DNA of 64,000 nucleotides from TPA_inf: Saccharomyces (Eukaryota): assembly GCA_000146045.2 (NCBI GenBank), contig BK006946.2, forward strand, positions 384,001-448,000, in the 5' to 3' direction. Made by a program: the position numbers and the translations under genes. Positions 1 through 64,000 of this stretch are shown here, piece by piece. Position 1 is the first letter of the stretch. The number at the start of each line of letters is the position of its first letter. The notes below the pieces were generated by a model. That model made no database searches. It saw only the letters and a list, made by a program, of their open reading frames with translations, and had not been told where the DNA came from.

Positions 1-1
1 A

Positions 2-1975
2 TACCAGCATAGATACATGATAACAGGCTCTATCAGAAGAACAAAAGTAGATATATTGAACAGAATCCTGTGGAGGTTATTGCGTGGTAATTTGATCTTT
101 CAGAATTTTCCAATAGAGGAGCCATTGTTGGAAGGTAAAGAAAAGGTTGAAAAGGACTGCTTTATTATTTTTACTCATGGTGAAACATTGCTCAAGAAGG
201 TTAAGCGTGTCATAGATTCCTTAAATGGTAAAATAGTCTCCCTGAATACTCGTTCTAGTGAATTAGTTGACACCTTAAACCGTCAAATAGACGACTTGCA
301 AAGAATCCTGGATACTACCGAACAAACTTTACACACAGAACTGCTCGTTATACATGACCAGCTGCCAGTATGGTCCGCCATGACGAAAAGGGAAAAATAT
401 GTTTATACCACATTGAACAAGTTCCAACAAGAATCACAGGGTCTAATAGCCGAAGGTTGGGTGCCTTCCACAGAATTGATCCATTTACAAGACTCATTGA
501 AGGATTACATTGAAACGTTGGGTTCTGAATACAGTACCGTCTTTAATGTGATCCTAACCAATAAATTACCACCTACATACCATAGAACCAACAAGTTCAC
601 TCAGGCCTTCCAATCGATTGTGGATGCATACGGTATCGCAACATATAAAGAAATCAATGCTGGTTTAGCCACGGTTGTCACCTTCCCATTTATGTTTGCC
701 ATTATGTTTGGTGACATGGGCCATGGTTTCATTTTATTTTTGATGGCACTATTCTTGGTGCTAAATGAACGTAAGTTTGGTGCTATGCACAGGGACGAAA
801 TTTTTGACATGGCATTTACAGGTAGATATGTTTTATTGTTGATGGGTGCATTTTCTGTATATACTGGGCTGTTGTACAATGATATCTTTTCCAAATCTAT
901 GACAATATTCAAATCAGGCTGGCAATGGCCTTCCACTTTCAGAAAGGGCGAATCGATTGAGGCGAAGAAAACTGGGGTTTATCCGTTTGGATTGGATTTT
1001 GCTTGGCATGGTACTGATAACGGACTACTATTTTCCAACTCTTATAAGATGAAGCTGTCCATTCTAATGGGATACGCACATATGACTTATTCCTTCATGT
1101 TTTCTTATATCAATTACAGAGCTAAAAACTCTAAAGTGGACATAATTGGTAACTTTATCCCCGGTTTAGTGTTTATGCAATCAATATTTGGTTATTTGTC
1201 GTGGGCTATCGTGTACAAGTGGTCGAAGGATTGGATTAAAGATGATAAGCCTGCTCCAGGGTTACTGAATATGCTAATAAACATGTTTTTAGCACCGGGT
1301 ACTATTGATGATCAATTATATTCCGGACAAGCCAAGTTGCAAGTTGTACTACTGCTTGCGGCACTAGTTTGTGTCCCGTGGTTATTGCTGTATAAACCTT
1401 TAACACTGAGAAGGTTAAATAAGAACGGTGGTGGTGGCAGGCCTCACGGATACCAAAGTGTGGGCAATATTGAGCATGAGGAACAAATAGCACAACAGAG
1501 ACATTCAGCGGAAGGTTTCCAAGGGATGATCATCAGTGATGTTGCCAGTGTTGCAGACAGTATCAATGAAAGCGTTGGTGGAGGTGAACAGGGGCCATTT
1601 AATTTCGGCGATGTCATGATTCATCAGGTAATCCATACTATTGAATTCTGTTTAAATTGTATCTCTCATACAGCATCATATCTACGTCTTTGGGCACTAT
1701 CGTTGGCGCATGCGCAATTATCTAGTGTTTTATGGGATATGACAATTTCAAACGCTTTCAGTTCTAAAAACTCAGGGTCGCCTTTGGCTGTCATGAAGGT
1801 GGTTTTCTTATTTGCTATGTGGTTTGTTTTAACCGTTTGTATCCTAGTTTTCATGGAAGGTACTTCCGCAATGTTGCATGCGCTACGTTTGCATTGGGTG
1901 GAGGCAATGTCCAAATTTTTTGAAGGTGAAGGATATGCGTACGAGCCATTTTCATTTCGTGCAATAATAGAATAA
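2..1975 (+). CDS. STV1: V-type ATPase subunit a (Golgi/endosome isoform), C-terminal ~657 aa; the 5' end lies outside the window
   Basis: The open frame runs from the window edge with no upstream stop. Multi-pass membrane C-terminal domain typical of the V0 a-subunit (Vph1/Stv1 family). The size fits the C-terminal part of the 890-aa Stv1. Confidence 0.85.
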
Positions 1976-2100
1976 TAACCTTAAATTACTGTAAATTTTC
2001 TCATCTACCCACTGCTTTTTTCGTTTTATTTTTTTTTACACATACAGACATATAAACGTTGTAGAATTAAACGATAAAATATAATATTTCTTCACATAGT

Positions 2101-3021
2101 TTACGGTATATATATGTCTGGGTCGGTCAAGTGGTCTACCAATAGGTCATAAATTTGAGCAGGGATCTTAGCGATGAACCCGACGCCCAGCCGAATGATC
2201 TCGTCAGCATCAAAATCCGGAAACTGTCGTAGTAAATTAACAGGGGAATCCGATTTGAAAACCTTGGATCTCATTTTAACTAGGAATGCCACCACAAAGA
2301 GAATATTCATATGGAATCCATATGCAAACATGAAATCCCACAGTTTAATGACCTGATCAAGCGGTTTATTGCAGCTGGATAACGTGAGTATGGAAGGCAT
2401 ACCATAAATCTCTGCTGTAAGTAAATTGTCCGATAGAAATTTACTCAGCTTTGGATCAATGATTCTGAGAGAAATATCTAGTAGTTTGGCGCCGTTCTGG
2501 GCGCCGTTTAGGTTCTTAGTTAGATACGTCGGTATCATTTCATAACAAAGCTTAGTGAAAAGTTGATACGCCATAGGTTCAGAAGGACATGAGTAAAGCA
2601 GAGGAGCTAATAACACGTTCATGCCCTGCACATATGTGCTCACAGGAATGCGACCAAAACGAGTCTTTTGTCTTCTTTGTTGTGTTTGCCAAGCAAAGCA
2701 CGACAGACACCGGATGAGGGCATCCTCTGAGACTCTATTTCTAAAGTTTGGATCCGTCTGAAAAGTTCTGGATGTGTCGTTCTTGATTTTTTGGTAAATG
2801 GTTGTGGAAGGTGGGCCCAGTTTCAAGAGCGCAAGGTACCGTTGTGTAGACGCCTCCATAGAAGTTTGAGAGAGCACCGTCCACACGTAACATCGCGTGC
2901 GCTGCTGCTGTTTATCTTCAGATATGGGAAGCCCTTCACTGAGTATGAGGTAGCGAAGTTGAGAGAGTGAGGAATGCAGTAGCAGGGGAGGATTTGATAT
3001 CAGATCTTCAATTGAGGTCAT
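2101..3021 (-). CDS. BUB2: Mitotic exit network GAP component (TBC/Rab-GAP-like), 306 aa
   Basis: The 306-aa ORF matches Bub2 in length and sequence character (TBC-domain-like). Its position between STV1 and AAC1 fits the chromosome XIII gene order. Confidence 0.85.
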   Translation of the reverse strand: MTSIEDLISNPPLLLHSSLSQLRYLILSEGLPISEDKQQQRTRCYVWTVLSQTSMEASTQRYLALLKLGPPSTTIYQKIKNDTSRTFQTDPNFRNRVSEDALIRCLSCFAWQTQQRRQKTRFGRIPVSTYVQGMNVLLAPLLYSCPSEPMAYQLFTKLCYEMIPTYLTKNLNGAQNGAKLLDISLRIIDPKLSKFLSDNLLTAEIYGMPSILTLSSCNKPLDQVIKLWDFMFAYGFHMNILFVVAFLVKMRSKVFKSDSPVNLLRQFPDFDADEIIRLGVGFIAKIPAQIYDLLVDHLTDPDIYIP

Positions 3022-3095
3022 GCAAAAGTTAACAAGTTTAAAAGTCTGTTGTTTCTTTTACCTTTACGTCGTTACTATTATTACTATTATTATCA

Positions 3096-3114
3096 TTTTT
3101 TTTTTTTTTTTTTT
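3096..3114. promoter_or_regulatory. Poly(dT)19 tract in the BUB2 5' / AAC1 3' intergenic region
   Basis: A direct read of 19 consecutive T. It is characteristic of yeast nucleosome-depleted promoter regions. Confidence 0.5.
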
Positions 3115-3314
3115 CAATGTTTAGCTTGGCGTACGTAAACGGTTCCCTTCCGCACGGCGTTTACTGAATTGTCAGGACATAAATTCAAAGAAGAAAGAAG
3201 ACCTCCAGTGTCATTATAGCATAAGACAGGTATGTAGCAAGAATGAATATGTAAATAAATAGCAAGAATATGTAGAATTTTTAGATTTTATTCGTTTGTT
3301 GTTTTCTTTTTTTT

Positions 3315-4244
3315 TCACTTGAATTTTTTGCCAAACATTATGAGTTGCAACTGATCGTACAATGAGATGACACCAGCTGCAGCGACTCCTCTAAATATGT
3401 TGGCACCACAGCCCTTGAACAAGGAATACGCGCCCTCTTTCTGAACAATCTTTCTCAAACAGTCCAGAGCACCGTCGTACTTGATGGTCTGGCCCGAAGT
3501 CATCATCATCCTTCTTCTTACCGTATCCAAGGGATACGACGCAGTGGAAGCACCCATGGTAATGACCCAACCTAATAGGAAAGAGGCAACAAAGGACCCC
3601 TCTAGAGCCCCCGTCAACAGCACAGGCTTGAAAGAATCGTACAAGCCAAAGTACAGACCTCTGTAGACAATGATACCCAGAACTGAGGGCACAAACCCAC
3701 GGTACAGACCCAACAACCCGTCCGTTTTCAGTGTCTTCTTATACACGTCTAGCAATCCATTAAACTGTCTTTGCGAGGTTGACTTAGAACCCCTAGCATC
3801 CGCTGCAAGCCGCGTCCTTGCGTAGTCCAAGGAATATACAAATAGAAGCGACAAACCACCAGCCGCTCCACCAGAGAAAAGATTTCCAGCAAACCACTTG
3901 GCATACCCATCGCGCTCTCTGTCGTAACTCAACAACGACTTAATTTTGTCTTTGAAGGCAAAATTCAGCGCCTGCGTGGGGAAATACCGGAGAACATTGG
4001 CGGTGTTACCCCTCCAGAACGACACAATACCTTCATGAGTCGCAGTCCTCTTGAAGCAATCTAAAATTCCCTTGTACCGTGTATCCAACGAGCCCTGTTT
4101 AAGCATCTCTTCTTGATTCTGCATCAACAGTTTCACCCGTTCAATGGGAGCGGCACCCGTCTTCGCAATGGCAGCAGAAACGCCGCCCATAAGGAAGTCC
4201 ACACCGAAGTGTGACTGCTGAGTCTGTGTTTCTGTGTGAGACAT
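3315..4244 (-). CDS. AAC1: Mitochondrial ADP/ATP carrier, 309 aa
   Basis: Three mitochondrial-carrier repeats. The ADP/ATP-carrier signature RRRMMM is present (…[12 protein letters not shown]…). Confidence 0.9.
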
Positions 4245-4570
4245 TACTGCTGTAAAAAGGAAAAATAGAAAAGAATAACAGATACGAGAATCTGTGCTGC
4301 CTTCTTTGCGATAATGCCTTGGCTTGCCTATTTCACGGTTACAGGAATAATAACATGTTCATACCGTTTCAGGACCAATAAATGGTCTTCTGCGAGAGAA
4401 AAAGGACACTCTCCGTCCGACAGAAATAAGCTTTACTTTCCGGGTGCGAATCAGCCCGTTGCGCCTGGGGTGGTCCCTACAGTACGCTGAGTCGCCGATA
4501 AAGACCCTCCGCCTAGAGCTAGGCGAGGCTGACTTAGGCAGGCCCAACAGGCAAGGCCCATCTTCAAAAG

Positions 4571-4578
4571 TGCACCCA
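4571..4578 (+). promoter_or_regulatory. Aft1 iron-responsive element (TGCACCCA), about 250 bp upstream of FET3
   Basis: Exact match to the Aft1 core PyPuCACCCPu (tgcacccatttg). FET3 is a classic Aft1-regulated iron-regulon gene. Confidence 0.6.
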
Positions 4579-4682
4579 TTTGCAGGTGCTCTTATTCTCG
4601 CCAATTGCGACAGAAAATGAAGGATGCACTCAAACAGTCGATCCTTCGAGGGAGTATGCCAAGGCCTCGTGCATGTAGTGCG

Positions 4683-4684
<2 letters not shown>

Positions 4685-4714
<30 letters not shown>
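4685..4714. repeat. (TA)n dinucleotide microsatellite, about 14 units
   Basis: A direct read of tatatatatatatatatatatatatata followed by tgtatgta. Confidence 0.9.
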
Positions 4715-4720
<6 letters not shown>

Positions 4721-4821
4721 AGCAGGCCATGCCCTATAGCTCTTGTTCTATAAGCGATGGATAGGCATAGGAAACGAAGAGGACCCCAGTGTAAGGAAGA
4801 GTAGCAAAAAATTAGAACTAG

Positions 4822-6732
4822 ATGACTAACGCTTTGCTCTCTATAGCCGTTTTGCTTTTCTCGATGCTCTCGCTAGCACAAGCGGAGACGCACACGTTTA
4901 ATTGGACCACTGGCTGGGACTACAGGAACGTTGATGGGCTAAAGAGCCGTCCCGTGATCACCTGTAATGGCCAGTTCCCATGGCCAGATATAACGGTCAA
5001 CAAAGGTGACCGTGTGCAGATTTACTTGACCAACGGAATGAACAACACCAATACTTCTATGCATTTCCACGGTCTCTTCCAAAACGGAACCGCCTCTATG
5101 GACGGTGTGCCCTTCTTGACGCAATGTCCAATTGCGCCAGGCAGTACTATGCTTTACAATTTCACGGTGGACTACAATGTAGGCACCTACTGGTACCATT
5201 CACACACGGACGGTCAATATGAAGACGGGATGAAAGGTCTTTTCATCATCAAGGATGATAGCTTCCCCTACGATTACGATGAGGAACTTTCTTTATCGCT
5301 TAGTGAGTGGTACCACGACTTGGTCACGGACTTGACGAAGTCGTTCATGAGTGTTTATAATCCGACAGGTGCTGAGCCCATCCCACAGAACTTGATTGTT
5401 AACAACACGATGAATCTGACATGGGAAGTCCAGCCCGATACGACGTATCTTTTGAGAATTGTCAACGTGGGTGGGTTCGTTTCGCAGTACTTTTGGATCG
5501 AGGACCACGAAATGACCGTGGTCGAAATCGACGGTATCACTACCGAGAAGAACGTAACGGATATGCTTTACATCACTGTCGCTCAGAGATATACAGTCCT
5601 GGTTCACACTAAAAACGACACGGACAAAAATTTCGCCATCATGCAGAAATTTGATGACACCATGTTGGATGTCATTCCAAGTGATTTACAGCTGAATGCA
5701 ACCTCTTATATGGTCTACAACAAAACCGCTGCGCTGCCCACACAAAATTACGTGGATTCAATTGATAACTTCTTGGACGATTTCTACTTGCAACCGTACG
5801 AGAAAGAAGCCATCTATGGCGAGCCAGATCATGTGATTACCGTTGACGTTGTTATGGATAACTTGAAAAACGGTGTGAATTACGCCTTCTTCAATAATAT
5901 CACCTATACTGCACCAAAAGTTCCTACTTTGATGACCGTTTTGTCTTCAGGTGATCAAGCAAACAACTCCGAAATCTACGGTTCAAACACGCACACTTTC
6001 ATCCTAGAGAAGGATGAAATCGTGGAGATTGTGCTAAATAACCAGGACACAGGTACCCATCCTTTCCATTTACATGGTCACGCTTTCCAAACCATCCAGA
6101 GAGATCGTACATATGATGATGCCCTAGGTGAAGTTCCTCACAGTTTCGATCCGGACAACCACCCTGCCTTCCCAGAATACCCAATGAGAAGAGATACTTT
6201 ATACGTTAGACCACAATCCAATTTCGTCATCAGGTTTAAAGCCGATAACCCAGGTGTTTGGTTCTTCCATTGTCATATCGAATGGCATTTGTTGCAAGGT
6301 TTGGGTCTTGTTCTCGTGGAGGATCCTTTTGGTATCCAAGATGCTCATTCTCAACAACTCAGTGAAAACCACTTAGAAGTTTGCCAGAGTTGCTCTGTGG
6401 CCACTGAAGGTAACGCCGCTGCCAATACACTGGATTTAACTGATTTAACTGGTGAAAATGTTCAGCATGCCTTCATTCCTACCGGTTTTACCAAAAAAGG
6501 TATTATTGCCATGACATTCTCCTGCTTTGCCGGTATTCTTGGTATTATCACAATTGCAATTTATGGTATGATGGATATGGAAGATGCGACCGAAAAGGTT
6601 ATTCGAGACTTGCACGTGGACCCTGAAGTCTTGCTAAATGAGGTTGATGAAAATGAAGAGCGTCAGGTAAACGAAGATCGTCATTCCACTGAAAAGCATC
6701 AATTTTTAACTAAAGCCAAACGGTTCTTCTAA
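4822..6732 (+). CDS. FET3: Multicopper ferroxidase of high-affinity iron uptake, 636 aa
   Basis: Multicopper-oxidase copper-ligand motifs are present (HFHG…, HSH…, HPFHLHGH, HCHIEWH). It has an N-terminal signal peptide and a C-terminal transmembrane segment. Confidence 0.92.
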   Translation: MTNALLSIAVLLFSMLSLAQAETHTFNWTTGWDYRNVDGLKSRPVITCNGQFPWPDITVNKGDRVQIYLTNGMNNTNTSMHFHGLFQNGTASMDGVPFLTQCPIAPGSTMLYNFTVDYNVGTYWYHSHTDGQYEDGMKGLFIIKDDSFPYDYDEELSLSLSEWYHDLVTDLTKSFMSVYNPTGAEPIPQNLIVNNTMNLTWEVQPDTTYLLRIVNVGGFVSQYFWIEDHEMTVVEIDGITTEKNVTDMLYITVAQRYTVLVHTKNDTDKNFAIMQKFDDTMLDVIPSDLQLNATSYMVYNKTAALPTQNYVDSIDNFLDDFYLQPYEKEAIYGEPDHVITVDVVMDNLKNGVNYAFFNNITYTAPKVPTLMTVLSSGDQANNSEIYGSNTHTFILEKDEIVEIVLNNQDTGTHPFHLHGHAFQTIQRDRTYDDALGEVPHSFDPDNHPAFPEYPMRRDTLYVRPQSNFVIRFKADNPGVWFFHCHIEWHLLQGLGLVLVEDPFGIQDAHSQQLSENHLEVCQSCSVATEGNAAANTLDLTDLTGENVQHAFIPTGFTKKGIIAMTFSCFAGILGIITIAIYGMMDMEDATEKVIRDLHVDPEVLLNEVDENEERQVNEDRHSTEKHQFLTKAKRFF

Positions 6733-7098
6733 TAAAGGAAGATCATGTATTTTGCGGTTAACCTGTTTTTTTTTTTTCGGTCAAGGGTTCCAAATGCATT
6801 TGCATGTAAAGTGAATGCCCTTGTCTTACTTAATATTACATAGACATATACTTAATAATCTACCACGTTTCAAATTCAATAATGCATGCTTCTTGGCGGT
6901 TTTTGACATGAGATCCTCATCTGTCACGAGGCTGATGTGCATACTTTTACTTTTAATCGATGACATGATCAGTTTCTTTTGAACAAAAAGCCGTTATGGG
7001 TTGAAAAAAAGTGAAAATGAAAAAGTCATCAGAAATATATGAAAGATATAATAAATTGTCGAAGAGAAATTACGTCGAGGAGGTTGAGGAAAATAAGA

Positions 7099-7485
7099 AT
7101 GGCAACGACAGATATCATATCTCTAGTAAAAAATAATTTACTCTATTTCCAAATGTGGACGGAAGTGGAAATTTTACAAGACGATTTATCATGGAAGGGA
7201 AATAGCCTGAGATTACTGAGAGGTCGTCCGCCTCACAAGCTGAGCAACGATGTAGACACAGAGCATGAAAATAGCTTGTCATCGCCACGCCCGCTAGAGT
7301 TCATATTACCCATCAATATGTCACAGTACAAAGAGAATTTTCTCACTTTGGAATGCTTGAGCCAGACATTTACTCACTTATGTAGTCCATCTACTGAAAG
7401 AATACTGCTGGCCATAATTAACGATGATGGTACAATTGTTTATTACTTCGTTTATAAAGGAGTACGAAAACCGAAAAGAAATTGA
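7099..7485 (+). CDS. SEN15: tRNA splicing endonuclease subunit, 128 aa; the start is taken at the internal Met, 20 codons into the ORF-track frame
   Basis: The ORF-track frame is 148 aa. The internal ATG at 7099 gives 128 aa, matching Sen15. The upstream extension is probably not translated. Confidence 0.7.
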
Positions 7486-7531
7486 AAAATGAACTTAAAG
7501 ACACCTTTCTGCATTATTTTGTTTATTTTTA

Positions 7532-8515
7532 TTATATGTATTTACAGGCTAAATTATATAATGACATCACAACGTTTCCTTGCTCTCTAAATTGAGGATC
7601 TCTTTGCTCCAAGTTATTACTTGGTCTATGGACGAAGTCATCAATTTTGTTCGACATACTATTCAATAATTCACTTCCAAAGGTTTGTTCCAGTTTTGAA
7701 CGGATGCGGTTACCATCAGGTAGGCCTAACTGAACGTAAAGATTTGCAAGGAAAAGAAGGTCGGAGGAAAGTATTACAGAATCATCCAGTTTTTTACGGG
7801 CAGCCAACCAATTGCTGACGCAACTCTGTAGTCTATTATCAAATTGAAGATTATATTTCACCTGTTGTAGCTCTTGCTTACCCTTAATTTTGTTCTTATG
7901 CGCAATTTTGAAGGTCTTTGATTGTGCTAGTTGCGAGGCTGACTCCATTGCTTTACTTTCTACAAATTCTTCATCATCCTCAAGGGTCAGTGAGCCTATA
8001 ATCTCCTCACAATTTTCACGTGCTTGCGATCTTAGTTGCAATGGCGTATTATACCACATAGGAAAATATAGCAATTTTGAAAACAACTTCTTGGTATATT
8101 CATTGTAATTTTTGGTGTTCAAAAAGAGCTGGTAGTCCGTTAGTCTGGAAATTTCAACGTCAACATAATTCAATAGGGAATACTCTAAAAGGCGATCCTT
8201 TTTTCTAACAATTGCTAAATCTTCTTCATAATCCGTACCTTTCTCATATTTGCTAGTACATATATTTTTATGTAAGAATTGTACGATGTTCACGTAACCA
8301 GATACTTTCGTTCCATTATCTAAAATTAACACTGGTAGTTTTCCATCTGATGATAGGTCTGTATTGTTTGAGAATACGATCTGCAATCCCGCAACCATAC
8401 TCTTTGCCTCTTCTGAAGTACATAACTTGATAAACCATACAAGCGCAATGCTGTCCACTGAAATCAACGATGCTTTGCCATCCTTTCCCCATAAATGCAC
8501 ACTACCTTTAACCAT
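7532..8515 (-). CDS. SAM37: Mitochondrial outer-membrane SAM complex subunit, 327 aa
   Basis: The 327-aa ORF has GST-like composition, and its length and position match Sam37/Mas37. Confidence 0.8.
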
Positions 8516-8754
8516 TACTGACTCGATAATAGCCTTGCTTTGCGTTTATTTGAAAAATACAAATTCCAGCATTAAATAGTAGCCATTCTAAATAGCTTAT
8601 TTCTTATTACATTTCCCACTTCGTTTAAAATGATAACAATCGTGACAAAATTGTCGGTTACCTTGTAATAATTAAGAAGAAAAGTGTAGCTTGTGTGATG
8701 AAAGAGTATTCTACAACGAAATAAAAGGCCAAACTGGAGAGTCAAACAAGAGAT

Positions 8755-10788
8755 ATGTCCAGCTCTACGACTCCTGATTTACTATATCCCTCTGCGGACA
8801 AAGTCGCAGAGCCTAGTGACAATATACATGGAGATGAACTACGACTTAGAGAAAGGATTAAAGACAATCCCACGAATATTTTATCATACTTCCAGCTTAT
8901 TCAATATTTGGAAACTCAAGAGTCATACGCTAAGGTGAGAGAAGTATACGAGCAATTTCATAACACATTCCCGTTTTATTCACCTGCGTGGACTTTGCAA
9001 CTAAAGGGTGAATTGGCAAGAGATGAATTTGAGACTGTTGAGAAGATTTTGGCTCAATGTCTTTCTGGCAAGTTGGAAAATAATGACCTATCTCTTTGGT
9101 CAACATATTTGGACTACATACGCAGAAAAAACAACTTAATTACTGGTGGACAAGAGGCGAGAGCTGTTATTGTCAAGGCATTCCAACTAGTTATGCAAAA
9201 GTGTGCAATTTTTGAACCCAAATCATCTTCTTTTTGGAACGAATATCTCAATTTTTTAGAGCAGTGGAAGCCATTCAACAAATGGGAGGAGCAACAGCGA
9301 ATTGACATGCTCAGAGAATTCTACAAGAAAATGCTATGTGTTCCTTTTGATAATCTAGAAAAAATGTGGAATAGATACACTCAATGGGAACAAGAAATAA
9401 ATTCCCTAACAGCCAGAAAATTTATTGGCGAGTTATCAGCCGAATACATGAAAGCCCGTTCCTTATACCAGGAATGGTTGAACGTTACTAATGGATTGAA
9501 AAGGGCATCTCCAATTAATCTGCGCACAGCAAACAAGAAAAACATACCACAACCAGGTACCTCAGACTCAAACATTCAGCAGTTACAGATTTGGTTGAAT
9601 TGGATAAAATGGGAAAGGGAGAATAAGTTGATGCTTAGTGAAGATATGCTATCACAAAGAATCAGTTACGTTTATAAACAAGGTATTCAATACATGATAT
9701 TTTCTGCTGAAATGTGGTACGATTATTCAATGTATATATCTGAAAATTCGGATCGACAAAATATCTTATATACTGCGTTATTAGCTAATCCCGACTCACC
9801 TTCTCTTACATTCAAGTTATCCGAATGCTACGAACTGGATAATGATTCTGAAAGTGTTTCTAACTGTTTTGACAAGTGCACTCAAACTTTACTATCGCAG
9901 TATAAAAAGATCGCCTCCGATGTAAATTCGGGTGAAGATAATAACACAGAGTATGAACAAGAGCTGCTATACAAACAGAGGGAAAAATTAACATTCGTGT
10001 TTTGCGTGTATATGAATACGATGAAAAGAATATCAGGACTATCCGCAGCACGTACTGTATTTGGTAAATGTCGTAAACTGAAGCGTATATTAACACATGA
10101 CGTCTACGTGGAAAATGCATATTTAGAATTTCAAAATCAAAACGATTATAAGACTGCTTTTAAGGTTTTAGAATTGGGTTTAAAATACTTCCAAAACGAT
10201 GGAGTTTATATCAACAAATACTTAGATTTTTTAATATTTTTAAATAAGGATTCGCAGATCAAAACCTTATTTGAAACATCAGTGGAAAAAGTGCAAGATT
10301 TAACCCAGCTGAAGGAAATATACAAGAAAATGATAAGTTATGAATCGAAATTCGGTAACTTAAACAACGTTTATTCTCTAGAGAAAAGATTTTTCGAACG
10401 GTTCCCCCAAGAAAATTTGATTGAAGTTTTCACAAGTCGTTATCAAATTCAAAACTCCAACTTAATAAAGAAATTAGAGTTAACTTATATGTATAATGAG
10501 GAAGAAGACAGTTACTTTTCTTCTGGAAACGGGGATGGCCATCATGGCTCTTACAATATGAGTTCGTCAGATAGAAAGAGACTAATGGAGGAAACTGGAA
10601 ACAATGGAAACTTCTCCAATAAGAAATTCAAAAGAGACTCAGAGCTTCCAACAGAGGTTCTTGATTTATTGAGCGTTATACCAAAACGTCAATATTTTAA
10701 TACAAATTTACTCGATGCGCAGAAATTGGTGAATTTTTTAAATGATCAAGTAGAGATTCCAACAGTTGAGAGCACCAAGTCAGGTTAA
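8755..10788 (+). CDS. RNA14: Cleavage/polyadenylation factor CF IA subunit (HAT/TPR repeats), 677 aa
   Basis: Repeated W/Y-rich HAT-type helical repeats (WxxYxxF…), with length 677 aa. Confidence 0.88.
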   Translation: MSSSTTPDLLYPSADKVAEPSDNIHGDELRLRERIKDNPTNILSYFQLIQYLETQESYAKVREVYEQFHNTFPFYSPAWTLQLKGELARDEFETVEKILAQCLSGKLENNDLSLWSTYLDYIRRKNNLITGGQEARAVIVKAFQLVMQKCAIFEPKSSSFWNEYLNFLEQWKPFNKWEEQQRIDMLREFYKKMLCVPFDNLEKMWNRYTQWEQEINSLTARKFIGELSAEYMKARSLYQEWLNVTNGLKRASPINLRTANKKNIPQPGTSDSNIQQLQIWLNWIKWERENKLMLSEDMLSQRISYVYKQGIQYMIFSAEMWYDYSMYISENSDRQNILYTALLANPDSPSLTFKLSECYELDNDSESVSNCFDKCTQTLLSQYKKIASDVNSGEDNNTEYEQELLYKQREKLTFVFCVYMNTMKRISGLSAARTVFGKCRKLKRILTHDVYVENAYLEFQNQNDYKTAFKVLELGLKYFQNDGVYINKYLDFLIFLNKDSQIKTLFETSVEKVQDLTQLKEIYKKMISYESKFGNLNNVYSLEKRFFERFPQENLIEVFTSRYQIQNSNLIKKLELTYMYNEEEDSYFSSGNGDGHHGSYNMSSSDRKRLMEETGNNGNFSNKKFKRDSELPTEVLDLLSVIPKRQYFNTNLLDAQKLVNFLNDQVEIPTVESTKSG

Positions 10789-11053
10789 CATTACGTTAAT
10801 AAATAGGTATATATGAATATTTATACCAACACATCTATTATAATAGGCGAACCTCTGTATGTAATTAAGTAAAAAAAAAACGATGTGACAGGATAGTTAA
10901 GGTGCCTCGTACATAAATAAAAACGGAAATAGTTAATTCTTTCAAAAATATGGCAATAGCCAAACTCATTCAGAAGGTACAGGAAACACTCTGTTTCTGT
11001 GCGTTTATATAACCATGCTTATAAAAGAAAGATTGAACAAAATATACATGAAT

Positions 11054-12379
11054 TTATGAACGGTAATCACCGTTAATTGTTACATATTCATGTGATAAAT
11101 CACAAGTCCAAAATTGTGCTGCCTGATCACCGGTTCCCAAGTCGACAGACACTTCCAAATCATTCAAAGCCAATATTTCAGAAGCCCTTGTTTCATCGAT
11201 CTCCAATTGTGGCACACCATTAGCGACAAGCTTCAGCTCACGAGGTTCTGAATTGTCGGTAGCAATAAAGCTAACATTAATTTTGTTGACATCTAGAGAT
11301 TTTAAGTCATTCAGCTTTGCATACCCGATCGCGCACAATATTCTTCCCCAATTGGCATCTTGCCCATATAGTGCGGTTTTGACCAACATAGAGTTTGAGA
11401 TTGATTCAGCAATTATTTTGGCGTCTTCAAAATGCAAAGCATTTTTAACGTTAACAGTAACAAACTTTGTCGAACCTTCACCATCGCGAACGACTAACTG
11501 GGCCAAGCGCTGAGCAAATTCTGTGACCTGCAATTTTACTTGTTCAAAATCTTTAGAGTCTTCGTTAATTTCTTTGGTGTCAATAGCACCGTTGGCCAAC
11601 ATGCAAATTGTGTCATTGGTGCTCATATCACCGTCCACCGATATACAATTAAATGAACGGGTAGTAGCGAAAGTCAGCATCTTCTGCAACGCCTTGCTTT
11701 CAATAGGAAGATCTGTAACTATGAAACCTAATAAGGTAGCCATATTCGGACAAATCATACCCGCGCCCTTTGCCATACCTGTCAAAGTATACTCAGTACC
11801 ACTAGGTAATTTGAATCTAGATGTAACTAATTTTGGGAAAGTATCAGTAGTACAGATTGATTTGGCTACGTTCAACCAAGAGTTAAAATCACTGCCGAAC
11901 TTTTCTTCTCCAAAAATTTTATTGATACCAGTGCTGATCTTGTCCATCTGTAGTCGTTGTCCAATAACGCCTGTAGACATGACTAGGGTAGAATTTTTTT
12001 GACCAATTTTATCGTTAACCAAATCAATCATTACTTGGGCATCTTTCATACCAAGATCACCTGTGACCGAGTTAGCACAACCGGAATTGACTACAATAGC
12101 GTTGATGTTTTTACCACGAGCAGTTTCAAGGACTTTTTTCGATGTCAAAACTGGCGCAGCTTTGAATTTATTGGTCGTGAAAACAGCTGCTGCGGTTGAA
12201 GGACGAGATTTATTGGTATTCAAGATTACACCCAGGTCCAGGCTCCCGTTTTTTTTGACTCCAGATGCAGTGTAGCCTACTTCAAATCCTTTAGGAAAAG
12301 AGCCCGTCTTGGGCACGTATAATGCATACTTATCTATAAGCTGCTTCGAGCGTTGAAGCAATGTTGATGATATTCTCAT
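11054..12379 (-). CDS. ARG7: Mitochondrial glutamate N-acetyltransferase / ornithine acetyltransferase (ArgJ family), 441 aa
   Basis: ArgJ-family hallmark around the autoproteolytic Thr (…[11 protein letters not shown]…). It has an N-terminal mitochondrial presequence character. Confidence 0.9.
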
Positions 12380-12524
12380 GCTATGTTGAATTTTGGACTT
12401 CTTTAAATAAAGGGAATAGAAGTATTGCTGATACTAGCCCAAAAATCGTCACCTTTGTGCGGCGAGCCGAGGATGAGGCTTTTATATACTCGACGACTAA
12501 AGAAGTTGGCAACGAATTACGCAG

Positions 12525-12531
12525 TGAGTCA
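12525..12531 (-). promoter_or_regulatory. Gcn4 response element (ATGACTCAC on the minus strand), about 150 bp upstream of ARG7
   Basis: The plus strand reads gtgagtcat, which is the TGACTCA core with a favourable flank. ARG7 is an arginine-biosynthesis gene under general amino-acid control. Confidence 0.5.
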
Positions 12532-13076
12532 TCCTACCTGTCCATCGCAGTAGAAAAAGACCTTCGCCAAGAAAACACCGTCAATAATGATTGCTAAGCA
12601 CTCTCACTTAGTACTACTATCAACGCTACCTTCAATTTGGGTCTAACCACGGCCCTATTGCATCACTACTCTCTTTATTCTATGATACAGCGTGGGGGTG
12701 AAGCCAAGAGCCCTGTGTTTTACTTCAGCATACCAACAAAGTATAAGATTACTTTTGCTATACAGCGATGAAAAATGTATTTTAATGTTTGTAAATTTAT
12801 GATCTACTGACACGTCTCAGACAGATCACATTTACAACACAGCATGCTATGACTATATACAAAACATGACTTTTCTTTATCACTAAAAGTAACTGCCAAT
12901 TTATTGTCGAATCTCGCTATAGTTTGATTTTCACCAGCGGCGCGCGCAAGTATAAGCTAAGAAACAATGAATATAGATAGATAGTGATGAGCGTTGAGAA
13001 CCGGGAAATGAGTAGAGACGTCCTTCTAAACAAAGATTTATACGGTTGAGACAGATTCATTGAGGAAAAGAGGAGA

Positions 13077-13796
13077 ATGGTTAGCATGATCCATATTGTG
13101 GTGTTTTTGCTAGCAATCACAACCATGTTCGAAATACTTCCGCTAATAACCGTCCCCGTGACCAAGTACCTATCGTTATCGTCATTCAGAAACCACTATT
13201 ATGGCCTGTTTGGCTGGTGTGTACGTGGTCAAAACCAAGAATTGATGTGCACGAAAATGAAGATAGGATATGACAGTACAGATGTCGACTCCTCCGGGCA
13301 CGTTTTGACCCTGCCATCGAACTCAAAAGTGGTCGTCTCCAATTTATTAGTGGTTCACCCGATTTCACTGGCATTCACAGGAACGCTATTAATTTTAGCA
13401 GTGATTATCATGGTAACTCCACTAGGGGACTCACCTGAGATGTTATTGTTCACGGCCCTTTTTTCGCTGCCAACGTTCATGCTATGTCTTTTATGTTTTT
13501 TGGTAGATATTCTTCTGTTCATCTCCAAACTGGACTGGCCCGGCTGGCTAATGCTAGCCGCTACTATTAGCGTAGCACTTTGTTGTTCCATGCTGTGGGT
13601 CATGAGAAGAGTTGTGTCAGTCAAAAAATATGAATCGCAACAGTCAATTGCGCATGCGTGCTCAATGGAACAGTACTCAATTTCCGACATTTACCAGAGT
13701 AAACAGAACGGCAATAGCTCAGAATATGAAGTGGCTCCAACACATACAGATAGTCTGATTGCTCCAGAAGTGACATATAGAGGGTTCATTGAATAA
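13077..13796 (+). CDS. RIM9: Four-TM plasma-membrane protein of the Rim101 pH pathway (PalI-like), 239 aa
   Basis: A 239-aa ORF with an N-terminal signal/TM and three further hydrophobic helices. Confidence 0.8.
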   Translation: MVSMIHIVVFLLAITTMFEILPLITVPVTKYLSLSSFRNHYYGLFGWCVRGQNQELMCTKMKIGYDSTDVDSSGHVLTLPSNSKVVVSNLLVVHPISLAFTGTLLILAVIIMVTPLGDSPEMLLFTALFSLPTFMLCLLCFLVDILLFISKLDWPGWLMLAATISVALCCSMLWVMRRVVSVKKYESQQSIAHACSMEQYSISDIYQSKQNGNSSEYEVAPTHTDSLIAPEVTYRGFIE

Positions 13797-13899
13797 GTAA
13801 CATCATGTGTCATTTTGCACGTTACATCGGTTTGCCAATCGGCTTCCAAATATTTGTACATTTTTTTCTTCCTCCATCACTATCTGTTAAGGGTCTTAG

Positions 13900-15459
<1,560 letters not shown>

Positions 15460-15701
15460 ATCGTCTATATTAAAAAAAAGGCAGCATAAGAGCAACTCAC
15501 TGCAAAGGGAATTGCGCATTCCACGCAAATAAACAATGTAAATAAGAATACGTACTGTAACTGTGTCACACTAGCGGGTTGTTTTATCATAATTGTTTGG
15601 GATTAATCCTGAACAAATTTTCTATATATAAACACTGGTTCGGAATACCAATGAAGTATACATATTCTGGTTCAACAACTGTTTCTATTCAAAAACTTTG
15701 A

Positions 15702-17216
15702 ATGTTTGAAATGCGCTACGTCTATTTGTTTGCAATTTGTATTAAGTTTGTTTCAAGCTCCGAACTAGGAAAAATCAACAATCTGCTGCAAGGAAGATTG
15801 ATATACACAGATAATTCCGTTGCGACAAATGTATTAGAATCCAAATTTCCATTCTTGAAATCAACATGTGTTAAAGACGCACTAAAATTATTTTTGCCAC
15901 AATGTATTGCAAATGGACTTGAATCCATTGACGCTGAAACAAGGGTAGAAACGGCCATTAAACTTTCAATATGCGAGTTTCAGGCATCTGGCTTGGGCGA
16001 AATACCAGAAAATTGCATGGTTGACGACCTAGGATCAATGATGGATTGTATGTTTGAACTAGAATCATCTTCACAGTGGTGGACAACTTATAGTGGAAAT
16101 TATCAGCGACTATCGAGTATTTGTTATGAAAATCTTCTTCCTTTTGAAAAAGAACAGATACTGAAACTTTTTCTAAATATCACTGAACTTTATGATTCAT
16201 TTGGGGATGATGTCGATACTAAGTTAAATCATCTGATGTTTCAAATGGAGCAAGATTCTCAAAATTTTTTGGACGATCTGGCCAGGATGTTCCGCAACTA
16301 TGACAATGAACTGCGAAATGCGACCGAAAGCAATCGAATAATCTTAGAAAACGACCTCTCATTTTTTAGAAATAAAGTGAATGATGTACTCTATGAAACT
16401 TCCGAACAACTAGAGGTCCAAATCATAGAGAAGAACAGTCAACTAATGAATGAAGTTGATACCGTCCATCATATTATGAGCGATCTAGCCGATGAGCTTG
16501 CTAAAAATGACATAAAATCTAAGATAAATGACTTGAAGGACGACAGCCTGAATAATTTACAGGACCTAGTGGAAATGTCCAACGACGTAAAAGAATATTA
16601 CTCTAGAAATAACAAGTTAGTTAATACCGAGTTGGAAAACTTCTCGATGGGTTTAAAAAAACAGTTAGGAGGCATGTCAAAGGATCTTTCTGAATCACAA
16701 ATGGAAGCTATAGAGCTCTTGCAAGGGTTCAATTCCATCCTTCATGATTCATTGTTACCATCCATGACGGATGAGATAGTACCTGAGATGACGAACTTCA
16801 AAAATACCTTACTACAAGAATGGACAGCTATAACATCTACACTAAATGGAGATTTTGCTTTATGGAATGAGGAGATTTTTTCAACTTTTAATGATATTTC
16901 AGAGAAACTGAATGGCACAAAAAAAAAATTAGACGACATTGAAATCAGAGTCTCACTTGTCCATAAAAATGTCATGACAATGATGAGGGTATTGGATTTT
17001 ATGTGGAAAACTAGTAAAATGATTATAAGATGTGGGTACCTTGCAGTCAAGAATAAATACTACTGGTTACTGTGCTCCGTTGTGTGGATTTGGTCAAAAT
17101 ACCGTACGTCTCGAGTAAACGTCAAAATGATTCCTATTAAACGCTATTACCAATGGGCAGCTCTTCTACTTTCAATTTATCTAGGAGCTAAGACTGGCTC
17201 ATTGATTGATTTTTAA
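15702..17216 (+). CDS. KAR5: ER/nuclear-envelope karyogamy protein, 504 aa
   Basis: It has an N-terminal signal peptide, a Cys-rich lumenal domain, coiled-coil and C-terminal TM segments. Length 504 aa. Confidence 0.8.
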
Positions 17217-17540
17217 CATTACCGATGTAACAATATATGAAAGCCTATATATACATAGATGTATAGGTATATAGCCGCATTCAAAGTCTAGCAAAATAAA
17301 TATTCTTTAAAAATTCAAGGACACCGGATCATGGTGGCCATAATACGGGCAAGTGAACCTAGAGAAGGTGTCCTACGTCACTATCCAAGTTAATTTGCTT
17401 AAGAGAGTTCGAGTGCAGCACCTACAGCTTTATCATTGAAGACGAAGCAAAAAGATCTTGAGATTCTATATCATGGGCACAGGTAGTATTCATTAGGTAG
17501 TAGTAACGTATTAAACAAGGCCATACTATATTTATAACTC

Positions 17541-20237
17541 ATGTTCAAATACAACCGCTCACTCTGTAGCAGCGCTTTGATAGCAAAGTCTCAGATTCGT
17601 TTTTATAGATTGAAGCGGGCGCCATTGAATTATGCCTCCCATATACCTGAAGTTCTTAATAAGACCATCATAGGGCCAGACGAACCAGAAAAATGTCTCA
17701 TTTTGAAAGGAAAAACATCAGAGGAAATCGAAAATAATCTTCTCAGTAATAAGAAATTTCAGGAGATCAATCCTCTTGATACTATCCAGGAAACGTTCAT
17801 TCAATATCTGAAATTTTGTAATGAAACTAACTTTAAAAGAAGTAACAAGAATTTAAACAGATTAAAAAAAACCTTAGAAAGCAAGGACTCTAATAGCACC
17901 GTAAAAATTAATGCAGTTTTCAATTATTTGCTCGAAGAGTGTGATTTAGAAATCAAAAGATTGAACACGACCGGCCAAACCCAGGTATACAATGAAGAGA
18001 AAGGAAATGAAGATGACTTAGAGCAATCCATAATGAACGATATTTTCCGATCAGCACAAGAACAATTTGAAGATCAAGAGGGCCATATACCGTTAAGGAG
18101 TACATCATTTTTACTGGAGATTTTGAAAAGTTTTAATGAACGGTTTAATGGCATAATCAAACCGAAAGAGTCAATAACAGAAATGGTCACATTCAGCCAA
18201 CTTGCTCAAGCTTTTGAAGTTGTTAAATTGATACCAGTGCAAGAAATGAAGGAGAAAGGGATTTACTTGGTCGGAAATTTACTTTATGGCACAGGGAAAG
18301 TTCGTTTAGATCCTATAAATGAGTCATTCTATATTGAATCCCTACTAGTTTTTGGAAACTATAAGGCTGCATACAGTTTATTTATTACCAATAAAGACAA
18401 AGTAAACGAGCGCTGGTGGAATGAACTAGGATTAATGATCACATTAAGGTCTAACCACTTGAGAAACTTCAGGAAACTTTTAGCCGAGACAGATGCAAAG
18501 TACTCAACAAAGTATTCTTATTTGAGCCCAAGAGTTACCAAATTGAGCATACGAAAATATTTGTCGATTGGCAATGTTACTGAAGCTAATATACTGACTG
18601 ATCGATTTATTAAGTTAGTGGAAGAAGTTGGAATAATCAGAATGAAAGATGAGCAGGAGGAACTTCCCACGGGAGTTAAAAATTTTCAGAATGAGAAACA
18701 TGCAACTGAGTTCTTAAATGAACTAGAAATACCATCGGATCATGATTATATCAGCATTGTTGATTTCCATCTTTATAAGAGAAATATTCCCATGGCGGCT
18801 CAACTTATCAGCAAGTACATGGAAATACCTGGAACGACACAAGAAGATGCCGCATTTCTACTTGTTAAAACCAAGCTAAATATGTTGAAAGATTTTGAAA
18901 AGCTACGAAACATTTTTGCTCAAAATAAAGATTATGTAGTGCCTGAGAATAATGTGAAAATGTTGCAAGAGGCATTTGAGAGCGTTATTACTAAGTATAA
19001 CACTAATTCTCCAATATACAATGAATTGCTGTTTGAGAATGTTTCGGCCTTAACAAAAAGTATTGTATTAACTGATTTTCTGGAAGAGTTCATTACTAAA
19101 CAGGCTTCTGGACAGTGGATGGAATTAAACAGTGTGTCACGTTCCAGAAAGTTTAATGGCTTGTTGAACATACTTCTCGGTACAGGTGAAGAAGAAAAAG
19201 CATATAATATCTTAAAAAAACTAGAAGAAGCCTCAAAGAAATCAAAAACAGATCCAGATTTACTCTATAATCAGTTTTATTCGGAAGTTAATGCATATCA
19301 TTACGCTAAATTTGTTGAATTTTATAGTCTTCAAATTCAAAATATGAAGGCACAAAATACGCCCTCATTTAGAAAAAAGGAATTTAAGCAGAAAGTGAAG
19401 TCACTTTTAAAAAGAATGCAGGAGTCAGAGGTTATCCCAAATGCTGTTTTTTTGAGAGAAATACTCAATTTTTATGATAGCATGTATGACTTTAATTCAA
19501 GTTTTGAGATCATCAATCCGCTACTTGAATCCAAACAACAGGTGAGCTCTGAGTCTTCATTATCCACCTCAAACCCTTGCCGATTTTACAACCGTCGCAT
19601 CATAACAAAACCGCTGTACCACAAGATTTGGTCTGTGTATTGCCATTATTATCATGTTTTACAAAATAATTCTAGGATTTTATCGAAAAAGTCGTCCATT
19701 GTAAAGAAATTAATAAAAAGGCAGATAAAGATTCACCCAACTTGTCACCCAAGAGTATTGTTCCAAATGACGGCAGAAAATGGTGAAATTTTGCCAGACA
19801 AAACTTTTTCTAAATTAATTGTGTCCACGTTCATGAAAAGCGGGGATTTAGAAGCAATACCTGCCATATTAACGTTTCTAACGAAAAAATTTGACTTGAA
19901 TATTGATTACGATTTGAGTATGTATATTCTAAAGGGTTTGAAAAGACAATATTTACGAGATATTAGTAACATCAGTAAAGATGCTTGTGAGTACAAGTTA
20001 CGGAAGGCGGAGCTAATGAATAATGAGTCAATCTTAAAAAACATTCCACAGGGTACAAATCAAGAGAATACAATATCCCATTTGATCAGGGAGATTTTGA
20101 TCTTTATAAAATGGAAGGAAAAAAGTGATTGTTCTACTTTCTTGATGGTAGAAGATGCTTTTAAAGAATTAGGAACAGAGTTTACTTTACTCGAAGAATT
20201 AATAGAAGATGTAAATAAGTTAAAGATAAAAGCCTAA
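17541..20237 (+). CDS. SOV1: Mitochondrial protein (helical-repeat/PPR-like), 898 aa
   Basis: A large 898-aa ORF with helical-repeat character and an N-terminal basic presequence. Confidence 0.75.
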   Translation: MFKYNRSLCSSALIAKSQIRFYRLKRAPLNYASHIPEVLNKTIIGPDEPEKCLILKGKTSEEIENNLLSNKKFQEINPLDTIQETFIQYLKFCNETNFKRSNKNLNRLKKTLESKDSNSTVKINAVFNYLLEECDLEIKRLNTTGQTQVYNEEKGNEDDLEQSIMNDIFRSAQEQFEDQEGHIPLRSTSFLLEILKSFNERFNGIIKPKESITEMVTFSQLAQAFEVVKLIPVQEMKEKGIYLVGNLLYGTGKVRLDPINESFYIESLLVFGNYKAAYSLFITNKDKVNERWWNELGLMITLRSNHLRNFRKLLAETDAKYSTKYSYLSPRVTKLSIRKYLSIGNVTEANILTDRFIKLVEEVGIIRMKDEQEELPTGVKNFQNEKHATEFLNELEIPSDHDYISIVDFHLYKRNIPMAAQLISKYMEIPGTTQEDAAFLLVKTKLNMLKDFEKLRNIFAQNKDYVVPENNVKMLQEAFESVITKYNTNSPIYNELLFENVSALTKSIVLTDFLEEFITKQASGQWMELNSVSRSRKFNGLLNILLGTGEEEKAYNILKKLEEASKKSKTDPDLLYNQFYSEVNAYHYAKFVEFYSLQIQNMKAQNTPSFRKKEFKQKVKSLLKRMQESEVIPNAVFLREILNFYDSMYDFNSSFEIINPLLESKQQVSSESSLSTSNPCRFYNRRIITKPLYHKIWSVYCHYYHVLQNNSRILSKKSSIVKKLIKRQIKIHPTCHPRVLFQMTAENGEILPDKTFSKLIVSTFMKSGDLEAIPAILTFLTKKFDLNIDYDLSMYILKGLKRQYLRDISNISKDACEYKLRKAELMNNESILKNIPQGTNQENTISHLIREILIFIKWKEKSDCSTFLMVEDAFKELGTEFTLLEELIEDVNKLKIKA

Positions 20238-20322
20238 AAAAACGGATGCATTTTATATAATTTTAGCTATACGTGTACATATTTGTAATAAAGTTAAAAG
20301 AGGAGACTGTTTAGCTTTGTAT

Positions 20323-21573
20323 TTATTTTTTACTTAATTTCATCCATTTAGGTACTCTATTTAAAGTCTTTTTGATACTTGTAGCGTTATCAGAAGGGCC
20401 CTGTGGATTGGATTTATTTATCGTATTAACTGATGGGGTTGTCCTCGTTTCGTGTGTGATTTTTTGTGCGTCTTCCAAAAGATGAGCCTTTATTAATGGG
20501 CCATTAGAATTTGAATTTGTTTCAAAAAGCAGCATTGTTTTAGAGCCAAATTCCAGGTCATCCAGTAGCTTCTTATCGTCTTTAGCCAAGGGTTTGAAAG
20601 GATGAGATTGGTTTAACGTAAAAGGCATGTTCTCATCGATCAGGAACTGCGACACGACGTTATAAACTGTACGCATGTCTTCATTGGGTTTGAATGCTAT
20701 TTGAATATGGCTTCTATCGGGGAACTTGACTCTCAGCAAACACTCAGATATAGCCTTATTTTTCTTTGGCAAGTTGTTGGCTGATTGCTCTCTAAGTCTC
20801 TTTGTCAAAATAGGACCACCCAAAGTACCAGCCTTCGATGATAACATTTTTTGGTATTTCTTGGCTTGTTCTACTGTCAATTCATAATCTTCTTCATCCT
20901 CGATTTGATCCTTGATAACTGCTAATGGCTCATCCGAGGGCAAAAACACAGAAGGTTTATGTAGTTCGTGAGGTGGTAGTGAAGCAACCGTTTCCGGGTT
21001 CGTCATCGTAGGGGGAGTTTGTTTTGGGTGAATAGCGCTATTAGCGCTAATGCCCTCAGAATGAGATGTATTATTAAAAATCAATCTAACTGACGAAGGC
21101 TCCTGAATCCCTAAATTTTCGAGAGTCAAATTCTCATCCTTAATTGTTTTGAACTCTATTATCTTGGAAAAGACCTGGATCTTAAAATCATCTCCCGCAG
21201 CGCCGCTCATCTGTCGCAAGATAGGGGCAATTGGTTGGTCAGATGGCATTTCTTTAACCACGGAATCTCTTCCTGGGATTTGAAACCGTATTTTGATCGT
21301 ATTGAATGGAATATCTTCGCGGTTGGTCTTATTCGCCACCGGAAAATTACTACTTTTAGATAATTCTAAGTTGACACCCGTTGGTAAGTTTAGAAGCCTC
21401 CATGGCAAATCTAATGGCACCGGTTTATCCAAATGTATCAATGACCAGTCGTTTGACGAGGTGTGCAGTTGAAAGAATTGTATGGATTGGTGTAACACAT
21501 CGTTTAGTGTTGAATTCAACGAAACTTTACATTTGAAAAGTTGGAAGTTATACTTCACGGTAACCATAGGCAT
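20323..21573 (-). CDS. UBX4: UBX-domain Cdc48 cofactor, 416 aa
   Basis: A 416-aa ORF with a C-terminal UBX-like region. Confidence 0.75.
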   Translation of the reverse strand: MPMVTVKYNFQLFKCKVSLNSTLNDVLHQSIQFFQLHTSSNDWSLIHLDKPVPLDLPWRLLNLPTGVNLELSKSSNFPVANKTNREDIPFNTIKIRFQIPGRDSVVKEMPSDQPIAPILRQMSGAAGDDFKIQVFSKIIEFKTIKDENLTLENLGIQEPSSVRLIFNNTSHSEGISANSAIHPKQTPPTMTNPETVASLPPHELHKPSVFLPSDEPLAVIKDQIEDEEDYELTVEQAKKYQKMLSSKAGTLGGPILTKRLREQSANNLPKKNKAISECLLRVKFPDRSHIQIAFKPNEDMRTVYNVVSQFLIDENMPFTLNQSHPFKPLAKDDKKLLDDLEFGSKTMLLFETNSNSNGPLIKAHLLEDAQKITHETRTTPSVNTINKSNPQGPSDNATSIKKTLNRVPKWMKLSKK

Positions 21574-22303
21574 TGTATTGTGCGCTTATTAGTCTGCCTT
21601 GCTATTCTTCGCAGTACGTAGATTTATCTTAGTTTTTGCATTTTTTGGTTTTCTTTTTTTTTTGCCACACATAGTACAATAAAAGAGAACTTGAATCTTT
21701 GAAGAAACGTCTAAATTAACATCGAAGATAGAAGACAGGGAAACATCTAGGATTGCAAGAAATAGTGCTGAAATTTTGTAATAAAGTTGCAAGAAATAGC
21801 ATCTAGCGTTTTATAAGGCGTACATCTTTCTTGGCAAGAGTTCCAAGAGAAAAGAGGAGCAAAACAGCGGTTGAGGCGCCCGCTATCTTGAATATTATAC
21901 AGTTTCTTTAAAAACGCTTGTACAACACTGCATAAACATGGACAAATTATTGAAATTGTTTCAAGATATTTCCCATATCATATTCCAATAGCGTTACTCT
22001 CTCATCGCTTATTCTGGAATCATTATTTTAATAAAGATAACTCACACGATATACGTGTACTGAGCTGACCTTTATACCTACCCTTACCTGCTTATTCCTG
22101 ATAAAAATGTTCGTGCAACTAATTGTTTGATTTCTCTTGCGGCCCGGTTATTCCGGAGTTGATACTTTTTTTCTTCTGTCTTAATTACGTTTTTTTCCTC
22201 TAGACTTTTTTGATCTGGTACAATTGAAAATGTATAAATCAACTGGACCCTAAAAATAAAAAAAAAAAACGCCCATTAGAAAAGAGGATATATTGAACAA
22301 AAG

Positions 22304-23584
22304 ATGTTGAAAGAGCCCTCAGTTCGCTTGCGGGAGGCTATTATTGAAGGCAATTTACTTATAGTGAAAAGATTATTGCGACGGAATCCGGATTTGCTAA
22401 CCAACATAGACTCAGAGAACGGATGGAGTTCATTACATTACGCCTCATACCATGGAAGATACCTTATATGCGTGTATTTAATTCAGCTGGGGCACGACAA
22501 GCATGAACTAATAAAAACCTTTAAAGGAAACACCTGTGTGCATTTAGCATTAATGAAAGGGCACGAGCAAACCTTACATTTACTTTTGCAACAATTTCCG
22601 CGATTTATCAACCATCGCGGAGAGAATGGTAGAGCCCCCATCCATATAGCATGTATGAACGATTACTACCAATGTCTGAGTCTGTTGATAGGAGTTGGTG
22701 CTGATTTATGGGTAATGGACACTAATGGCGACACGCCGCTGCATGTATGCCTGGAGTATGGCAGTATAAGTTGTATGAAGATGCTTCTCAATGAAGGTGA
22801 GGTGTCCTTGGATGATAATGTCAGGGACAAGGGAAATTGGAAGCCAATAGATGTAGCACAAACGTTTGAAGTAGGTAATATATATTCAAAAGTGTTAAAA
22901 GAGGTGAAAAAGAAGGGGCCACCGTTGGGTGCAGGCAAAAAACCAAGTTCATTCAGAACTCCTATACTAAATGCGAAGGCCACTTTCGAGGACGGGCCTT
23001 CCCCAGTTTTAAGCATGAATTCGCCATATTCGCTCTATTCCAATAATAGTCCGTTGCCGGTATTACCAAGAAGGATATCAACGCATACAACAAGCGGTAA
23101 CGGTGGGAATCGGAGGAGTTCTATCACAAATCCAGTATTCAACCCACGAAAACCAACCTTGTCTACGGACAGTTTTTCGTCAAGCTCAAATTCCAGCTCG
23201 AGACTAAGAGTGAACTCCATCAACGTCAAGACTCCAGTAGGTGTGTCGCCCAAGAAAGAGCTTGTATCTGAATCAGTACGACACAGTGCAACACCAACAA
23301 GTCCGCACAACAACATCGCGTTGATTAATAGATACTTGTTGCCTAACAAGAGCAATGACAACGTGAGAGGAGACTCACAGACAGCTACAATCAACGATGA
23401 CGGTGGCGGCGGCAATGGCGGTGATGCCACTATAGGAATGGGACTAAGAAAGGACCCGGACGATGAGAACGAGAACAAGTACAAGATTAAGGTAAACAAT
23501 GGCGAGCCGAGGAGACGAGTGTCACTTCTGAACATACCCATCTCAAAATTAAGAAATAGCAATAACACGCGTGCAGAAGATTGA
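22304..23584 (+). CDS. AVO2: TORC2 component with N-terminal ankyrin repeats, 426 aa
   Basis: Ankyrin repeats are visible (…GWSSLHYASYHGRYLICVYLIQLGHD…, …NTCVHLALMKGH…, …RAPIHIACMNDYYQCLSLLIGVGAD…, …GDTPLHVCLEYG…), followed by a Ser/Asn-rich tail. Confidence 0.88.
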   Translation: MLKEPSVRLREAIIEGNLLIVKRLLRRNPDLLTNIDSENGWSSLHYASYHGRYLICVYLIQLGHDKHELIKTFKGNTCVHLALMKGHEQTLHLLLQQFPRFINHRGENGRAPIHIACMNDYYQCLSLLIGVGADLWVMDTNGDTPLHVCLEYGSISCMKMLLNEGEVSLDDNVRDKGNWKPIDVAQTFEVGNIYSKVLKEVKKKGPPLGAGKKPSSFRTPILNAKATFEDGPSPVLSMNSPYSLYSNNSPLPVLPRRISTHTTSGNGGNRRSSITNPVFNPRKPTLSTDSFSSSSNSSSRLRVNSINVKTPVGVSPKKELVSESVRHSATPTSPHNNIALINRYLLPNKSNDNVRGDSQTATINDDGGGGNGGDATIGMGLRKDPDDENENKYKIKVNNGEPRRRVSLLNIPISKLRNSNNTRAED

Positions 23585-23708
23585 GAAGACTACTACGTAT
23601 TTTTTTTTATATGCATCCTTTTTTCCACATATGTATGCGCGGTGCGCGCGCGCCATTAAAAGATTTTTTTCTTAGCTCTTTTTCTTTTTTCTTTTTCTTT
23701 CCACTGAG

Positions 23709-24566
23709 ATGCGTTCTTCGGTATATAGTGAGAACACTTACAACTGTATACGAACATCGAAGGAGCACCTAACAGAAAGAAGGAGGGTCGCCATGGCGCC
23801 AATGTTCCAACATTTCTTAAACTTATGCGTGGAAAAATTTCCTGAATCCATCGAGCACAAGGATACAGATGGAAACGGTAACTTCACCACCGCTATTTTA
23901 GAAAGGGAGATTATCTACATCCCCGAAGATGACACTGACAGTATTGACAGCGTTGACAGCCTCAAGTGTATAAACTACAAGCTGCACAAATCTCGCGGCG
24001 ACCAAGTGCTGGACGCCTGTGTGCAATTGATAGACAAGCACCTGGGCGCCAAGTATCGCCGGGCCTCGCGCATTATGTACGGCAACAGGAAACCATGGAA
24101 GGCAAACAAACTCGCAGAGATGAAAAGCGCCGGCCTTGTGTATGTCTGTTACTGGGACAACGGCGTGCTAGGTGCATTTACTTCATTCATGCTTACAGAG
24201 GAGACGGGTCTCGTCGAAGGTGACGCTTTACACGAGGTTAGCGTGCCCGTGATATACCTTTACGAAGTACATGTAGCTAGCGCGCACCGCGGGCATGGAA
24301 TCGGTCGGCGGCTACTGGAGCATGCACTGTGCGATGGCGTAGCTCGACACACCCGCCGCATGTGCGACAATTTCTTCGGTGTAGCACTCACCGTATTCAG
24401 TGATAACACTCGGGCCCGGCGACTATATGAGGCGCTTGGGTTCTACCGCGCTCCGGGATCACCCGCACCAGCATCACCCACAATTCGTCACACGCGACAT
24501 GGTGGGGGACGTGTAGTCGTGCCCTGCGATCCGCTTTATTACGTATATTGCCTTCACATGCCGTGA
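23709..24566 (+). CDS. NAT4: Histone H4/H2A N-terminal acetyltransferase (GNAT fold), 285 aa
   Basis: The ORF has a GNAT-like acetyl-CoA-binding core (…VHVASAHRGHGIGRRLLEHAL…). The 3' half is unusually GC-rich (see findings). Confidence 0.8.
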   Translation: MRSSVYSENTYNCIRTSKEHLTERRRVAMAPMFQHFLNLCVEKFPESIEHKDTDGNGNFTTAILEREIIYIPEDDTDSIDSVDSLKCINYKLHKSRGDQVLDACVQLIDKHLGAKYRRASRIMYGNRKPWKANKLAEMKSAGLVYVCYWDNGVLGAFTSFMLTEETGLVEGDALHEVSVPVIYLYEVHVASAHRGHGIGRRLLEHALCDGVARHTRRMCDNFFGVALTVFSDNTRARRLYEALGFYRAPGSPAPASPTIRHTRHGGGRVVVPCDPLYYVYCLHMP

Positions 24567-25153
24567 AAGCCGACAGGGACAACGCGCGATAAAAAAAAAA
24601 TTAAAAGTAAAACTACGTACGCGGCGGCGCGACTCGAATCCTTGACTCCGACTGAGGAGACCCGAACAACGCTCCCTGCTCTCCGCCTTCGGCGCCTTCC
24701 GATAACTGCGCACGGCAAGGAGTAGTGGCGATAACGGTGTTTATTGCCGGTTTTTTCGTTTTTCTTCTTGATTTTCTTCTTTTTTTTCCTCAAAAGATGT
24801 GCTGTAGCCTCCGCTGTTGTTTTTTTTTATCCTACCAAGGCGCATCATCCTGTCATGATCTGCGCTGGATAGTATTTATACTACTACTCCGTCTGGATTT
24901 ACTAAACTTTGTCTCTCTTTTGATGTAAAGTTAAAGAAGAATTACGAAAAAAGAGAGAAAAAATAGAAACAAATAATAGGAATTAAGGCCTTGTAGCAAT
25001 CAAAAAAAAAAAGAAAAAAAAGGAATTTTTTTTGGAAGAAAACTTGAACAAAACAATTCCTCAAGAAGGAACAGGTACAAGAAAAGATTTAACAGAAGGA
25101 AAACTAATAGGCAACAGTAGGCAAATAGTAAAGGGACATATCATATTTGAGCA

Positions 25154-26626
25154 ATGAATGCGGACCATCACCTGCAACAGCAGCAGCAACAGCGACAACA
25201 GCATCAACAACAACAGCATCAACAACAACAGCATCAGCATCAGCATCAACAGCAGCAGCACACGATATTACAAAATGTGTCGAACACTAACAATATCGGC
25301 AGCGATTCGCTGGCGTCACAGCCTTTCAACACGACTACTGTTTCCTCTAACAAGGACGACGTTATGGTGAACTCTGGGGCAAGAGAACTTCCAATGCCCT
25401 TACATCAGCAGCAGTATATATACCCTTACTATCAGTATACAAGTAATAACAGTAACAACAATAATGTGACGGCTGGTAACAATATGTCTGCGTCGCCGAT
25501 TGTCCATAACAACAGCAACAACAGCAACAACAGCAATATTTCTGCTTCTGATTACACTGTCGCAAACAACAGTACTAGCAATAATAACAATAATAATAAT
25601 AATAACAACAATAATAACAATAATATTCACCCAAACCAGTTTACTGCGGCCGCAAATATGAACTCAAATGCTGCAGCGGCTGCTTATTACTCCTTCCCCA
25701 CTGCGAATATGCCAATACCGCAACAGGATCAACAATATATGTTCAATCCTGCTTCATACATAAGCCATTACTATTCAGCAGTTAACAGCAATAACAATGG
25801 TAATAACGCCGCTAACAATGGCAGCAACAACTCTTCTCACTCAGCCCCAGCCCCGGCCCCCGGTCCACCCCATCACCATCACCATCATAGTAATACACAC
25901 AACAACCTCAACAATGGTGGTGCTGTAAATACAAACAACGCTCCTCAGCACCATCCAACGATAATAACGGATCAATTTCAATTCCAACTACAACAAAACC
26001 CTTCTCCAAATTTGAATCTCAATATTAACCCGGCACAACCTCTGCATCTACCTCCTGGTTGGAAAATAAACACTATGCCGCAACCACGTCCTACGACAGC
26101 ACCTAACCATCCCCCTGCGCCGGTGCCTTCTTCGAACCCTGTGGCCTCGAACTTGGTTCCTGCCCCATCATCAGACCATAAATATATCCATCAATGCCAA
26201 TTTTGTGAGAAGTCTTTCAAAAGAAAATCATGGTTGAAAAGGCACCTATTGTCACACTCGCAACAAAGACATTTTCTATGCCCTTGGTGCTTAAGCAGGC
26301 AGAAGAGAAAAGATAATCTTTTACAGCATATGAAACTCAAGCATACAAATTATTTATTAGACGAACTCAAGAAAAACAACATCATCTTTAACTACAACAA
26401 TTCTTCCTCCTCTAATAATAACAACGACAATAATAATAATAATAACAGCAATAGCGCTAGCGGCAGTGGCGGTGCCGGTGCCGCGGCGGCAGCAGCAACA
26501 GCTCCCGAAAATGAAGATGGAAACGGTTACGATACAAACATCAAGACTTTAATCAATGATGGTGTACTGAATAAGGACGACGTTAAACGTGTTTTGAATA
26601 ACCTTATTGTTAGTCACAACAAATAG
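25154..26626 (+). CDS. MOT3: C2H2 zinc-finger transcription factor with poly-Q/poly-N prion-like domain, 490 aa
   Basis: Two C2H2 fingers (CQFCEKSFKRKSWLKRHLLSH and FLCPWCLSRQKRKDNLLQHMKLKH). There are long Q-, N- and H-rich tracts. Confidence 0.92.
   Translation: MNADHHLQQQQQQRQQHQQQQHQQQQHQHQHQQQQHTILQNVSNTNNIGSDSLASQPFNTTTVSSNKDDVMVNSGARELPMPLHQQQYIYPYYQYTSNNSNNNNVTAGNNMSASPIVHNNSNNSNNSNISASDYTVANNSTSNNNNNNNNNNNNNNNIHPNQFTAAANMNSNAAAAAYYSFPTANMPIPQQDQQYMFNPASYISHYYSAVNSNNNGNNAANNGSNNSSHSAPAPAPGPPHHHHHHSNTHNNLNNGGAVNTNNAPQHHPTIITDQFQFQLQQNPSPNLNLNINPAQPLHLPPGWKINTMPQPRPTTAPNHPPAPVPSSNPVASNLVPAPSSDHKYIHQCQFCEKSFKRKSWLKRHLLSHSQQRHFLCPWCLSRQKRKDNLLQHMKLKHTNYLLDELKKNNIIFNYNNSSSSNNNNDNNNNNNSNSASGSGGAGAAAAAATAPENEDGNGYDTNIKTLINDGVLNKDDVKRVLNNLIVSHNK
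25175..25262 (+). repeat. Imperfect CAG/CAA/CAT trinucleotide repeat encoding poly-Q/H at the MOT3 N-terminus
   Basis: A direct read of cagcagcagcaacagcgacaacagcatcaacaacaacagcatcaacaacaacagcatcagcatcagcatcaacagcagcagcac. Confidence 0.9.
25560..25630 (+). repeat. AAT/AAC trinucleotide repeat encoding poly-Asn within MOT3
   Basis: A direct read of aataataacaataataataataataacaacaataataacaataat. Confidence 0.9.
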
Positions 26627-26761
26627 ATAGACTTTATAGACACACAAAATATCCCTTCCCACTCATTTAACAATCAAGATAATAGTAATAATCACAAATT
26701 TAGAAAGTAATTATGCATATATACATTATATACATATAGTTTATGTATGGTACGGAACTGA

Positions 26762-27265
26762 TTACAACATCTCTCTAACAACGGCCTCGTGAGGGAAATC
26801 GTCATCTGTAGGATTTTTGATAATGTTCGTATTCTGGAACTCTTGGTGTTTAGTATATGCTACCGCATAACTGATTGACGATATCGTTAGCCCGACAGCT
26901 ACCACAATTAGACTCGTAGCCATCACTGCAATGGAAATATACTGGATTATCGCCATTGCTAGATAGAAAAGACATCTCCATCCATTTGTTTCAAATCTCT
27001 TGATGAATTCAATGAAATTATCGCTAAGGGGACAGATTTTCAACAAAAATGGTATTTCAATGAATAGGATCACTAACCCTTGGATTATACTAATGATACC
27101 AAAAGCTATCACCCCACTAACGTGGAACAGATTCGCTATCCCGAGTGCAATACACAAGATTATGTTGATATATCCAAACCATCTACCATATACGCTAAAG
27201 TTGAAACTTTTCAAATCCTTCACCATACCACCCACATTGATGAACTGTCCTAAACTTAAAGCCAT
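26762..27265 (-). CDS. TVP18: Small Golgi membrane protein (4 TM), 167 aa
   Basis: A 167-aa ORF consisting almost entirely of four hydrophobic helices. Confidence 0.8.
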   Translation of the reverse strand: MALSLGQFINVGGMVKDLKSFNFSVYGRWFGYINIILCIALGIANLFHVSGVIAFGIISIIQGLVILFIEIPFLLKICPLSDNFIEFIKRFETNGWRCLFYLAMAIIQYISIAVMATSLIVVAVGLTISSISYAVAYTKHQEFQNTNIIKNPTDDDFPHEAVVREML

Positions 27266-27372
27266 TATTGAAAACTAGTATATTTTAGTTGTTATTGCTC
27301 TTCTCCTGGTGACCTACAATCCCACTTCACTAGTAGGGGAATTCTGGATCTTTACTTCGCTGATATAGCACC

Positions 27373-27396
27373 TTTTTTCTTTTTTTTTTTTCTTTT
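27373..27396. promoter_or_regulatory. Poly(dT) tract in the divergent TVP18/ABF2 promoter (probable nucleosome-depleted region)
   Basis: ccttttttcttttttttttttctttt sits between two divergently oriented starts. Confidence 0.5.
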
Positions 27397-27568
27397 GCCT
27401 TTTTTACGAGCCACAGACTTTCCTCCTTTACCCTACTATTCGTAGCCGTCTTTTTTTGTTGTTTTTTTTTTTTGTGAAACAACGTAGCAAGAAAGGGATC
27501 CTCATCCAAACTAGGATAAACAAGTAAACAGATTAACAAAGAAGCCAATCAATTACAACAACAAATAA

Positions 27569-28120
27569 ATGAACAGTTACAGCCTATTAACTAGATCTTT
27601 CCACGAATCTTCTAAGCCCCTTTTCAATTTGGCTAGCACCTTGTTGAAGGCTTCCAAGAGAACGCAGCTTAGAAATGAATTGATAAAACAGGGTCCTAAA
27701 AGGCCCACATCTGCTTATTTCTTATATTTGCAAGACCACAGAAGTCAATTCGTTAAGGAAAATCCAACCTTACGTCCTGCTGAAATCAGCAAGATTGCCG
27801 GTGAAAAGTGGCAAAATTTAGAGGCTGATATAAAGGAAAAATACATTTCTGAAAGAAAAAAGTTGTATTCTGAATACCAAAAGGCGAAGAAGGAGTTTGA
27901 CGAAAAACTTCCTCCAAAGAAACCAGCAGGACCCTTCATTAAGTATGCCAATGAAGTTCGTTCGCAAGTTTTTGCACAACATCCTGACAAGTCTCAATTG
28001 GATCTAATGAAAATTATCGGAGATAAATGGCAATCCTTGGATCAAAGCATTAAGGACAAATACATACAAGAGTACAAAAAAGCTATCCAAGAATATAATG
28101 CTCGCTACCCTCTCAACTAG
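27569..28120 (+). CDS. ABF2: Mitochondrial DNA-packaging HMG-box protein (two HMG boxes), 183 aa
   Basis: Two tandem HMG boxes (KRPTSAYFLYLQDHRSQFVKENP… and KKPAGPFIKYANEVRSQVFAQHP…) with an N-terminal presequence. Confidence 0.92.
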   Translation: MNSYSLLTRSFHESSKPLFNLASTLLKASKRTQLRNELIKQGPKRPTSAYFLYLQDHRSQFVKENPTLRPAEISKIAGEKWQNLEADIKEKYISERKKLYSEYQKAKKEFDEKLPPKKPAGPFIKYANEVRSQVFAQHPDKSQLDLMKIIGDKWQSLDQSIKDKYIQEYKKAIQEYNARYPLN

Positions 28121-28267
28121 ACCGCGGTACTCTCACAATGTTTTTTATGCCTTTATTCTTTCCGTTCCTATCCAAACAAATAAATAAATTTAACTTAACC
28201 AAGCAAGTGTGTAGTGTTTTTATATCCTATGTAAGTCTTCAAACTTTTTTTTTATCTCTGGTAACCT

Positions 28268-28873
28268 TTATTCGCATACAACGCCAATGAAACAAACCTG
28301 TAATAATTTTTCATAGTTAACCCATTGATGATACTTATTAAAATATGTAATCAAATCGTCACTATTACGGTGCTTTATTAAGATGTCCGTACCACCTGGA
28401 TGGAACTTCAAATAACTAGAAATGTCATAGACTTTGCCGTTTATAACGCACCATAACTCGTCCTCACCTTTACAATGCTTCTTTACGATTTTTCTGTTTA
28501 TTCTTAAGGGTGGCATTATTTTATAAAGGGGTATCTTTTGGACAAGCAATTGGTTCTTCAGTTGTGAAGGTGAAAACTTGAAGTTATCTTTTTGAAATAC
28601 CGGATCATCGAGTAAATCCTGGATAAGCTGTAGCGAAACGAATTTTGTATAATAATTCGCTGGATTGGAGGTTAGAGAGTGCCAGTCCAGAGCACTGTGC
28701 CCAGGATCTAGTCTTATTTTGGTTCTTACAAGAGGCTTTCTTGACGACTTCGACATGGGCATATGCAGCGGGGATGATATGGCAGGATGAGCAACGCTTA
28801 GTCGCTGAGGAGCAGCGAATCTGACATTTGGTTTCGAGTTTGAAACATCTCTGTTCATGCCGTCACTACTCAT
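28268..28873 (-). CDS. IRC21: Cytochrome b5-like heme-binding domain protein, 201 aa
   Basis: A C-terminal cyt-b5 fold with the heme-ligand motif (…LKFHPGGTDIL…). Confidence 0.85.
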   Translation of the reverse strand: MSSDGMNRDVSNSKPNVRFAAPQRLSVAHPAISSPLHMPMSKSSRKPLVRTKIRLDPGHSALDWHSLTSNPANYYTKFVSLQLIQDLLDDPVFQKDNFKFSPSQLKNQLLVQKIPLYKIMPPLRINRKIVKKHCKGEDELWCVINGKVYDISSYLKFHPGGTDILIKHRNSDDLITYFNKYHQWVNYEKLLQVCFIGVVCE

Positions 28874-29035
28874 ATCTCTATGAGTGTAATCTAAGCACCT
28901 GCTAATATGTTATATTCTGCTTATTCGTCCTTTTGCTACACATAATTAATGTAACTTTAACTCTAGTTCTATAAAGGATATGATTTGTACTAAATGTAAC
29001 ATTATACGAAAAAACATATTATTCGTTTATATAAA

Positions 29036-29473
29036 CTAATCAAAGAAGTCGTCATCATCTTCGTCGTCATCATTTTTAGCATTCTGCTTGTCAAATGAAT
29101 TCAGATCTTCGCTGAAATCTTTCCGTTCGAAGATAATCTTACTGTTATTTTGTGAATTTTGTTGCTTGGCGATACCATTCAAGATTGAAACAATTTCAGC
29201 TTCAGTGATTTTATGAGTGACGTTGTTTGTAGCAATCAGTTTCTTTAAGTATGTCTCTACTGCTTGGGCCCTGTCTCTACGGACCAAGGCCACTCGAGAT
29301 AATCTTTCTAAAGCTTGTGGCTCCAAGAAATTTGCAATAGCTGCACCAACGGGAGCGGAATTTTCACCTCCACCATTATTAGCACCGCTATTTCTATCGC
29401 CGTTGGTACCCCCACTGTTGTTTTTCAACTGAGCCAATCTGGCTTCCCTAATAGCTTGTAACTCTGGGTCCAT
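29036..29473 (-). CDS. PDCD5/TFAR19-like small acidic protein, 145 aa; the start is taken at the internal Met
   Basis: The ORF-track frame is 174 aa. The internal ATG gives 145 aa with a helical N-terminus (MDPELQAIREARLAQLK) typical of PDCD5-family proteins and an acidic DDDEDDDDFFD tail. This corresponds to YMR074C. Confidence 0.7.
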   Translation of the reverse strand: MDPELQAIREARLAQLKNNSGGTNGDRNSGANNGGGENSAPVGAAIANFLEPQALERLSRVALVRRDRAQAVETYLKKLIATNNVTHKITEAEIVSILNGIAKQQNSQNNSKIIFERKDFSEDLNSFDKQNAKNDDDEDDDDFFD

Positions 29474-29981
29474 ATCTGAGCACACACTTCCTCCTGAATT
29501 GTAATCCAGAGAGCAAGAAGATTTTTCAACTTTTACTCTTGGTTCTCCTTGTAGAACCACAAGTGGTATAAAAATTCTCGCTTACCCAGCCCAAAAATTC
29601 TCATCTGTTTCTCATCTGTTTCTCGTCCGAATAAGTTTCCCGTTCGCAGCTAGGATTTCACCTGCTCACCATAATAGGCAACTTTCTTCCTCATGTAGGA
29701 AATTATACTATTGCTCTCTGTTGCAAGGTTATTTTTGAGCCTTAATACCATATTAGTAGATATAAATACATATATATCGTGTTAACCCATAAGTGGTAGT
29801 TTTAGTAGCTCGCTGCAAGATCTGCCTCATTCCTTTGTAGAGAACGACGTACCCACTACGCGTTTGAACATTTGCAACAAGCACGAGAGGAAGGAAGAAG
29901 AATACCAAGTATAAACGAGAATAATCACCATAGAAAAACCTATAAAAGACACTTCCATTACCATCTGCTAATAATAATACA

Positions 29982-32036
29982 ATGGACACCAGCAAGAAAG
30001 ATACTACTAGGTCGCCCTCACATTCCAACAGTTCTTCTCCTTCATCTTCTTCTCTCTCTTCATCTTCTTCCAAAGAGAAAAAACGTCCTAAGAGACTATC
30101 CTCCCAGAATGTAAATTACGATTTGAAAAGGAGAAAGATCATCACTTCTGAAGGTATAGAAAGATCATTCAAGAACGAGCATAGCAATCTTGCAGTTGAA
30201 GACAATATCCCGGAAGAAGAACCCAAGGAACTTCTTGAAAAGGACTCCAAGGGTAATATCATCAAACTTAATGAGCCATCCACCATCTCGGAAGATTCGA
30301 AGGTATCTGTCACTGGATTGCCGTTAAATAAAGGTCCTTCTGAGAAAATCAAGCGAGAGTCTCTTTGGAATTATAGAAAAAATTTGGGAGGCCAATCGAA
30401 CAACTCAGAAATGACGCTGGTCCCCAGTAAAAGATTTACTCAGGTGCCGAAAAATTTTCAGGATTTGAACAGAAATGATTTGAAAACGTTTTTAACTGAG
30501 AACATGACTGAAGAGAGCAATATACGGTCAACTATTGGTTGGAATGGCGATATAATAAACAGAACTCGTGACCGTGAACCTGAAAGCGACCGCGATAATA
30601 AAAAGCTATCAAATATTAGAACCAAAATAATACTTTCAACGAATGCTACCTATGATTCAAAAAGTAAACTATTTGGCCAAAATTCCATCAAGTCAACATC
30701 GAATGCGAGTGAAAAAATTTTCAGGGACAAGAACAATTCAACCATAGATTTTGAGAATGAAGATTTTTGTTCGGCTTGTAATCAGTCAGGTTCTTTTTTA
30801 TGCTGTGATACATGCCCCAAATCCTTTCACTTTCTTTGCTTAGACCCACCAATTGATCCGAACAACCTGCCTAAAGGTGATTGGCATTGTAATGAATGTA
30901 AGTTTAAAATCTTCATAAATAACTCAATGGCAACTTTAAAAAAAATTGAATCCAACTTCATTAAGCAAAATAACAACGTCAAGATTTTTGCTAAATTACT
31001 TTTCAATATCGATTCCCACAACCCAAAACAGTTCCAGCTACCAAATTATATAAAAGAAACCTTTCCTGCTGTGAAAACGGGTTCGAGAGGACAATACTCT
31101 GATGAGAATGATAAGATTCCATTAACTGATAGACAATTGTTTAACACTTCTTATGGCCAAAGCATAACTAAATTGGACTCTTACAACCCGGATACACATA
31201 TAGATTCAAATTCAGGTAAGTTTTTAATTTGTTACAAATGCAATCAAACCAGACTAGGTTCATGGTCTCATCCAGAAAATTCAAGATTAATAATGACTTG
31301 TGATTATTGTCAGACTCCATGGCATTTGGATTGTGTACCGAGGGCTTCTTTCAAGAACTTAGGTTCAAAATGGAAATGTCCTCTACATTCCCCAACTAAA
31401 GTTTACAAAAAGATACACCATTGTCAAGAAGATAATAGCGTAAATTATAAGGTGTGGAAAAAACAACGATTGATAAACAAGAAAAACCAACTTTATTATG
31501 AACCTTTACAAAAAATAGGCTACCAAAATAACGGGAACATTCAAATCATACCAACAACTAGTCATACAGATTATGATTTCAATCAAGATTTCAAAATTAC
31601 ACAAATAGATGAAAATTCCATTAAATATGATTTTTTTGATAAAATTTACAAATCAAAAATGGTTCAAAAAAGAAAACTCTTTCAATTTCAAGAAAGTTTA
31701 ATAGATAAGTTAGTATCAAATGGATCCCAAAATGGCAATAGCGAGGATAATATGGTCAAAGACATAGCCTCTTTAATATATTTCCAAGTTAGCAACAACG
31801 ACAAGAGTAGTAACAATAAATCGGCTTCCAAAAGCAATAACTTAAGAAAATTATGGGATTTGAAAGAACTGACTAACGTAGTCGTGCCGAACGAACTAGA
31901 TTCTATACAATTCAATGACTTTTCCAGCGATGAAATAAAGCATCTGTTATATTTAAAGAAGATTATCGAATCCAAACCAAAGGAAGAACTGTTAAAATTT
32001 TTAAACATAGAAAATCCCGAAAACCAATCCGAATAG
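29982..32036 (+). CDS. RCO1: Rpd3S histone deacetylase complex subunit with two PHD fingers, 684 aa
   Basis: PHD fingers are present (CSACNQSGSFLCCDTCPKSFHFLCLDPP…WHCNEC and CYKCNQ…MTCDYCQTPWHLDCV). Confidence 0.9.
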   Translation: MDTSKKDTTRSPSHSNSSSPSSSSLSSSSSKEKKRPKRLSSQNVNYDLKRRKIITSEGIERSFKNEHSNLAVEDNIPEEEPKELLEKDSKGNIIKLNEPSTISEDSKVSVTGLPLNKGPSEKIKRESLWNYRKNLGGQSNNSEMTLVPSKRFTQVPKNFQDLNRNDLKTFLTENMTEESNIRSTIGWNGDIINRTRDREPESDRDNKKLSNIRTKIILSTNATYDSKSKLFGQNSIKSTSNASEKIFRDKNNSTIDFENEDFCSACNQSGSFLCCDTCPKSFHFLCLDPPIDPNNLPKGDWHCNECKFKIFINNSMATLKKIESNFIKQNNNVKIFAKLLFNIDSHNPKQFQLPNYIKETFPAVKTGSRGQYSDENDKIPLTDRQLFNTSYGQSITKLDSYNPDTHIDSNSGKFLICYKCNQTRLGSWSHPENSRLIMTCDYCQTPWHLDCVPRASFKNLGSKWKCPLHSPTKVYKKIHHCQEDNSVNYKVWKKQRLINKKNQLYYEPLQKIGYQNNGNIQIIPTTSHTDYDFNQDFKITQIDENSIKYDFFDKIYKSKMVQKRKLFQFQESLIDKLVSNGSQNGNSEDNMVKDIASLIYFQVSNNDKSSNNKSASKSNNLRKLWDLKELTNVVVPNELDSIQFNDFSSDEIKHLLYLKKIIESKPKEELLKFLNIENPENQSE

Positions 32037-32195
32037 AAACGGCGTACATACATAAAGAATAAATCAGGAACGTGAACACCTTCCTTACATATATACACAC
32101 ATACATAGGCATATGTATCGCATCTTAAAGTGAGAGATCTACCTATTTTCCTTTTTTTTCCATTTACAACATAGCAATTGATGTTTTTTTCCCTT

Positions 32196-35100
32196 CTAAG
32201 TCATCTCGATGTCATCATCTTCATCGTCTTTGTAGTCAACTTCTTTCCTGACCCTCAATTTCTTCATCACAATATTTTCGTGCCCTTTCTTGGTTTCATT
32301 TTTGTTAGACGGTGAATAACTGTCATCATCACTGTCTGATTCTCGATCCCCATCACCTTCTTCGTCGTCAGCCTGTGATCTCGCATGATGAACTTTCTTC
32401 TTTTTTTTTTGTGATTCATTGTTTTCGTGAGCTAATAACCTCTTTTGAAGCCTTTGTCTTTGAGTTTGTGACGTGTGAAGAATCCGTCCGATTTTAGCTT
32501 TTATATTGTTTTGTATTTTTTCAGTCAAGCTCTCTGGTATGTATGTTTTGAAAGATAACTGGGCCTCCTGAACCGTTGCAAAAGGTTTGAACAAATCTGA
32601 TGGTAAGTTTAATTTACCTGGATATGCTGAATGTTGCCAATTTTTCTTCTCTTTTAAATTCAATAGAATCATTTGCGACAGCTCACCTATGATATACATT
32701 TTCTGACCGTAAGGTCTATGCTTCTTTGGCGCTTCTTCTTTTTGTGGTCCTTCTTCTTCATCAATTTCATCCTCAACTAACTTATCTTGATAGTTTTTTA
32801 CCCTTTCTGATAAATAATAGAGCAAACTGAAGTTCTCTTGGGCGGCAATAGAGTCAAAGTAAAACAGCAAATAATCAATCGCTGTTGTTAAAGCATTTAG
32901 ATATGCGTCTCCTTCGGAATCTAAACCTCCCACAATATCAGGGTGATGTGCAATCGCATGTATCAACCTAGGCAAAGCTCTTTCAAATATCGTCCCTTTT
33001 TTAAATGATTTTAAGCCAAATGTAAAGTTTATCCATATCTTCGTTGTGGTTTTCAGTTCGACATCTGGTTCATAAGCAGTAAAAAATACTAGTGGTAGGA
33101 ACTTTATGGAAATCAGTTCATTAGCAACATAATCTTTCAGTTGTTCCAAAAATGTTTTTCTTACTGGCAGCGATTCATCTTCAACCAAATTAATTAATTT
33201 AATAATGTCCGAAGGTTTGATAAAGTTGTTCAAATTAGAAATCCTGGCCAGTTTTAAAACTTGAATTCCTGCCACACACCTCAATTTTGTTTGATAATTA
33301 CTGGGGGTGGGATAAAACTCCTTGTTAAACTCGGAAATCAGCTCACCACCACTTGCAATCAAGTAAAAGAATAACTTCATAGTTTTTTCGGTGAAACTTT
33401 CTGCCAATTCATCTCGTGGAACATCCGGAGCAATTGATCTCAATTTGTTGGTGAACAGCTTTAAAGTAAACACCTTATTACCTATTGCAGAATATTTCGT
33501 GTCACTTAATAGAGAATCTTCTACCCAGTCAATTTCTTTTTTTGAATCACCAACGACCTGGTTTGATAATAGAACTTCTTTAATTAGGTATGATATGATA
33601 TCAGTGGAATCATCATTTAGGACGTGAGGGAATTTTTTAAATATTTCCATGAGTACAATAATATGAGATGTAAAATACTTGTCTTTTTGCAAATCTAAAG
33701 GTAGGATACGTATTTTTATCTTTTTCAGAGTTTCTTCAGCTTTGGGCGATAAAGCGATAAGTTTTGTGGCGTATTTCGTTATTTCTGGTTTACTTTCAAC
33801 TGCAAAATCGTATAATTTGGTGAAGAAAAACGTGTCGTCAAAATCCACTTGATCCTTTAATGTTTTGGAAGCCTTGTAAAGGGTTTTTAAAGCTTCTTCC
33901 AATGACAAGTTATCATTTTTTTCTGCATCTGGATCATCCAAATCCTTGATAATGGTTTTTAATGTTCTAATCTGATCTTTAAATAATGTGGGATTGACTT
34001 TCGATATATCATCCAAGATTCTTCTTTTCAAATCCAATTGTTTTGCGTCAGAATTATTAGATAGGTTCAATAAAACACTGATGTTGGATACATTATAAAT
34101 TATTGGTGAGGCTCTAAAAAGCAAAATTTGTATTACCTTGGCGATATCACGTGGCATAATGGAAGCACCAGTAGATATATTATATTTTTTAAATAGTCCT
34201 GGCGTTTGTAACTTACTGACCAATTCATTGTAACAATTTTTAAAAGTAAGAAACGGAATATCGTTGGTGACACAGGCATTTAATAAATAAAAGATTCTTT
34301 CGTCGTTAAATTGTTTTATTGTTTCGAGGGCGTCGATTGCTTTCGTAGAGTCAGAAAGGCCAGAAGCTAACCACTGGAGAGTTTGGTTGTACTTGTTCAT
34401 TACAATAGGACCTTGAGACGAGCTCATACTTTCTTGATTGTTCAAAAATTTACTAAAATCAATATATTTGGATATAGCGAAGGATATTTTGATTTGTCTT
34501 GCATTGAAAGCGAAAAATGAAGTGAATGCCTTCTTATCAAAATGTGACAAAACCGTTAGCAGTCTGTGGACTCTTTTATCGTTATCTGGTTCAAACGGTA
34601 GTAGGTATTCGAAAATTACGCTGTCGACTTGTTCATTGATGTTTAAATCATTGATATAATAGAGATTGTATAAAGTGGATGGTATGGTGTCTATGATTTC
34701 CCAAATTTCTTTATTTTGGTATGTCCTTTCGATCTCATTCAATGAATTTGAGTAAAACTTGGCCATAGTGTTAATGCAGAGTTCCCTAACCTCCTTATGT
34801 TTTTCTCGGGCCAAATGAAGTAAAGATGTATAAATGGCTTTATTGGTTATATTTTTCCAAATTTCAGTAACGGGAACTTTATTAAAAATCATAACAGAAG
34901 TCCTGCGTACACGAGGATCAGAATCAATAAAGGTTTTTGCCAGTGCCTGATTCAGTTCTTTGGATATGTCTTCTCTCGTGGCAATGATTTGAGGAATTGA
35001 TTCTGTCCATTCTACTCTAACATCGGGACTAATATCAGCAATTTTGGAAATCCATGCCTTGAACGTATCGGAATGTGTAGAAACAAAATTTAAATCCGAA

Positions 35101-36029
35101 TATGAGGTAAGTATTTGACCAATTAATTTTGTAGCTTCTTTTCTGAAAAGCTCGTTTTCCGAAGATAATTCGTGGTATATAAATCCGATTACTGCATTGA
35201 TCAGTTCGGGTACTGTTTCCCAAAGTCTCAATACCAGTTTATGTAATTTCACTACCACAGTGAGAAGTCTTGAATTATTGTCATCATTAGTTGCTTCATG
35301 AATAATCTCGGAATAGTATTTAGTTAGATGTCTACTCATTCTATTGGAATAAGTATCACACAAAATTAGACTAACTTCGTAGCCACAGTCAGAAGTAACG
35401 TTCAAACCTTCAGGAATTTCATTCGGGTTATAGGTCAAAAACTTATTAAAAATTAATCTTAGTACTTCTAGGGGAACAGAATCGAACTCAGAGATGACTT
35501 CACCGAGAATACCGCCTATTACATTGAAGAGCCTTGCGGGGAAGCTCTTGTTAGGATCGTAAAAAATATGGAATAGTTCGATAAGTAAATTGTTTGAACT
35601 AGGTAAATCGGCTAATAATACGATTGATCTGTATTCTAGTAGCTTAGTGATCAAATAAGTTTGTTGGATGTGATAGCCGTTTTCTTGGTCACCTAATTGT
35701 TCAAATTGTGAGAGCACCAGCTTGAAAATGTCCGTTAGTTGAGCATCCGTATAAGGCGCATCTGGAGCATATAATCTCAGGATATCGCTTAGACAACAAG
35801 CGGTGAAAGCGCGGATCCCCACGTCTTTATGTTTTAATAATTTTCTGCTAACTAGTGCGTCCCTATATTTATCTAATCCCGTTAAATCTGTATTGTCTTG
35901 ATCCAGAGAGGCTAATTCCTCATGTAAAGCTTTTAAACGATCTAATAGTTCATTTGTTGATATCAGCTGATCGGAGGTAGATATTATAGGTGAGTTAAAC
36001 TTCAGTTTAGTAACAGCACCTTTAGCCAT
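32196..36029 (-). CDS. PDS5: Sister-chromatid cohesion maintenance factor (HEAT repeats), 1277 aa
   Basis: A 1277-aa helical-repeat protein with an acidic/basic C-terminal tail. Length and context match Pds5. Confidence 0.9.
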   Translation of the reverse strand: MAKGAVTKLKFNSPIISTSDQLISTNELLDRLKALHEELASLDQDNTDLTGLDKYRDALVSRKLLKHKDVGIRAFTACCLSDILRLYAPDAPYTDAQLTDIFKLVLSQFEQLGDQENGYHIQQTYLITKLLEYRSIVLLADLPSSNNLLIELFHIFYDPNKSFPARLFNVIGGILGEVISEFDSVPLEVLRLIFNKFLTYNPNEIPEGLNVTSDCGYEVSLILCDTYSNRMSRHLTKYYSEIIHEATNDDNNSRLLTVVVKLHKLVLRLWETVPELINAVIGFIYHELSSENELFRKEATKLIGQILTSYSDLNFVSTHSDTFKAWISKIADISPDVRVEWTESIPQIIATREDISKELNQALAKTFIDSDPRVRRTSVMIFNKVPVTEIWKNITNKAIYTSLLHLAREKHKEVRELCINTMAKFYSNSLNEIERTYQNKEIWEIIDTIPSTLYNLYYINDLNINEQVDSVIFEYLLPFEPDNDKRVHRLLTVLSHFDKKAFTSFFAFNARQIKISFAISKYIDFSKFLNNQESMSSSQGPIVMNKYNQTLQWLASGLSDSTKAIDALETIKQFNDERIFYLLNACVTNDIPFLTFKNCYNELVSKLQTPGLFKKYNISTGASIMPRDIAKVIQILLFRASPIIYNVSNISVLLNLSNNSDAKQLDLKRRILDDISKVNPTLFKDQIRTLKTIIKDLDDPDAEKNDNLSLEEALKTLYKASKTLKDQVDFDDTFFFTKLYDFAVESKPEITKYATKLIALSPKAEETLKKIKIRILPLDLQKDKYFTSHIIVLMEIFKKFPHVLNDDSTDIISYLIKEVLLSNQVVGDSKKEIDWVEDSLLSDTKYSAIGNKVFTLKLFTNKLRSIAPDVPRDELAESFTEKTMKLFFYLIASGGELISEFNKEFYPTPSNYQTKLRCVAGIQVLKLARISNLNNFIKPSDIIKLINLVEDESLPVRKTFLEQLKDYVANELISIKFLPLVFFTAYEPDVELKTTTKIWINFTFGLKSFKKGTIFERALPRLIHAIAHHPDIVGGLDSEGDAYLNALTTAIDYLLFYFDSIAAQENFSLLYYLSERVKNYQDKLVEDEIDEEEGPQKEEAPKKHRPYGQKMYIIGELSQMILLNLKEKKNWQHSAYPGKLNLPSDLFKPFATVQEAQLSFKTYIPESLTEKIQNNIKAKIGRILHTSQTQRQRLQKRLLAHENNESQKKKKKVHHARSQADDEEGDGDRESDSDDDSYSPSNKNETKKGHENIVMKKLRVRKEVDYKDDEDDDIEMT

Positions 36030-36191
36030 TTTGTTCGCACTTTATTTCTTGCTTCTTTACAAATATACCTGTAAAAATTGAGACCGGATACAAACTAACA
36101 AGGTGGATAAACTTCTTTTAGGTCTTTTTACAATTAACAACAATTTCGATGGAGCCTAGGTTTATAAACTTTCACTTGTTTATACAACTTT

Positions 36192-36208
36192 ACGCGTCGC
36201 GTCGCGAC
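36192..36208. promoter_or_regulatory. MCB (MluI cell-cycle box) cluster ACGCGTCGCGTCGCGAC, about 165 bp upstream of PDS5
   Basis: An exact ACGCGT followed by two overlapping CGCG cores (tacgcgtcgcgtcgcgacatg). MCB/Mbp1 sites are typical of G1/S-expressed cohesion and replication genes. Confidence 0.55.
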
Positions 36209-36587
36209 ATGTCTATAGATTAAGTCACTTTTAACGCCATCATTCCGGGTAGTGCATATTTTCCCTTGGCGGCTAAATAGATGAAAAGGTAAAAGTTTAA
36301 TCTGAGAAAAAAACTGCATTGAGGAGTCTGAAAACTGAGGATAAAACAAACAGTCGCAGTTGAGTTGTTCTTTTTCATGGAAATTCTTACTATGTACTGC
36401 ATTTAGGAGGGGAGTTCATCACACTATTATAAATTAAAATATACATCCTGCTTCTTACTAAATTATGTTTTTAACTATTCTTACTGCCGCAATTCCAAGA
36501 GGGTAGAGGGTAACTTCAGAGTCTTTACCTAAAAGGTGGGACGCCAGACGGGCGTTAAAAAACTTTCCGTAACGGCTGAGATAAAAA

Positions 36588-36661
36588 TGATTTCGCCCAG
36601 GATCGAACTGGGGACGTTCTGCGTGTTAAGCAGATGCCATAACCGACTAGACCACGAAACC
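36588..36661 (-). tRNA. tV(AAC): tRNA-Val, anticodon AAC
   Basis: The reverse complement reads GGTTTCGTGGTCTAGTCGGTTATGGCATCTGCTTAACACGCAGAACGTCCCCAGTTCGATCCTGGGCGAAATCA. It folds as a cloverleaf with the anticodon loop cTTAACAc. Box A (TGGTCTAGTCGG) and box B (GTTCGATCC) are present. Confidence 0.93.
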
Positions 36662-37483
36662 TGTTATTTGTGATGGTCTGGACCTATACTTATGGTTTTA
36701 TGGACTAAACATTTTATGTAATCTTTTATAGAAGAACATTTCTTTTTTCAGGTCAACCGTACAGGAAACTTTCCTCTAATAATAGGATCTTTTTTAATGT
36801 AGCTCTCAATATATGGCCTAAATATCATGTCCTATTCTTTTTTTGAAATATCTCCGACATTTAACAAAATAGTATTATTTCATGGCATGACCATTGAAAA
36901 TTGTGCAAGAACTTTAATTTAGGAAAGTTCATTGATTCAGGATAAATATATAAAGAAAAAGCCACTATCCCCAGAAATTTTGCTGTTGATGAAGGCTACG
37001 ATGCTGTGAATTCAGATTATAGGAGAAATTCACCTCGAGGACTTGAAATCCACATTAAGGAATCGATATTTTTACACGATAATATTATAACTTTTTCCTC
37101 TATTTTGTTTTTCTTTTAATATATTGTCATTCATCATTTTATTTCAAGCAAAATTTAAAGGTTAACATAAATTAATAGTTGCCATAATTGGGACAGAAAC
37201 TTCCATTACATCTCTAGACTTTTCTCAATCTTTATATCATCTTTTTATGTCGTATATGATAATCTTCTAGTAGTATGGAACAAGTCAAGAGATGATAGCT
37301 GATGCTTCATTTTAACAATAAAAATTCTAACGACTATTTATCACGTCTTGGCTTAGCTATAAAAGTACTATATAAACTTAGTATTTATTTTTGAAAATAC
37401 TAAACAAATTCTATCAACGAAAAACCTGGAAGGAACCTATTTACATTCCCTTTATTTTTAATTTTGAAGCTACATACAGACAT

Positions 37484-38149
37484 TCAGGATAGTAATGCTA
37501 AAGGTTCCTTAGTGTCTGATCTCTCCTCCGTCGCGAATTCCTCTCTTTCTTTTTGCTCGGTTTGTTCTCCTTGAGGCAATGATGGCAAACCTTCTGTTGA
37601 TGGCATGTTAGCTACTTTTGCGTTATTCATCTTCTCTGGATTGAGTTCACTTTCTAGAGCATCCAATTCCTTATCTAGATCGTCTTCATAATTGCTTGTT
37701 CCGACTAAGCTTCTAGATAATGTCTCGTTAATTTCATTTTGATACGCAATTTGATCTTGTACATCGTCCATCAGTTCATCAACATTGCTAAATTCCTTGT
37801 TTAGTTTTTTCAAGATTTCATTTCCATTTTTCAGTCCATTAATAAATTGCTTTTCTACCATTTTGAACTCAAGTGTTGACACCATATTTTCCAAATTAAT
37901 AAGCTGATCCGAAGCCTGCTGCAACAAATGCTCCTGATAATGAATTCTTTTTAGTAGAAATCGTACCTTCATGTTAGATTTATAATTTTCAGGATTTTTT
38001 CGTATTAGGTCTTTTAGTTGACTCTTCTCTACCAAAATCAAATTATCTGTCCTCCTCGTAAACTTATGAATTTCATCTTTAGATCGTTTTACTTCTAGGA
38101 TCGCCCTATCTGTTTTGGTTATATGCACTTTACTACTTTTTTGGCCCAT
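37484..38149 (-). CDS. VPS20: ESCRT-III subunit (Snf7/CHMP6 family), N-myristoylated, 221 aa
   Basis: An MGQKSSK N-terminus (a Gly2 myristoylation site), a coiled-coil Snf7 fold and an acidic C-terminus. Confidence 0.88.
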   Translation of the reverse strand: MGQKSSKVHITKTDRAILEVKRSKDEIHKFTRRTDNLILVEKSQLKDLIRKNPENYKSNMKVRFLLKRIHYQEHLLQQASDQLINLENMVSTLEFKMVEKQFINGLKNGNEILKKLNKEFSNVDELMDDVQDQIAYQNEINETLSRSLVGTSNYEDDLDKELDALESELNPEKMNNAKVANMPSTEGLPSLPQGEQTEQKEREEFATEERSDTKEPLALLS

Positions 38150-38502
38150 TCGATATATACAAAAGCACCAAGTGGAGTTAATTCAGCAGTCTGTACTATT
38201 TTTCCAAACTATCTATGTTTTGTTCTTTTCTATGCGCTATATTGTATCCCACAGATAGTAATTCGATTTTCGGTCTTTCTGCTCTTCGGGGTTCCATTTA
38301 TGTAGAAATAAGAACGATAGCGAAGAGGGTAAAAGATCACGAATAAAAAACGAACGCTGCGTGACAAAATCGGAGCTGTTGCGACTACCGGCAGGATTGA
38401 TTGCTAATGTTCTTTATTTACTTCTTTTAGATTTCTATGTAAGCTGCTGGTCCATATACAAGTATGCTTCTTAAGAGAGACTGCGTATATATCTTACGTC
38501 AT

Positions 38503-40728
38503 TTATTCCCACAGGTTATTCCAAGTCACATTTTTCCTGACAGCGTTAGAGAACCCCTCATTGTATTTCACCCATATTTTAACCGTTTGATTGCAGTCAT
38601 CTGCTTGGTTGGTTTCGTCTGATCCAATAGTTTTTTGTGTCTCTTCCAATTCCTGAGTTTGCTTCAATAATCCGTACTGATTCTTGAAAAAGTCGATTGT
38701 ACTTGAGGAAGAATTTAACCCAGTTTTGACTTTTTTGCTATGCATTTCCTGTGACTGTAGTCTATCCTCAGTCACTTGGTCTATATGCCTTTTCTTGGCC
38801 CGGTTTTCCTCAATCTTTGCTAACAGTGAACTCAAATTATTAGCCCGTTTATGTTGGACTTCGTTAATATGTTTAGGATTTAACAATACGACTTCATCGA
38901 TTGGGGGATCGATTGTTAGGCCACCCCTTACATCAAATCCTTCTGACCGATTTTGGATTAGATTCAGTTGAAAGCTTTTCAGCAATTGAACTAATTCCTC
39001 CATGATGGCTTGTTTGAGTTTCAGGTTCCTTATTTTATTAAAATCGGAAGAGATCATCGAATCTAGATATGGTAGTATTTCAAAGATTAACGATTTTCTA
39101 TCCGTAAAACTTGCCATTAGTGGGGACTGAACCGAGATATGTCTCATAATCAGACTAACTATATCTGAATTGGCTCGTTTTAATTCACGTTGTTCGTATT
39201 CACTATTCTTCATTCTAATATCATCTTTGTTTGCGATATCGCCAAACGTTTGGAAGAAGACTAGGGGCACAAGGGCGGAGTAACGTAACAATTCGCCATT
39301 ATGCGCATACATTGATTGGTACATTAAATCATGGAAAAATAGCCAATCTGAAATGTTTGCTGGCTTTCTTATACCATTGTCGGAATATTTTACGTAGGGA
39401 AATATATTAAAACAGCCTTGCAATATCCTGTCAGAGTTACCATTAAGCTCTACTTGGTTTAGCAATTCATAAAACTGCTCCTTTATATCACGATGTGGAT
39501 CCTTTCTAAACAATTGGTTCACGATTTTAAACCATGATATGGGGGAGTCCTTGTTGGATGACGCCCACGTATTTTTTGCACAAGCAGGTTTATCTGATGC
39601 AGAGGAATCTCTTGAATCAACATTCGAGGCCAAGAATTGTAAATTGTTTATACAATTCCTTACGTCACCTTGAGCCAAATCAATTAAGTCATTGATTGCT
39701 TTTATAGGAATATTCATGTTTTCTTTATGGCAGATAAGGTTCAATCGCTCTAGTAGGGTAGTATCGGAAGGTCTTTTCACAGCAATAATTTCACAGAATG
39801 GTTTCAGCTTTTCCAAAGAAGGAGCATATAGATTATTGCAAATACAAATAATAGGTCGCGTAAGCAATTTAGACCTTTTCTTTTTGCGCTTTTTGTCCTT
39901 TTTATCTGGTTGACCGTATAATAGTTTATTAGTGGCTTTAATATCGCTTTGCATAATGTCAACTAAAATTCTAATAAATCCACTCTCAATACTTCCATCA
40001 ATCTCATCCGCCACTAAGCACACAGGATTTGTATCGAAAGTATGATTGAATAAAAGATTATATATTTTCTCTTTTACCATAGGTCCAGCCCTTTCATCAC
40101 TTGCATTGATTTCTGAGACAGAAAACCCTGATTGTTTGGCAATAACGTGAGCTACTGAGGTTTTGCCTATTCCTGGTGGCCCGTGCAGTAGTAAAATTTT
40201 CTTTGGTGGCCTTTTCAATGGATCGAGTTCCATATCACTGACCTCTTTTTCGGTTGGCAATTTGGGTAATTGCTCTTTAAACACAGCCGGCGTCCATTGT
40301 CTCAACCAACCTAACATTCTCCTGTTTGTCTTTTCATTACCAACCAAATCTAGAAATTTTTTAGGACGCCATTTCTCTACCCAGAGTGTGTCGCTACCTA
40401 TCTTGCCAGTTATAGGTGAAGTCTTTTGTGCGTTAGTGCGGTCATCGCCAGATGCCTCAATTTTGTCTAACAAATAGTTTATATTGATGCCGTACGTGTC
40501 GTCTGATCTCCAAACAGTATCTGGGTTAGTGTATAGACTAATATTCCCGGTTGCTAACTTCGCAGGCTTCTTCTTTAATTGAACCGTTTCGCCAGTACTT
40601 GATACAAACGCGTGAATATCTTCCTCATTAATACCAATTGCATTATTACCAGGGGCTTGTTCTATATCACCAGTATCAAAAAGGGAACTTCTCCCTAGTG
40701 AACCAATGTATGGTGCGGTATCAACCAT
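38503..40728 (-). CDS. CTF18: Alternative RFC large subunit for cohesion establishment (AAA+), 741 aa; the start is taken at Met12 of the ORF-track frame
   Basis: A Walker A motif, LLHGPPGIGKTS, in an RFC-like AAA+ domain. The 752-aa ORF-track frame minus 11 residues gives the known 741 aa. Confidence 0.85.
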   Translation of the reverse strand: MVDTAPYIGSLGRSSLFDTGDIEQAPGNNAIGINEEDIHAFVSSTGETVQLKKKPAKLATGNISLYTNPDTVWRSDDTYGININYLLDKIEASGDDRTNAQKTSPITGKIGSDTLWVEKWRPKKFLDLVGNEKTNRRMLGWLRQWTPAVFKEQLPKLPTEKEVSDMELDPLKRPPKKILLLHGPPGIGKTSVAHVIAKQSGFSVSEINASDERAGPMVKEKIYNLLFNHTFDTNPVCLVADEIDGSIESGFIRILVDIMQSDIKATNKLLYGQPDKKDKKRKKKRSKLLTRPIICICNNLYAPSLEKLKPFCEIIAVKRPSDTTLLERLNLICHKENMNIPIKAINDLIDLAQGDVRNCINNLQFLASNVDSRDSSASDKPACAKNTWASSNKDSPISWFKIVNQLFRKDPHRDIKEQFYELLNQVELNGNSDRILQGCFNIFPYVKYSDNGIRKPANISDWLFFHDLMYQSMYAHNGELLRYSALVPLVFFQTFGDIANKDDIRMKNSEYEQRELKRANSDIVSLIMRHISVQSPLMASFTDRKSLIFEILPYLDSMISSDFNKIRNLKLKQAIMEELVQLLKSFQLNLIQNRSEGFDVRGGLTIDPPIDEVVLLNPKHINEVQHKRANNLSSLLAKIEENRAKKRHIDQVTEDRLQSQEMHSKKVKTGLNSSSSTIDFFKNQYGLLKQTQELEETQKTIGSDETNQADDCNQTVKIWVKYNEGFSNAVRKNVTWNNLWE

Positions 40729-40827
40729 GATCCCTGACCTTACATCCACCTTTTGGGTCAAATAGTGTACACATTAGGAATAAAATATATGAAATCATGT
40801 TTATTTACGTGTTAGATGTTCCGTACA

Positions 40828-40833
40828 ACGCGA
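40828..40833. promoter_or_regulatory. MCB-like ACGCGA element, about 100 bp upstream of CTF18
   Basis: A direct read of acaacgcgactgg. It matches the consensus ACGCGN, and CTF18 is an S-phase gene. Confidence 0.35.
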
Positions 40834-40988
40834 CTGGCTAGTTCGTTTTTTCCACATTTTTTTTTTCAACGTTGATCAACAATAAAATGGTACATCTTCC
40901 TTTGTTTGTGTCTTAAGTGTCCTTTCCTGGTATATCGCTTGACCAGCGCCTGTAGCATCAAACCAAACCTTCATCGCCCTAAAACACA

Positions 40989-42059
<1,071 letters not shown>

Positions 42060-42711
42060 TATTATTTTTAAAGACATTTTTTTTTCGAGAGAGAAAAGAG
42101 GAGTTCTAAGTAACGATATTTTACAACTGAGATAAGTACAAGTATGCTTATTTACTCTATTCTACTTTTTTGAATAGGCATAGTTCACACTTTTATCTCC
42201 TTAGTTTGTACTACTCTTTTTTTATTTTTTTTTTTTCTTCCACTCAGCTATTAGATTATTTATTATTTTATTATCTGTGGTATCATTTTCTACAGCCATA
42301 CCTTGATTTTAGTTTATTTTGTTGGCAGTTATATACATTTATCTTATAGAATACATATGCACGTATTAAACAATAAAAAGAACATAAGCAAAAATGAAAC
42401 CTCGCTACAATAAAACTTTATTACGCATTGCAGTGCGCCGTAAAGAGTATTCATTAGAAGTACAATGGTAGCCCTATTTGGTTGCAACATGTTTTAGCAA
42501 AGAGATTAGTAGGCTAGGATATCAAGTCCATGCCCCTTTATCACATACTGTAATGATAGATGCACCTCCGGAAAAGTAAAAAAAGTTTTTCAGGTTACAA
42601 TTGTGCAAATTGCGAGTCTATCTCGAATAATTTTGCAGCGCTCATTTCACGGTTGAGCCGTTTTGTATCACAAGCCAAGTTTAACATTTTATTTTAACAG
42701 GGTTCACCGAA

Positions 42712-45627
42712 TTATATTCCCAAATTGCTGAAGTCTTTTGACAATTCATGCTTTTGTTCTTCTCTCTGTAACTCTCTCGCGAAGTTAGAGTTCAAATGAG
42801 AAGCCTCCTCCTGGTACAAATTTCTATCGTCAATTTCATTGCGATTTTGCTTTTGAGAAAAAGCACTTTTAAAATTCTCAAAATTCCAATATTCATTATT
42901 GATGTAAGAAGAAAGTTCTGTGTTGTCAACAAATGCATTACCAAAGTCCCCAATTTGACCACTGAATGACACCATACTCTGTGCATCAAAATCCTGGAAC
43001 TTCGGAAAGTCACCCATTTCAGATTCTACGTTAAATTGAGCGTTCATTGGCCGTTCAGTCTTTCTTGGCTGAGGACGAACTAATTGAACAGTGCATAACT
43101 GTAAGTTATCCAACGTACCTTCGACTAAACAACCCTTCTCTCTGAAGTGGATTAACAGATGGTTCCATAATGTGTTTCTTGCCAAAGATCTAGGATTACC
43201 AAGAATAACTAGACCATATTTGGCACGGGTTAGACCCACGTTTAGACGACGAGGATCACGTAAGAAACCAATGGCCTGTTGTTCATTGGCACGAACACAC
43301 GATAAGATTATGTAATCCTTTTCACGACCTTGGAATGCATCAACTGAGGCAACTTCCACTTTGATATACAAATCCTTATCCAATGAACCATTCATTTGCA
43401 TATATTGTAAAATATAAGCTCTTTGTCCCTCATATGGTGTGATAACACCAATTTGCTCGGGCTTGACACCGTCTCTGAAAAGTTTAGTGATGATTCGTTC
43501 ACAATTCATGGCTTCAATTCTGTTTAAGAAGGAAGTACCGTTAGCAGAAATCTCCTCTCTACCGTAATTGGCCCAAAACATCATTGGTATACCGCGAATT
43601 GGCCATGGGAATTTGCTGTTGGGAACGGTACGCTGTTCAATCGTTACACCATTTTGTAGGCTGCCTTCATAAAACATGTTACTTGGAAACTCACTCAAAT
43701 AAGGATTCATACGGTATTGAACTTCCAAACGAATCGGTACGTGGCCTAGAGAGATTAATCTTTCAAAGAGAGATTGTTTCAAACCAGCGTCTGCCGCCTT
43801 TCGTTCCAATATGACTGGGCCCAGTTGCTGGTGATCACCAACAAGTATAACTTGTTTCGCACCTTTAACGATTGGGATTAAACATTCCGGCTCAGAAGCT
43901 TGAGTACTTTCATCAATTAACACAGTCCTAAATTTAGTGTCTAAGCGCTTATCACCAGCACCAACACATGTGCAACATACGACATCTGCCTTATTGAGAA
44001 TTTCTGCTTCTGTTTTCCTTACTAATTTAACAAACCGTTTTGTATCAGAAGCAGATAATTCGCCAACTTCATCCTTTAACTTTAATAGGTTTTTTAATTC
44101 CCCTTTAGCACCACGGCCAACCAAATTATGCAATGCTAAGTTGGAGACGGAACTCTCCACATCTTCTCTACTTTTCGCGGTAAGTCTAACAACTTTTAAA
44201 CCCAAGTCACGTAATTTGGCAGCCAAATGATCTACAGCAACGTTTGATGGGGCACACACCAATATTCTATCCTTGTGTATTTTGGAAAGGTGATACACAA
44301 TCGTTGCTGAAGTAACTGTTTTACCAGTGCCTGGTGGGCCTTGAATTAAAGATAACGGACGTTGTAATACATGACTAACAGCGTTCGACTGGGATGAGTT
44401 TAATTGTGCAAAATTCGGAATTGAAAACTCCTTAGGTAATGGGACATCAAATGAAATGTCAACCACTTGATGGCCTAAAATTTTATAGTACAAATAACCT
44501 GAAATAGATTTTTTATCAATGGCAAATTTTTTCAATGCGTCTTGCATCCTGTCATAAGAGGTACCTTTCCAGATGAACTCAGCAGTAAAACCAGTGGTCA
44601 AATGTGTTGGAGGTGGCGTTTTACTTGGTTTTAACTCTAATGTGAATGTGTCCTGGAAGCTATTTGGTAACCGAACAATGTAACCACGACCTTCCCAATC
44701 AGGATGTTGCATGCCAGAGTACCATAGTATCATTTCATCACCGATGGCAACTTTCAACTCGTTAGATTCGAAAGTAGATAAAGTGAAAGATGCTAAATGC
44801 CTATTATTTAAAGCTAAGGACCATGAAACAGAAATATGTTCTAAAGCTTGAGATTCCTTGAGTTGTTTATCATAGTCGGCCTCCAATTTGATTAAAGGCC
44901 CGTAAGATCTTTGGTATTCGTAGGCGTCTTGATATCTCAATAGTAAAGGTGGGATTGCTTCCTGTTCCTCTGGGGCGTCAATATCATTAATTGTAGCGTC
45001 TTTATTGGATCTCCATTTTGCCTCCAACTTGGAAATTTGGCTAGGAGTGATTAAACGAGCTTTCAATTTTTCTTCTTCAGTTGGTTGCTCTGCGACCCAT
45101 GATAAAAGTTGTCTGTCTTCAATTAATGGTTGCCATTGATCAGTATCCCAGTTCGCATTTTTCGTCTGGGCACAAGGTATTCTACAAAGTAAAACAACCA
45201 CGGCCTCACTTTTAGCGGAAACAAATCCCAATAAAAACACGTTCTTACGTCCACAGTTATAACATTCCAAAACGGTATCCCCTAAGTCAGAATCTGGATG
45301 TAAAGAAACTACGTTATGGTGGGATAAAACTAAGTGATTAACAATGTGGGAGCTGCTTGTACCGTTTTTAGTGTTACAAAACCATTTCTTACATGAATTA
45401 CATTTGATGACACACTTTGCAGAATCTATACCACAATACGCACATGAATTGTCTGAAGCTGAAGGCGAACGGAATCCAGTCTCAGTGACTTGAGCCTCTT
45501 CAAATAGCTGATTATCTACATCGTCATCCTCCACCAAGGTGGAATTTAGTTGTGTTGCGGGTTGGACATTTACATCAGATGGAGAGTTTGATATATCATA
45601 AGGAGTGTGAGAACCGGAACCGACCAT
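42712..45627 (-). CDS. NAM7: NMD RNA helicase Upf1 (SF1 helicase with CH zinc-knuckle domain), 971 aa; the start is taken at Met28 of the ORF-track frame
   Basis: A Cys/His-rich N-terminal domain (CAYCGI…CNSCKKWFCN…), Walker [12 protein letters not shown] and SF1 helicase motifs (DESTQ, VILVGDHQQLGP). Confidence 0.92.
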   Translation of the reverse strand: MVGSGSHTPYDISNSPSDVNVQPATQLNSTLVEDDDVDNQLFEEAQVTETGFRSPSASDNSCAYCGIDSAKCVIKCNSCKKWFCNTKNGTSSSHIVNHLVLSHHNVVSLHPDSDLGDTVLECYNCGRKNVFLLGFVSAKSEAVVVLLCRIPCAQTKNANWDTDQWQPLIEDRQLLSWVAEQPTEEEKLKARLITPSQISKLEAKWRSNKDATINDIDAPEEQEAIPPLLLRYQDAYEYQRSYGPLIKLEADYDKQLKESQALEHISVSWSLALNNRHLASFTLSTFESNELKVAIGDEMILWYSGMQHPDWEGRGYIVRLPNSFQDTFTLELKPSKTPPPTHLTTGFTAEFIWKGTSYDRMQDALKKFAIDKKSISGYLYYKILGHQVVDISFDVPLPKEFSIPNFAQLNSSQSNAVSHVLQRPLSLIQGPPGTGKTVTSATIVYHLSKIHKDRILVCAPSNVAVDHLAAKLRDLGLKVVRLTAKSREDVESSVSNLALHNLVGRGAKGELKNLLKLKDEVGELSASDTKRFVKLVRKTEAEILNKADVVCCTCVGAGDKRLDTKFRTVLIDESTQASEPECLIPIVKGAKQVILVGDHQQLGPVILERKAADAGLKQSLFERLISLGHVPIRLEVQYRMNPYLSEFPSNMFYEGSLQNGVTIEQRTVPNSKFPWPIRGIPMMFWANYGREEISANGTSFLNRIEAMNCERIITKLFRDGVKPEQIGVITPYEGQRAYILQYMQMNGSLDKDLYIKVEVASVDAFQGREKDYIILSCVRANEQQAIGFLRDPRRLNVGLTRAKYGLVILGNPRSLARNTLWNHLLIHFREKGCLVEGTLDNLQLCTVQLVRPQPRKTERPMNAQFNVESEMGDFPKFQDFDAQSMVSFSGQIGDFGNAFVDNTELSSYINNEYWNFENFKSAFSQKQNRNEIDDRNLYQEEASHLNSNFARELQREEQKHELSKDFSNLGI

Positions 45628-46078
45628 TTGATAATGACAATGATTGATGTAATATAAAAAGTATATTCGGTCTTGCTGCCCTTCCTTCTTTCCTGATGAA
45701 ATCTTCAACGTTTGTTGGCTGACAAGAGAAATAGAGTCTTCTGTTAGTGTGCGTTAAAACGATGCCTCTTTTCGCTTTTTTTTTCTCCTTCACAATAGCA
45801 TCGTAAGTTTCTGGTAAGCTTTTCATTTGATCAGTTAGTACGAAAGCGTATAAAGGTGTCCCTCCCAAATCAAGTAAGCAAAGGGAAACTGATGATACTA
45901 AAATAATGTAAATTAAGATTAAACTAAAGTTAAAAGTAAAAGCATTCACTCGTTTAATATTATTGAGTGGATAGTAACTAACTATGTATATTTTCTTTTT
46001 GTTTTTCTTATTTCCCGTTCATGAATTCATTAAAAGTTAGGCGAATTACGGAGTTCGCCAGATGCATATGTTTCGTTT

Positions 46079-47098
46079 TCAATTGGAGAATGAACTCGCT
46101 AGTGACAATTTTATGAATGATTTTCTCCTGGGATTCCTTTCCTCCAGGCAATTAGAAGTGTGAGGACTAGATTCTTCGTTAGAAGAAGCCACACTAGTAT
46201 TCAATGAACTATTGGAAGGAGATTTCACCAAAGAGTTGGAATACGAGTTGTTTCTAGTCTGCAAGGGAGAGGAAGAGGAACCATTGGAAAGAAGCGAAAA
46301 GGATTCTCTTCTTAGATTTGATGGCGTTCGTTCTCTGTGATAGTGGTTAAGGTTTCCACTGTGACCTGGGACGTTATTTGATGATATTTTCCCATGGGAA
46401 ATCAATTTTAGTCGATTATTCTTTTCGTTGGAGAGATAAGACGACGGATATGCAGCCGAACTTGAATTCAGATTCAAATACGAGTTGGAATTCGAGGCGG
46501 GTGTTGAAACAGATGTTAATGGGGAAGTGAGATCATTTGACTGGTCGTTAGCTACTGCTAGAGAGTCTAGCTCGGATGAAACGTATTTTTCAAGGCCGTA
46601 TAGATGTGTTGGTATACCGTAACAGGAAGAATGCCTGGATCTTGGCTTTATGCATTTGTGGTCAAAACAGGAATCCGCCGCGTCGCCCAAGGAAGACTGT
46701 CTTGTGGATTGTCTGGACAACTGGTGAATGAGGGTGCTACTATTTGCTCTTATTCTTCTTGGAGAAGGGCGAATTGGTTCATTGGAATTGTTCGTTGAAT
46801 TTGCTGGGACGAAGCCATACAAGTGATGCGGAGCTGTCTTGATTTTTCTCAAATGGTGGCCAATAGTATGATTGCCTATGTGTCTGCTTGTATTACCGGC
46901 ATTGGTACTGCTGCTGTGGTGAGAATTATTTGATTTCGAGGAATTTTGAAAACTAAAGGACGCTAATTTGGAATTTACAAAATCATTCAAATCATTTGAA
47001 CCTAAAAAACTTTGTACGTCTGTTTCATCTTCATAATCACAATCTTGACAAAATGGATCTTGTACACCTCTTTCAAAAATTTCTGAAGCAATCATCAA
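46079..47098 (-). CDS. ISF1: Ser/Asn-rich low-complexity protein (Mbr1 paralog), about 338 aa
   Basis: A 338/339-aa ORF (two adjacent ATGs) with S/N-rich disordered sequence. Confidence 0.65.
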
Positions 47099-47768
47099 AA
47101 TACAGCGACTATTTCTATTCTTTGATGTTTTTTATTCCACTGAGGAGATAATTATTCAAACTGAAATATTTTACGCAAACCTTTCTATTTATGTGTATTA
47201 CCTTTAATCTAAGTGGTTGTAGCTCATACACTTATTATAATTGGTAGAGAAAGAAGAAAAGAAAAAAAGACAAATTTAAGTAGACTTGAATAAAAGTAAG
47301 ATAGAAAGAGATGTGAGATTTTCAGATGTTTGCTTACAGAAAAAACAAGAGTTCTTAAACATCAAGAAATCGGTAAAAGTGTAATTGTATTTATAATAGT
47401 GAGTTTCGGAACTTAAAAATCCGTTTCCCCGTCAAGAGAAGCAAAGATCAGTTCATATAGTGATTTCCCTTAAAAAGTTACCACAGCTTCTGAATTAACT
47501 GTAATCCTTATCTACTAGTATCAACCAACCCTTGTGTTTTTTTTTTTTCACACTTCCTCTAGGAAAAAATCCAGGAGTAAGACGGCGTTTTTTTCAAATT
47601 TTCTTTCTCCAGTTTTTCCATGCTGGGTTTCTTTTCGTTAATAGTGGTGGGTAAAAGAAAACGTACGAATAAAATGCTGAATGTAGAACATACTGTAGGC
47701 TCATTAATACACAGTAGAACGCAGACCCATTCGAGGGGCTCATTGGAAACACGTAGTCGACATTAGTT

Positions 47769-48152
47769 CTAGATAATCCGCTTGATGGGCCACATATGGT
47801 AATGGCTTCTCGAAGCAGATGTTACGAGCCGCCAGAACGAGGCGGTGGCATCTGCCTCGCGCTGTTTTCTAGCGGCAGAGAAAACCCGTAGATATGTTTC
47901 TAATGCGCGTGTGCGGGGAATTTCGTTGTCACGTTGTTTTGGTAAGTTCCTTCGCTTTCTCGTAAAAATAAGTAAAAATCCGGGGAAACTATTATTTGCG
48001 GTTCGAAATAAAAGCATTTTAATTTCCTTCCTTGGCACATTTCTTGGCCACGGATGACCTAAAACATTGCCAAATAAAAAGGGGTAAGAGAACTTTTGTC
48101 TTATAGTTATTTCAGCGATAGTCATTCTTCCAGTTTCTGTTTTGTAGGACAA
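47769..48152 (-). CDS. Small basic protein of unknown function, 127 aa (YMR082C)
   Basis: An intact 127-aa ORF with no recognisable domain. It lies at the edge of a long gene-free interval. Confidence 0.45.
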   Translation of the reverse strand: MSYKTETGRMTIAEITIRQKFSYPFLFGNVLGHPWPRNVPRKEIKMLLFRTANNSFPGFLLIFTRKRRNLPKQRDNEIPRTRALETYLRVFSAARKQREADATASFWRLVTSASRSHYHMWPIKRII

Positions 48153-50787
48153 GGGGATTGCTGCTTAGATAATCAGTGCCGCAAGAAATCTCAGATGTGG
48201 GGCCAAAGGTAAAAAATAAAAAATAAAACTGAAAGATAAAAAATAAAAAAAAGATCGTCTCACGTACATCGTATCTGCTCGAGTGAAATCACTGTATGGT
48301 AAAAATGTATTATGCATCTCTTGTTAGCATTAAATGAGCGTAAAGCCGCATTTGTGTAGGTGGACTATCATTGATAAGGAATTCAACTTGATTTGAGTCA
48401 TATTCTTCCGAATGATTTCTGGTTTAGTTTTAAGTTTTCCCTTTTGCCCCGCTAGGATCTAGTTTGTCTATTCAAATTACAGTGCATGAAAGTTAACTTC
48501 GAATTGATAGGGATGCGTCGCTACGCTCACGGGACAGCTCATAAACACAAGGAGCTTAATGAGCTGCAACGCTAAAAAGGGGTAGAATGATTAAAAAAAA
48601 ATCTTGGACAGCGGGCCACTGATACCACGGTAGGGACCAAATACTTCCAGAAGCTTTCGTGAGATACGAAACATTACTATAGTTTTACTGCATGTTTACA
48701 AGGCAAACATTAAACTTTAATAGCAAAAAGTCATTTTTTTGTGGATTTTAAATGCAACGTTGCTCCTCACCTGCATCTTGTAAGCTCTAAGTTTTGATTG
48801 AGCATATTTATAATGTTGCTACGAGTTATTTATTCGGGAACTTTATGGTCTCGGAGCGACAATTTTGTTATCATAATGTCATATTATAATGTGATACATC
48901 GTCTGAAGAAGAGAATGCTTTCGAAAAATTCACCTTAACGCTATGATCGAGGTTTGCTAACTCAGGGTAAATAAATATTACATTTGTGATATTTCGGCGG
49001 TTGTGCCTCTTTTACTACTTTACAATTAGTTACAATTTCTTTTTCTTGAGTTACTTTTCCTCAAAAAGAAAAAAAAAAGAAGAAAGGCAAACCTAAACTA
49101 ACTTATGATAATATAGAAATATTCAAAGCTAAATAAAAGTAATTCTGGTCTTGACCAACCGTGATGTTCAAAATCACTCGACCAATTTTCACTACGTCGT
49201 CCTGACAGCCCATAGATGGGATACCAGTTCATTAGTCCAAGGAGTAGCTTCCTTCAAGATTTTCTTTTTTAAGTAGTAAATCCATATCAAGAAGTGTTAT
49301 GAAACATATTATTGGAGGCATGCACTATTACCTAACGTCGCCATATGCGCTCGTATCGATTGTATCGATTGTTACGGGTTCTCTTCCACCCCTGTAGCGC
49401 TGTCTGTGAAGCTTTCTTATTACACATCTCCGCGTTCATTGACGTCAATCTTTTTAGAAGGGATCCTGATCACGAAGGAACGCATAGTGCATCGCTTAAC
49501 CTGGCTAGTTGGTTGCAAAGGAATGCTATTTTTAAATACTAGCGTCTTGCAAATAAACAATCGGATATGAAAACAATATGACGTATTATATCGGCTCGTA
49601 TTAATTACATTATACTGATTTTTAAAGGAATCATATAGCATGGGTCTTTGCACAATGCATTACGTGGGAGCACATCCCTTTGAAACGCACCCACGCATTT
49701 GCTAAAGAAAAAGAAAGTAATAAAATAAAAGAGGGCAAAAGAAAGAAGGACAAGAGAAATTCTTCGCCACGGCATTGAATCTATTTCTCCTTACGAAAAA
49801 AAAGATCAAGGAAACATGTCGGAAACAAATGGGAAACAACAAAAAGGACTTATCATTCCTACTTTTTTGTCGAGGGCATTTGTCGAGGGTAATACTGCAT
49901 ACTGCCTATTGTCGGTCCCGCAGAATTAATAGTGGCTGCTCATACACAACGAAAAAAATTGTTAACAAAATAGAAGGATTCGTCTATGCCCTTTTTTCAG
50001 TGCGGAAATTATATACCACACAAGCCGTCGAAGCCCATAGGGTCCTTTAACAATAAAGACTCTCCTAAAAAAATTTTTCTTGTGACACGTCAGTGCAGGA
50101 TATAAATGTAGCAAGCGTATATAACAAATGACAAAGGGTTCTTGCGCAAGGTTACTTTAGCGTTGCTGGATAATGATCGGATTGTTTTTAGATCACGATA
50201 GCACATTTGAGGAATCGTATCGAAACGGACAGGGCAAGAGTACGAGGGCGAAATGAACTTATAACACCATTGATATTTTCTCCTCAATCTTATCATTCCA
50301 CGCACATTATTTTCCTACTATGTTATGCGGGAACAGTTCCTAAGGAATTTTTCTAATGGCATTTCGGCAGCGTCATCAAATGTACGCACCCACTTCAAGT
50401 GATCATTCGCTCGTTACTACCTATCACGTGTCGCATCACTCGCGACGTCCATGCGCATGCTGTGCCGCAGGAGAATTCGAGATGCGAATGAGCAGCAGCC
50501 ATTTTGATGTTGTGAGCATCGGAACGTTTCTGCGTCCGTACACTGTCCTTTTGTTACTTAGATAATGGCTAAGGCAAGCAGTCCGGGCCACAGGAGTCAA
50601 AGGCTTTTCGCCAGCTCCTAAACGCTGGAAGTGTAATTTTTTTTCGTCTTATAAAATTAAACAAACCCTTTTAGAAAGGAACACTCGCTTTATCTCTTCG
50701 ACCGAATTTACTATACATGGATATATATATATTATCTTCTGTTCACAGTTAAAACTAGGAATAGTATAGTCATAAGTTAACACCATC

Positions 50788-51915
50788 ATGTTGAGAACGT
50801 CAACATTGTTCACCAGGCGTGTCCAACCAAGCCTATTTTCTAGAAACATTCTTAGATTGCAATCCACAGCTGCAATCCCTAAGACTCAAAAAGGTGTCAT
50901 CTTTTATGAGAATAAGGGGAAGCTGCATTACAAAGATATCCCTGTCCCCGAGCCTAAGCCAAATGAAATTTTAATCAACGTTAAATATTCTGGTGTATGT
51001 CACACCGATTTACATGCTTGGCACGGCGATTGGCCATTACCTGTTAAACTACCATTAGTAGGTGGTCATGAAGGTGCTGGTGTAGTTGTCAAACTAGGTT
51101 CCAATGTCAAGGGCTGGAAAGTCGGTGATTTAGCAGGTATCAAATGGCTGAACGGTTCTTGTATGACATGCGAATTCTGTGAATCAGGTCATGAATCAAA
51201 TTGTCCAGATGCTGATTTATCTGGTTACACTCATGATGGTTCTTTCCAACAATTTGCGACCGCTGATGCTATTCAAGCCGCCAAAATTCAACAGGGTACC
51301 GACTTGGCCGAAGTAGCCCCAATATTATGTGCTGGTGTTACTGTATATAAAGCACTAAAAGAGGCAGACTTGAAAGCTGGTGACTGGGTTGCCATCTCTG
51401 GTGCTGCAGGTGGCTTGGGTTCCTTGGCCGTTCAATATGCAACTGCGATGGGTTACAGAGTTCTAGGTATTGATGCAGGTGAGGAAAAGGAAAAACTTTT
51501 CAAGAAATTGGGGGGTGAAGTATTCATCGACTTTACTAAAACAAAGAATATGGTTTCTGACATTCAAGAAGCTACCAAAGGTGGCCCTCATGGTGTCATT
51601 AACGTTTCCGTTTCTGAAGCCGCTATTTCTCTATCTACGGAATATGTTAGACCATGTGGTACCGTCGTTTTGGTTGGTTTGCCCGCTAACGCCTACGTTA
51701 AATCAGAGGTATTCTCTCATGTGGTGAAGTCCATCAATATCAAGGGTTCTTATGTTGGTAACAGAGCTGATACGAGAGAAGCCTTAGACTTCTTTAGCAG
51801 AGGTTTGATCAAATCACCAATCAAAATTGTTGGATTATCTGAATTACCAAAGGTTTATGACTTGATGGAAAAGGGCAAGATTTTGGGTAGATACGTCGTC
51901 GATACTAGTAAATAA
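50788..51915 (+). CDS. ADH3: Mitochondrial zinc-dependent alcohol dehydrogenase, 375 aa
   Basis: An N-terminal mitochondrial presequence, the zinc-ADH signature GHEGAGVVV, the Cys ligands CHTDLH, and the NAD-binding motif GAAGGLG. Confidence 0.93.
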
Positions 51916-52627
51916 TAGCGTGTTACGCACCCAAACTTTTTATGAAAGTCTTTGTTTATAATGATGAGGTTTATAAATATATAGTGGAGCAAAGATTAAT
52001 CACTAAATCAAGAAGCAGTACCAGTATTTTTTCTATATCAAGTAGTGATAATGGAAATAGCCCAAATTTGGCTTCCGTCGACACATAGAACGTTTGAGAG
52101 ACATTATCACCATCAAGCATCGAGCCGCCCAAACCTAACCGTATAAGTTTTTTCACGTTTTTGATTTTTCCTTGCACACTTCGATATTACTCTCACGATA
52201 AAAGGGCCGAAGAGAATATTTTTCTTGAACATCCAGAATTTTAATTCGGAGAAATTTCACAAGCCGCCGATTTAAGGGTCCTGTGTTCTTAATAATCAGC
52301 CTCTCTCAAAGCAGGTAAGAGGCAGTCTTTCTTTTAACAATAGGAGACATTCGAACTAAAACATCAGCCCCAAAAATGCGCTTGAAGGTCATTAGGATTT
52401 GGATTTCTTCCTCATTTTTAAAGGCGCCCCTTTTCGTTTTAGTCATGCTGGGCTAGACTAGCACGTAGTGTATGGAATCAAACTGATGCCGTCCCCTGAA
52501 TTATATTTACAATTCAGAAACGTCTTTGAACATTTATAATTAAATTATAAAACAAAAGGAATTTGTAAAAAAGACTTTCAAAAGATGATCCAATAAACTA
52601 GATTAAAAACCCAATATAAGAAGAAGA

Positions 52628-53416
52628 ATGTGTGGCATTTTTGGCTATTGCAATTTTTTAATTGAGAAGACAAGAGGAGAAATCATCGACACTTTAATCG
52701 AAGGGTTACAGGCATTGGAGTACAAGGAATATGACTCCAGTGGAATTTCGATCCAAGGTGATGAGCTGGAGTCTCTCAATATTTATAAGCAAACCGGTAA
52801 AATAAGCAGTTTGAAGGAAGAAATCGACCTTTACAATCTTAATAAGAACCTGCCCTTTATTTCGCATTGTGGCATTGCCCATACTAGGCGGGCAACACAT
52901 GGAGGGCTAAGACGTGCAAATTGTCATCCACATAACTCAGATCCATCTAATGAATTTGTTGTGGTACACAACGGGGTTATTACCAACTTCGCTAATTTGA
53001 AAGCCTTATTGATGGCAAAGGGCTATGTGTTCAAAAGTGACACTGATACCGAATGTATTCCTAAACTGTACAAACACATTTATGATACAAGCATTGAACT
53101 CGGGTACAACCTCGATTTCCATGTATTAACAAATTTAGTACTTAAAGAATTGGAAGGCTCTTATGGTCTGCTATGCACTTCTTCTCATTTTCCCGATGAA
53201 GTGGTTGCCGCAAGAAAGGGTTCCCCGTTAGTTATTGGTGTTAAAGGTAAAACTGACATGGACGTAAACTTTGTCGAGGTGGAATATTTGGATCAAGAAG
53301 AAGACTACTTGAAGCTTAATACTCAAACCAAGAGTTCTGGTAATGTCTTGGCTGCCGCACCTGTAAAATATAACACTTGTTTAAGGAAGTCACCCCCCTT
53401 CGTTCACAATACCTGA
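52628..53416 (+). pseudogene. N-terminal (class-II glutaminase) portion of a GFA1-like glutamine:fructose-6-P amidotransferase paralog, truncated by a frameshift (YMR084W)
   Basis: MCGIFGY… has the catalytic Cys2 of Ntn-type amidotransferases. The frame ends at 53416, and the homologous reading frame continues in another phase (see 53377-54789). Confidence 0.8.
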
Positions 53417-54789
53417 GAAACTCTACAACTTCTACATTCAATCATGGCTCATCCACAGAAACGCCAGCCGAGAACGGCTTGCCGCGACCCATGGAATTCT
53501 ATTTGTCATCCGATTGTGCATCACTAGCGCGGTATGTGAGTAAAGTAGTATATTTGGAGGATAATGATATTGCCCATATCTATGATGGGGAGCTTCATAT
53601 CCATTGTTCTAAAATTGGTTCCGAGGACTTTTCATTTAGAACAGTTCAAAAATTAGAATTGGAGTTGTCCAAAATCAAAAAAGGCCCTTACGATAATTTT
53701 ATGCAAAAGGAAATATACGAGCAGTGTGAAACAACAAAAAATGTCATGAGAGGAAGAGTTGACGCCTTTACAAACAGAGTAGTTTTGGGAGGACTAGAAA
53801 ATTGGTTGACAGAATTGAGAAGAGCAAAACGAATAATAATGATTGCATCCAAGGCCTCCTTCCATTCATGCCTAGCTGCCCGTCCCATCTTTGAGGAGTT
53901 AATGGAAGTTCCAGTAAACGTTGAATTGGCCTTGGATTTTGTTGACCGCAATTGTTGCATTTTCAGGAACGATGTTTGCATATTTGTTTCTCGAAGTGGG
54001 GAGACAACTGATACAATTAATGCTTTGAACTACTGTATCAAAAAAGAGGCAGTCACAATCGGGGTAGTTAATTGCAGCGGTTCCTCTATCTCAAGATTTA
54101 CACATTGCGGTGTTCATACAAACACAGGCCCCGAGAAAGGTATTGCAACAACCAAGTCTTATACTTCTCAATACATCGCTTTAGTCATGATTGCCCTATG
54201 GATGTCGGAAGATTTGGTGTCTAAAATAGAAAGGAGGAAAGAAATAATTCAAGCCTTAACTATAGTCCCAAGCCAAATAAAAGAAGTTTTGGAGCTTGAA
54301 CCATTGATTATTGAATTGTGTGACAAGAAACTAAAACAGCATGATACATTTTTGCTTTTAGGAAGAGGTTACCAATTTGCCTCTGCTTTGGAAGGCGCCT
54401 CGAAGATGAAAGAAATTTCTTACGTGCATTCTGAAAGTATTCTTACCAACGAGCTAGGACACAGAGTCCTAGCTGTGGCATCTGATAATCCGCCAATTAT
54501 CGCCTTTGCGACAAAGGATGCTTTTTCGCCCAAAATCGCGTCTTGCATTGACCAAATAATAGAAAGGAAGGGCAATCCGATTATCATTTGTAACAAGGGG
54601 CATAAGATATGGGAGCAAGACAAACAAAAAGGAAACGTTGTTACACTCGAGGTACCCCAAACCGTAGATTGTCTCCAAGGGATACTTAACGTTATTCCTT
54701 TACAATTAATTTCTTACTGGTTAGCGATCAAGAAAGACATCGGAGTTGATTTGCCAAGGGACTCGGCGATGTCGGCCCCGGATATATAA
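53377..54789 (+). pseudogene. C-terminal (tandem SIS sugar-isomerase) portion of the same GFA1-like paralog (YMR085W; first ATG at 53491)
   Basis: GFA1-like sequence (…EFYLSSDCASLARYVSKVVYLEDNDIAHIYDGELHIH…) starts before the first Met of this frame. The frame is offset by 1 nt relative to YMR084W, and the two frames overlap at 53377-53416. Confidence 0.8.
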
Positions 54790-55207
54790 AAAAGTGTTCT
54801 TTAATTCCTTCTAATTTCATTAAAACAAGTACTTATATTTTGGGCAGTATGTAGAATAGATGTTCACACTCTATAGCCAAATAACTTAATTATTGGTCAA
54901 GGTAATCTCTTGCAATTGGTGTCACTGCCACATCTTTTAACGTCAACAGTAAATCCGCAAAATCCCGTCGCGTCGCCGCTAAGCAGGCCCAATTTTAGCT
55001 CACTGCGGCAGCGGGCTGGCCGTGTGGCGCGAGGGTCAACATGCAAAAAAGGACGATAGATAACCTTAAAGGAAGTATTCATTTCTTCGCTAAATTTTCA
55101 GTGCTCCCTTACTTTACCGACAAATTGGATAAAAACATATAAAACACAACAGCAACACGTAGCCATACCAACCAATTCCACAAATCACCAGCCGTTCGTT
55201 CCTAAAA

Positions 55208-58090
55208 ATGTTTAGAAGAAGAACAACTGCACCAGAAATGGAACAGGCGGACCCGACAGCAGTGGCAGCTGCAGCAAGTATCGGTAAATTATTAATGAAG
55301 AAGGGTAATCAATCTGATAACGAACAAAGGCCGACCTATCGATCCGCTTCGATGACAAACTTAAGAAAACCTTCTGCCCCCAAAAGAATGTCTTCTATTT
55401 CTAGTATATCATCGGAATCTAGAAGGAGCGATGGTAAAGGTCGTCCCGGGAAAATAAACAGCCTTACCCAACGGTCATCAATGGGGAAGGGAGATTCATT
55501 AAATTCTCCTTTAACGAAGGAACCGCAGCACAAAACTAGGTCTCACAATAGAACTTCGAGTCTCCCTAACCAGAGAGGTCAGCAAAGCAGAAACAGTTCT
55601 GGTTTACAACGTCAAAAGTCCAAAACACACCAAAGAATAAGCTATGATGAGGCTCAACGTACGTTCAAGGATTTTGGCGGACCACAGGCCAGAGGAATTT
55701 TAACGGGACAACACCGTACTGAAAATCCTAGCGGGTCTATTCCTTTGAGGACTACGCGAAAGTATATTCCTGGGCCCAACGGGCTGGTTGCAATTGAGGT
55801 CCCCGTTGAAAAACCAAGCAATGCCAATACTTCTAAATTGCTAAGGCGTTCCAACTCTGCCCACAGTGCCTTGAATGCAAGAAATGGTTCACTTTTAAGA
55901 AAAAAAGTATCGCAGGAATCTTTACATTCTCAACCAAAGAAGACTTCGTCTTTAGGGAATACATCAAGTACACAAGCAAAAAAAGGCCAAAAGGCGGTTC
56001 AGGAGAGAAATCTTGCCAAGAAACATCCAATAAATTCAAATGTTCCTCTCATTGAAACACAAGTTCGTGAAGAAACAGACCAAGAGTTGAAACTTGATAA
56101 TTCTAACTCTTCCGAATCCGAAACAGTAGTCAATAGCGAAAATAATCTAGAAAAACCTTCTTCACTAAACATTGAAAAAGATGATCTAAGCAAACTAATA
56201 CATGAAAACATTGAGTTAGAAAGTTTTATTGAAGAAAAAGGGAAGGAAAAACCTTTAAATTCTGATCAAGAAGATGTTTTCATAAGCGAAAAAACTGTAA
56301 AAGGCGATGTACAATGGCCAAAAAATAACCGTCAAGCATCTACTCTTGAGAAAACTTTTAATTACGACAACGAAGAGAAGAGGGAGGGGAATAAACCAGT
56401 AGCAGAACATCCTCTTCCGGAGGCCGAAGTGGATGACAAGTCGGTTGAACAACTGAACAACATTTCTTCTAGCGGCAGTTATTCGGCCCAAGGATCAGTT
56501 GAAAACTCCAAACCAGAAAATGGCAATAAAAATCTAGAGAATGACACAACATCGTCTCCCACACAAGACCTTGATGAAAAATCCCGCTCAATAGAAGAGA
56601 AGGATACCTTGGAAGGGACCGAGAGTTCAAAAAAAGTTGAAAAGCCAGACAATTGTTGTGAGAAAATTTCTGGTGCTAATACTTCTTCCAAAAAAGGGAA
56701 TGTTGGCGATACTAAGGATGAATTCTTCGATACAGTAGAAGAAAGCGATCAGAAAACGAGCAAGTCGAATTCCTCCAAGAACACCGATCATTCTAATCAA
56801 ACAGAACCAACGCCTTCTTTGGCTCAGTATTTAAGGACCTCAAATACCTACCTTTCTCGAAAAAACCAATCGAAACAAGCTGAGCAAGAAAAGTTTCACA
56901 AGCCTGAAGCTCCTATGGTTCCTGTAACGAAAGTAGTTACACCAATCAAATCTGCTCTTAAAAAATCGTCAGGATCGTCCAACCATGACTCATCCATGTA
57001 CTCTGATAACTCTCCCGCCAATGGCGCATACCTGTCTCTTACGACTGCTGAAAATACGAGATTAAATGCTCAAATGACGATGTCCGACAGCGTATCACGC
57101 AGAGCAAGTTTAAAACGATCTTCTATAAAAAGACCTCAGTCAGTAGGCCAGTTCAGAAGCATCAGATCAAATTCGCCTTCTCCCCCAGAGAAAATAAACA
57201 ATAAACGCCATTCTGCTATACCCCTAGGAACCCCAGAGAAGGGTAAACCAAAAAGAAATTCGGTTATGGCTTCTCTGTCTAAAAATTCGCAGCAAATTCA
57301 AGAGCCCGCAAGTGTATATGAGTCAAATGGCCCAAATAAACCTAAAAACCAAATCAATAAGAATATAAAGAGAGGATCACAGATCGCGCAAAACAATAAA
57401 CCTTCAACGAAGGACATGAATAGTATTTTGTACCCCAAAGAACCACCTCCTCGCAAATCTAGTTTTGAGAAGACGAGAAGCAATGAATCCCATCTCGGAT
57501 TTAAAAAGCTTTCTTTGAGAAATGGTAATTTTGAGGAGGCATTGAGTGAAAGCTATAATGGGCAAGCTAGCCAGAATAGCACAAATGTGAATCGAACCGA
57601 TACAGCACAGGAGTTTTTCAAATATTTGGGTCATTCATCAAGATTTGCGGATTCAGACTCAGAAGATGAGTCCCAATTTTTCAACCAAGGCCCATCAAAA
57701 TACAACACAGAAACAGAAGGCAATAAAACCAGCGGTAACAAAAATAGTAATGGTGGTAACGGTGCTTTTTCGCTTTTCAAGAGCAAAAGTAAGCAAAAGG
57801 AAAATAATGTGGTTTCCCCTGGAGTCTCAAGTCCTAATCATACTACCACCGATCCTGCCATTACAAGTAAAAAGGTGGACAAGAAATTCAGCGGGTTATC
57901 TTTAAGAGCTGCCAGTGAAGCTGAACCTGCAAAAAATTCAAACCCTTCGATGACCAATAGGTTACGCTTCTCTAGTAATCCAGAGAACGGCGAAAGCAGG
58001 CTCCCACAAGCACAGGAAGTCAGCGTTACAAAAGAAAAGAAGGGTAGTTTCGGCAAAAAACTGAAAAAAATCTTTGGTAGAAAGAAATAG
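55208..58090 (+). CDS. SEG1: Ser/Thr/Asn-rich, largely disordered eisosome-associated protein, 960 aa
   Basis: A 960-aa low-complexity ORF with a basic C-terminal tail. Length and position match Seg1. Confidence 0.75.
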
Positions 58091-58300
58091 GGACTCTCGG
58101 CAGAAATTCTCTCCTTGTACAAGTTATGTATTTTATTCTTTTTCGTGCTCGTTCAACTTCTGAACGATGGCTTCCATGCACTGTAACATATAAAGGATTT
58201 TTTAATAATGAATAATCAAGAAATCTCCATTTTATATGCTTTTTTTTTTTTGCCGTTTCCACTGCAATCAATGGCGATATAATCGGATGAACAATAAATA

Positions 58301-58336
58301 TTCGTGTTCCTATTCGTGTTCCTATACGTGTTCCTA
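58301..58336. repeat. 3 x 12-nt tandem repeat (ttcgtgttccta) in the SEG1 3' flank
   Basis: A direct read of ttcgtgttccta ttcgtgttccta tacgtgttccta. It produces GTRIGTRIGTRI in a spurious antisense ORF. Confidence 0.85.
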
Positions 58337-58442
58337 GCAGCAAACAATAACAGAAGAGAAGCATTTGATTTTCGTAAAAACTTCAGGTGTGGGTGTTTCT
58401 TATTAACGGTTAAACTTTACGAATTGAATCCCCTATGTATAA

Positions 58443-59381
<939 letters not shown>

Positions 59382-59413
59382 AGGTATATAATATAAAGTC
59401 TATTTTCAATTTT

Positions 59414-61102
59414 TCAAGAACTTGAACTACGTTTGTAAGTATGTTTCACCAGATATAACGATAAAACAATTCCCACTGCTGCCAGGGCTATATTTGGAAT
59501 ATAGGAAATCAGGAATGCCTTTTTGTAGACATCAAGAATGCGAACAAATATATCCGTTGGAAAATTGGGCCCTCTCAAGTAACTCGAATCATTGATAAGG
59601 GAGTAGTACTGCTTTTTGGTGAAGTGATATTCGTCATCACGCTTGGTTTTGAACATATAATTCCATAACATGGACGACAGGCTATTCTCATAGGACACTA
59701 AAGTTAAAGAGGCACCAAGAACGTTACCAATGGATCTCCACAAATAGAAAACACCAGTCATGGTTCCTTGCTGTGATTTTTCGACGGTGAATACGATGCT
59801 TACTAACGTGGCCACTAATAGACAAGCGTAACCAAAGGACACAAGGACTGATGCAAACACATATATCAATTTCCACCATATTGAGTTAGATCTGAATGTA
59901 ATAGACTCAAGCATATCATATATGGTGTAGTCAGGATTCAAGTGTGAAAGTAGGAAATAGCCCAATCCCAAACCCAATAGCTGCATTATCATACCACCAA
60001 AAATGATTTGATATGCACAGTGTGCTAGGTTAATTTTCGTATTCCGCAATACCCATCCTGTTACCAATGATCCGACTGCAACTGATATAGAGGGGAAAAT
60101 CAAAAAGAGGCCAGTCTTTGTTACACTAATATTTTGAAGCAATTGTAAATAGATTGGTGACCTAAAGATTTCACCAAATACAACAAATGAAGATATAACC
60201 GTTACCGCTGAGCTCAAACAGAATGAGCGAGTCAATAGTTCGAATGGTAAAATTTTCTCAGTCGCGTAATAACGTTCAACCAGGATAAAAACAATAAAGC
60301 TACCAATGGTAAACAATGCTAAATACAACTTGTTCAACTGGCTAGAGCACAAAAATAAAACTCCACTAATGGTCGCCACCAGGCTTAATGAGCCAAATAT
60401 ATCTATCCGTGACAGATTCTTTAAGGTATATCTTTCTTTCATAGGAGGAACATGGAATAGCTTAATATTAATGTTTTTGATTGCTAATACCGAGCACAAC
60501 ATTATCACGGGTACTTGGATACCAAAAAGAGCCCTCCATCCAATGGTTTCTATAAATACACCACCCAACGGAGCACCTAGTAATTGACCAAACCCGAAAA
60601 CAATATTCGCATATCCCTGGTAAACGCCCCTTTCTCTTGCTGTACATATGTCACTAACAGCAATGCTACTAATAGCATTCAATCCTCCTGCACCAATACC
60701 ACATATGGCTCTTGCTATTGAGAATTCCGTGACGTTTCTGGCAAAACATGTTAATAAGCACCCAAGGCCAAAAAAAAATTGAGCGGTTAATAATGCTGAC
60801 TTCCGCCCTGTTATATCAGAAAGCTTCCCATATAGTGGTTGGAAAGCCGTATTTGTCAAAAGAAAACTCGTCGCAATCCATTGCTTTTTACTTGATTCAG
60901 AGAATTCCTCAGCAACTCTATTCATTATATTTGCGACAATAGTGCTATCCAAGGAACTCAAAAAACTACCCAACCATAGCGAAAACAAAATGGGAAACTT
61001 AGGTAAGGCCAAATTATATTCATGAAATTTTTGTTCCAAGGGAGGGGCTTCAGCTTCCTCAGGTGGAGGGAGTAGATTTGAAGTCTCGTCTAGTGTTTGC
61101 AT
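59414..61102 (-). CDS. VBA1: Vacuolar basic amino-acid transporter (MFS, 12-14 TM), 562 aa; the start is taken at Met23
   Basis: A polytopic MFS-type protein with MFS motif-like GRK/R loops. The 584-aa frame minus 22 residues gives 562 aa. Confidence 0.8.
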   Translation of the reverse strand: MQTLDETSNLLPPPEEAEAPPLEQKFHEYNLALPKFPILFSLWLGSFLSSLDSTIVANIMNRVAEEFSESSKKQWIATSFLLTNTAFQPLYGKLSDITGRKSALLTAQFFFGLGCLLTCFARNVTEFSIARAICGIGAGGLNAISSIAVSDICTARERGVYQGYANIVFGFGQLLGAPLGGVFIETIGWRALFGIQVPVIMLCSVLAIKNINIKLFHVPPMKERYTLKNLSRIDIFGSLSLVATISGVLFLCSSQLNKLYLALFTIGSFIVFILVERYYATEKILPFELLTRSFCLSSAVTVISSFVVFGEIFRSPIYLQLLQNISVTKTGLFLIFPSISVAVGSLVTGWVLRNTKINLAHCAYQIIFGGMIMQLLGLGLGYFLLSHLNPDYTIYDMLESITFRSNSIWWKLIYVFASVLVSFGYACLLVATLVSIVFTVEKSQQGTMTGVFYLWRSIGNVLGASLTLVSYENSLSSMLWNYMFKTKRDDEYHFTKKQYYSLINDSSYLRGPNFPTDIFVRILDVYKKAFLISYIPNIALAAVGIVLSLYLVKHTYKRSSSS

Positions 61103-61608
61103 TCTTCTTGTTCCCTCAACAACTAGGGCTCTGAGCTTAGTGAAGAACAAAGAGGAGACAAAAAACAAAATAATTCGATAGAAAAAAATCGCTGCTGTAT
61201 TCTTATATTTTGGGAATGTGGGTTGGCCTAAAGTGGAACCGCATGCTCTTCTCTATCACCGGCCCTTAAGATGACCTACGTTTATTGTCGGACAGATATC
61301 ATCCAACAAAACGACGCAGTGAAAAAGTGTATCATGCGAATACTGAAGATAAGATAGGCTAAGCCGTGGAATCAGCGATAAAAAAAAGATCGCGTGTATT
61401 AACCAATGACAGCCTCACAGAAGCGCTTTGATCATATATAGATATAGGTGCATTTATACACGTATATATATTTACATGTTTTCAGATTAGATTATATGGT
61501 AAATACGTGACAGTGTTCTACCGAAAAAGAAAGATGTCTGGCTTTCAATAAAATAAGCAAGATATGTAGAACAGTCTTCCTCCATTTCTTTGTATTGTGA
61601 AATATCAA

Positions 61609-64000
61609 TCAGTTTGTAGATGGCTTAGGCTCATTACGTTTTTCGTTTTTTTCTTCTTCCTTCCTGATTTTTTCCGTTTCGTAATCGTTCAAGTACTTAT
61701 CAAAAGCATCATTCCTTTCTGGGAAAGGGCGCTTACCAAGTAAATCAATCATATCTTCTCTTGTCAAAACTTCTTTTTTCAGTAGTACTTGAGCAATCTT
61801 CTCTACATCTTCTGCTTTTTCTTTAAGCAGCTTTGTACATCTGTCATGGCATTCTTGGACGATTCTGTATACTTCGGAATCAATAATGTCACCTGTCTCG
61901 TCCGAAAATGGTTTTGTCAAATCGCTATCATCTCTCTTCTGGTAATTGACCCAGCCAATTTTATCACTCATGCCTAATTCTGTGACCATTGCCGTGGCCA
62001 TGCTAGTAACTTTTTTGAAGTCATCAGATGCGCCACTTGTAACTGATGGGAAATGTAATTCTTCAGAAACTCTTCCACCCAGAGACATGGTCATTCTGTC
62101 CTTAAGTTGCTGTTCAGTTAGTAAGAAGATATCACCTGGCAAATACTGTGCATAACCAAGGGCGCCCTGGCCACGTGGAATAATACTGACTTTCAGAAGA
62201 GGATCTGCGTATTTTAAGTACCATCCACATACAGCATGACCAGCCTCGTGGTAAGCCACTACTTTCTTCTCTTCGGGAGAGAGTAGCTTGGATTTGCGTT
62301 CCACTCCACCGATGACTCTTTCGATAGCTTGTTCAAAATGATTCAATTTTACTGCATCTTCATCACTTCTAGCAGCAATCAAGGCGGCCTCGTTACAAAC
62401 GTTGGCAATATCAGCACCAGAAAAGCCTGGCGTCAAAGCCGCTAATCTATTTTTCAAATCAAAAATTTCCCCGGCAAGTTTCAAATGATGTAAATGAACA
62501 GCAAAAATGGCTTTTCTACCCTCAAGTTCGGGCTTGTCGATATTGATATGCCTGTCAAATCTACCAGGCCTTAATAATGCTTTATCGAGAATATCGGGTC
62601 TATTGGTACCAGCTAAAACAACAACGTGGTCAGCTGGAGTGAAACCATCCATTTCTACTAACATTTGATTTAGCGTGTTCTCTCTCTCATCATTGGCACC
62701 TGAAAAATTACCCTTTTGTCTTGCTTTTCCTATAGCATCAATTTCGTCAATAAACACAATTGAGGGTGCATTTTCTCTTGCAGTTTTGAACAAATCTCTT
62801 ACTCTTGCTGCACCAACACCAACAAACATTTCTACAAATTCTGAACCAGAAACAAAATAAAACGGAACACCGGCTTCACCTGCTGTTGCCTTTGCAAGCA
62901 AAGTTTTACCGGTACCTGGTGGACCAGATAGAATCGCACCTCTAGGAATTTTAGCTCCCATTTTTTCATAACGAGAAGGTTCTTTCAAGAAGCTAACAAA
63001 CTCCATAATTTCTTCCTTAGCCTCATCGCATCCGGCAACGTCCTTGAACTTGATCTTAACGTCTGTTTCAGTGTTAAATTTTTTAGCCTTAGAACGACTC
63101 AGACCAAATATGCCTCCACGGCTACCGCCCGCTGCTTGTGCCGATCTTCTTGTCAACCAAATAATACCTGCAATCATTAAAACAGTTGGCAAAATTTGGA
63201 ACATAGCTTTAGCCCAATTGCCTTCTTGAACATATAGTACAGGTATTCTGAAATCCTTATCAATGTCCAGTTCGTCCTGTGCTTTCTGAAGTTTGTGTTC
63301 GAAGCTATCAATTGAACCAATTGTGAAATAATAGAAGTTGCGACCGTAATTGTCGGCTTGGTTTTTTCCGTTGTCATTTAACATCACTTTCACCATGGAC
63401 TTGTTGACAACAATCAACTTCGCAACATAACCTTTTGCCAATAGTTTCTCTCTAAAATCCTGCCACGTTATCTCACTTTGCTCTTCCAAACTGTTGAGGA
63501 GATCCAATAAAAACGAAAGGAGGAAAAAAGTTAGTCCTATCTGGAATAAGTTAACATTTTTCGATACAGGATTACTAGGATCATTTAGAGGTGGTTTTGG
63601 GGGAGGAGGTGGTGGTGGCGGTGGAATATTTCTGCTATTGTTACCTTCAAAGTAGCCCTGCTCTTTTGTTCTGTTTGACTTGGCTTTTGAAGGACCATTT
63701 TCCTCCTCTTTTTCCTTTCTTTCTTCTTGAATTCTGTTAGATTCTTGTTTCAATACAGCATCTTCTAAACGCCTAATACTTTCATCAATTTTGCGTTTCT
63801 GTTCTTTCCAGTTAGCCGGTATAGTATTATTTTTAGTTTGTTCGATATATTTTTCTACTTGTTTTCTTATTGCTTCAACCTCTTCGTCTGTGGGAATTTC
63901 TTTGTTAAGTTTAGCGTCTTCGTTATTGTCCTCGTTCTTGTTACCGCTCTTATTCTCTTGCAGCCTATTGAGTAGCCGATATTGAGTATGTAAACTCTTG
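61609..64000 (-). CDS. YTA12: Mitochondrial inner-membrane m-AAA protease subunit (AAA+ and M41 zinc metalloprotease), C-terminal ~797 aa; the 5' end lies outside the window
   Basis: Walker A GPPGTGKT and the zinc-binding HEAGHA motif. The reading frame stays open upstream of the ORF-track start at 63753 (that codon is TTG, not ATG) and continues …[33 protein letters not shown]… to the window edge. Confidence 0.9.

Follow-up and report, generated by a model that had tools for sequence, protein, structure and literature searches.

The NAT4 Locus and Its GC-Rich Island

NAT4 (YMR069W) occupies positions 23709–24566 on the plus strand of the 64-kb window (the whole stretch of DNA analyzed here), with AVO2 and MOT3 as neighbours, and encodes a protein of 285 amino acids with an overall GC content of 51.9% and GC1/2/3 values of 0.57/0.42/0.56. 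Its product was 99% identical to S. cerevisiae Nat4p, for which NatD is among the names given by the source, and matched both the Pfam family Acetyltransf_1 (GNAT; E = 1e-12) and the structure of S. pombe Naa40 (4UA3; E = 8e-7). With a GNAT fold that includes an acetyl-CoA motif, and with homology to Naa40, the protein is the NatD/Naa40 GNAT N-terminal acetyltransferase. The first 93 codons of the gene (23709–23987, plus strand) are poorly conserved, with a dN of 0.22 between S. cerevisiae and S. paradoxus, whereas codons 94–285 (23988–24563, plus strand) encode the conserved catalytic domain and form the coding part of a GC-rich island.

A GC-rich patch at 23950–24730 had been claimed by the first-pass annotation against a background of about 38%, and this was borne out. 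The interval has a GC content of 55.6% compared to a window mean of 38.2%, lies about 4.6 standard deviations above that mean (781-bp windows, sd 3.8%) and ranks first among the 781-bp windows of the 64 kb, the runner-up (3460–4240) reaching 49.8%. A maximal-scoring-segment search placed the island, without strand, at 23992–24730 with 56.3% GC, and the 200-bp maximum of 62.5% was found at 24280–24479. The CpG observed/expected ratio was 1.28 in the island versus 0.85 in the 64-kb window.

The accompanying claim that the 5′ half of NAT4 and AVO2 are of normal composition held for codon positions 1 and 2 of the NAT4 N-terminal part, but not for its third positions, where GC3 is already raised, nor for the 3′ part of AVO2 (22691–23471, plus strand), which at 45.8% GC in S. 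cerevisiae ranks fourth among the 781-bp windows and constitutes a weaker shoulder of the regional peak. Since GC3 in the N-terminal 93 codons (0.55) nearly equals that of the island (0.57; neighbours, 0.40–0.46), the step at about 23950–23990 is carried by codon positions 1 and 2, which rise from 0.41/0.34 to 0.65/0.46, and not by position 3. The sharp edges that the island has in S. cerevisiae are structural in nature: at the 5′ edge, a fast-evolving acidic/polar N-terminal segment gives way to the conserved GNAT domain, and the 3′ edge is formed by a conserved, CGG-rich and probably regulatory block of MOT3, next to a T-rich promoter tract.

Codon Choice and Amino Acid Composition of NAT4

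The catalytic domain has a GC content of 0.561, compared to 0.464 predicted for its amino acid sequence under local codon usage and 0.388 in reference genes. About 44% of this excess is due to amino acid composition, with GARP residues making up 33% of the domain, and about 56% to codon choice, that is, to rare CGN and GC-ending codons. Among the 18 Arg codons of the domain, 17 are CGN, one is AGG and none is AGA, whereas CGN accounts for 36% of Arg codons in reference genes (p = 4e-7); in the N-terminal part, four out of six Arg codons are AGR. The unusual codon usage that had been proposed for the catalytic half is therefore right as a description, but it is a pattern and not a cause.

Using a set of optimal yeast codons, with AGA for Arg, we obtained Fop values of 0.33 for the domain, 0.54 for the N-terminal part and 0.38–0.45 for the neighbouring genes. 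The domain is not codon-optimized, and its low Fop together with the lack of AGA among its Arg codons led us to reject translational selection as the cause of the island. Synonymous divergence between S. cerevisiae and S. mikatae was lower in the domain (dS of 0.60) than in the neighbours (0.85–1.36), which could also point to selection on synonymous sites. GC3 of NAT4 is maximal in the middle of the gene, at about codons 80–160, and not at its ends.

The Downstream Spacer and the MOT3 Promoter

The 3′ flank of NAT4 (24567–24609, plus strand) carries an A-rich tract with a local dip in GC and is probably the 3′-end processing region of the gene. Beyond it, the GC-rich state runs on into 84 bp of weakly to moderately conserved non-coding DNA (24610–24693, no strand), with 63% GC in S. 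cerevisiae and 49–63% in the six remaining Saccharomyces sequences. The 3′ end of the island is formed by a nearly invariant block (24697–24762, no strand), in which 53 of the 65 positions of 24697–24761 are identical in all seven Saccharomyces sequences and which is a probable MOT3 upstream regulatory module. It is followed by the T-rich tracts of the MOT3 promoter (24763–24835, no strand), where the drop to 27–42% GC produces the sharp 3′ edge of the island.

Within the invariant block, the element CGCAGTTATCGG (24699–24710, minus strand) fits the Hap1-type consensus CGSnnnTAnCGS, and MOT3 has been reported as a Hap1 target (PMC7397035). Conserved genus-wide upstream of MOT3, the element is a candidate Hap1-type UAS, a class of site marked by a CGGnnnTAnCGG-type direct repeat; as the consensus matched three times in 64 kb versus 1.6 times by chance, a count not above chance, the motif alone is weak evidence.

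The island does not seem to contain a structured RNA or a tRNA, both of which we rejected: ARAGORN found no tRNA in the island, an Rfam search of the island and spacer gave no match at the gathering threshold or at E ≤ 1, and the GC-rich spacer showed no excess of folding over shuffled sequence (z = +0.60 and +1.71). A motif common to the Saccharomyces spacer and a GC-rich block located 3′ of NAT4 in a Kazachstania-like yeast was also sought, and none was found.

Extra Stop-Free Frames

Four overlapping stop-free frames had been reported in this region, and all of them were present at exactly the coordinates given. They comprise an alternative frame of NAT4 on the plus strand (23966–24223, 85 amino acids), with stops in four of the six other sequences, and three antisense frames on the minus strand, at 24397–24582 (61 amino acids, not conserved), 24474–24713 (79 amino acids, an open frame in S. 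paradoxus and S. uvarum only, with a different length elsewhere) and 24554–24793 (79 amino acids, not conserved). Each of the four is interrupted by stops or changed in length in most of the other species. Including the NAT4 frame, the island with 100 bp on either side contains five ORFs of at least 60 amino acids, compared to 2.5 ± 1.4 in mononucleotide shuffles, 8% of which reach five. With a number close to chance for such a GC content and no conservation, the four extra frames were rejected as genes and are considered spurious.

The Island in Saccharomyces and in Outgroup Yeasts

The island was found at the same syntenic position in all seven Saccharomyces loci. GC of the homologous columns was 0.556 in S. 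cerevisiae, 0.548 in S. paradoxus, 0.544 in S. mikatae and 0.588 in S. kudriavzevii, and it was stronger in S. eubayanus (0.626) and S. uvarum (0.653–0.660), while the left flank had 0.36–0.39 in each Saccharomyces species compared. Synonymous GC of NAT4 was about 0.56 in S. cerevisiae, S. paradoxus and S. mikatae and about 0.8 in S. uvarum and S. eubayanus. In the latter two species, GC3 was 0.41–0.44 in UBX4, 0.70–0.72 in AVO2, 0.79–0.81 in NAT4, 0.59–0.62 in MOT3 and 0.56–0.59 in TVP18, the corresponding values in S. cerevisiae being 0.40, 0.46, 0.56, 0.45 and 0.43. Genome-wide, GC3 peaks have been described as keeping their position among Saccharomyces species, as being highest in S. bayanus and as the places where species differ most (Lynch et al. 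2010, PMC2997560). The regional peak around NAT4 matches this published rule, with a conserved position and a higher amplitude in the S. bayanus/uvarum lineage.

In five yeasts outside the genus (N. castellii, N. glabratus, K. unispora and two Kazachstania-like yeasts), NAT4 had only 30–37% GC and did not stand out from its surroundings, and GARP was 0.13–0.19 in these outgroups versus 0.33–0.40 in Saccharomyces. Saccharomyces consensus and outgroup majority disagree in 41 alignment columns; GC at the first two codon positions went up in 30 of these and down in 4 (binomial p = 6e-6). Orthologues that share their composition through protein constraint had been named as an alternative by the first-pass annotation, and this was upheld in part: the composition is shared throughout the genus and about 44% of the excess lies at the protein level, but the outgroup Nat4 domain is encoded at 30–37% GC, and third positions and the non-coding flank are GC-rich as well, so that the origin of the island does not lie in protein constraint.

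Pairwise distances of the island from S. cerevisiae (12.4% for S. paradoxus, 17.7% for S. mikatae, 21% for S. kudriavzevii and 26% for S. uvarum) fitted the species tree and resembled those of the neighbouring genes. In an exhaustive protein search, the best identity outside the genus was 40–45%, and the named best non-Saccharomyces matches belonged to the expected sister genera Naumovozyma, Kazachstania/Maudiozyma, Nakaseomyces and Lachancea. The peak is old, syntenic and vertically inherited; the lateral or introgressed segment that had been suggested is contradicted by synteny, tree-like distances and sister-genus homologues, and introgression or horizontal transfer of the island was rejected.

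Substitution Bias and Recombination

At NAT4 third positions, the S. eubayanus and S. uvarum branches accumulated 11.1 W→S changes per 69.6 W sites and 10.4 S→W changes per 314.4 S sites (Fisher p = 3e-4), a per-site W→S rate 4.8 times the S→W rate. The resulting GC3* of 0.83 is close to the current value of 0.82, and both species appear to still maintain the NAT4 peak.

Polarized substitutions in the island were net S→W in the other lineages, with W→S/S→W counts of 18/27 in S. cerevisiae and 10/23 in S. paradoxus. Third-position equilibrium GC in S. cerevisiae/S. paradoxus was about 0.5 in NAT4, indistinguishable from 0.46 in the AT-rich control UBX4, and S. cerevisiae itself therefore shows no sign of a locus-specific bias at the present day. 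The third-position results of three-taxon and six-taxon parsimony conflict in part, with a GC3* of 0.60 for S. cerevisiae versus a pooled 0.48–0.51. Parsimony polarization is biased towards 0.5, giving UBX4 a GC3* of 0.46–0.55 despite an actual GC3 of 0.33–0.35, so that erosion and stationarity are inseparable at synonymous sites. Synonymous sites of S. cerevisiae are not gaining GC, and we do not claim erosion. Among Nat4 protein variants of the S. cerevisiae cluster (n = 15, one frameshifted allele removed), replacements were of W→S type in six cases and of S→W type in eight, numbers too small to inform direction.

The island locus, which lies at about chrXIII 407.7–408.7 kb in SGD coordinates, falls between chrXIII 404,032 and 412,419, an interval without any entry in a published list of Spo11-oligo-free stretches (minimum length 500 bp), which is a weak hint of recombination activity. 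A search of the literature on NAT4/YMR069W with GC content or hotspots gave nothing relevant. The strength of gBGC in largely selfing, clonal yeasts is debated. A correlation of GC3 with recombination is known in yeast, where GC is highest in short genes and gene ends close to break sites (PMC3020949); hotspots in promoter intergenic regions have conserved positions and strengths across Saccharomyces (bioRxiv 10.1101/023176), and gBGC has been measured in tetrads (PMC3649680).

Discussion

Of the causes offered by the first-pass annotation, GC-biased gene conversion or a recombination hotspot remains the best, with indirect support. We favour, with moderate confidence, the interpretation that the NAT4 island of S. 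cerevisiae is the remnant of an old GC peak left by a long-standing GC-favouring fixation bias, probably gBGC, on the Saccharomyces stem; that the bias came from gene conversion linked to meiotic hotspots is what we infer. In such a scenario, a local GC peak would have arisen on the stem with its centre at NAT4 and shoulders in AVO2 and MOT3, and a persistent fixation bias, whose most probable source is GC-biased gene conversion, would have pushed both synonymous sites and amino acid replacements of NAT4 towards G+C. The outcome would be the rare GC-rich codons (CGN for Arg, GC-ending) and the Gly/Ala/Arg/Pro-rich catalytic domain. Purifying selection on the now-conserved domain would then hold GC at codon positions 1 and 2, and in S. 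cerevisiae, S. paradoxus and S. mikatae growth of the peak would have ended, probably with slow relaxation. As in a gBGC tract, synonymous sites and adjacent non-coding DNA hold an excess of GC beyond that explained by amino acids or optimal codons. The mid-gene GC3 maximum of NAT4 fits a simple distance-from-break model only loosely.

Functional constraint on its own, which we consider unlikely, would derive the GC from an Arg/Gly/Ala-rich acetyl-CoA-binding GNAT domain, from CGG-type transcription factor sites of MOT3 and from synonymous selection (on mRNA structure, nucleosome occupancy or slow translation), with no neutral drive. The contribution of amino acid composition to the domain's excess (about 44%), the strong conservation of the domain within the genus compared to the AT-richer N-terminal part, a dS below that of the neighbours, and the nearly invariant, regulatory-looking 3′ end with its Hap1-type motif are all in line with it. 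However, five outgroup yeasts encode the domain at 30–37% GC with GARP of 0.13–0.19, and the GNAT fold therefore does not need a GC-rich composition. The replacements were directional, 30 raising GC versus 4 lowering it, and the codons used are the rarest in yeast, with a low Fop. Moreover, the peak reaches the neighbouring genes in S. uvarum and S. eubayanus as well as weakly conserved non-coding DNA, in which neither an RNA family match nor excess folding (z = +0.6 and +1.7) was detected.

A local GC-biased mutation process (e.g., error-prone repair synthesis), or a reversed causality in which GC-rich sequence attracts recombination, is quite unlikely in our view. It would agree with the effect on all three codon positions and the non-coding flank, but synonymous divergence of the island is below that of the neighbours, contrary to a mutational hotspot, and reversed causality leaves the start of the GC rise on the Saccharomyces stem unexplained. 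Mutation-accumulation spectra of yeast are AT-biased, which also counts against mutation. In its favour, high-GC sequence has been reported from experiments to raise both mutation and recombination rates in yeast (PMC6064992); since GC can itself raise recombination, cause and effect may run in either direction. Replacement of the 3′ part of NAT4 by a laterally transferred or introgressed GC-rich segment is extremely improbable. Only the compositional contrast with its sharp edges would suggest it, against identical synteny in seven of seven Saccharomyces loci, distances that match flanking genes and species tree, and nearest homologues outside the genus that come from sister genera with at most 40–45% identity. 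Transfer after the origin of the genus is effectively refuted, and a transfer from an unsampled donor to the ancestor of the genus, though conceivable in principle, has nothing in its support.

Under the favoured gBGC interpretation, the island is a fresh example of a known phenomenon and involves no new mechanism. Conserved GC3 peaks of Saccharomyces chromosomes were reportedly described by Sharp and Lloyd in 1993 and by Bradnam and co-workers in 1999. Like them, the NAT4 peak has kept its position, reaches its greatest height in the S. bayanus/uvarum lineage, is lower in S. cerevisiae and marks the place where the species differ most. Unlike those peaks, which are 15-gene moving averages over tens of kb, the NAT4 island covers a single gene and less than 1 kb in S. 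cerevisiae, is carried by amino acid composition and CGN Arg codons as much as by GC3, and has structurally defined edges. The published peaks have been ascribed to recombination-associated biased gene conversion (PMC2997560), and gBGC effects on codon and amino acid usage in Saccharomyces have been documented (Marsolier-Kergoat 2011, PMC3020949; Lesecque et al. 2013, PMC3649680).

NAT4 resembles such genome-wide gBGC trends in being short, in having promoter intergenic regions on its flanks, in its GC-ending non-optimal codons and in its GARP shift. Effects of this kind on codon and amino acid usage in Saccharomyces sensu stricto are also said to have been treated by Harrison and Charlesworth in 2011. 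In contrast to statistical trends across a genome, NAT4 looks like an extreme individual case, with GARP doubled compared to outgroups and 17 of 18 Arg codons being CGN. It is quite conceivable, though we put it forward only tentatively, that NAT4 is an unusually clean single-gene case in yeast, in which a non-adaptive GC drive remodelled the catalytic domain on the stem (GARP roughly doubled, Arg codons nearly all CGN) before purifying selection froze it, the drive still holding GC3 at about 0.8 in S. uvarum and S. eubayanus and having largely lapsed in S. cerevisiae.

Mouse Fxy (Mid1) is said to span the pseudoautosomal boundary, as reportedly described by Perry and Ashworth in 1999 and by Montoya-Burgos and co-workers in 2003, and its sharp rise in GC, with GC-raising replacements, has reportedly been ascribed to very high local recombination and gBGC. 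As in Fxy, the sharp rise in GC is limited to part of a conserved gene and comes with many GC-raising amino acid replacements, and in the rise at all codon positions of Fxy we see a further likeness to NAT4. Fxy, however, lies at a known recombination boundary and its change is recent and lineage-specific, whereas the boundary in NAT4 coincides with a protein-domain junction and the event is old and genus-wide.

The locus illustrates that a GC island with sharp edges and a foreign look can, in S. cerevisiae, represent a composition peak inherited by the whole genus, that amino acid composition and rare codons can become the main store of such a peak when its synonymous signal has faded, and that island edges can reflect protein-domain and promoter architecture and not a boundary of recombination or transfer. 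Should the link to conserved meiotic hotspots hold, the difference in GC3 between S. uvarum/S. eubayanus (about 0.8) and S. cerevisiae (about 0.56) would make it possible to compare the intensity of gBGC directly among species at a single orthologous gene, and one could test the GC-driven Nat4 replacements for neutrality, harm or compensation. If the GC-drive reading is true, NAT4 would be a natural paired system, active versus lapsed, for gBGC strength and its protein cost, and a yeast counterpart of mouse Fxy. A sharp compositional break within a yeast chromosome is also presented by the GC-rich left arm of Lachancea kluyveri chromosome C, which has been interpreted as an introgression (PMC7449078); unlike that arm, which extends over about 1 Mb and is of distinct evolutionary origin, the NAT4 island measures 0.8 kb, is syntenic and fits the species tree.

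Composition and limits of the island

The GC-rich island that the first-pass annotation placed at 23950-24730, over the 3′ part of NAT4 and its downstream spacer, was confirmed, with a GC content of 55.6% against a 64-kb mean of 38.2% (sd 3.8%, 781-bp windows), the highest value of all 781-bp windows, the next one reaching 49.8%. A maximal-scoring-segment search returned 23992-24730 (56.3% GC), the maximum at the 200-bp scale lies at 24280-24479 (62.5%), and the CpG observed/expected ratio is 1.28 in the island and 0.85 in the window. NAT4 (YMR069W; 23709-24566, plus strand) is flanked by UBX4 (20323-21573, minus) and AVO2 (22304-23584, plus) on one side and by MOT3 (25154-26626, plus) and TVP18 (26762-27265, minus) on the other. 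Its product shares 99% identity with S. cerevisiae Nat4p, carries a GNAT domain (Pfam Acetyltransf_1, E = 1e-12) and matches the solved structure of S. pombe Naa40 (4UA3), so the gene names initially assigned were correct.

The 5′ edge of the island falls where a poorly conserved N-terminal segment gives way to the conserved domain, and the step at about 23950-23990 is one of codon positions 1 and 2, which rise from 0.41/0.34 to 0.65/0.46. The earlier description of the 5′ half of NAT4 as normal in composition thus holds for these two positions (0.41/0.34) but not for GC3, which is 0.55 there, compared with 0.57 in the island and 0.40-0.46 in the neighbours. The 3′ edge is sharp because a conserved block directly meets the T-rich MOT3 promoter tracts (27-42% GC). 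Four additional stop-free frames had also been reported, and all are present exactly at 23966-24223 (plus) and at 24397-24582, 24474-24713 and 24554-24793 (minus). Five ORFs of at least 60 aa were found, including the NAT4 frame, against 2.5 ± 1.4 in shuffles of the island, 8% of which reach five, and none of the four extra frames remains open throughout Saccharomyces; they are unremarkable.

Codon usage and amino-acid composition

The conserved GNAT catalytic part of NAT4 (codons 94-285, 23988-24563, plus strand), hereafter the domain, has a GC content of 56.1%, compared with 46.4% expected from its amino-acid sequence under the codon usage of the window's 23 long ORFs; these reference genes have 38.8% on average. 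About 44% of the excess resides in amino-acid composition and about 56% in synonymous codon choice. Gly, Ala, Arg and Pro (GARP) make up 33% of the domain and 18-24% of the neighbours. The suspicion of unusual codon usage in the catalytic half was borne out, since 17 of its 18 Arg codons are CGN (7 CGC, 5 CGG, 3 CGA, 2 CGT) and none is AGA, whereas the CGN share in reference genes is only 36% (p = 4e-7). Of the six Arg codons among the N-terminal 93, four are AGR. Optimal codons account for a fraction of 0.33 of the domain and 0.54 of the N-terminal part, which rules out translational selection as the cause of the GC excess.

The NAT4-MOT3 spacer

Beyond the NAT4 stop codon an A-rich tract comes first, followed by a GC-rich 84-bp block (24610-24693, 63% GC) of only moderate conservation. 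At 24697-24761, 53 of 65 positions are invariant over seven Saccharomyces sequences. The conserved block (24697-24762) contains a Hap1-type motif CGSnnnTAnCGS (CGCAGTTATCGG, 24699-24710, minus strand), GGCGATAACGG, CGG-N9-CCG and further CGG elements. MOT3 is among the reported Hap1 targets (PMC7397035), and the block is probably an upstream regulatory module of MOT3. In a Kazachstania-like yeast (locus L010), a non-coding block of 51-57% GC (2475-2775) lies between an AT-rich NAT4 (36% GC) and an Asn-rich MOT3-like ORF; no motif common to this block and the Saccharomyces spacer was found. The NAT4 coding island may be younger than a GC-rich element upstream of MOT3.

Outgroups and Saccharomyces relatives

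Outside the genus, an exhaustive HMMER search against 1.8 billion representatives returned no Nat4 homologue beyond about 45% identity, and the named best matches (Naumovozyma castellii, Kazachstania africana, Maudiozyma barnettii and M. humilis, Nakaseomyces glabratus, Lachancea fermentati) belong to the sister genera that one would expect, in support of vertical descent. Five outgroup NAT4 loci have 30-37% GC, the same as their own surroundings, and their proteins show GARP of 0.13-0.19, FYMINK of 0.28-0.42 and mixed Arg codons. Between the Saccharomyces consensus and the outgroup majority 41 columns differ, with GC at codon positions 1-2 going up in 30 and down in 4 (p = 6e-6). AT-rich outgroup genes together with this asymmetry place the GC rise, and with it a large shift in amino-acid composition, on the genus stem, and show that the domain can function without GC richness. 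NAT4 lies beside a DNA ligase IV-like gene and a subtilase in N. castellii, downstream of a NIF-domain gene in N. glabratus, and downstream of a PIGO/GPI13-like gene in K. unispora (L009) and a Kazachstania-like yeast (L011); the AVO2-NAT4 adjacency may hence be specific to Saccharomyces and perhaps as old as the GC peak.

We compared the S. cerevisiae locus with those of S. paradoxus-like and S. mikatae-like yeasts (labels assigned by sequence distance), S. kudriavzevii, S. eubayanus, S. uvarum and a close S. uvarum relative. The gene order UBX4-AVO2-NAT4(-MOT3-TVP18) was found in every Saccharomyces locus compared, and so was the island, which gains in strength in the S. eubayanus/S. uvarum clade. 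The island columns had a GC fraction of 0.556 in S. cerevisiae, 0.548 in S. paradoxus, 0.544 in S. mikatae, 0.588 in S. kudriavzevii, 0.626 in S. eubayanus, 0.660 in S. uvarum and 0.653 in its relative, with 0.36-0.39 in the left flank of each species. Similarly, GC3 of the domain was 0.57, 0.55, 0.56 and 0.64 in the first four species, against 0.80-0.82 for S. eubayanus and S. uvarum. In the latter two, GC3 is also raised in AVO2 (0.70-0.72), MOT3 (0.59-0.62) and TVP18 (0.56-0.59), with UBX4 at only 0.41-0.44, and the peak there spans several genes with NAT4 at its centre. Genome-wide, Saccharomyces GC3 peaks keep their positions between species, reach their highest values in S. bayanus and show the largest between-species GC3 differences (Lynch et al., 2010, PMC2997560); the NAT4 peak behaves in this way. 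An introgressed or lateral segment, proposed earlier, is rejected, since the island is present at all seven Saccharomyces loci and distances within it follow the species tree and are similar to those of flanking genes.

Direction of recent substitutions

Parsimony polarisation of the whole island on four terminal branches gave W (A/T) to S (G/C) and S to W counts of 18 and 27 in S. cerevisiae, 10 and 23 in S. paradoxus, 8 and 19 in S. eubayanus, and 10 and 11 in S. uvarum, that is, a net S to W change on three of the four, with losses plainest in the non-coding flank and at replacement positions. Along the S. eubayanus and S. uvarum branches, third positions of the domain changed from W to S 11.1 times over 69.6 W sites and from S to W 10.4 times over 314.4 S sites. 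The equilibrium GC3 (GC3*) of 0.83 is close to the present 0.82 (Fisher p = 3e-4), so that a GC-favouring bias appears to be still active in this clade. In the S. cerevisiae/S. paradoxus clade GC3* was about 0.5 (0.48-0.60 by method), which did not differ from the AT-rich control UBX4 (0.46). As this control reveals, parsimony estimates of GC3* are drawn towards 0.5, and our conclusion is therefore limited to the GC of the S. cerevisiae island no longer rising; erosion at synonymous sites is not claimed. A relaxation of GC3 from about 0.8 towards about 0.38 over the lineages' synonymous divergence, which is a rough estimate of our own, ends close to the observed 0.56, so that in quantitative terms a decaying relic is plausible. 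The domain has a somewhat lower synonymous divergence than the neighbours, which argues against a mutational hotspot.

Origin of the GC excess

These features match the standard signature of GC-biased gene conversion (gBGC) or an equivalent fixation bias. The excess touches every codon position and extends into the non-coding flank, the codons in use are non-optimal, the replacements go one way although the background is otherwise conserved, the height varies by species at a fixed position, and the peak reaches neighbouring genes where it is strong. The causes first suggested are partly supported: most probably the island records an old drive of the gBGC type, and transfer or introgression is rejected. 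Such a bias would have raised GC at NAT4 on the genus stem; the record is kept in the protein and codon make-up of Nat4 and ends, towards the 3′ side, at the conserved, probable MOT3 promoter module. Lesecque et al. (2013, PMC3649680) measured gBGC in yeast meioses, hotspots in promoter-containing intergenic regions conserve their positions and strengths across Saccharomyces (Lam & Keeney, bioRxiv 10.1101/023176), and NAT4, a short gene with such regions on both sides, fits the published picture (Marsolier-Kergoat, 2011, PMC3020949). We infer the link to recombination at the NAT4 locus itself; in a published list, none of the stretches of at least 500 bp free of Spo11 oligos falls within chrXIII 404,032-412,419.

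Pure functional constraint would account for the conserved domain and the conserved promoter block, but it fails on the AT-rich outgroup enzymes, the rare codons and the spread of the peak into neighbouring genes, and we consider it unlikely. Slightly less probable still, though perhaps a contributor, is a local mutational bias or an attraction of recombination by GC, an idea found in Kiktev et al. (2018, PMC6064992); the low dS counts against it, and it leaves the start of the GC rise unexplained. A literature search found no paper tying NAT4 or YMR069W to GC content or hotspots, and the island adds a single-gene case, not remarked on before, to the known conserved Saccharomyces GC peaks. It is of modest interest, and would be of somewhat more if measured hotspot activity were found to go with the difference between S. 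cerevisiae and S. uvarum/S. eubayanus.

Additional observations

The N-terminal 93 codons of NAT4 (23709-23987) evolve very fast between S. cerevisiae and S. paradoxus (dN 0.22, dS 0.91, nucleotide distance 26%) by comparison with the domain (dN 0.066). The first ATG of S. cerevisiae NAT4 (23709-23830 region) is common only to the S. paradoxus-like ortholog; called ORFs start at the position of codon 32 in S. kudriavzevii and S. eubayanus (MFQ/MFK) and at about codon 41 in S. mikatae and S. uvarum, and the commonest member of the S. cerevisiae Nat4 cluster has 257 aa. The real start codon may lie downstream of the annotated one. This cluster (P0001) holds 168 distinct protein sequences at 90% identity or more. 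One of 15 variants examined (268 aa) differs at nearly all positions from about residue 235 to the end, which looks like a frameshift and suggests that Nat4 loss-of-function alleles segregate in S. cerevisiae.

A structured RNA in the island was rejected by Rfam family search and by folding against shuffled sequence. ARAGORN called a tRNA-Val(AAC) at 36588-36661 (minus strand), and Rfam, run over the entire window with gathering thresholds, gave no match, tRNA family included, a disagreement that looks like a tool or filter quirk and not biology. Two contigs from one synthetic-metagenome assembly (L001 and L006) end 200-300 bp past the NAT4 stop, in the T-rich tract beyond the island, probably because the assembly broke in low-complexity sequence. 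Second in GC content within the window is 3315-5300 (about 49-50% GC), a stretch that lies over ORFs at 3315-4244 (minus strand, GC3 0.56) and 4822-6732 (plus strand, GC3 0.51), and may be a further local GC3 peak.

Follow-up and report, generated by a model that had tools for sequence, protein, structure and literature searches.

Two overlapping open reading frames (ORFs) in the Saccharomyces cerevisiae sequence analysed here (64,000 nucleotides, hereafter the window) each resemble one part of a glutamine:fructose-6-phosphate amidotransferase. The locus therefore raises the question of whether it holds two genes, one gene read by recoding, or one gene that has been broken, and of what kind of protein the unbroken gene would encode.

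Two overlapping frames and their domains

ORF1 occupies 52628..53416 on the plus strand and encodes 262 aa beginning with MCGIFGY. ORF2, on the same strand, opens past the TAA at 53371-53373 and extends over 53377..54789 (470 aa counted from TTG), overlapping ORF1 by 40 bp (53377..53416, +). As ORF1 lies at mod3 = 2 and ORF2 at mod3 = 1, ORF2 is in the -1 frame relative to ORF1. Recomputation of the coordinates and frames bore out the ORF placement, the overlap and the one-nucleotide frame difference that had been described in an earlier note on this sequence. The ORF1 product was an exact match to NP_013801.1 (YMR084W), and the 432-aa product counted from the first ATG of ORF2 (53491..54789, +), as annotated for YMR085W, was an exact match to NP_013802.1 (UniProt P0CF18). 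The locus is YMR084W/YMR085W of S. cerevisiae S288C, with both proteins identical residue for residue.

The split gene pair is already annotated and documented in the reference yeast genome. We take it that SGD describes YMR084W and YMR085W as merged in related strains and as together paralogous to GFA1. Full-length versions from other strains are labelled 'Putative glutamine--fructose-6-phosphate aminotransferase [isomerizing]', and the C-terminal half in EC1118 carries the label 'PUTATIVE PSEUDOGENE'. No analysis of the frameshift was found in the papers searched that name YMR084W/YMR085W, and the locus is not discussed in a pseudogene survey (PMC2876123) or in a core-gene-set preprint. Added here are the exact site of the lesion (C6 versus C7), an independent C8 allele, selection estimates, and a tabulation of the catalytic residues.

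The domain matches of both ORFs were far beyond chance. ORF1 matched the glutaminase models GATase_6 (E 1.1e-13) and GATase_7 (E 3.3e-10). Its assignment as the N-terminal glutaminase domain needs trimming, however, as it holds only the N-terminal three quarters of a glutaminase domain of class II (Ntn, Cys1), together with a portion of the eukaryote-specific loop; the end of the domain (E. coli GlmS 186-240) aligns at residues 290 onward, within ORF2. ORF2 thus contains the last strands of the glutaminase domain followed by two SIS (isomerase) domains, and the tandem SIS arrangement noted earlier was confirmed by a match to PF01380 in two stretches (E 9.5e-50). GFA1-like sequence had also been reported upstream of M39 of ORF2. 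The sequence concerned, EFYLSSDCASLARYVSK, in fact lies directly after M39, and the segment preceding M39 (PLRSQYLRNS...) is a poorly conserved loop with homology only to the orthologs of the GFA1 paralog.

Both ORFs are collinear with a single GFA1-like protein. Insertion of one C into the C6 run at 53393..53398 (+) yields an uninterrupted 720-aa ORF over the entire locus (52628..54789, +), with the architecture of GFA1 (YKL104C), bacterial GlmS and human GFAT1 (EC 2.6.1.16), namely an Ntn glutaminase starting at Cys1, directly after the initiator Met (MCGIFGY), and then two SIS domains. The repaired protein was 59% identical to Gfa1 and matched the structures of human GFAT1 (E 3.7e-179) and E. 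coli GlmS (E 4.8e-88), its isomerase domains aligning end to end with 2poc, 6r4e and 1moq. The ammonia channel of such enzymes needs glutaminase and isomerase on one polypeptide; the two are separated in the window and joined in C7 strains and sister species.

Alleles of the C run and orthologs of the gene

In other S. cerevisiae strains, as in S. paradoxus, S. mikatae and S. uvarum, the run is C7, and the ancestral reading is TCA CCC CCC CTT (S-P-P-L). The 720-aa ORF was continuous in all six other-strain loci aligned with the window, and C6 versus C7 was the sole indel in the DNA alignment. The repaired protein and the 720-aa protein of other strains were identical at 717 of 720 residues (differences E48K, M129V and N608D); RM11-1a (720 aa) and YJM789 (714 aa) fall into the same 90% cluster as the latter. 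The sampled loci contained 16 synonymous and 10 non-synonymous variable sites, a biased sample since the loci were retrieved via exact protein identity, which yields no allele frequencies and a biased pN/pS.

The exact 262-aa ORF1 product was found on 279 contigs (345 index blocks), and C6 was carried by all ten independent assemblies read, including NCBI records of complete chromosomes and a metagenome assembly from ENA. C6 also has a haplotype of its own, marked by linked SNPs and by recombinant 3' halves. As it is present in many independent assemblies, C6 is a real polymorphism, not a sequencing error, and it is a widespread allele, not confined to one strain. The idea of a strain-specific inactivating indel thus held as to the indel, given the uninterrupted ORFs of the C7 strains and of three sister species, but not as to a single strain. 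A C8 allele, on a different haplotype, was present in EC1118 and three Illumina assemblies, where it yields the 305-aa ORF expected from such a run; C8 breaks the gene independently of C6.

Synteny places the locus within a duplicated block. The upstream neighbour is an ADH3-type mitochondrial alcohol dehydrogenase (50788..51915, +, 375 aa), present at all related loci, and the downstream neighbour is a SEG1-type protein (55208..58090, +, 960 aa), which matched the gene downstream of GFA1 in BLASTP (E 9e-19); SEG-like homologs therefore follow both GFA1 and the paralog. YMR084W/YMR085W is the GFA1 ohnolog on chromosome XIII. As in the other S. cerevisiae strains (720 aa), a single ORF with C7 was found in S. 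paradoxus (724 aa), S. mikatae (719 aa) and S. uvarum (723 aa). Each of the three has ADH3 on the upstream side; SEG1 follows the gene in S. mikatae and S. uvarum, and in S. paradoxus the contig stops short of it.

Purifying selection acts on the intact gene between species: dN/dS was 0.13-0.17 overall (about 0.15), with values of 0.07-0.12 for the glutaminase core and 0.12-0.19 for the SIS region. A neutral pseudogene across the genus was ruled out by this value together with the intact ORFs in the three sister species. The amino-acid sequence of the paralog has evolved roughly eight times faster than that of GFA1 across the genus, identity between S. cerevisiae and S. uvarum being 69.7% for the paralog versus 96.2% for GFA1. 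In S. kudriavzevii, only a 384-aa N-terminal ORF is open, with the whole glutaminase domain inside it, and the isomerase half is fully degenerate, each of its frames containing 11 or more stops. The S. kudriavzevii glutaminase core showed a dN/dS of 0.09-0.13; lineage-specific non-synonymous/synonymous substitutions were 20/14 in S. kudriavzevii and 13/14 in S. mikatae, with synonymous sites saturated.

Fate of the split allele

We consider that the GFA1 ohnolog is present in the window as its S288C-type allele, split by the loss of one C from C7, with a probability of about 0.93; none of the observations speaks against such an indel. The ancestral gene is a single 720-aa ORF for a glutamine:fructose-6-phosphate amidotransferase-like protein. 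The change from C7 to C6 inside the glutaminase-domain loop causes a -1 shift after residue 257 with a stop five codons on, and leaves the remaining 463 codons stranded in another frame. ORF1 ends, past the frameshift, with five out-of-frame codons (FVHNT) and a stop. The C6 allele is predicted to be a loss-of-function allele, since ORF1 is without the last strands of the fold, and ORF2 would have to start from an internal ATG behind a 262-codon ORF, with no promoter of its own.

It is unlikely that the split allele is other than null, one or both halves acting separately as an SIS protein from the ATG at 53491 or as a glutaminase fragment. Fitness effects of a ymr085w deletion have been reported in models of proteotoxicity (PMC8958550), but neighbouring genes can cause deletion phenotypes. 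The YMR085W protein (P0CF18) appears in one peptide-mass-fingerprint study (PMC9462545), a weak identification in a strain whose allele is not given. The transcripts of YMR084W and YMR085W are co-regulated and inducible (PMC9605315, PMC9028071), which argues against a simple dead pseudogene. On its own, the 240-residue glutaminase domain of E. coli forms a stable unit that has been crystallised (1xff), and S. kudriavzevii keeps only its N-terminal ORF, with a constrained glutaminase core. That ORF, however, has the whole domain, whereas ORF1 leaves the ancestral frame at residue 257, short of the last glutaminase strands. To make the ORF2 protein, ribosomes would have to initiate internally, past an ORF of 262 codons, a rare event in yeast.

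Restoration of the full-length protein from C6, by programmed -1 ribosomal frameshifting or by transcriptional slippage on the C run, is still more improbable, in agreement with the low rating that the earlier note gave to programmed frameshifting. The two overlapping ORFs (0/-1) resemble the L-A virus gag-pol -1 frameshift site, the two halves are co-expressed, and a tRNA-Pro in the P site could slip from the second CCC to re-pair at -1 (CCC), with CUU as the next codon, to give the ancestral ...SPPLRS... sequence. Unlike L-A gag-pol, YMR084W/YMR085W lacks a slippery heptamer (X XXY YYZ) in the 43 nt where the shift must fall, the zero-frame overlap reading TCA CCC CCC TTC GTT. It likewise lacks a stable downstream stem-loop or pseudoknot, as the 122 nt at 53399-53520 fold no better than shuffles (-19.6 kcal/mol versus a shuffle mean of -20.1, z = +0.18). 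Nor is the frameshift conserved, a plain single frame being present in each relative and in many strains, and C8 would require the opposite shift. A C6 run is too short for efficient polymerase slippage. An intron bridging the frames was rejected as well, since the ORF1 stop is not preceded by a 5' splice site and TACTAAC is lacking; the sole GTATGT, at 53532, is downstream, within conserved coding sequence. Recoding is thus unsupported because slippery heptamer, downstream RNA structure and intron are all absent.

Finally, a sequencing or assembly artefact in which the true sequence is C7 with a continuous frame, an option left standing by the earlier note, has practically no chance of being correct: homopolymers are error-prone in 454 and nanopore data, and one long-read assembly among the other-strain loci shows fragmented calls for the neighbouring genes, but the many independent C6 assemblies and their distinct haplotype exclude it.

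Erosion of the isomerase site in the intact paralog

The split by loss of one C falls in a gene whose active site was already altered. Compared with 115 other sequences, the paralog retains the glutaminase residues Cys1, Arg73, Thr76, His77, Asn98, Gly99 and Asp123, as well as Ser303, Ser347, Ser349, Thr352, Lys485 and Glu488. It is substituted at eight positions invariant in those sequences (114 of 115 for K603): R26K, W74R, T302A, Q348R, S401T, K503G, G505R and K603M. The changes at fructose-6-phosphate residues (T302A, Q348R) occur beside the retained Ser303, Ser347, Ser349 and Thr352, and the channel residue Trp74, which serves in gating in GFA1/GlmS, is Arg in the S. cerevisiae paralog. 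The isomerase catalytic triad consists of Glu488, His504 and Lys603 in E. coli numbering (PMC9272926), all three invariant or nearly so among the 115 sequences. S. cerevisiae keeps Glu488 and His504, and Lys603 is replaced by Met; in S. paradoxus and S. mikatae, His504 is replaced by Arg. The C-terminus reads PRDSAMSAPDI in YMR085W versus PRNLAKSVTVE in GFA1/GlmS, and the HMMER alignment places prdsaMs opposite prnlaKs.

The intact protein itself is unlikely to act as a canonical, redundant GlcN-6-P synthase, which would explain the tolerated and recurrent breakage of the gene. Because gfa1 mutants are glucosamine auxotrophs in strains carrying the split allele, YMR084W was removed from the GFA1 reaction of the yeast metabolic model (PMC11704421), and the paralog is unable to replace GFA1 in S288C-type strains (PMC11704421). 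Deletion of ymr085w was read as loss of a GFAT isozyme in PMC8958550; for strains derived from S288C, metabolic models and deletion screens are probably mistaken when they count YMR084W or YMR085W as a functional GFAT isozyme (PMC11704421).

The locus is a GFA1 ohnolog, degenerating or repurposed, that carries a polymorphic frameshift. The view of a decaying second GFA1 copy, as first proposed, is largely right, given the eroded isomerase catalytic residues, and incomplete, given the dN/dS of about 0.15 between species. Tentatively, and with less than even odds, the paralog may be a repurposed pseudo-GFAT or glutaminase-centred protein. Lys603 would have been lost in an ancestor common to S. 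cerevisiae, S. paradoxus, S. mikatae and S. kudriavzevii, followed by lineage-specific losses in the isomerase site. Purifying selection would have persisted over millions of years and been strongest on the glutaminase (stand-alone, 384 aa, in S. kudriavzevii), and C7 would be a mutational hotspot at which the accessory function is switched off time and again (C6, C8) in those S. cerevisiae lineages that can dispense with it.

Other adjacent ORF pairs of S288C correspond in other strains to a single gene, among them AQY2 (YLL052C/YLL053C) and SDC25 (YLL016W/YLL017W). There, as here, an ancestral ORF has been split into two adjacent annotated reference ORFs by a strain-polymorphic frameshift or nonsense mutation. 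YMR084W/YMR085W differs from these pairs in that the lesion is a change in homopolymer length by which the gene has been disabled independently at least twice (C6, C8), and in that catalytic residues of the gene were gone before the split. The catalytic lysine present in 114 of 115 GlcN-6-P synthases is missing from the intact 720-aa protein, and yet selection on that protein persists.

The split locus and its annotation

The GFA1-like paralog is encoded on the forward strand by two overlapping ORFs: ORF1 (YMR084W, 52628-53416, frame mod 3 = 2), which begins with MCGIFGY and encodes 262 aa, and ORF2 (YMR085W, 53377-54789, frame mod 3 = 1), which encodes 470 aa from a TTG codon or 432 aa from its first ATG at 53491. 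The ORFs overlap by 40 bp, the ORF2 frame lies at -1 relative to ORF1, and it opens directly after a TAA at 53371. ORF1 generated hits on class-II glutamine amidotransferase models (GATase_6, E = 1.1e-13; GATase_7, E = 3.3e-10), and the SIS model matched twice in ORF2 (E = 9.5e-50). The neighbouring genes encode an ADH3-type alcohol dehydrogenase (50788-51915) and, downstream, a 960-aa protein without a Pfam domain (SEG1, 55208-58090). The ORF1 product was identical residue for residue to NP_013801.1 (YMR084W of S288C, 'putative glutamine--fructose-6-phosphate transaminase'), and the 432-aa version of ORF2 to NP_013802.1 ('hypothetical protein YMR085W', S288C). These exact identities indicate that the window is reference-type chromosome XIII and that the split is already annotated in the yeast genome. 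ORF positions, frames, domain matches and S288C identities thus bear out the claim of the earlier note that a GFA1-like paralog is divided into two ORFs.

The split is already known. The full-length proteins of RM11-1a (720 aa) and YJM789 (714 aa) are named 'Putative glutamine--fructose-6-phosphate aminotransferase [isomerizing]' in their source records, and the C-terminal half in EC1118 is labelled 'PUTATIVE PSEUDOGENE'; these names show that the split had been recognised. The SGD entry also describes YMR084W and YMR085W as merged in related strains and jointly paralogous to GFA1 through whole-genome duplication. P0001, the 720-aa protein of many S. cerevisiae strains, falls in a 90% identity cluster that also holds Seg1p entries of 949-961 aa, in which SEG1 length polymorphism among strains is visible; their presence looks like a clustering oddity, perhaps due to fused gene models.

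The C-run indel and its alleles

CCCCCC at 53393-53398 is the sole homopolymer of five or more bases within 53300-53500, and addition of one C to this run produced a stop-free ORF of 720 aa, which differs from P0001 at 3 of 720 residues. When the DNA was aligned with six loci of other strains, the run was the sole intragenic indel, with six Cs (C6) in the window and seven (C7) in the others, where TCA CCC CCC CTT CGT reads S-P-P-L-R. Intact orthologous ORFs were found in S. paradoxus (724 aa), S. mikatae (719 aa) and S. uvarum (723 aa), each with the seven-C run at the same spot and ADH3 upstream; SEG1 follows the gene in S. mikatae and S. uvarum, and the S. paradoxus contig ends short of that point. 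Therefore, C7 and the continuous frame are ancestral, and the window allele is a 1-bp deletion. The comparison proposed in the earlier note returned single ORFs of 720 aa in other S. cerevisiae strains and 724 aa in S. paradoxus, and its leading interpretation, a strain-varying inactivating indel, was right. Replication slippage in the C7 run is the most likely mechanism; the resulting loss-of-function allele would have been tolerated in a GFA1 ohnolog that evolves fast and had by then lost canonical catalytic residues.

Any shift permitting an ORF1-ORF2 fusion is confined to 53374-53416. Slippage of tRNA-Pro on CCC CCC is possible at a low background level, but nothing suggests that programmed frameshifting on the run restores a full-length product: no X XXY YYZ heptamer is present among the zero-frame codons of this interval (TCA CCC CCC TTC GTT CAC AAT ACC TGA), the downstream 122 nt show no excess structure (-19.6 kcal/mol versus -20.1 for shuffles, z = +0.18), the genes of relatives are read through without any shift, and in an eight-C (C8) allele the shift would have to go the other way. 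A 5′ splice site is lacking ahead of the ORF1 stop, as is a TACTAAC branch point within 53250-53800, which rules out an intron bridging the two frames. The consensus 5′ splice-site hexamer GTATGT does occur at 53532-53537, inside conserved coding sequence (ARYVSK), and is probably a coincidence given the lack of TACTAAC.

The exact 262-aa ORF1 product was found on 279 contigs and in 345 index blocks, C6 was present in all 10 independent assemblies examined for this product, and it lies on a haplotype of its own, linked to E48, M129 and several synonymous sites; a sequencing artefact, also considered in the earlier note, was rejected on these grounds. The 3′ half of the C6 haplotype has recombined with C7-type haplotypes, as expected of an established population allele. 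For C8, the third frame predicted a 305-aa N-terminal ORF, which was then matched exactly in EC1118 and three Illumina assemblies; this second disabling allele (L020-L022, position 3256, corresponding to 53393-53398) is on a haplotype different from that of C6. From protein sequence alone, a 263-aa cluster variant ending in ...KSPPPFVHNT implies C9, and a 299-aa variant implies a separate frameshift about 25 codons further downstream. One long-read C7 locus (L006, GCA_030035835.1) has ADH3 called at 243 aa (2160-2891) and SEG1 in three pieces of 614, 80 and 224 aa (6582-9466), which probably reflects indel errors in the assembly, so that Illumina data are needed to back homopolymer calls from assemblies of this kind. 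In the 676-aa protein of strain ASN (P0002), 44 glutaminase-domain residues are missing (about 61-104, HTRRATHG motif included); the gap is a real in-frame deletion or else comes from a spurious intron call.

Consequences for the protein and the isomerase site

The frameshift follows residue 257. At this point the glutaminase domain is interrupted by a loop specific to eukaryotes, which spans about residues 216-288. In the repaired protein, residues 290-716 align with E. coli GlmS 186-604, and the E. coli glutaminase domain as crystallised has 240 residues; thus, ORF2 supplies the last ~50 residues of the glutaminase fold, leaving ORF1 without the end of its domain. As the only start of its own for ORF2 is an internal ATG behind a 262-codon ORF, we infer a loss of function for the C6 allele. 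Consistent with this, gfa1 mutants are glucosamine auxotrophs, for which reason curators of the yeast metabolic model dropped YMR084W from the GlcN-6-P synthase reaction (PMC11704421).

Paralog residues were compared with E. coli GlmS (reference sequence checked against 4amv) and 114 other Gfa1/GlmS sequences, 115 non-paralog sequences in all. In E. coli numbering, the glutaminase catalytic and binding residues Cys1, Arg73, Thr76, His77, Asn98, Gly99 and Asp123 are all retained, as are Ser303, Ser347, Ser349, Thr352, Lys485 and Glu488 of the isomerase domain. Positions invariant in the 115 others are changed by R26K (4 of 4 species), T302A (S. cerevisiae, S. paradoxus and S. uvarum), W74R at a channel residue, Q348R and S401T (S. 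cerevisiae and S. paradoxus), K503G (S. cerevisiae) or K503E (S. paradoxus), H504R (S. paradoxus and S. mikatae) and G505R (S. cerevisiae). K603M, at a position with Lys in 114 of the 115, is shared by S. cerevisiae, S. paradoxus and S. mikatae and was seen directly in a HMMER alignment with human GFAT1 (prdsaMs versus prnlaKs). The isomerase catalytic residues Glu488, His504 and Lys603 are described as highly conserved (PMC9272926). With invariant and catalytic residues changed, the paralog of the S. cerevisiae lineage is probably not a normal GlcN-6-P synthase even when intact. The orthologs of S. uvarum and S. eubayanus retain Trp74, Gln348, His504 and Lys603.

Origin, selection and expression

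Gfa1 and the repaired protein share 59% identity. The next same-orientation gene downstream of GFA1 (L024:8792-12178, 1128 aa) shows homology to the 960-aa gene 3′ of the paralog (E = 9e-19), and the two loci form a duplicated two-gene block, as expected of whole-genome-duplication partners; the two downstream genes have diverged strongly, sharing 36% identity over 236 residues and a conserved 34-residue motif. Evolutionary rates are very unequal: identity between S. cerevisiae and S. uvarum is 96.2% for GFA1 and 69.7% for the paralog, and identity to pre-duplication yeast proteins (P0074, P0048) is about 85-86% and 58-59%, respectively. The paralog is nevertheless not neutral between species, with dN/dS of 0.13-0.17 for the whole gene, 0.07-0.12 for the glutaminase core, 0.12-0.19 for the SIS region and 0.28-0.41 for the loop, compared with 0.01-0.03 for ADH3 and 0.21-0.23 for SEG1.

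At the syntenic position S. kudriavzevii has SKDZ_13G2110, an ORF of 384 aa present in two assemblies and in Illumina contigs (ZP591 L026:5001-7200; L027 and L028 alike); it spans the whole glutaminase domain and ends where the isomerase domain begins. The ~1 kb downstream is a wrecked isomerase domain, partly deleted: each frame carries at least 11 stops, and tblastn pieces fall in three frames (28-48% identity). This remnant reads ...SPRDPAMSAKG, which places K603M before the divergence of the S. kudriavzevii and S. cerevisiae lineages. Glutaminase-core dN/dS against other species was 0.09-0.13, not above values between intact-gene species, which hints that the remaining selection is mainly on the glutaminase domain. 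What is mildly new here is the pattern of residue loss amid ongoing purifying selection, combined with this glutaminase-only ORF; it leaves room for a repurposed, non-canonical role that the intact protein may have.

Deletion of ymr085w improved growth in several proteotoxicity models, which the authors read as loss of the GFAT step (PMC8958550); that reading is doubtful because the allele is split and the active site eroded. YMR085W is also listed in a peptide-mass-fingerprint study (PMC9462545), which is weak evidence. Among other values, high-pressure CO2 induced YMR084W 7.1-fold and YMR085W 5.4-fold (PMC9605315), and both were down-regulated in L-A virus carriers (PMC9028071); these parallel changes fit one transcription unit.
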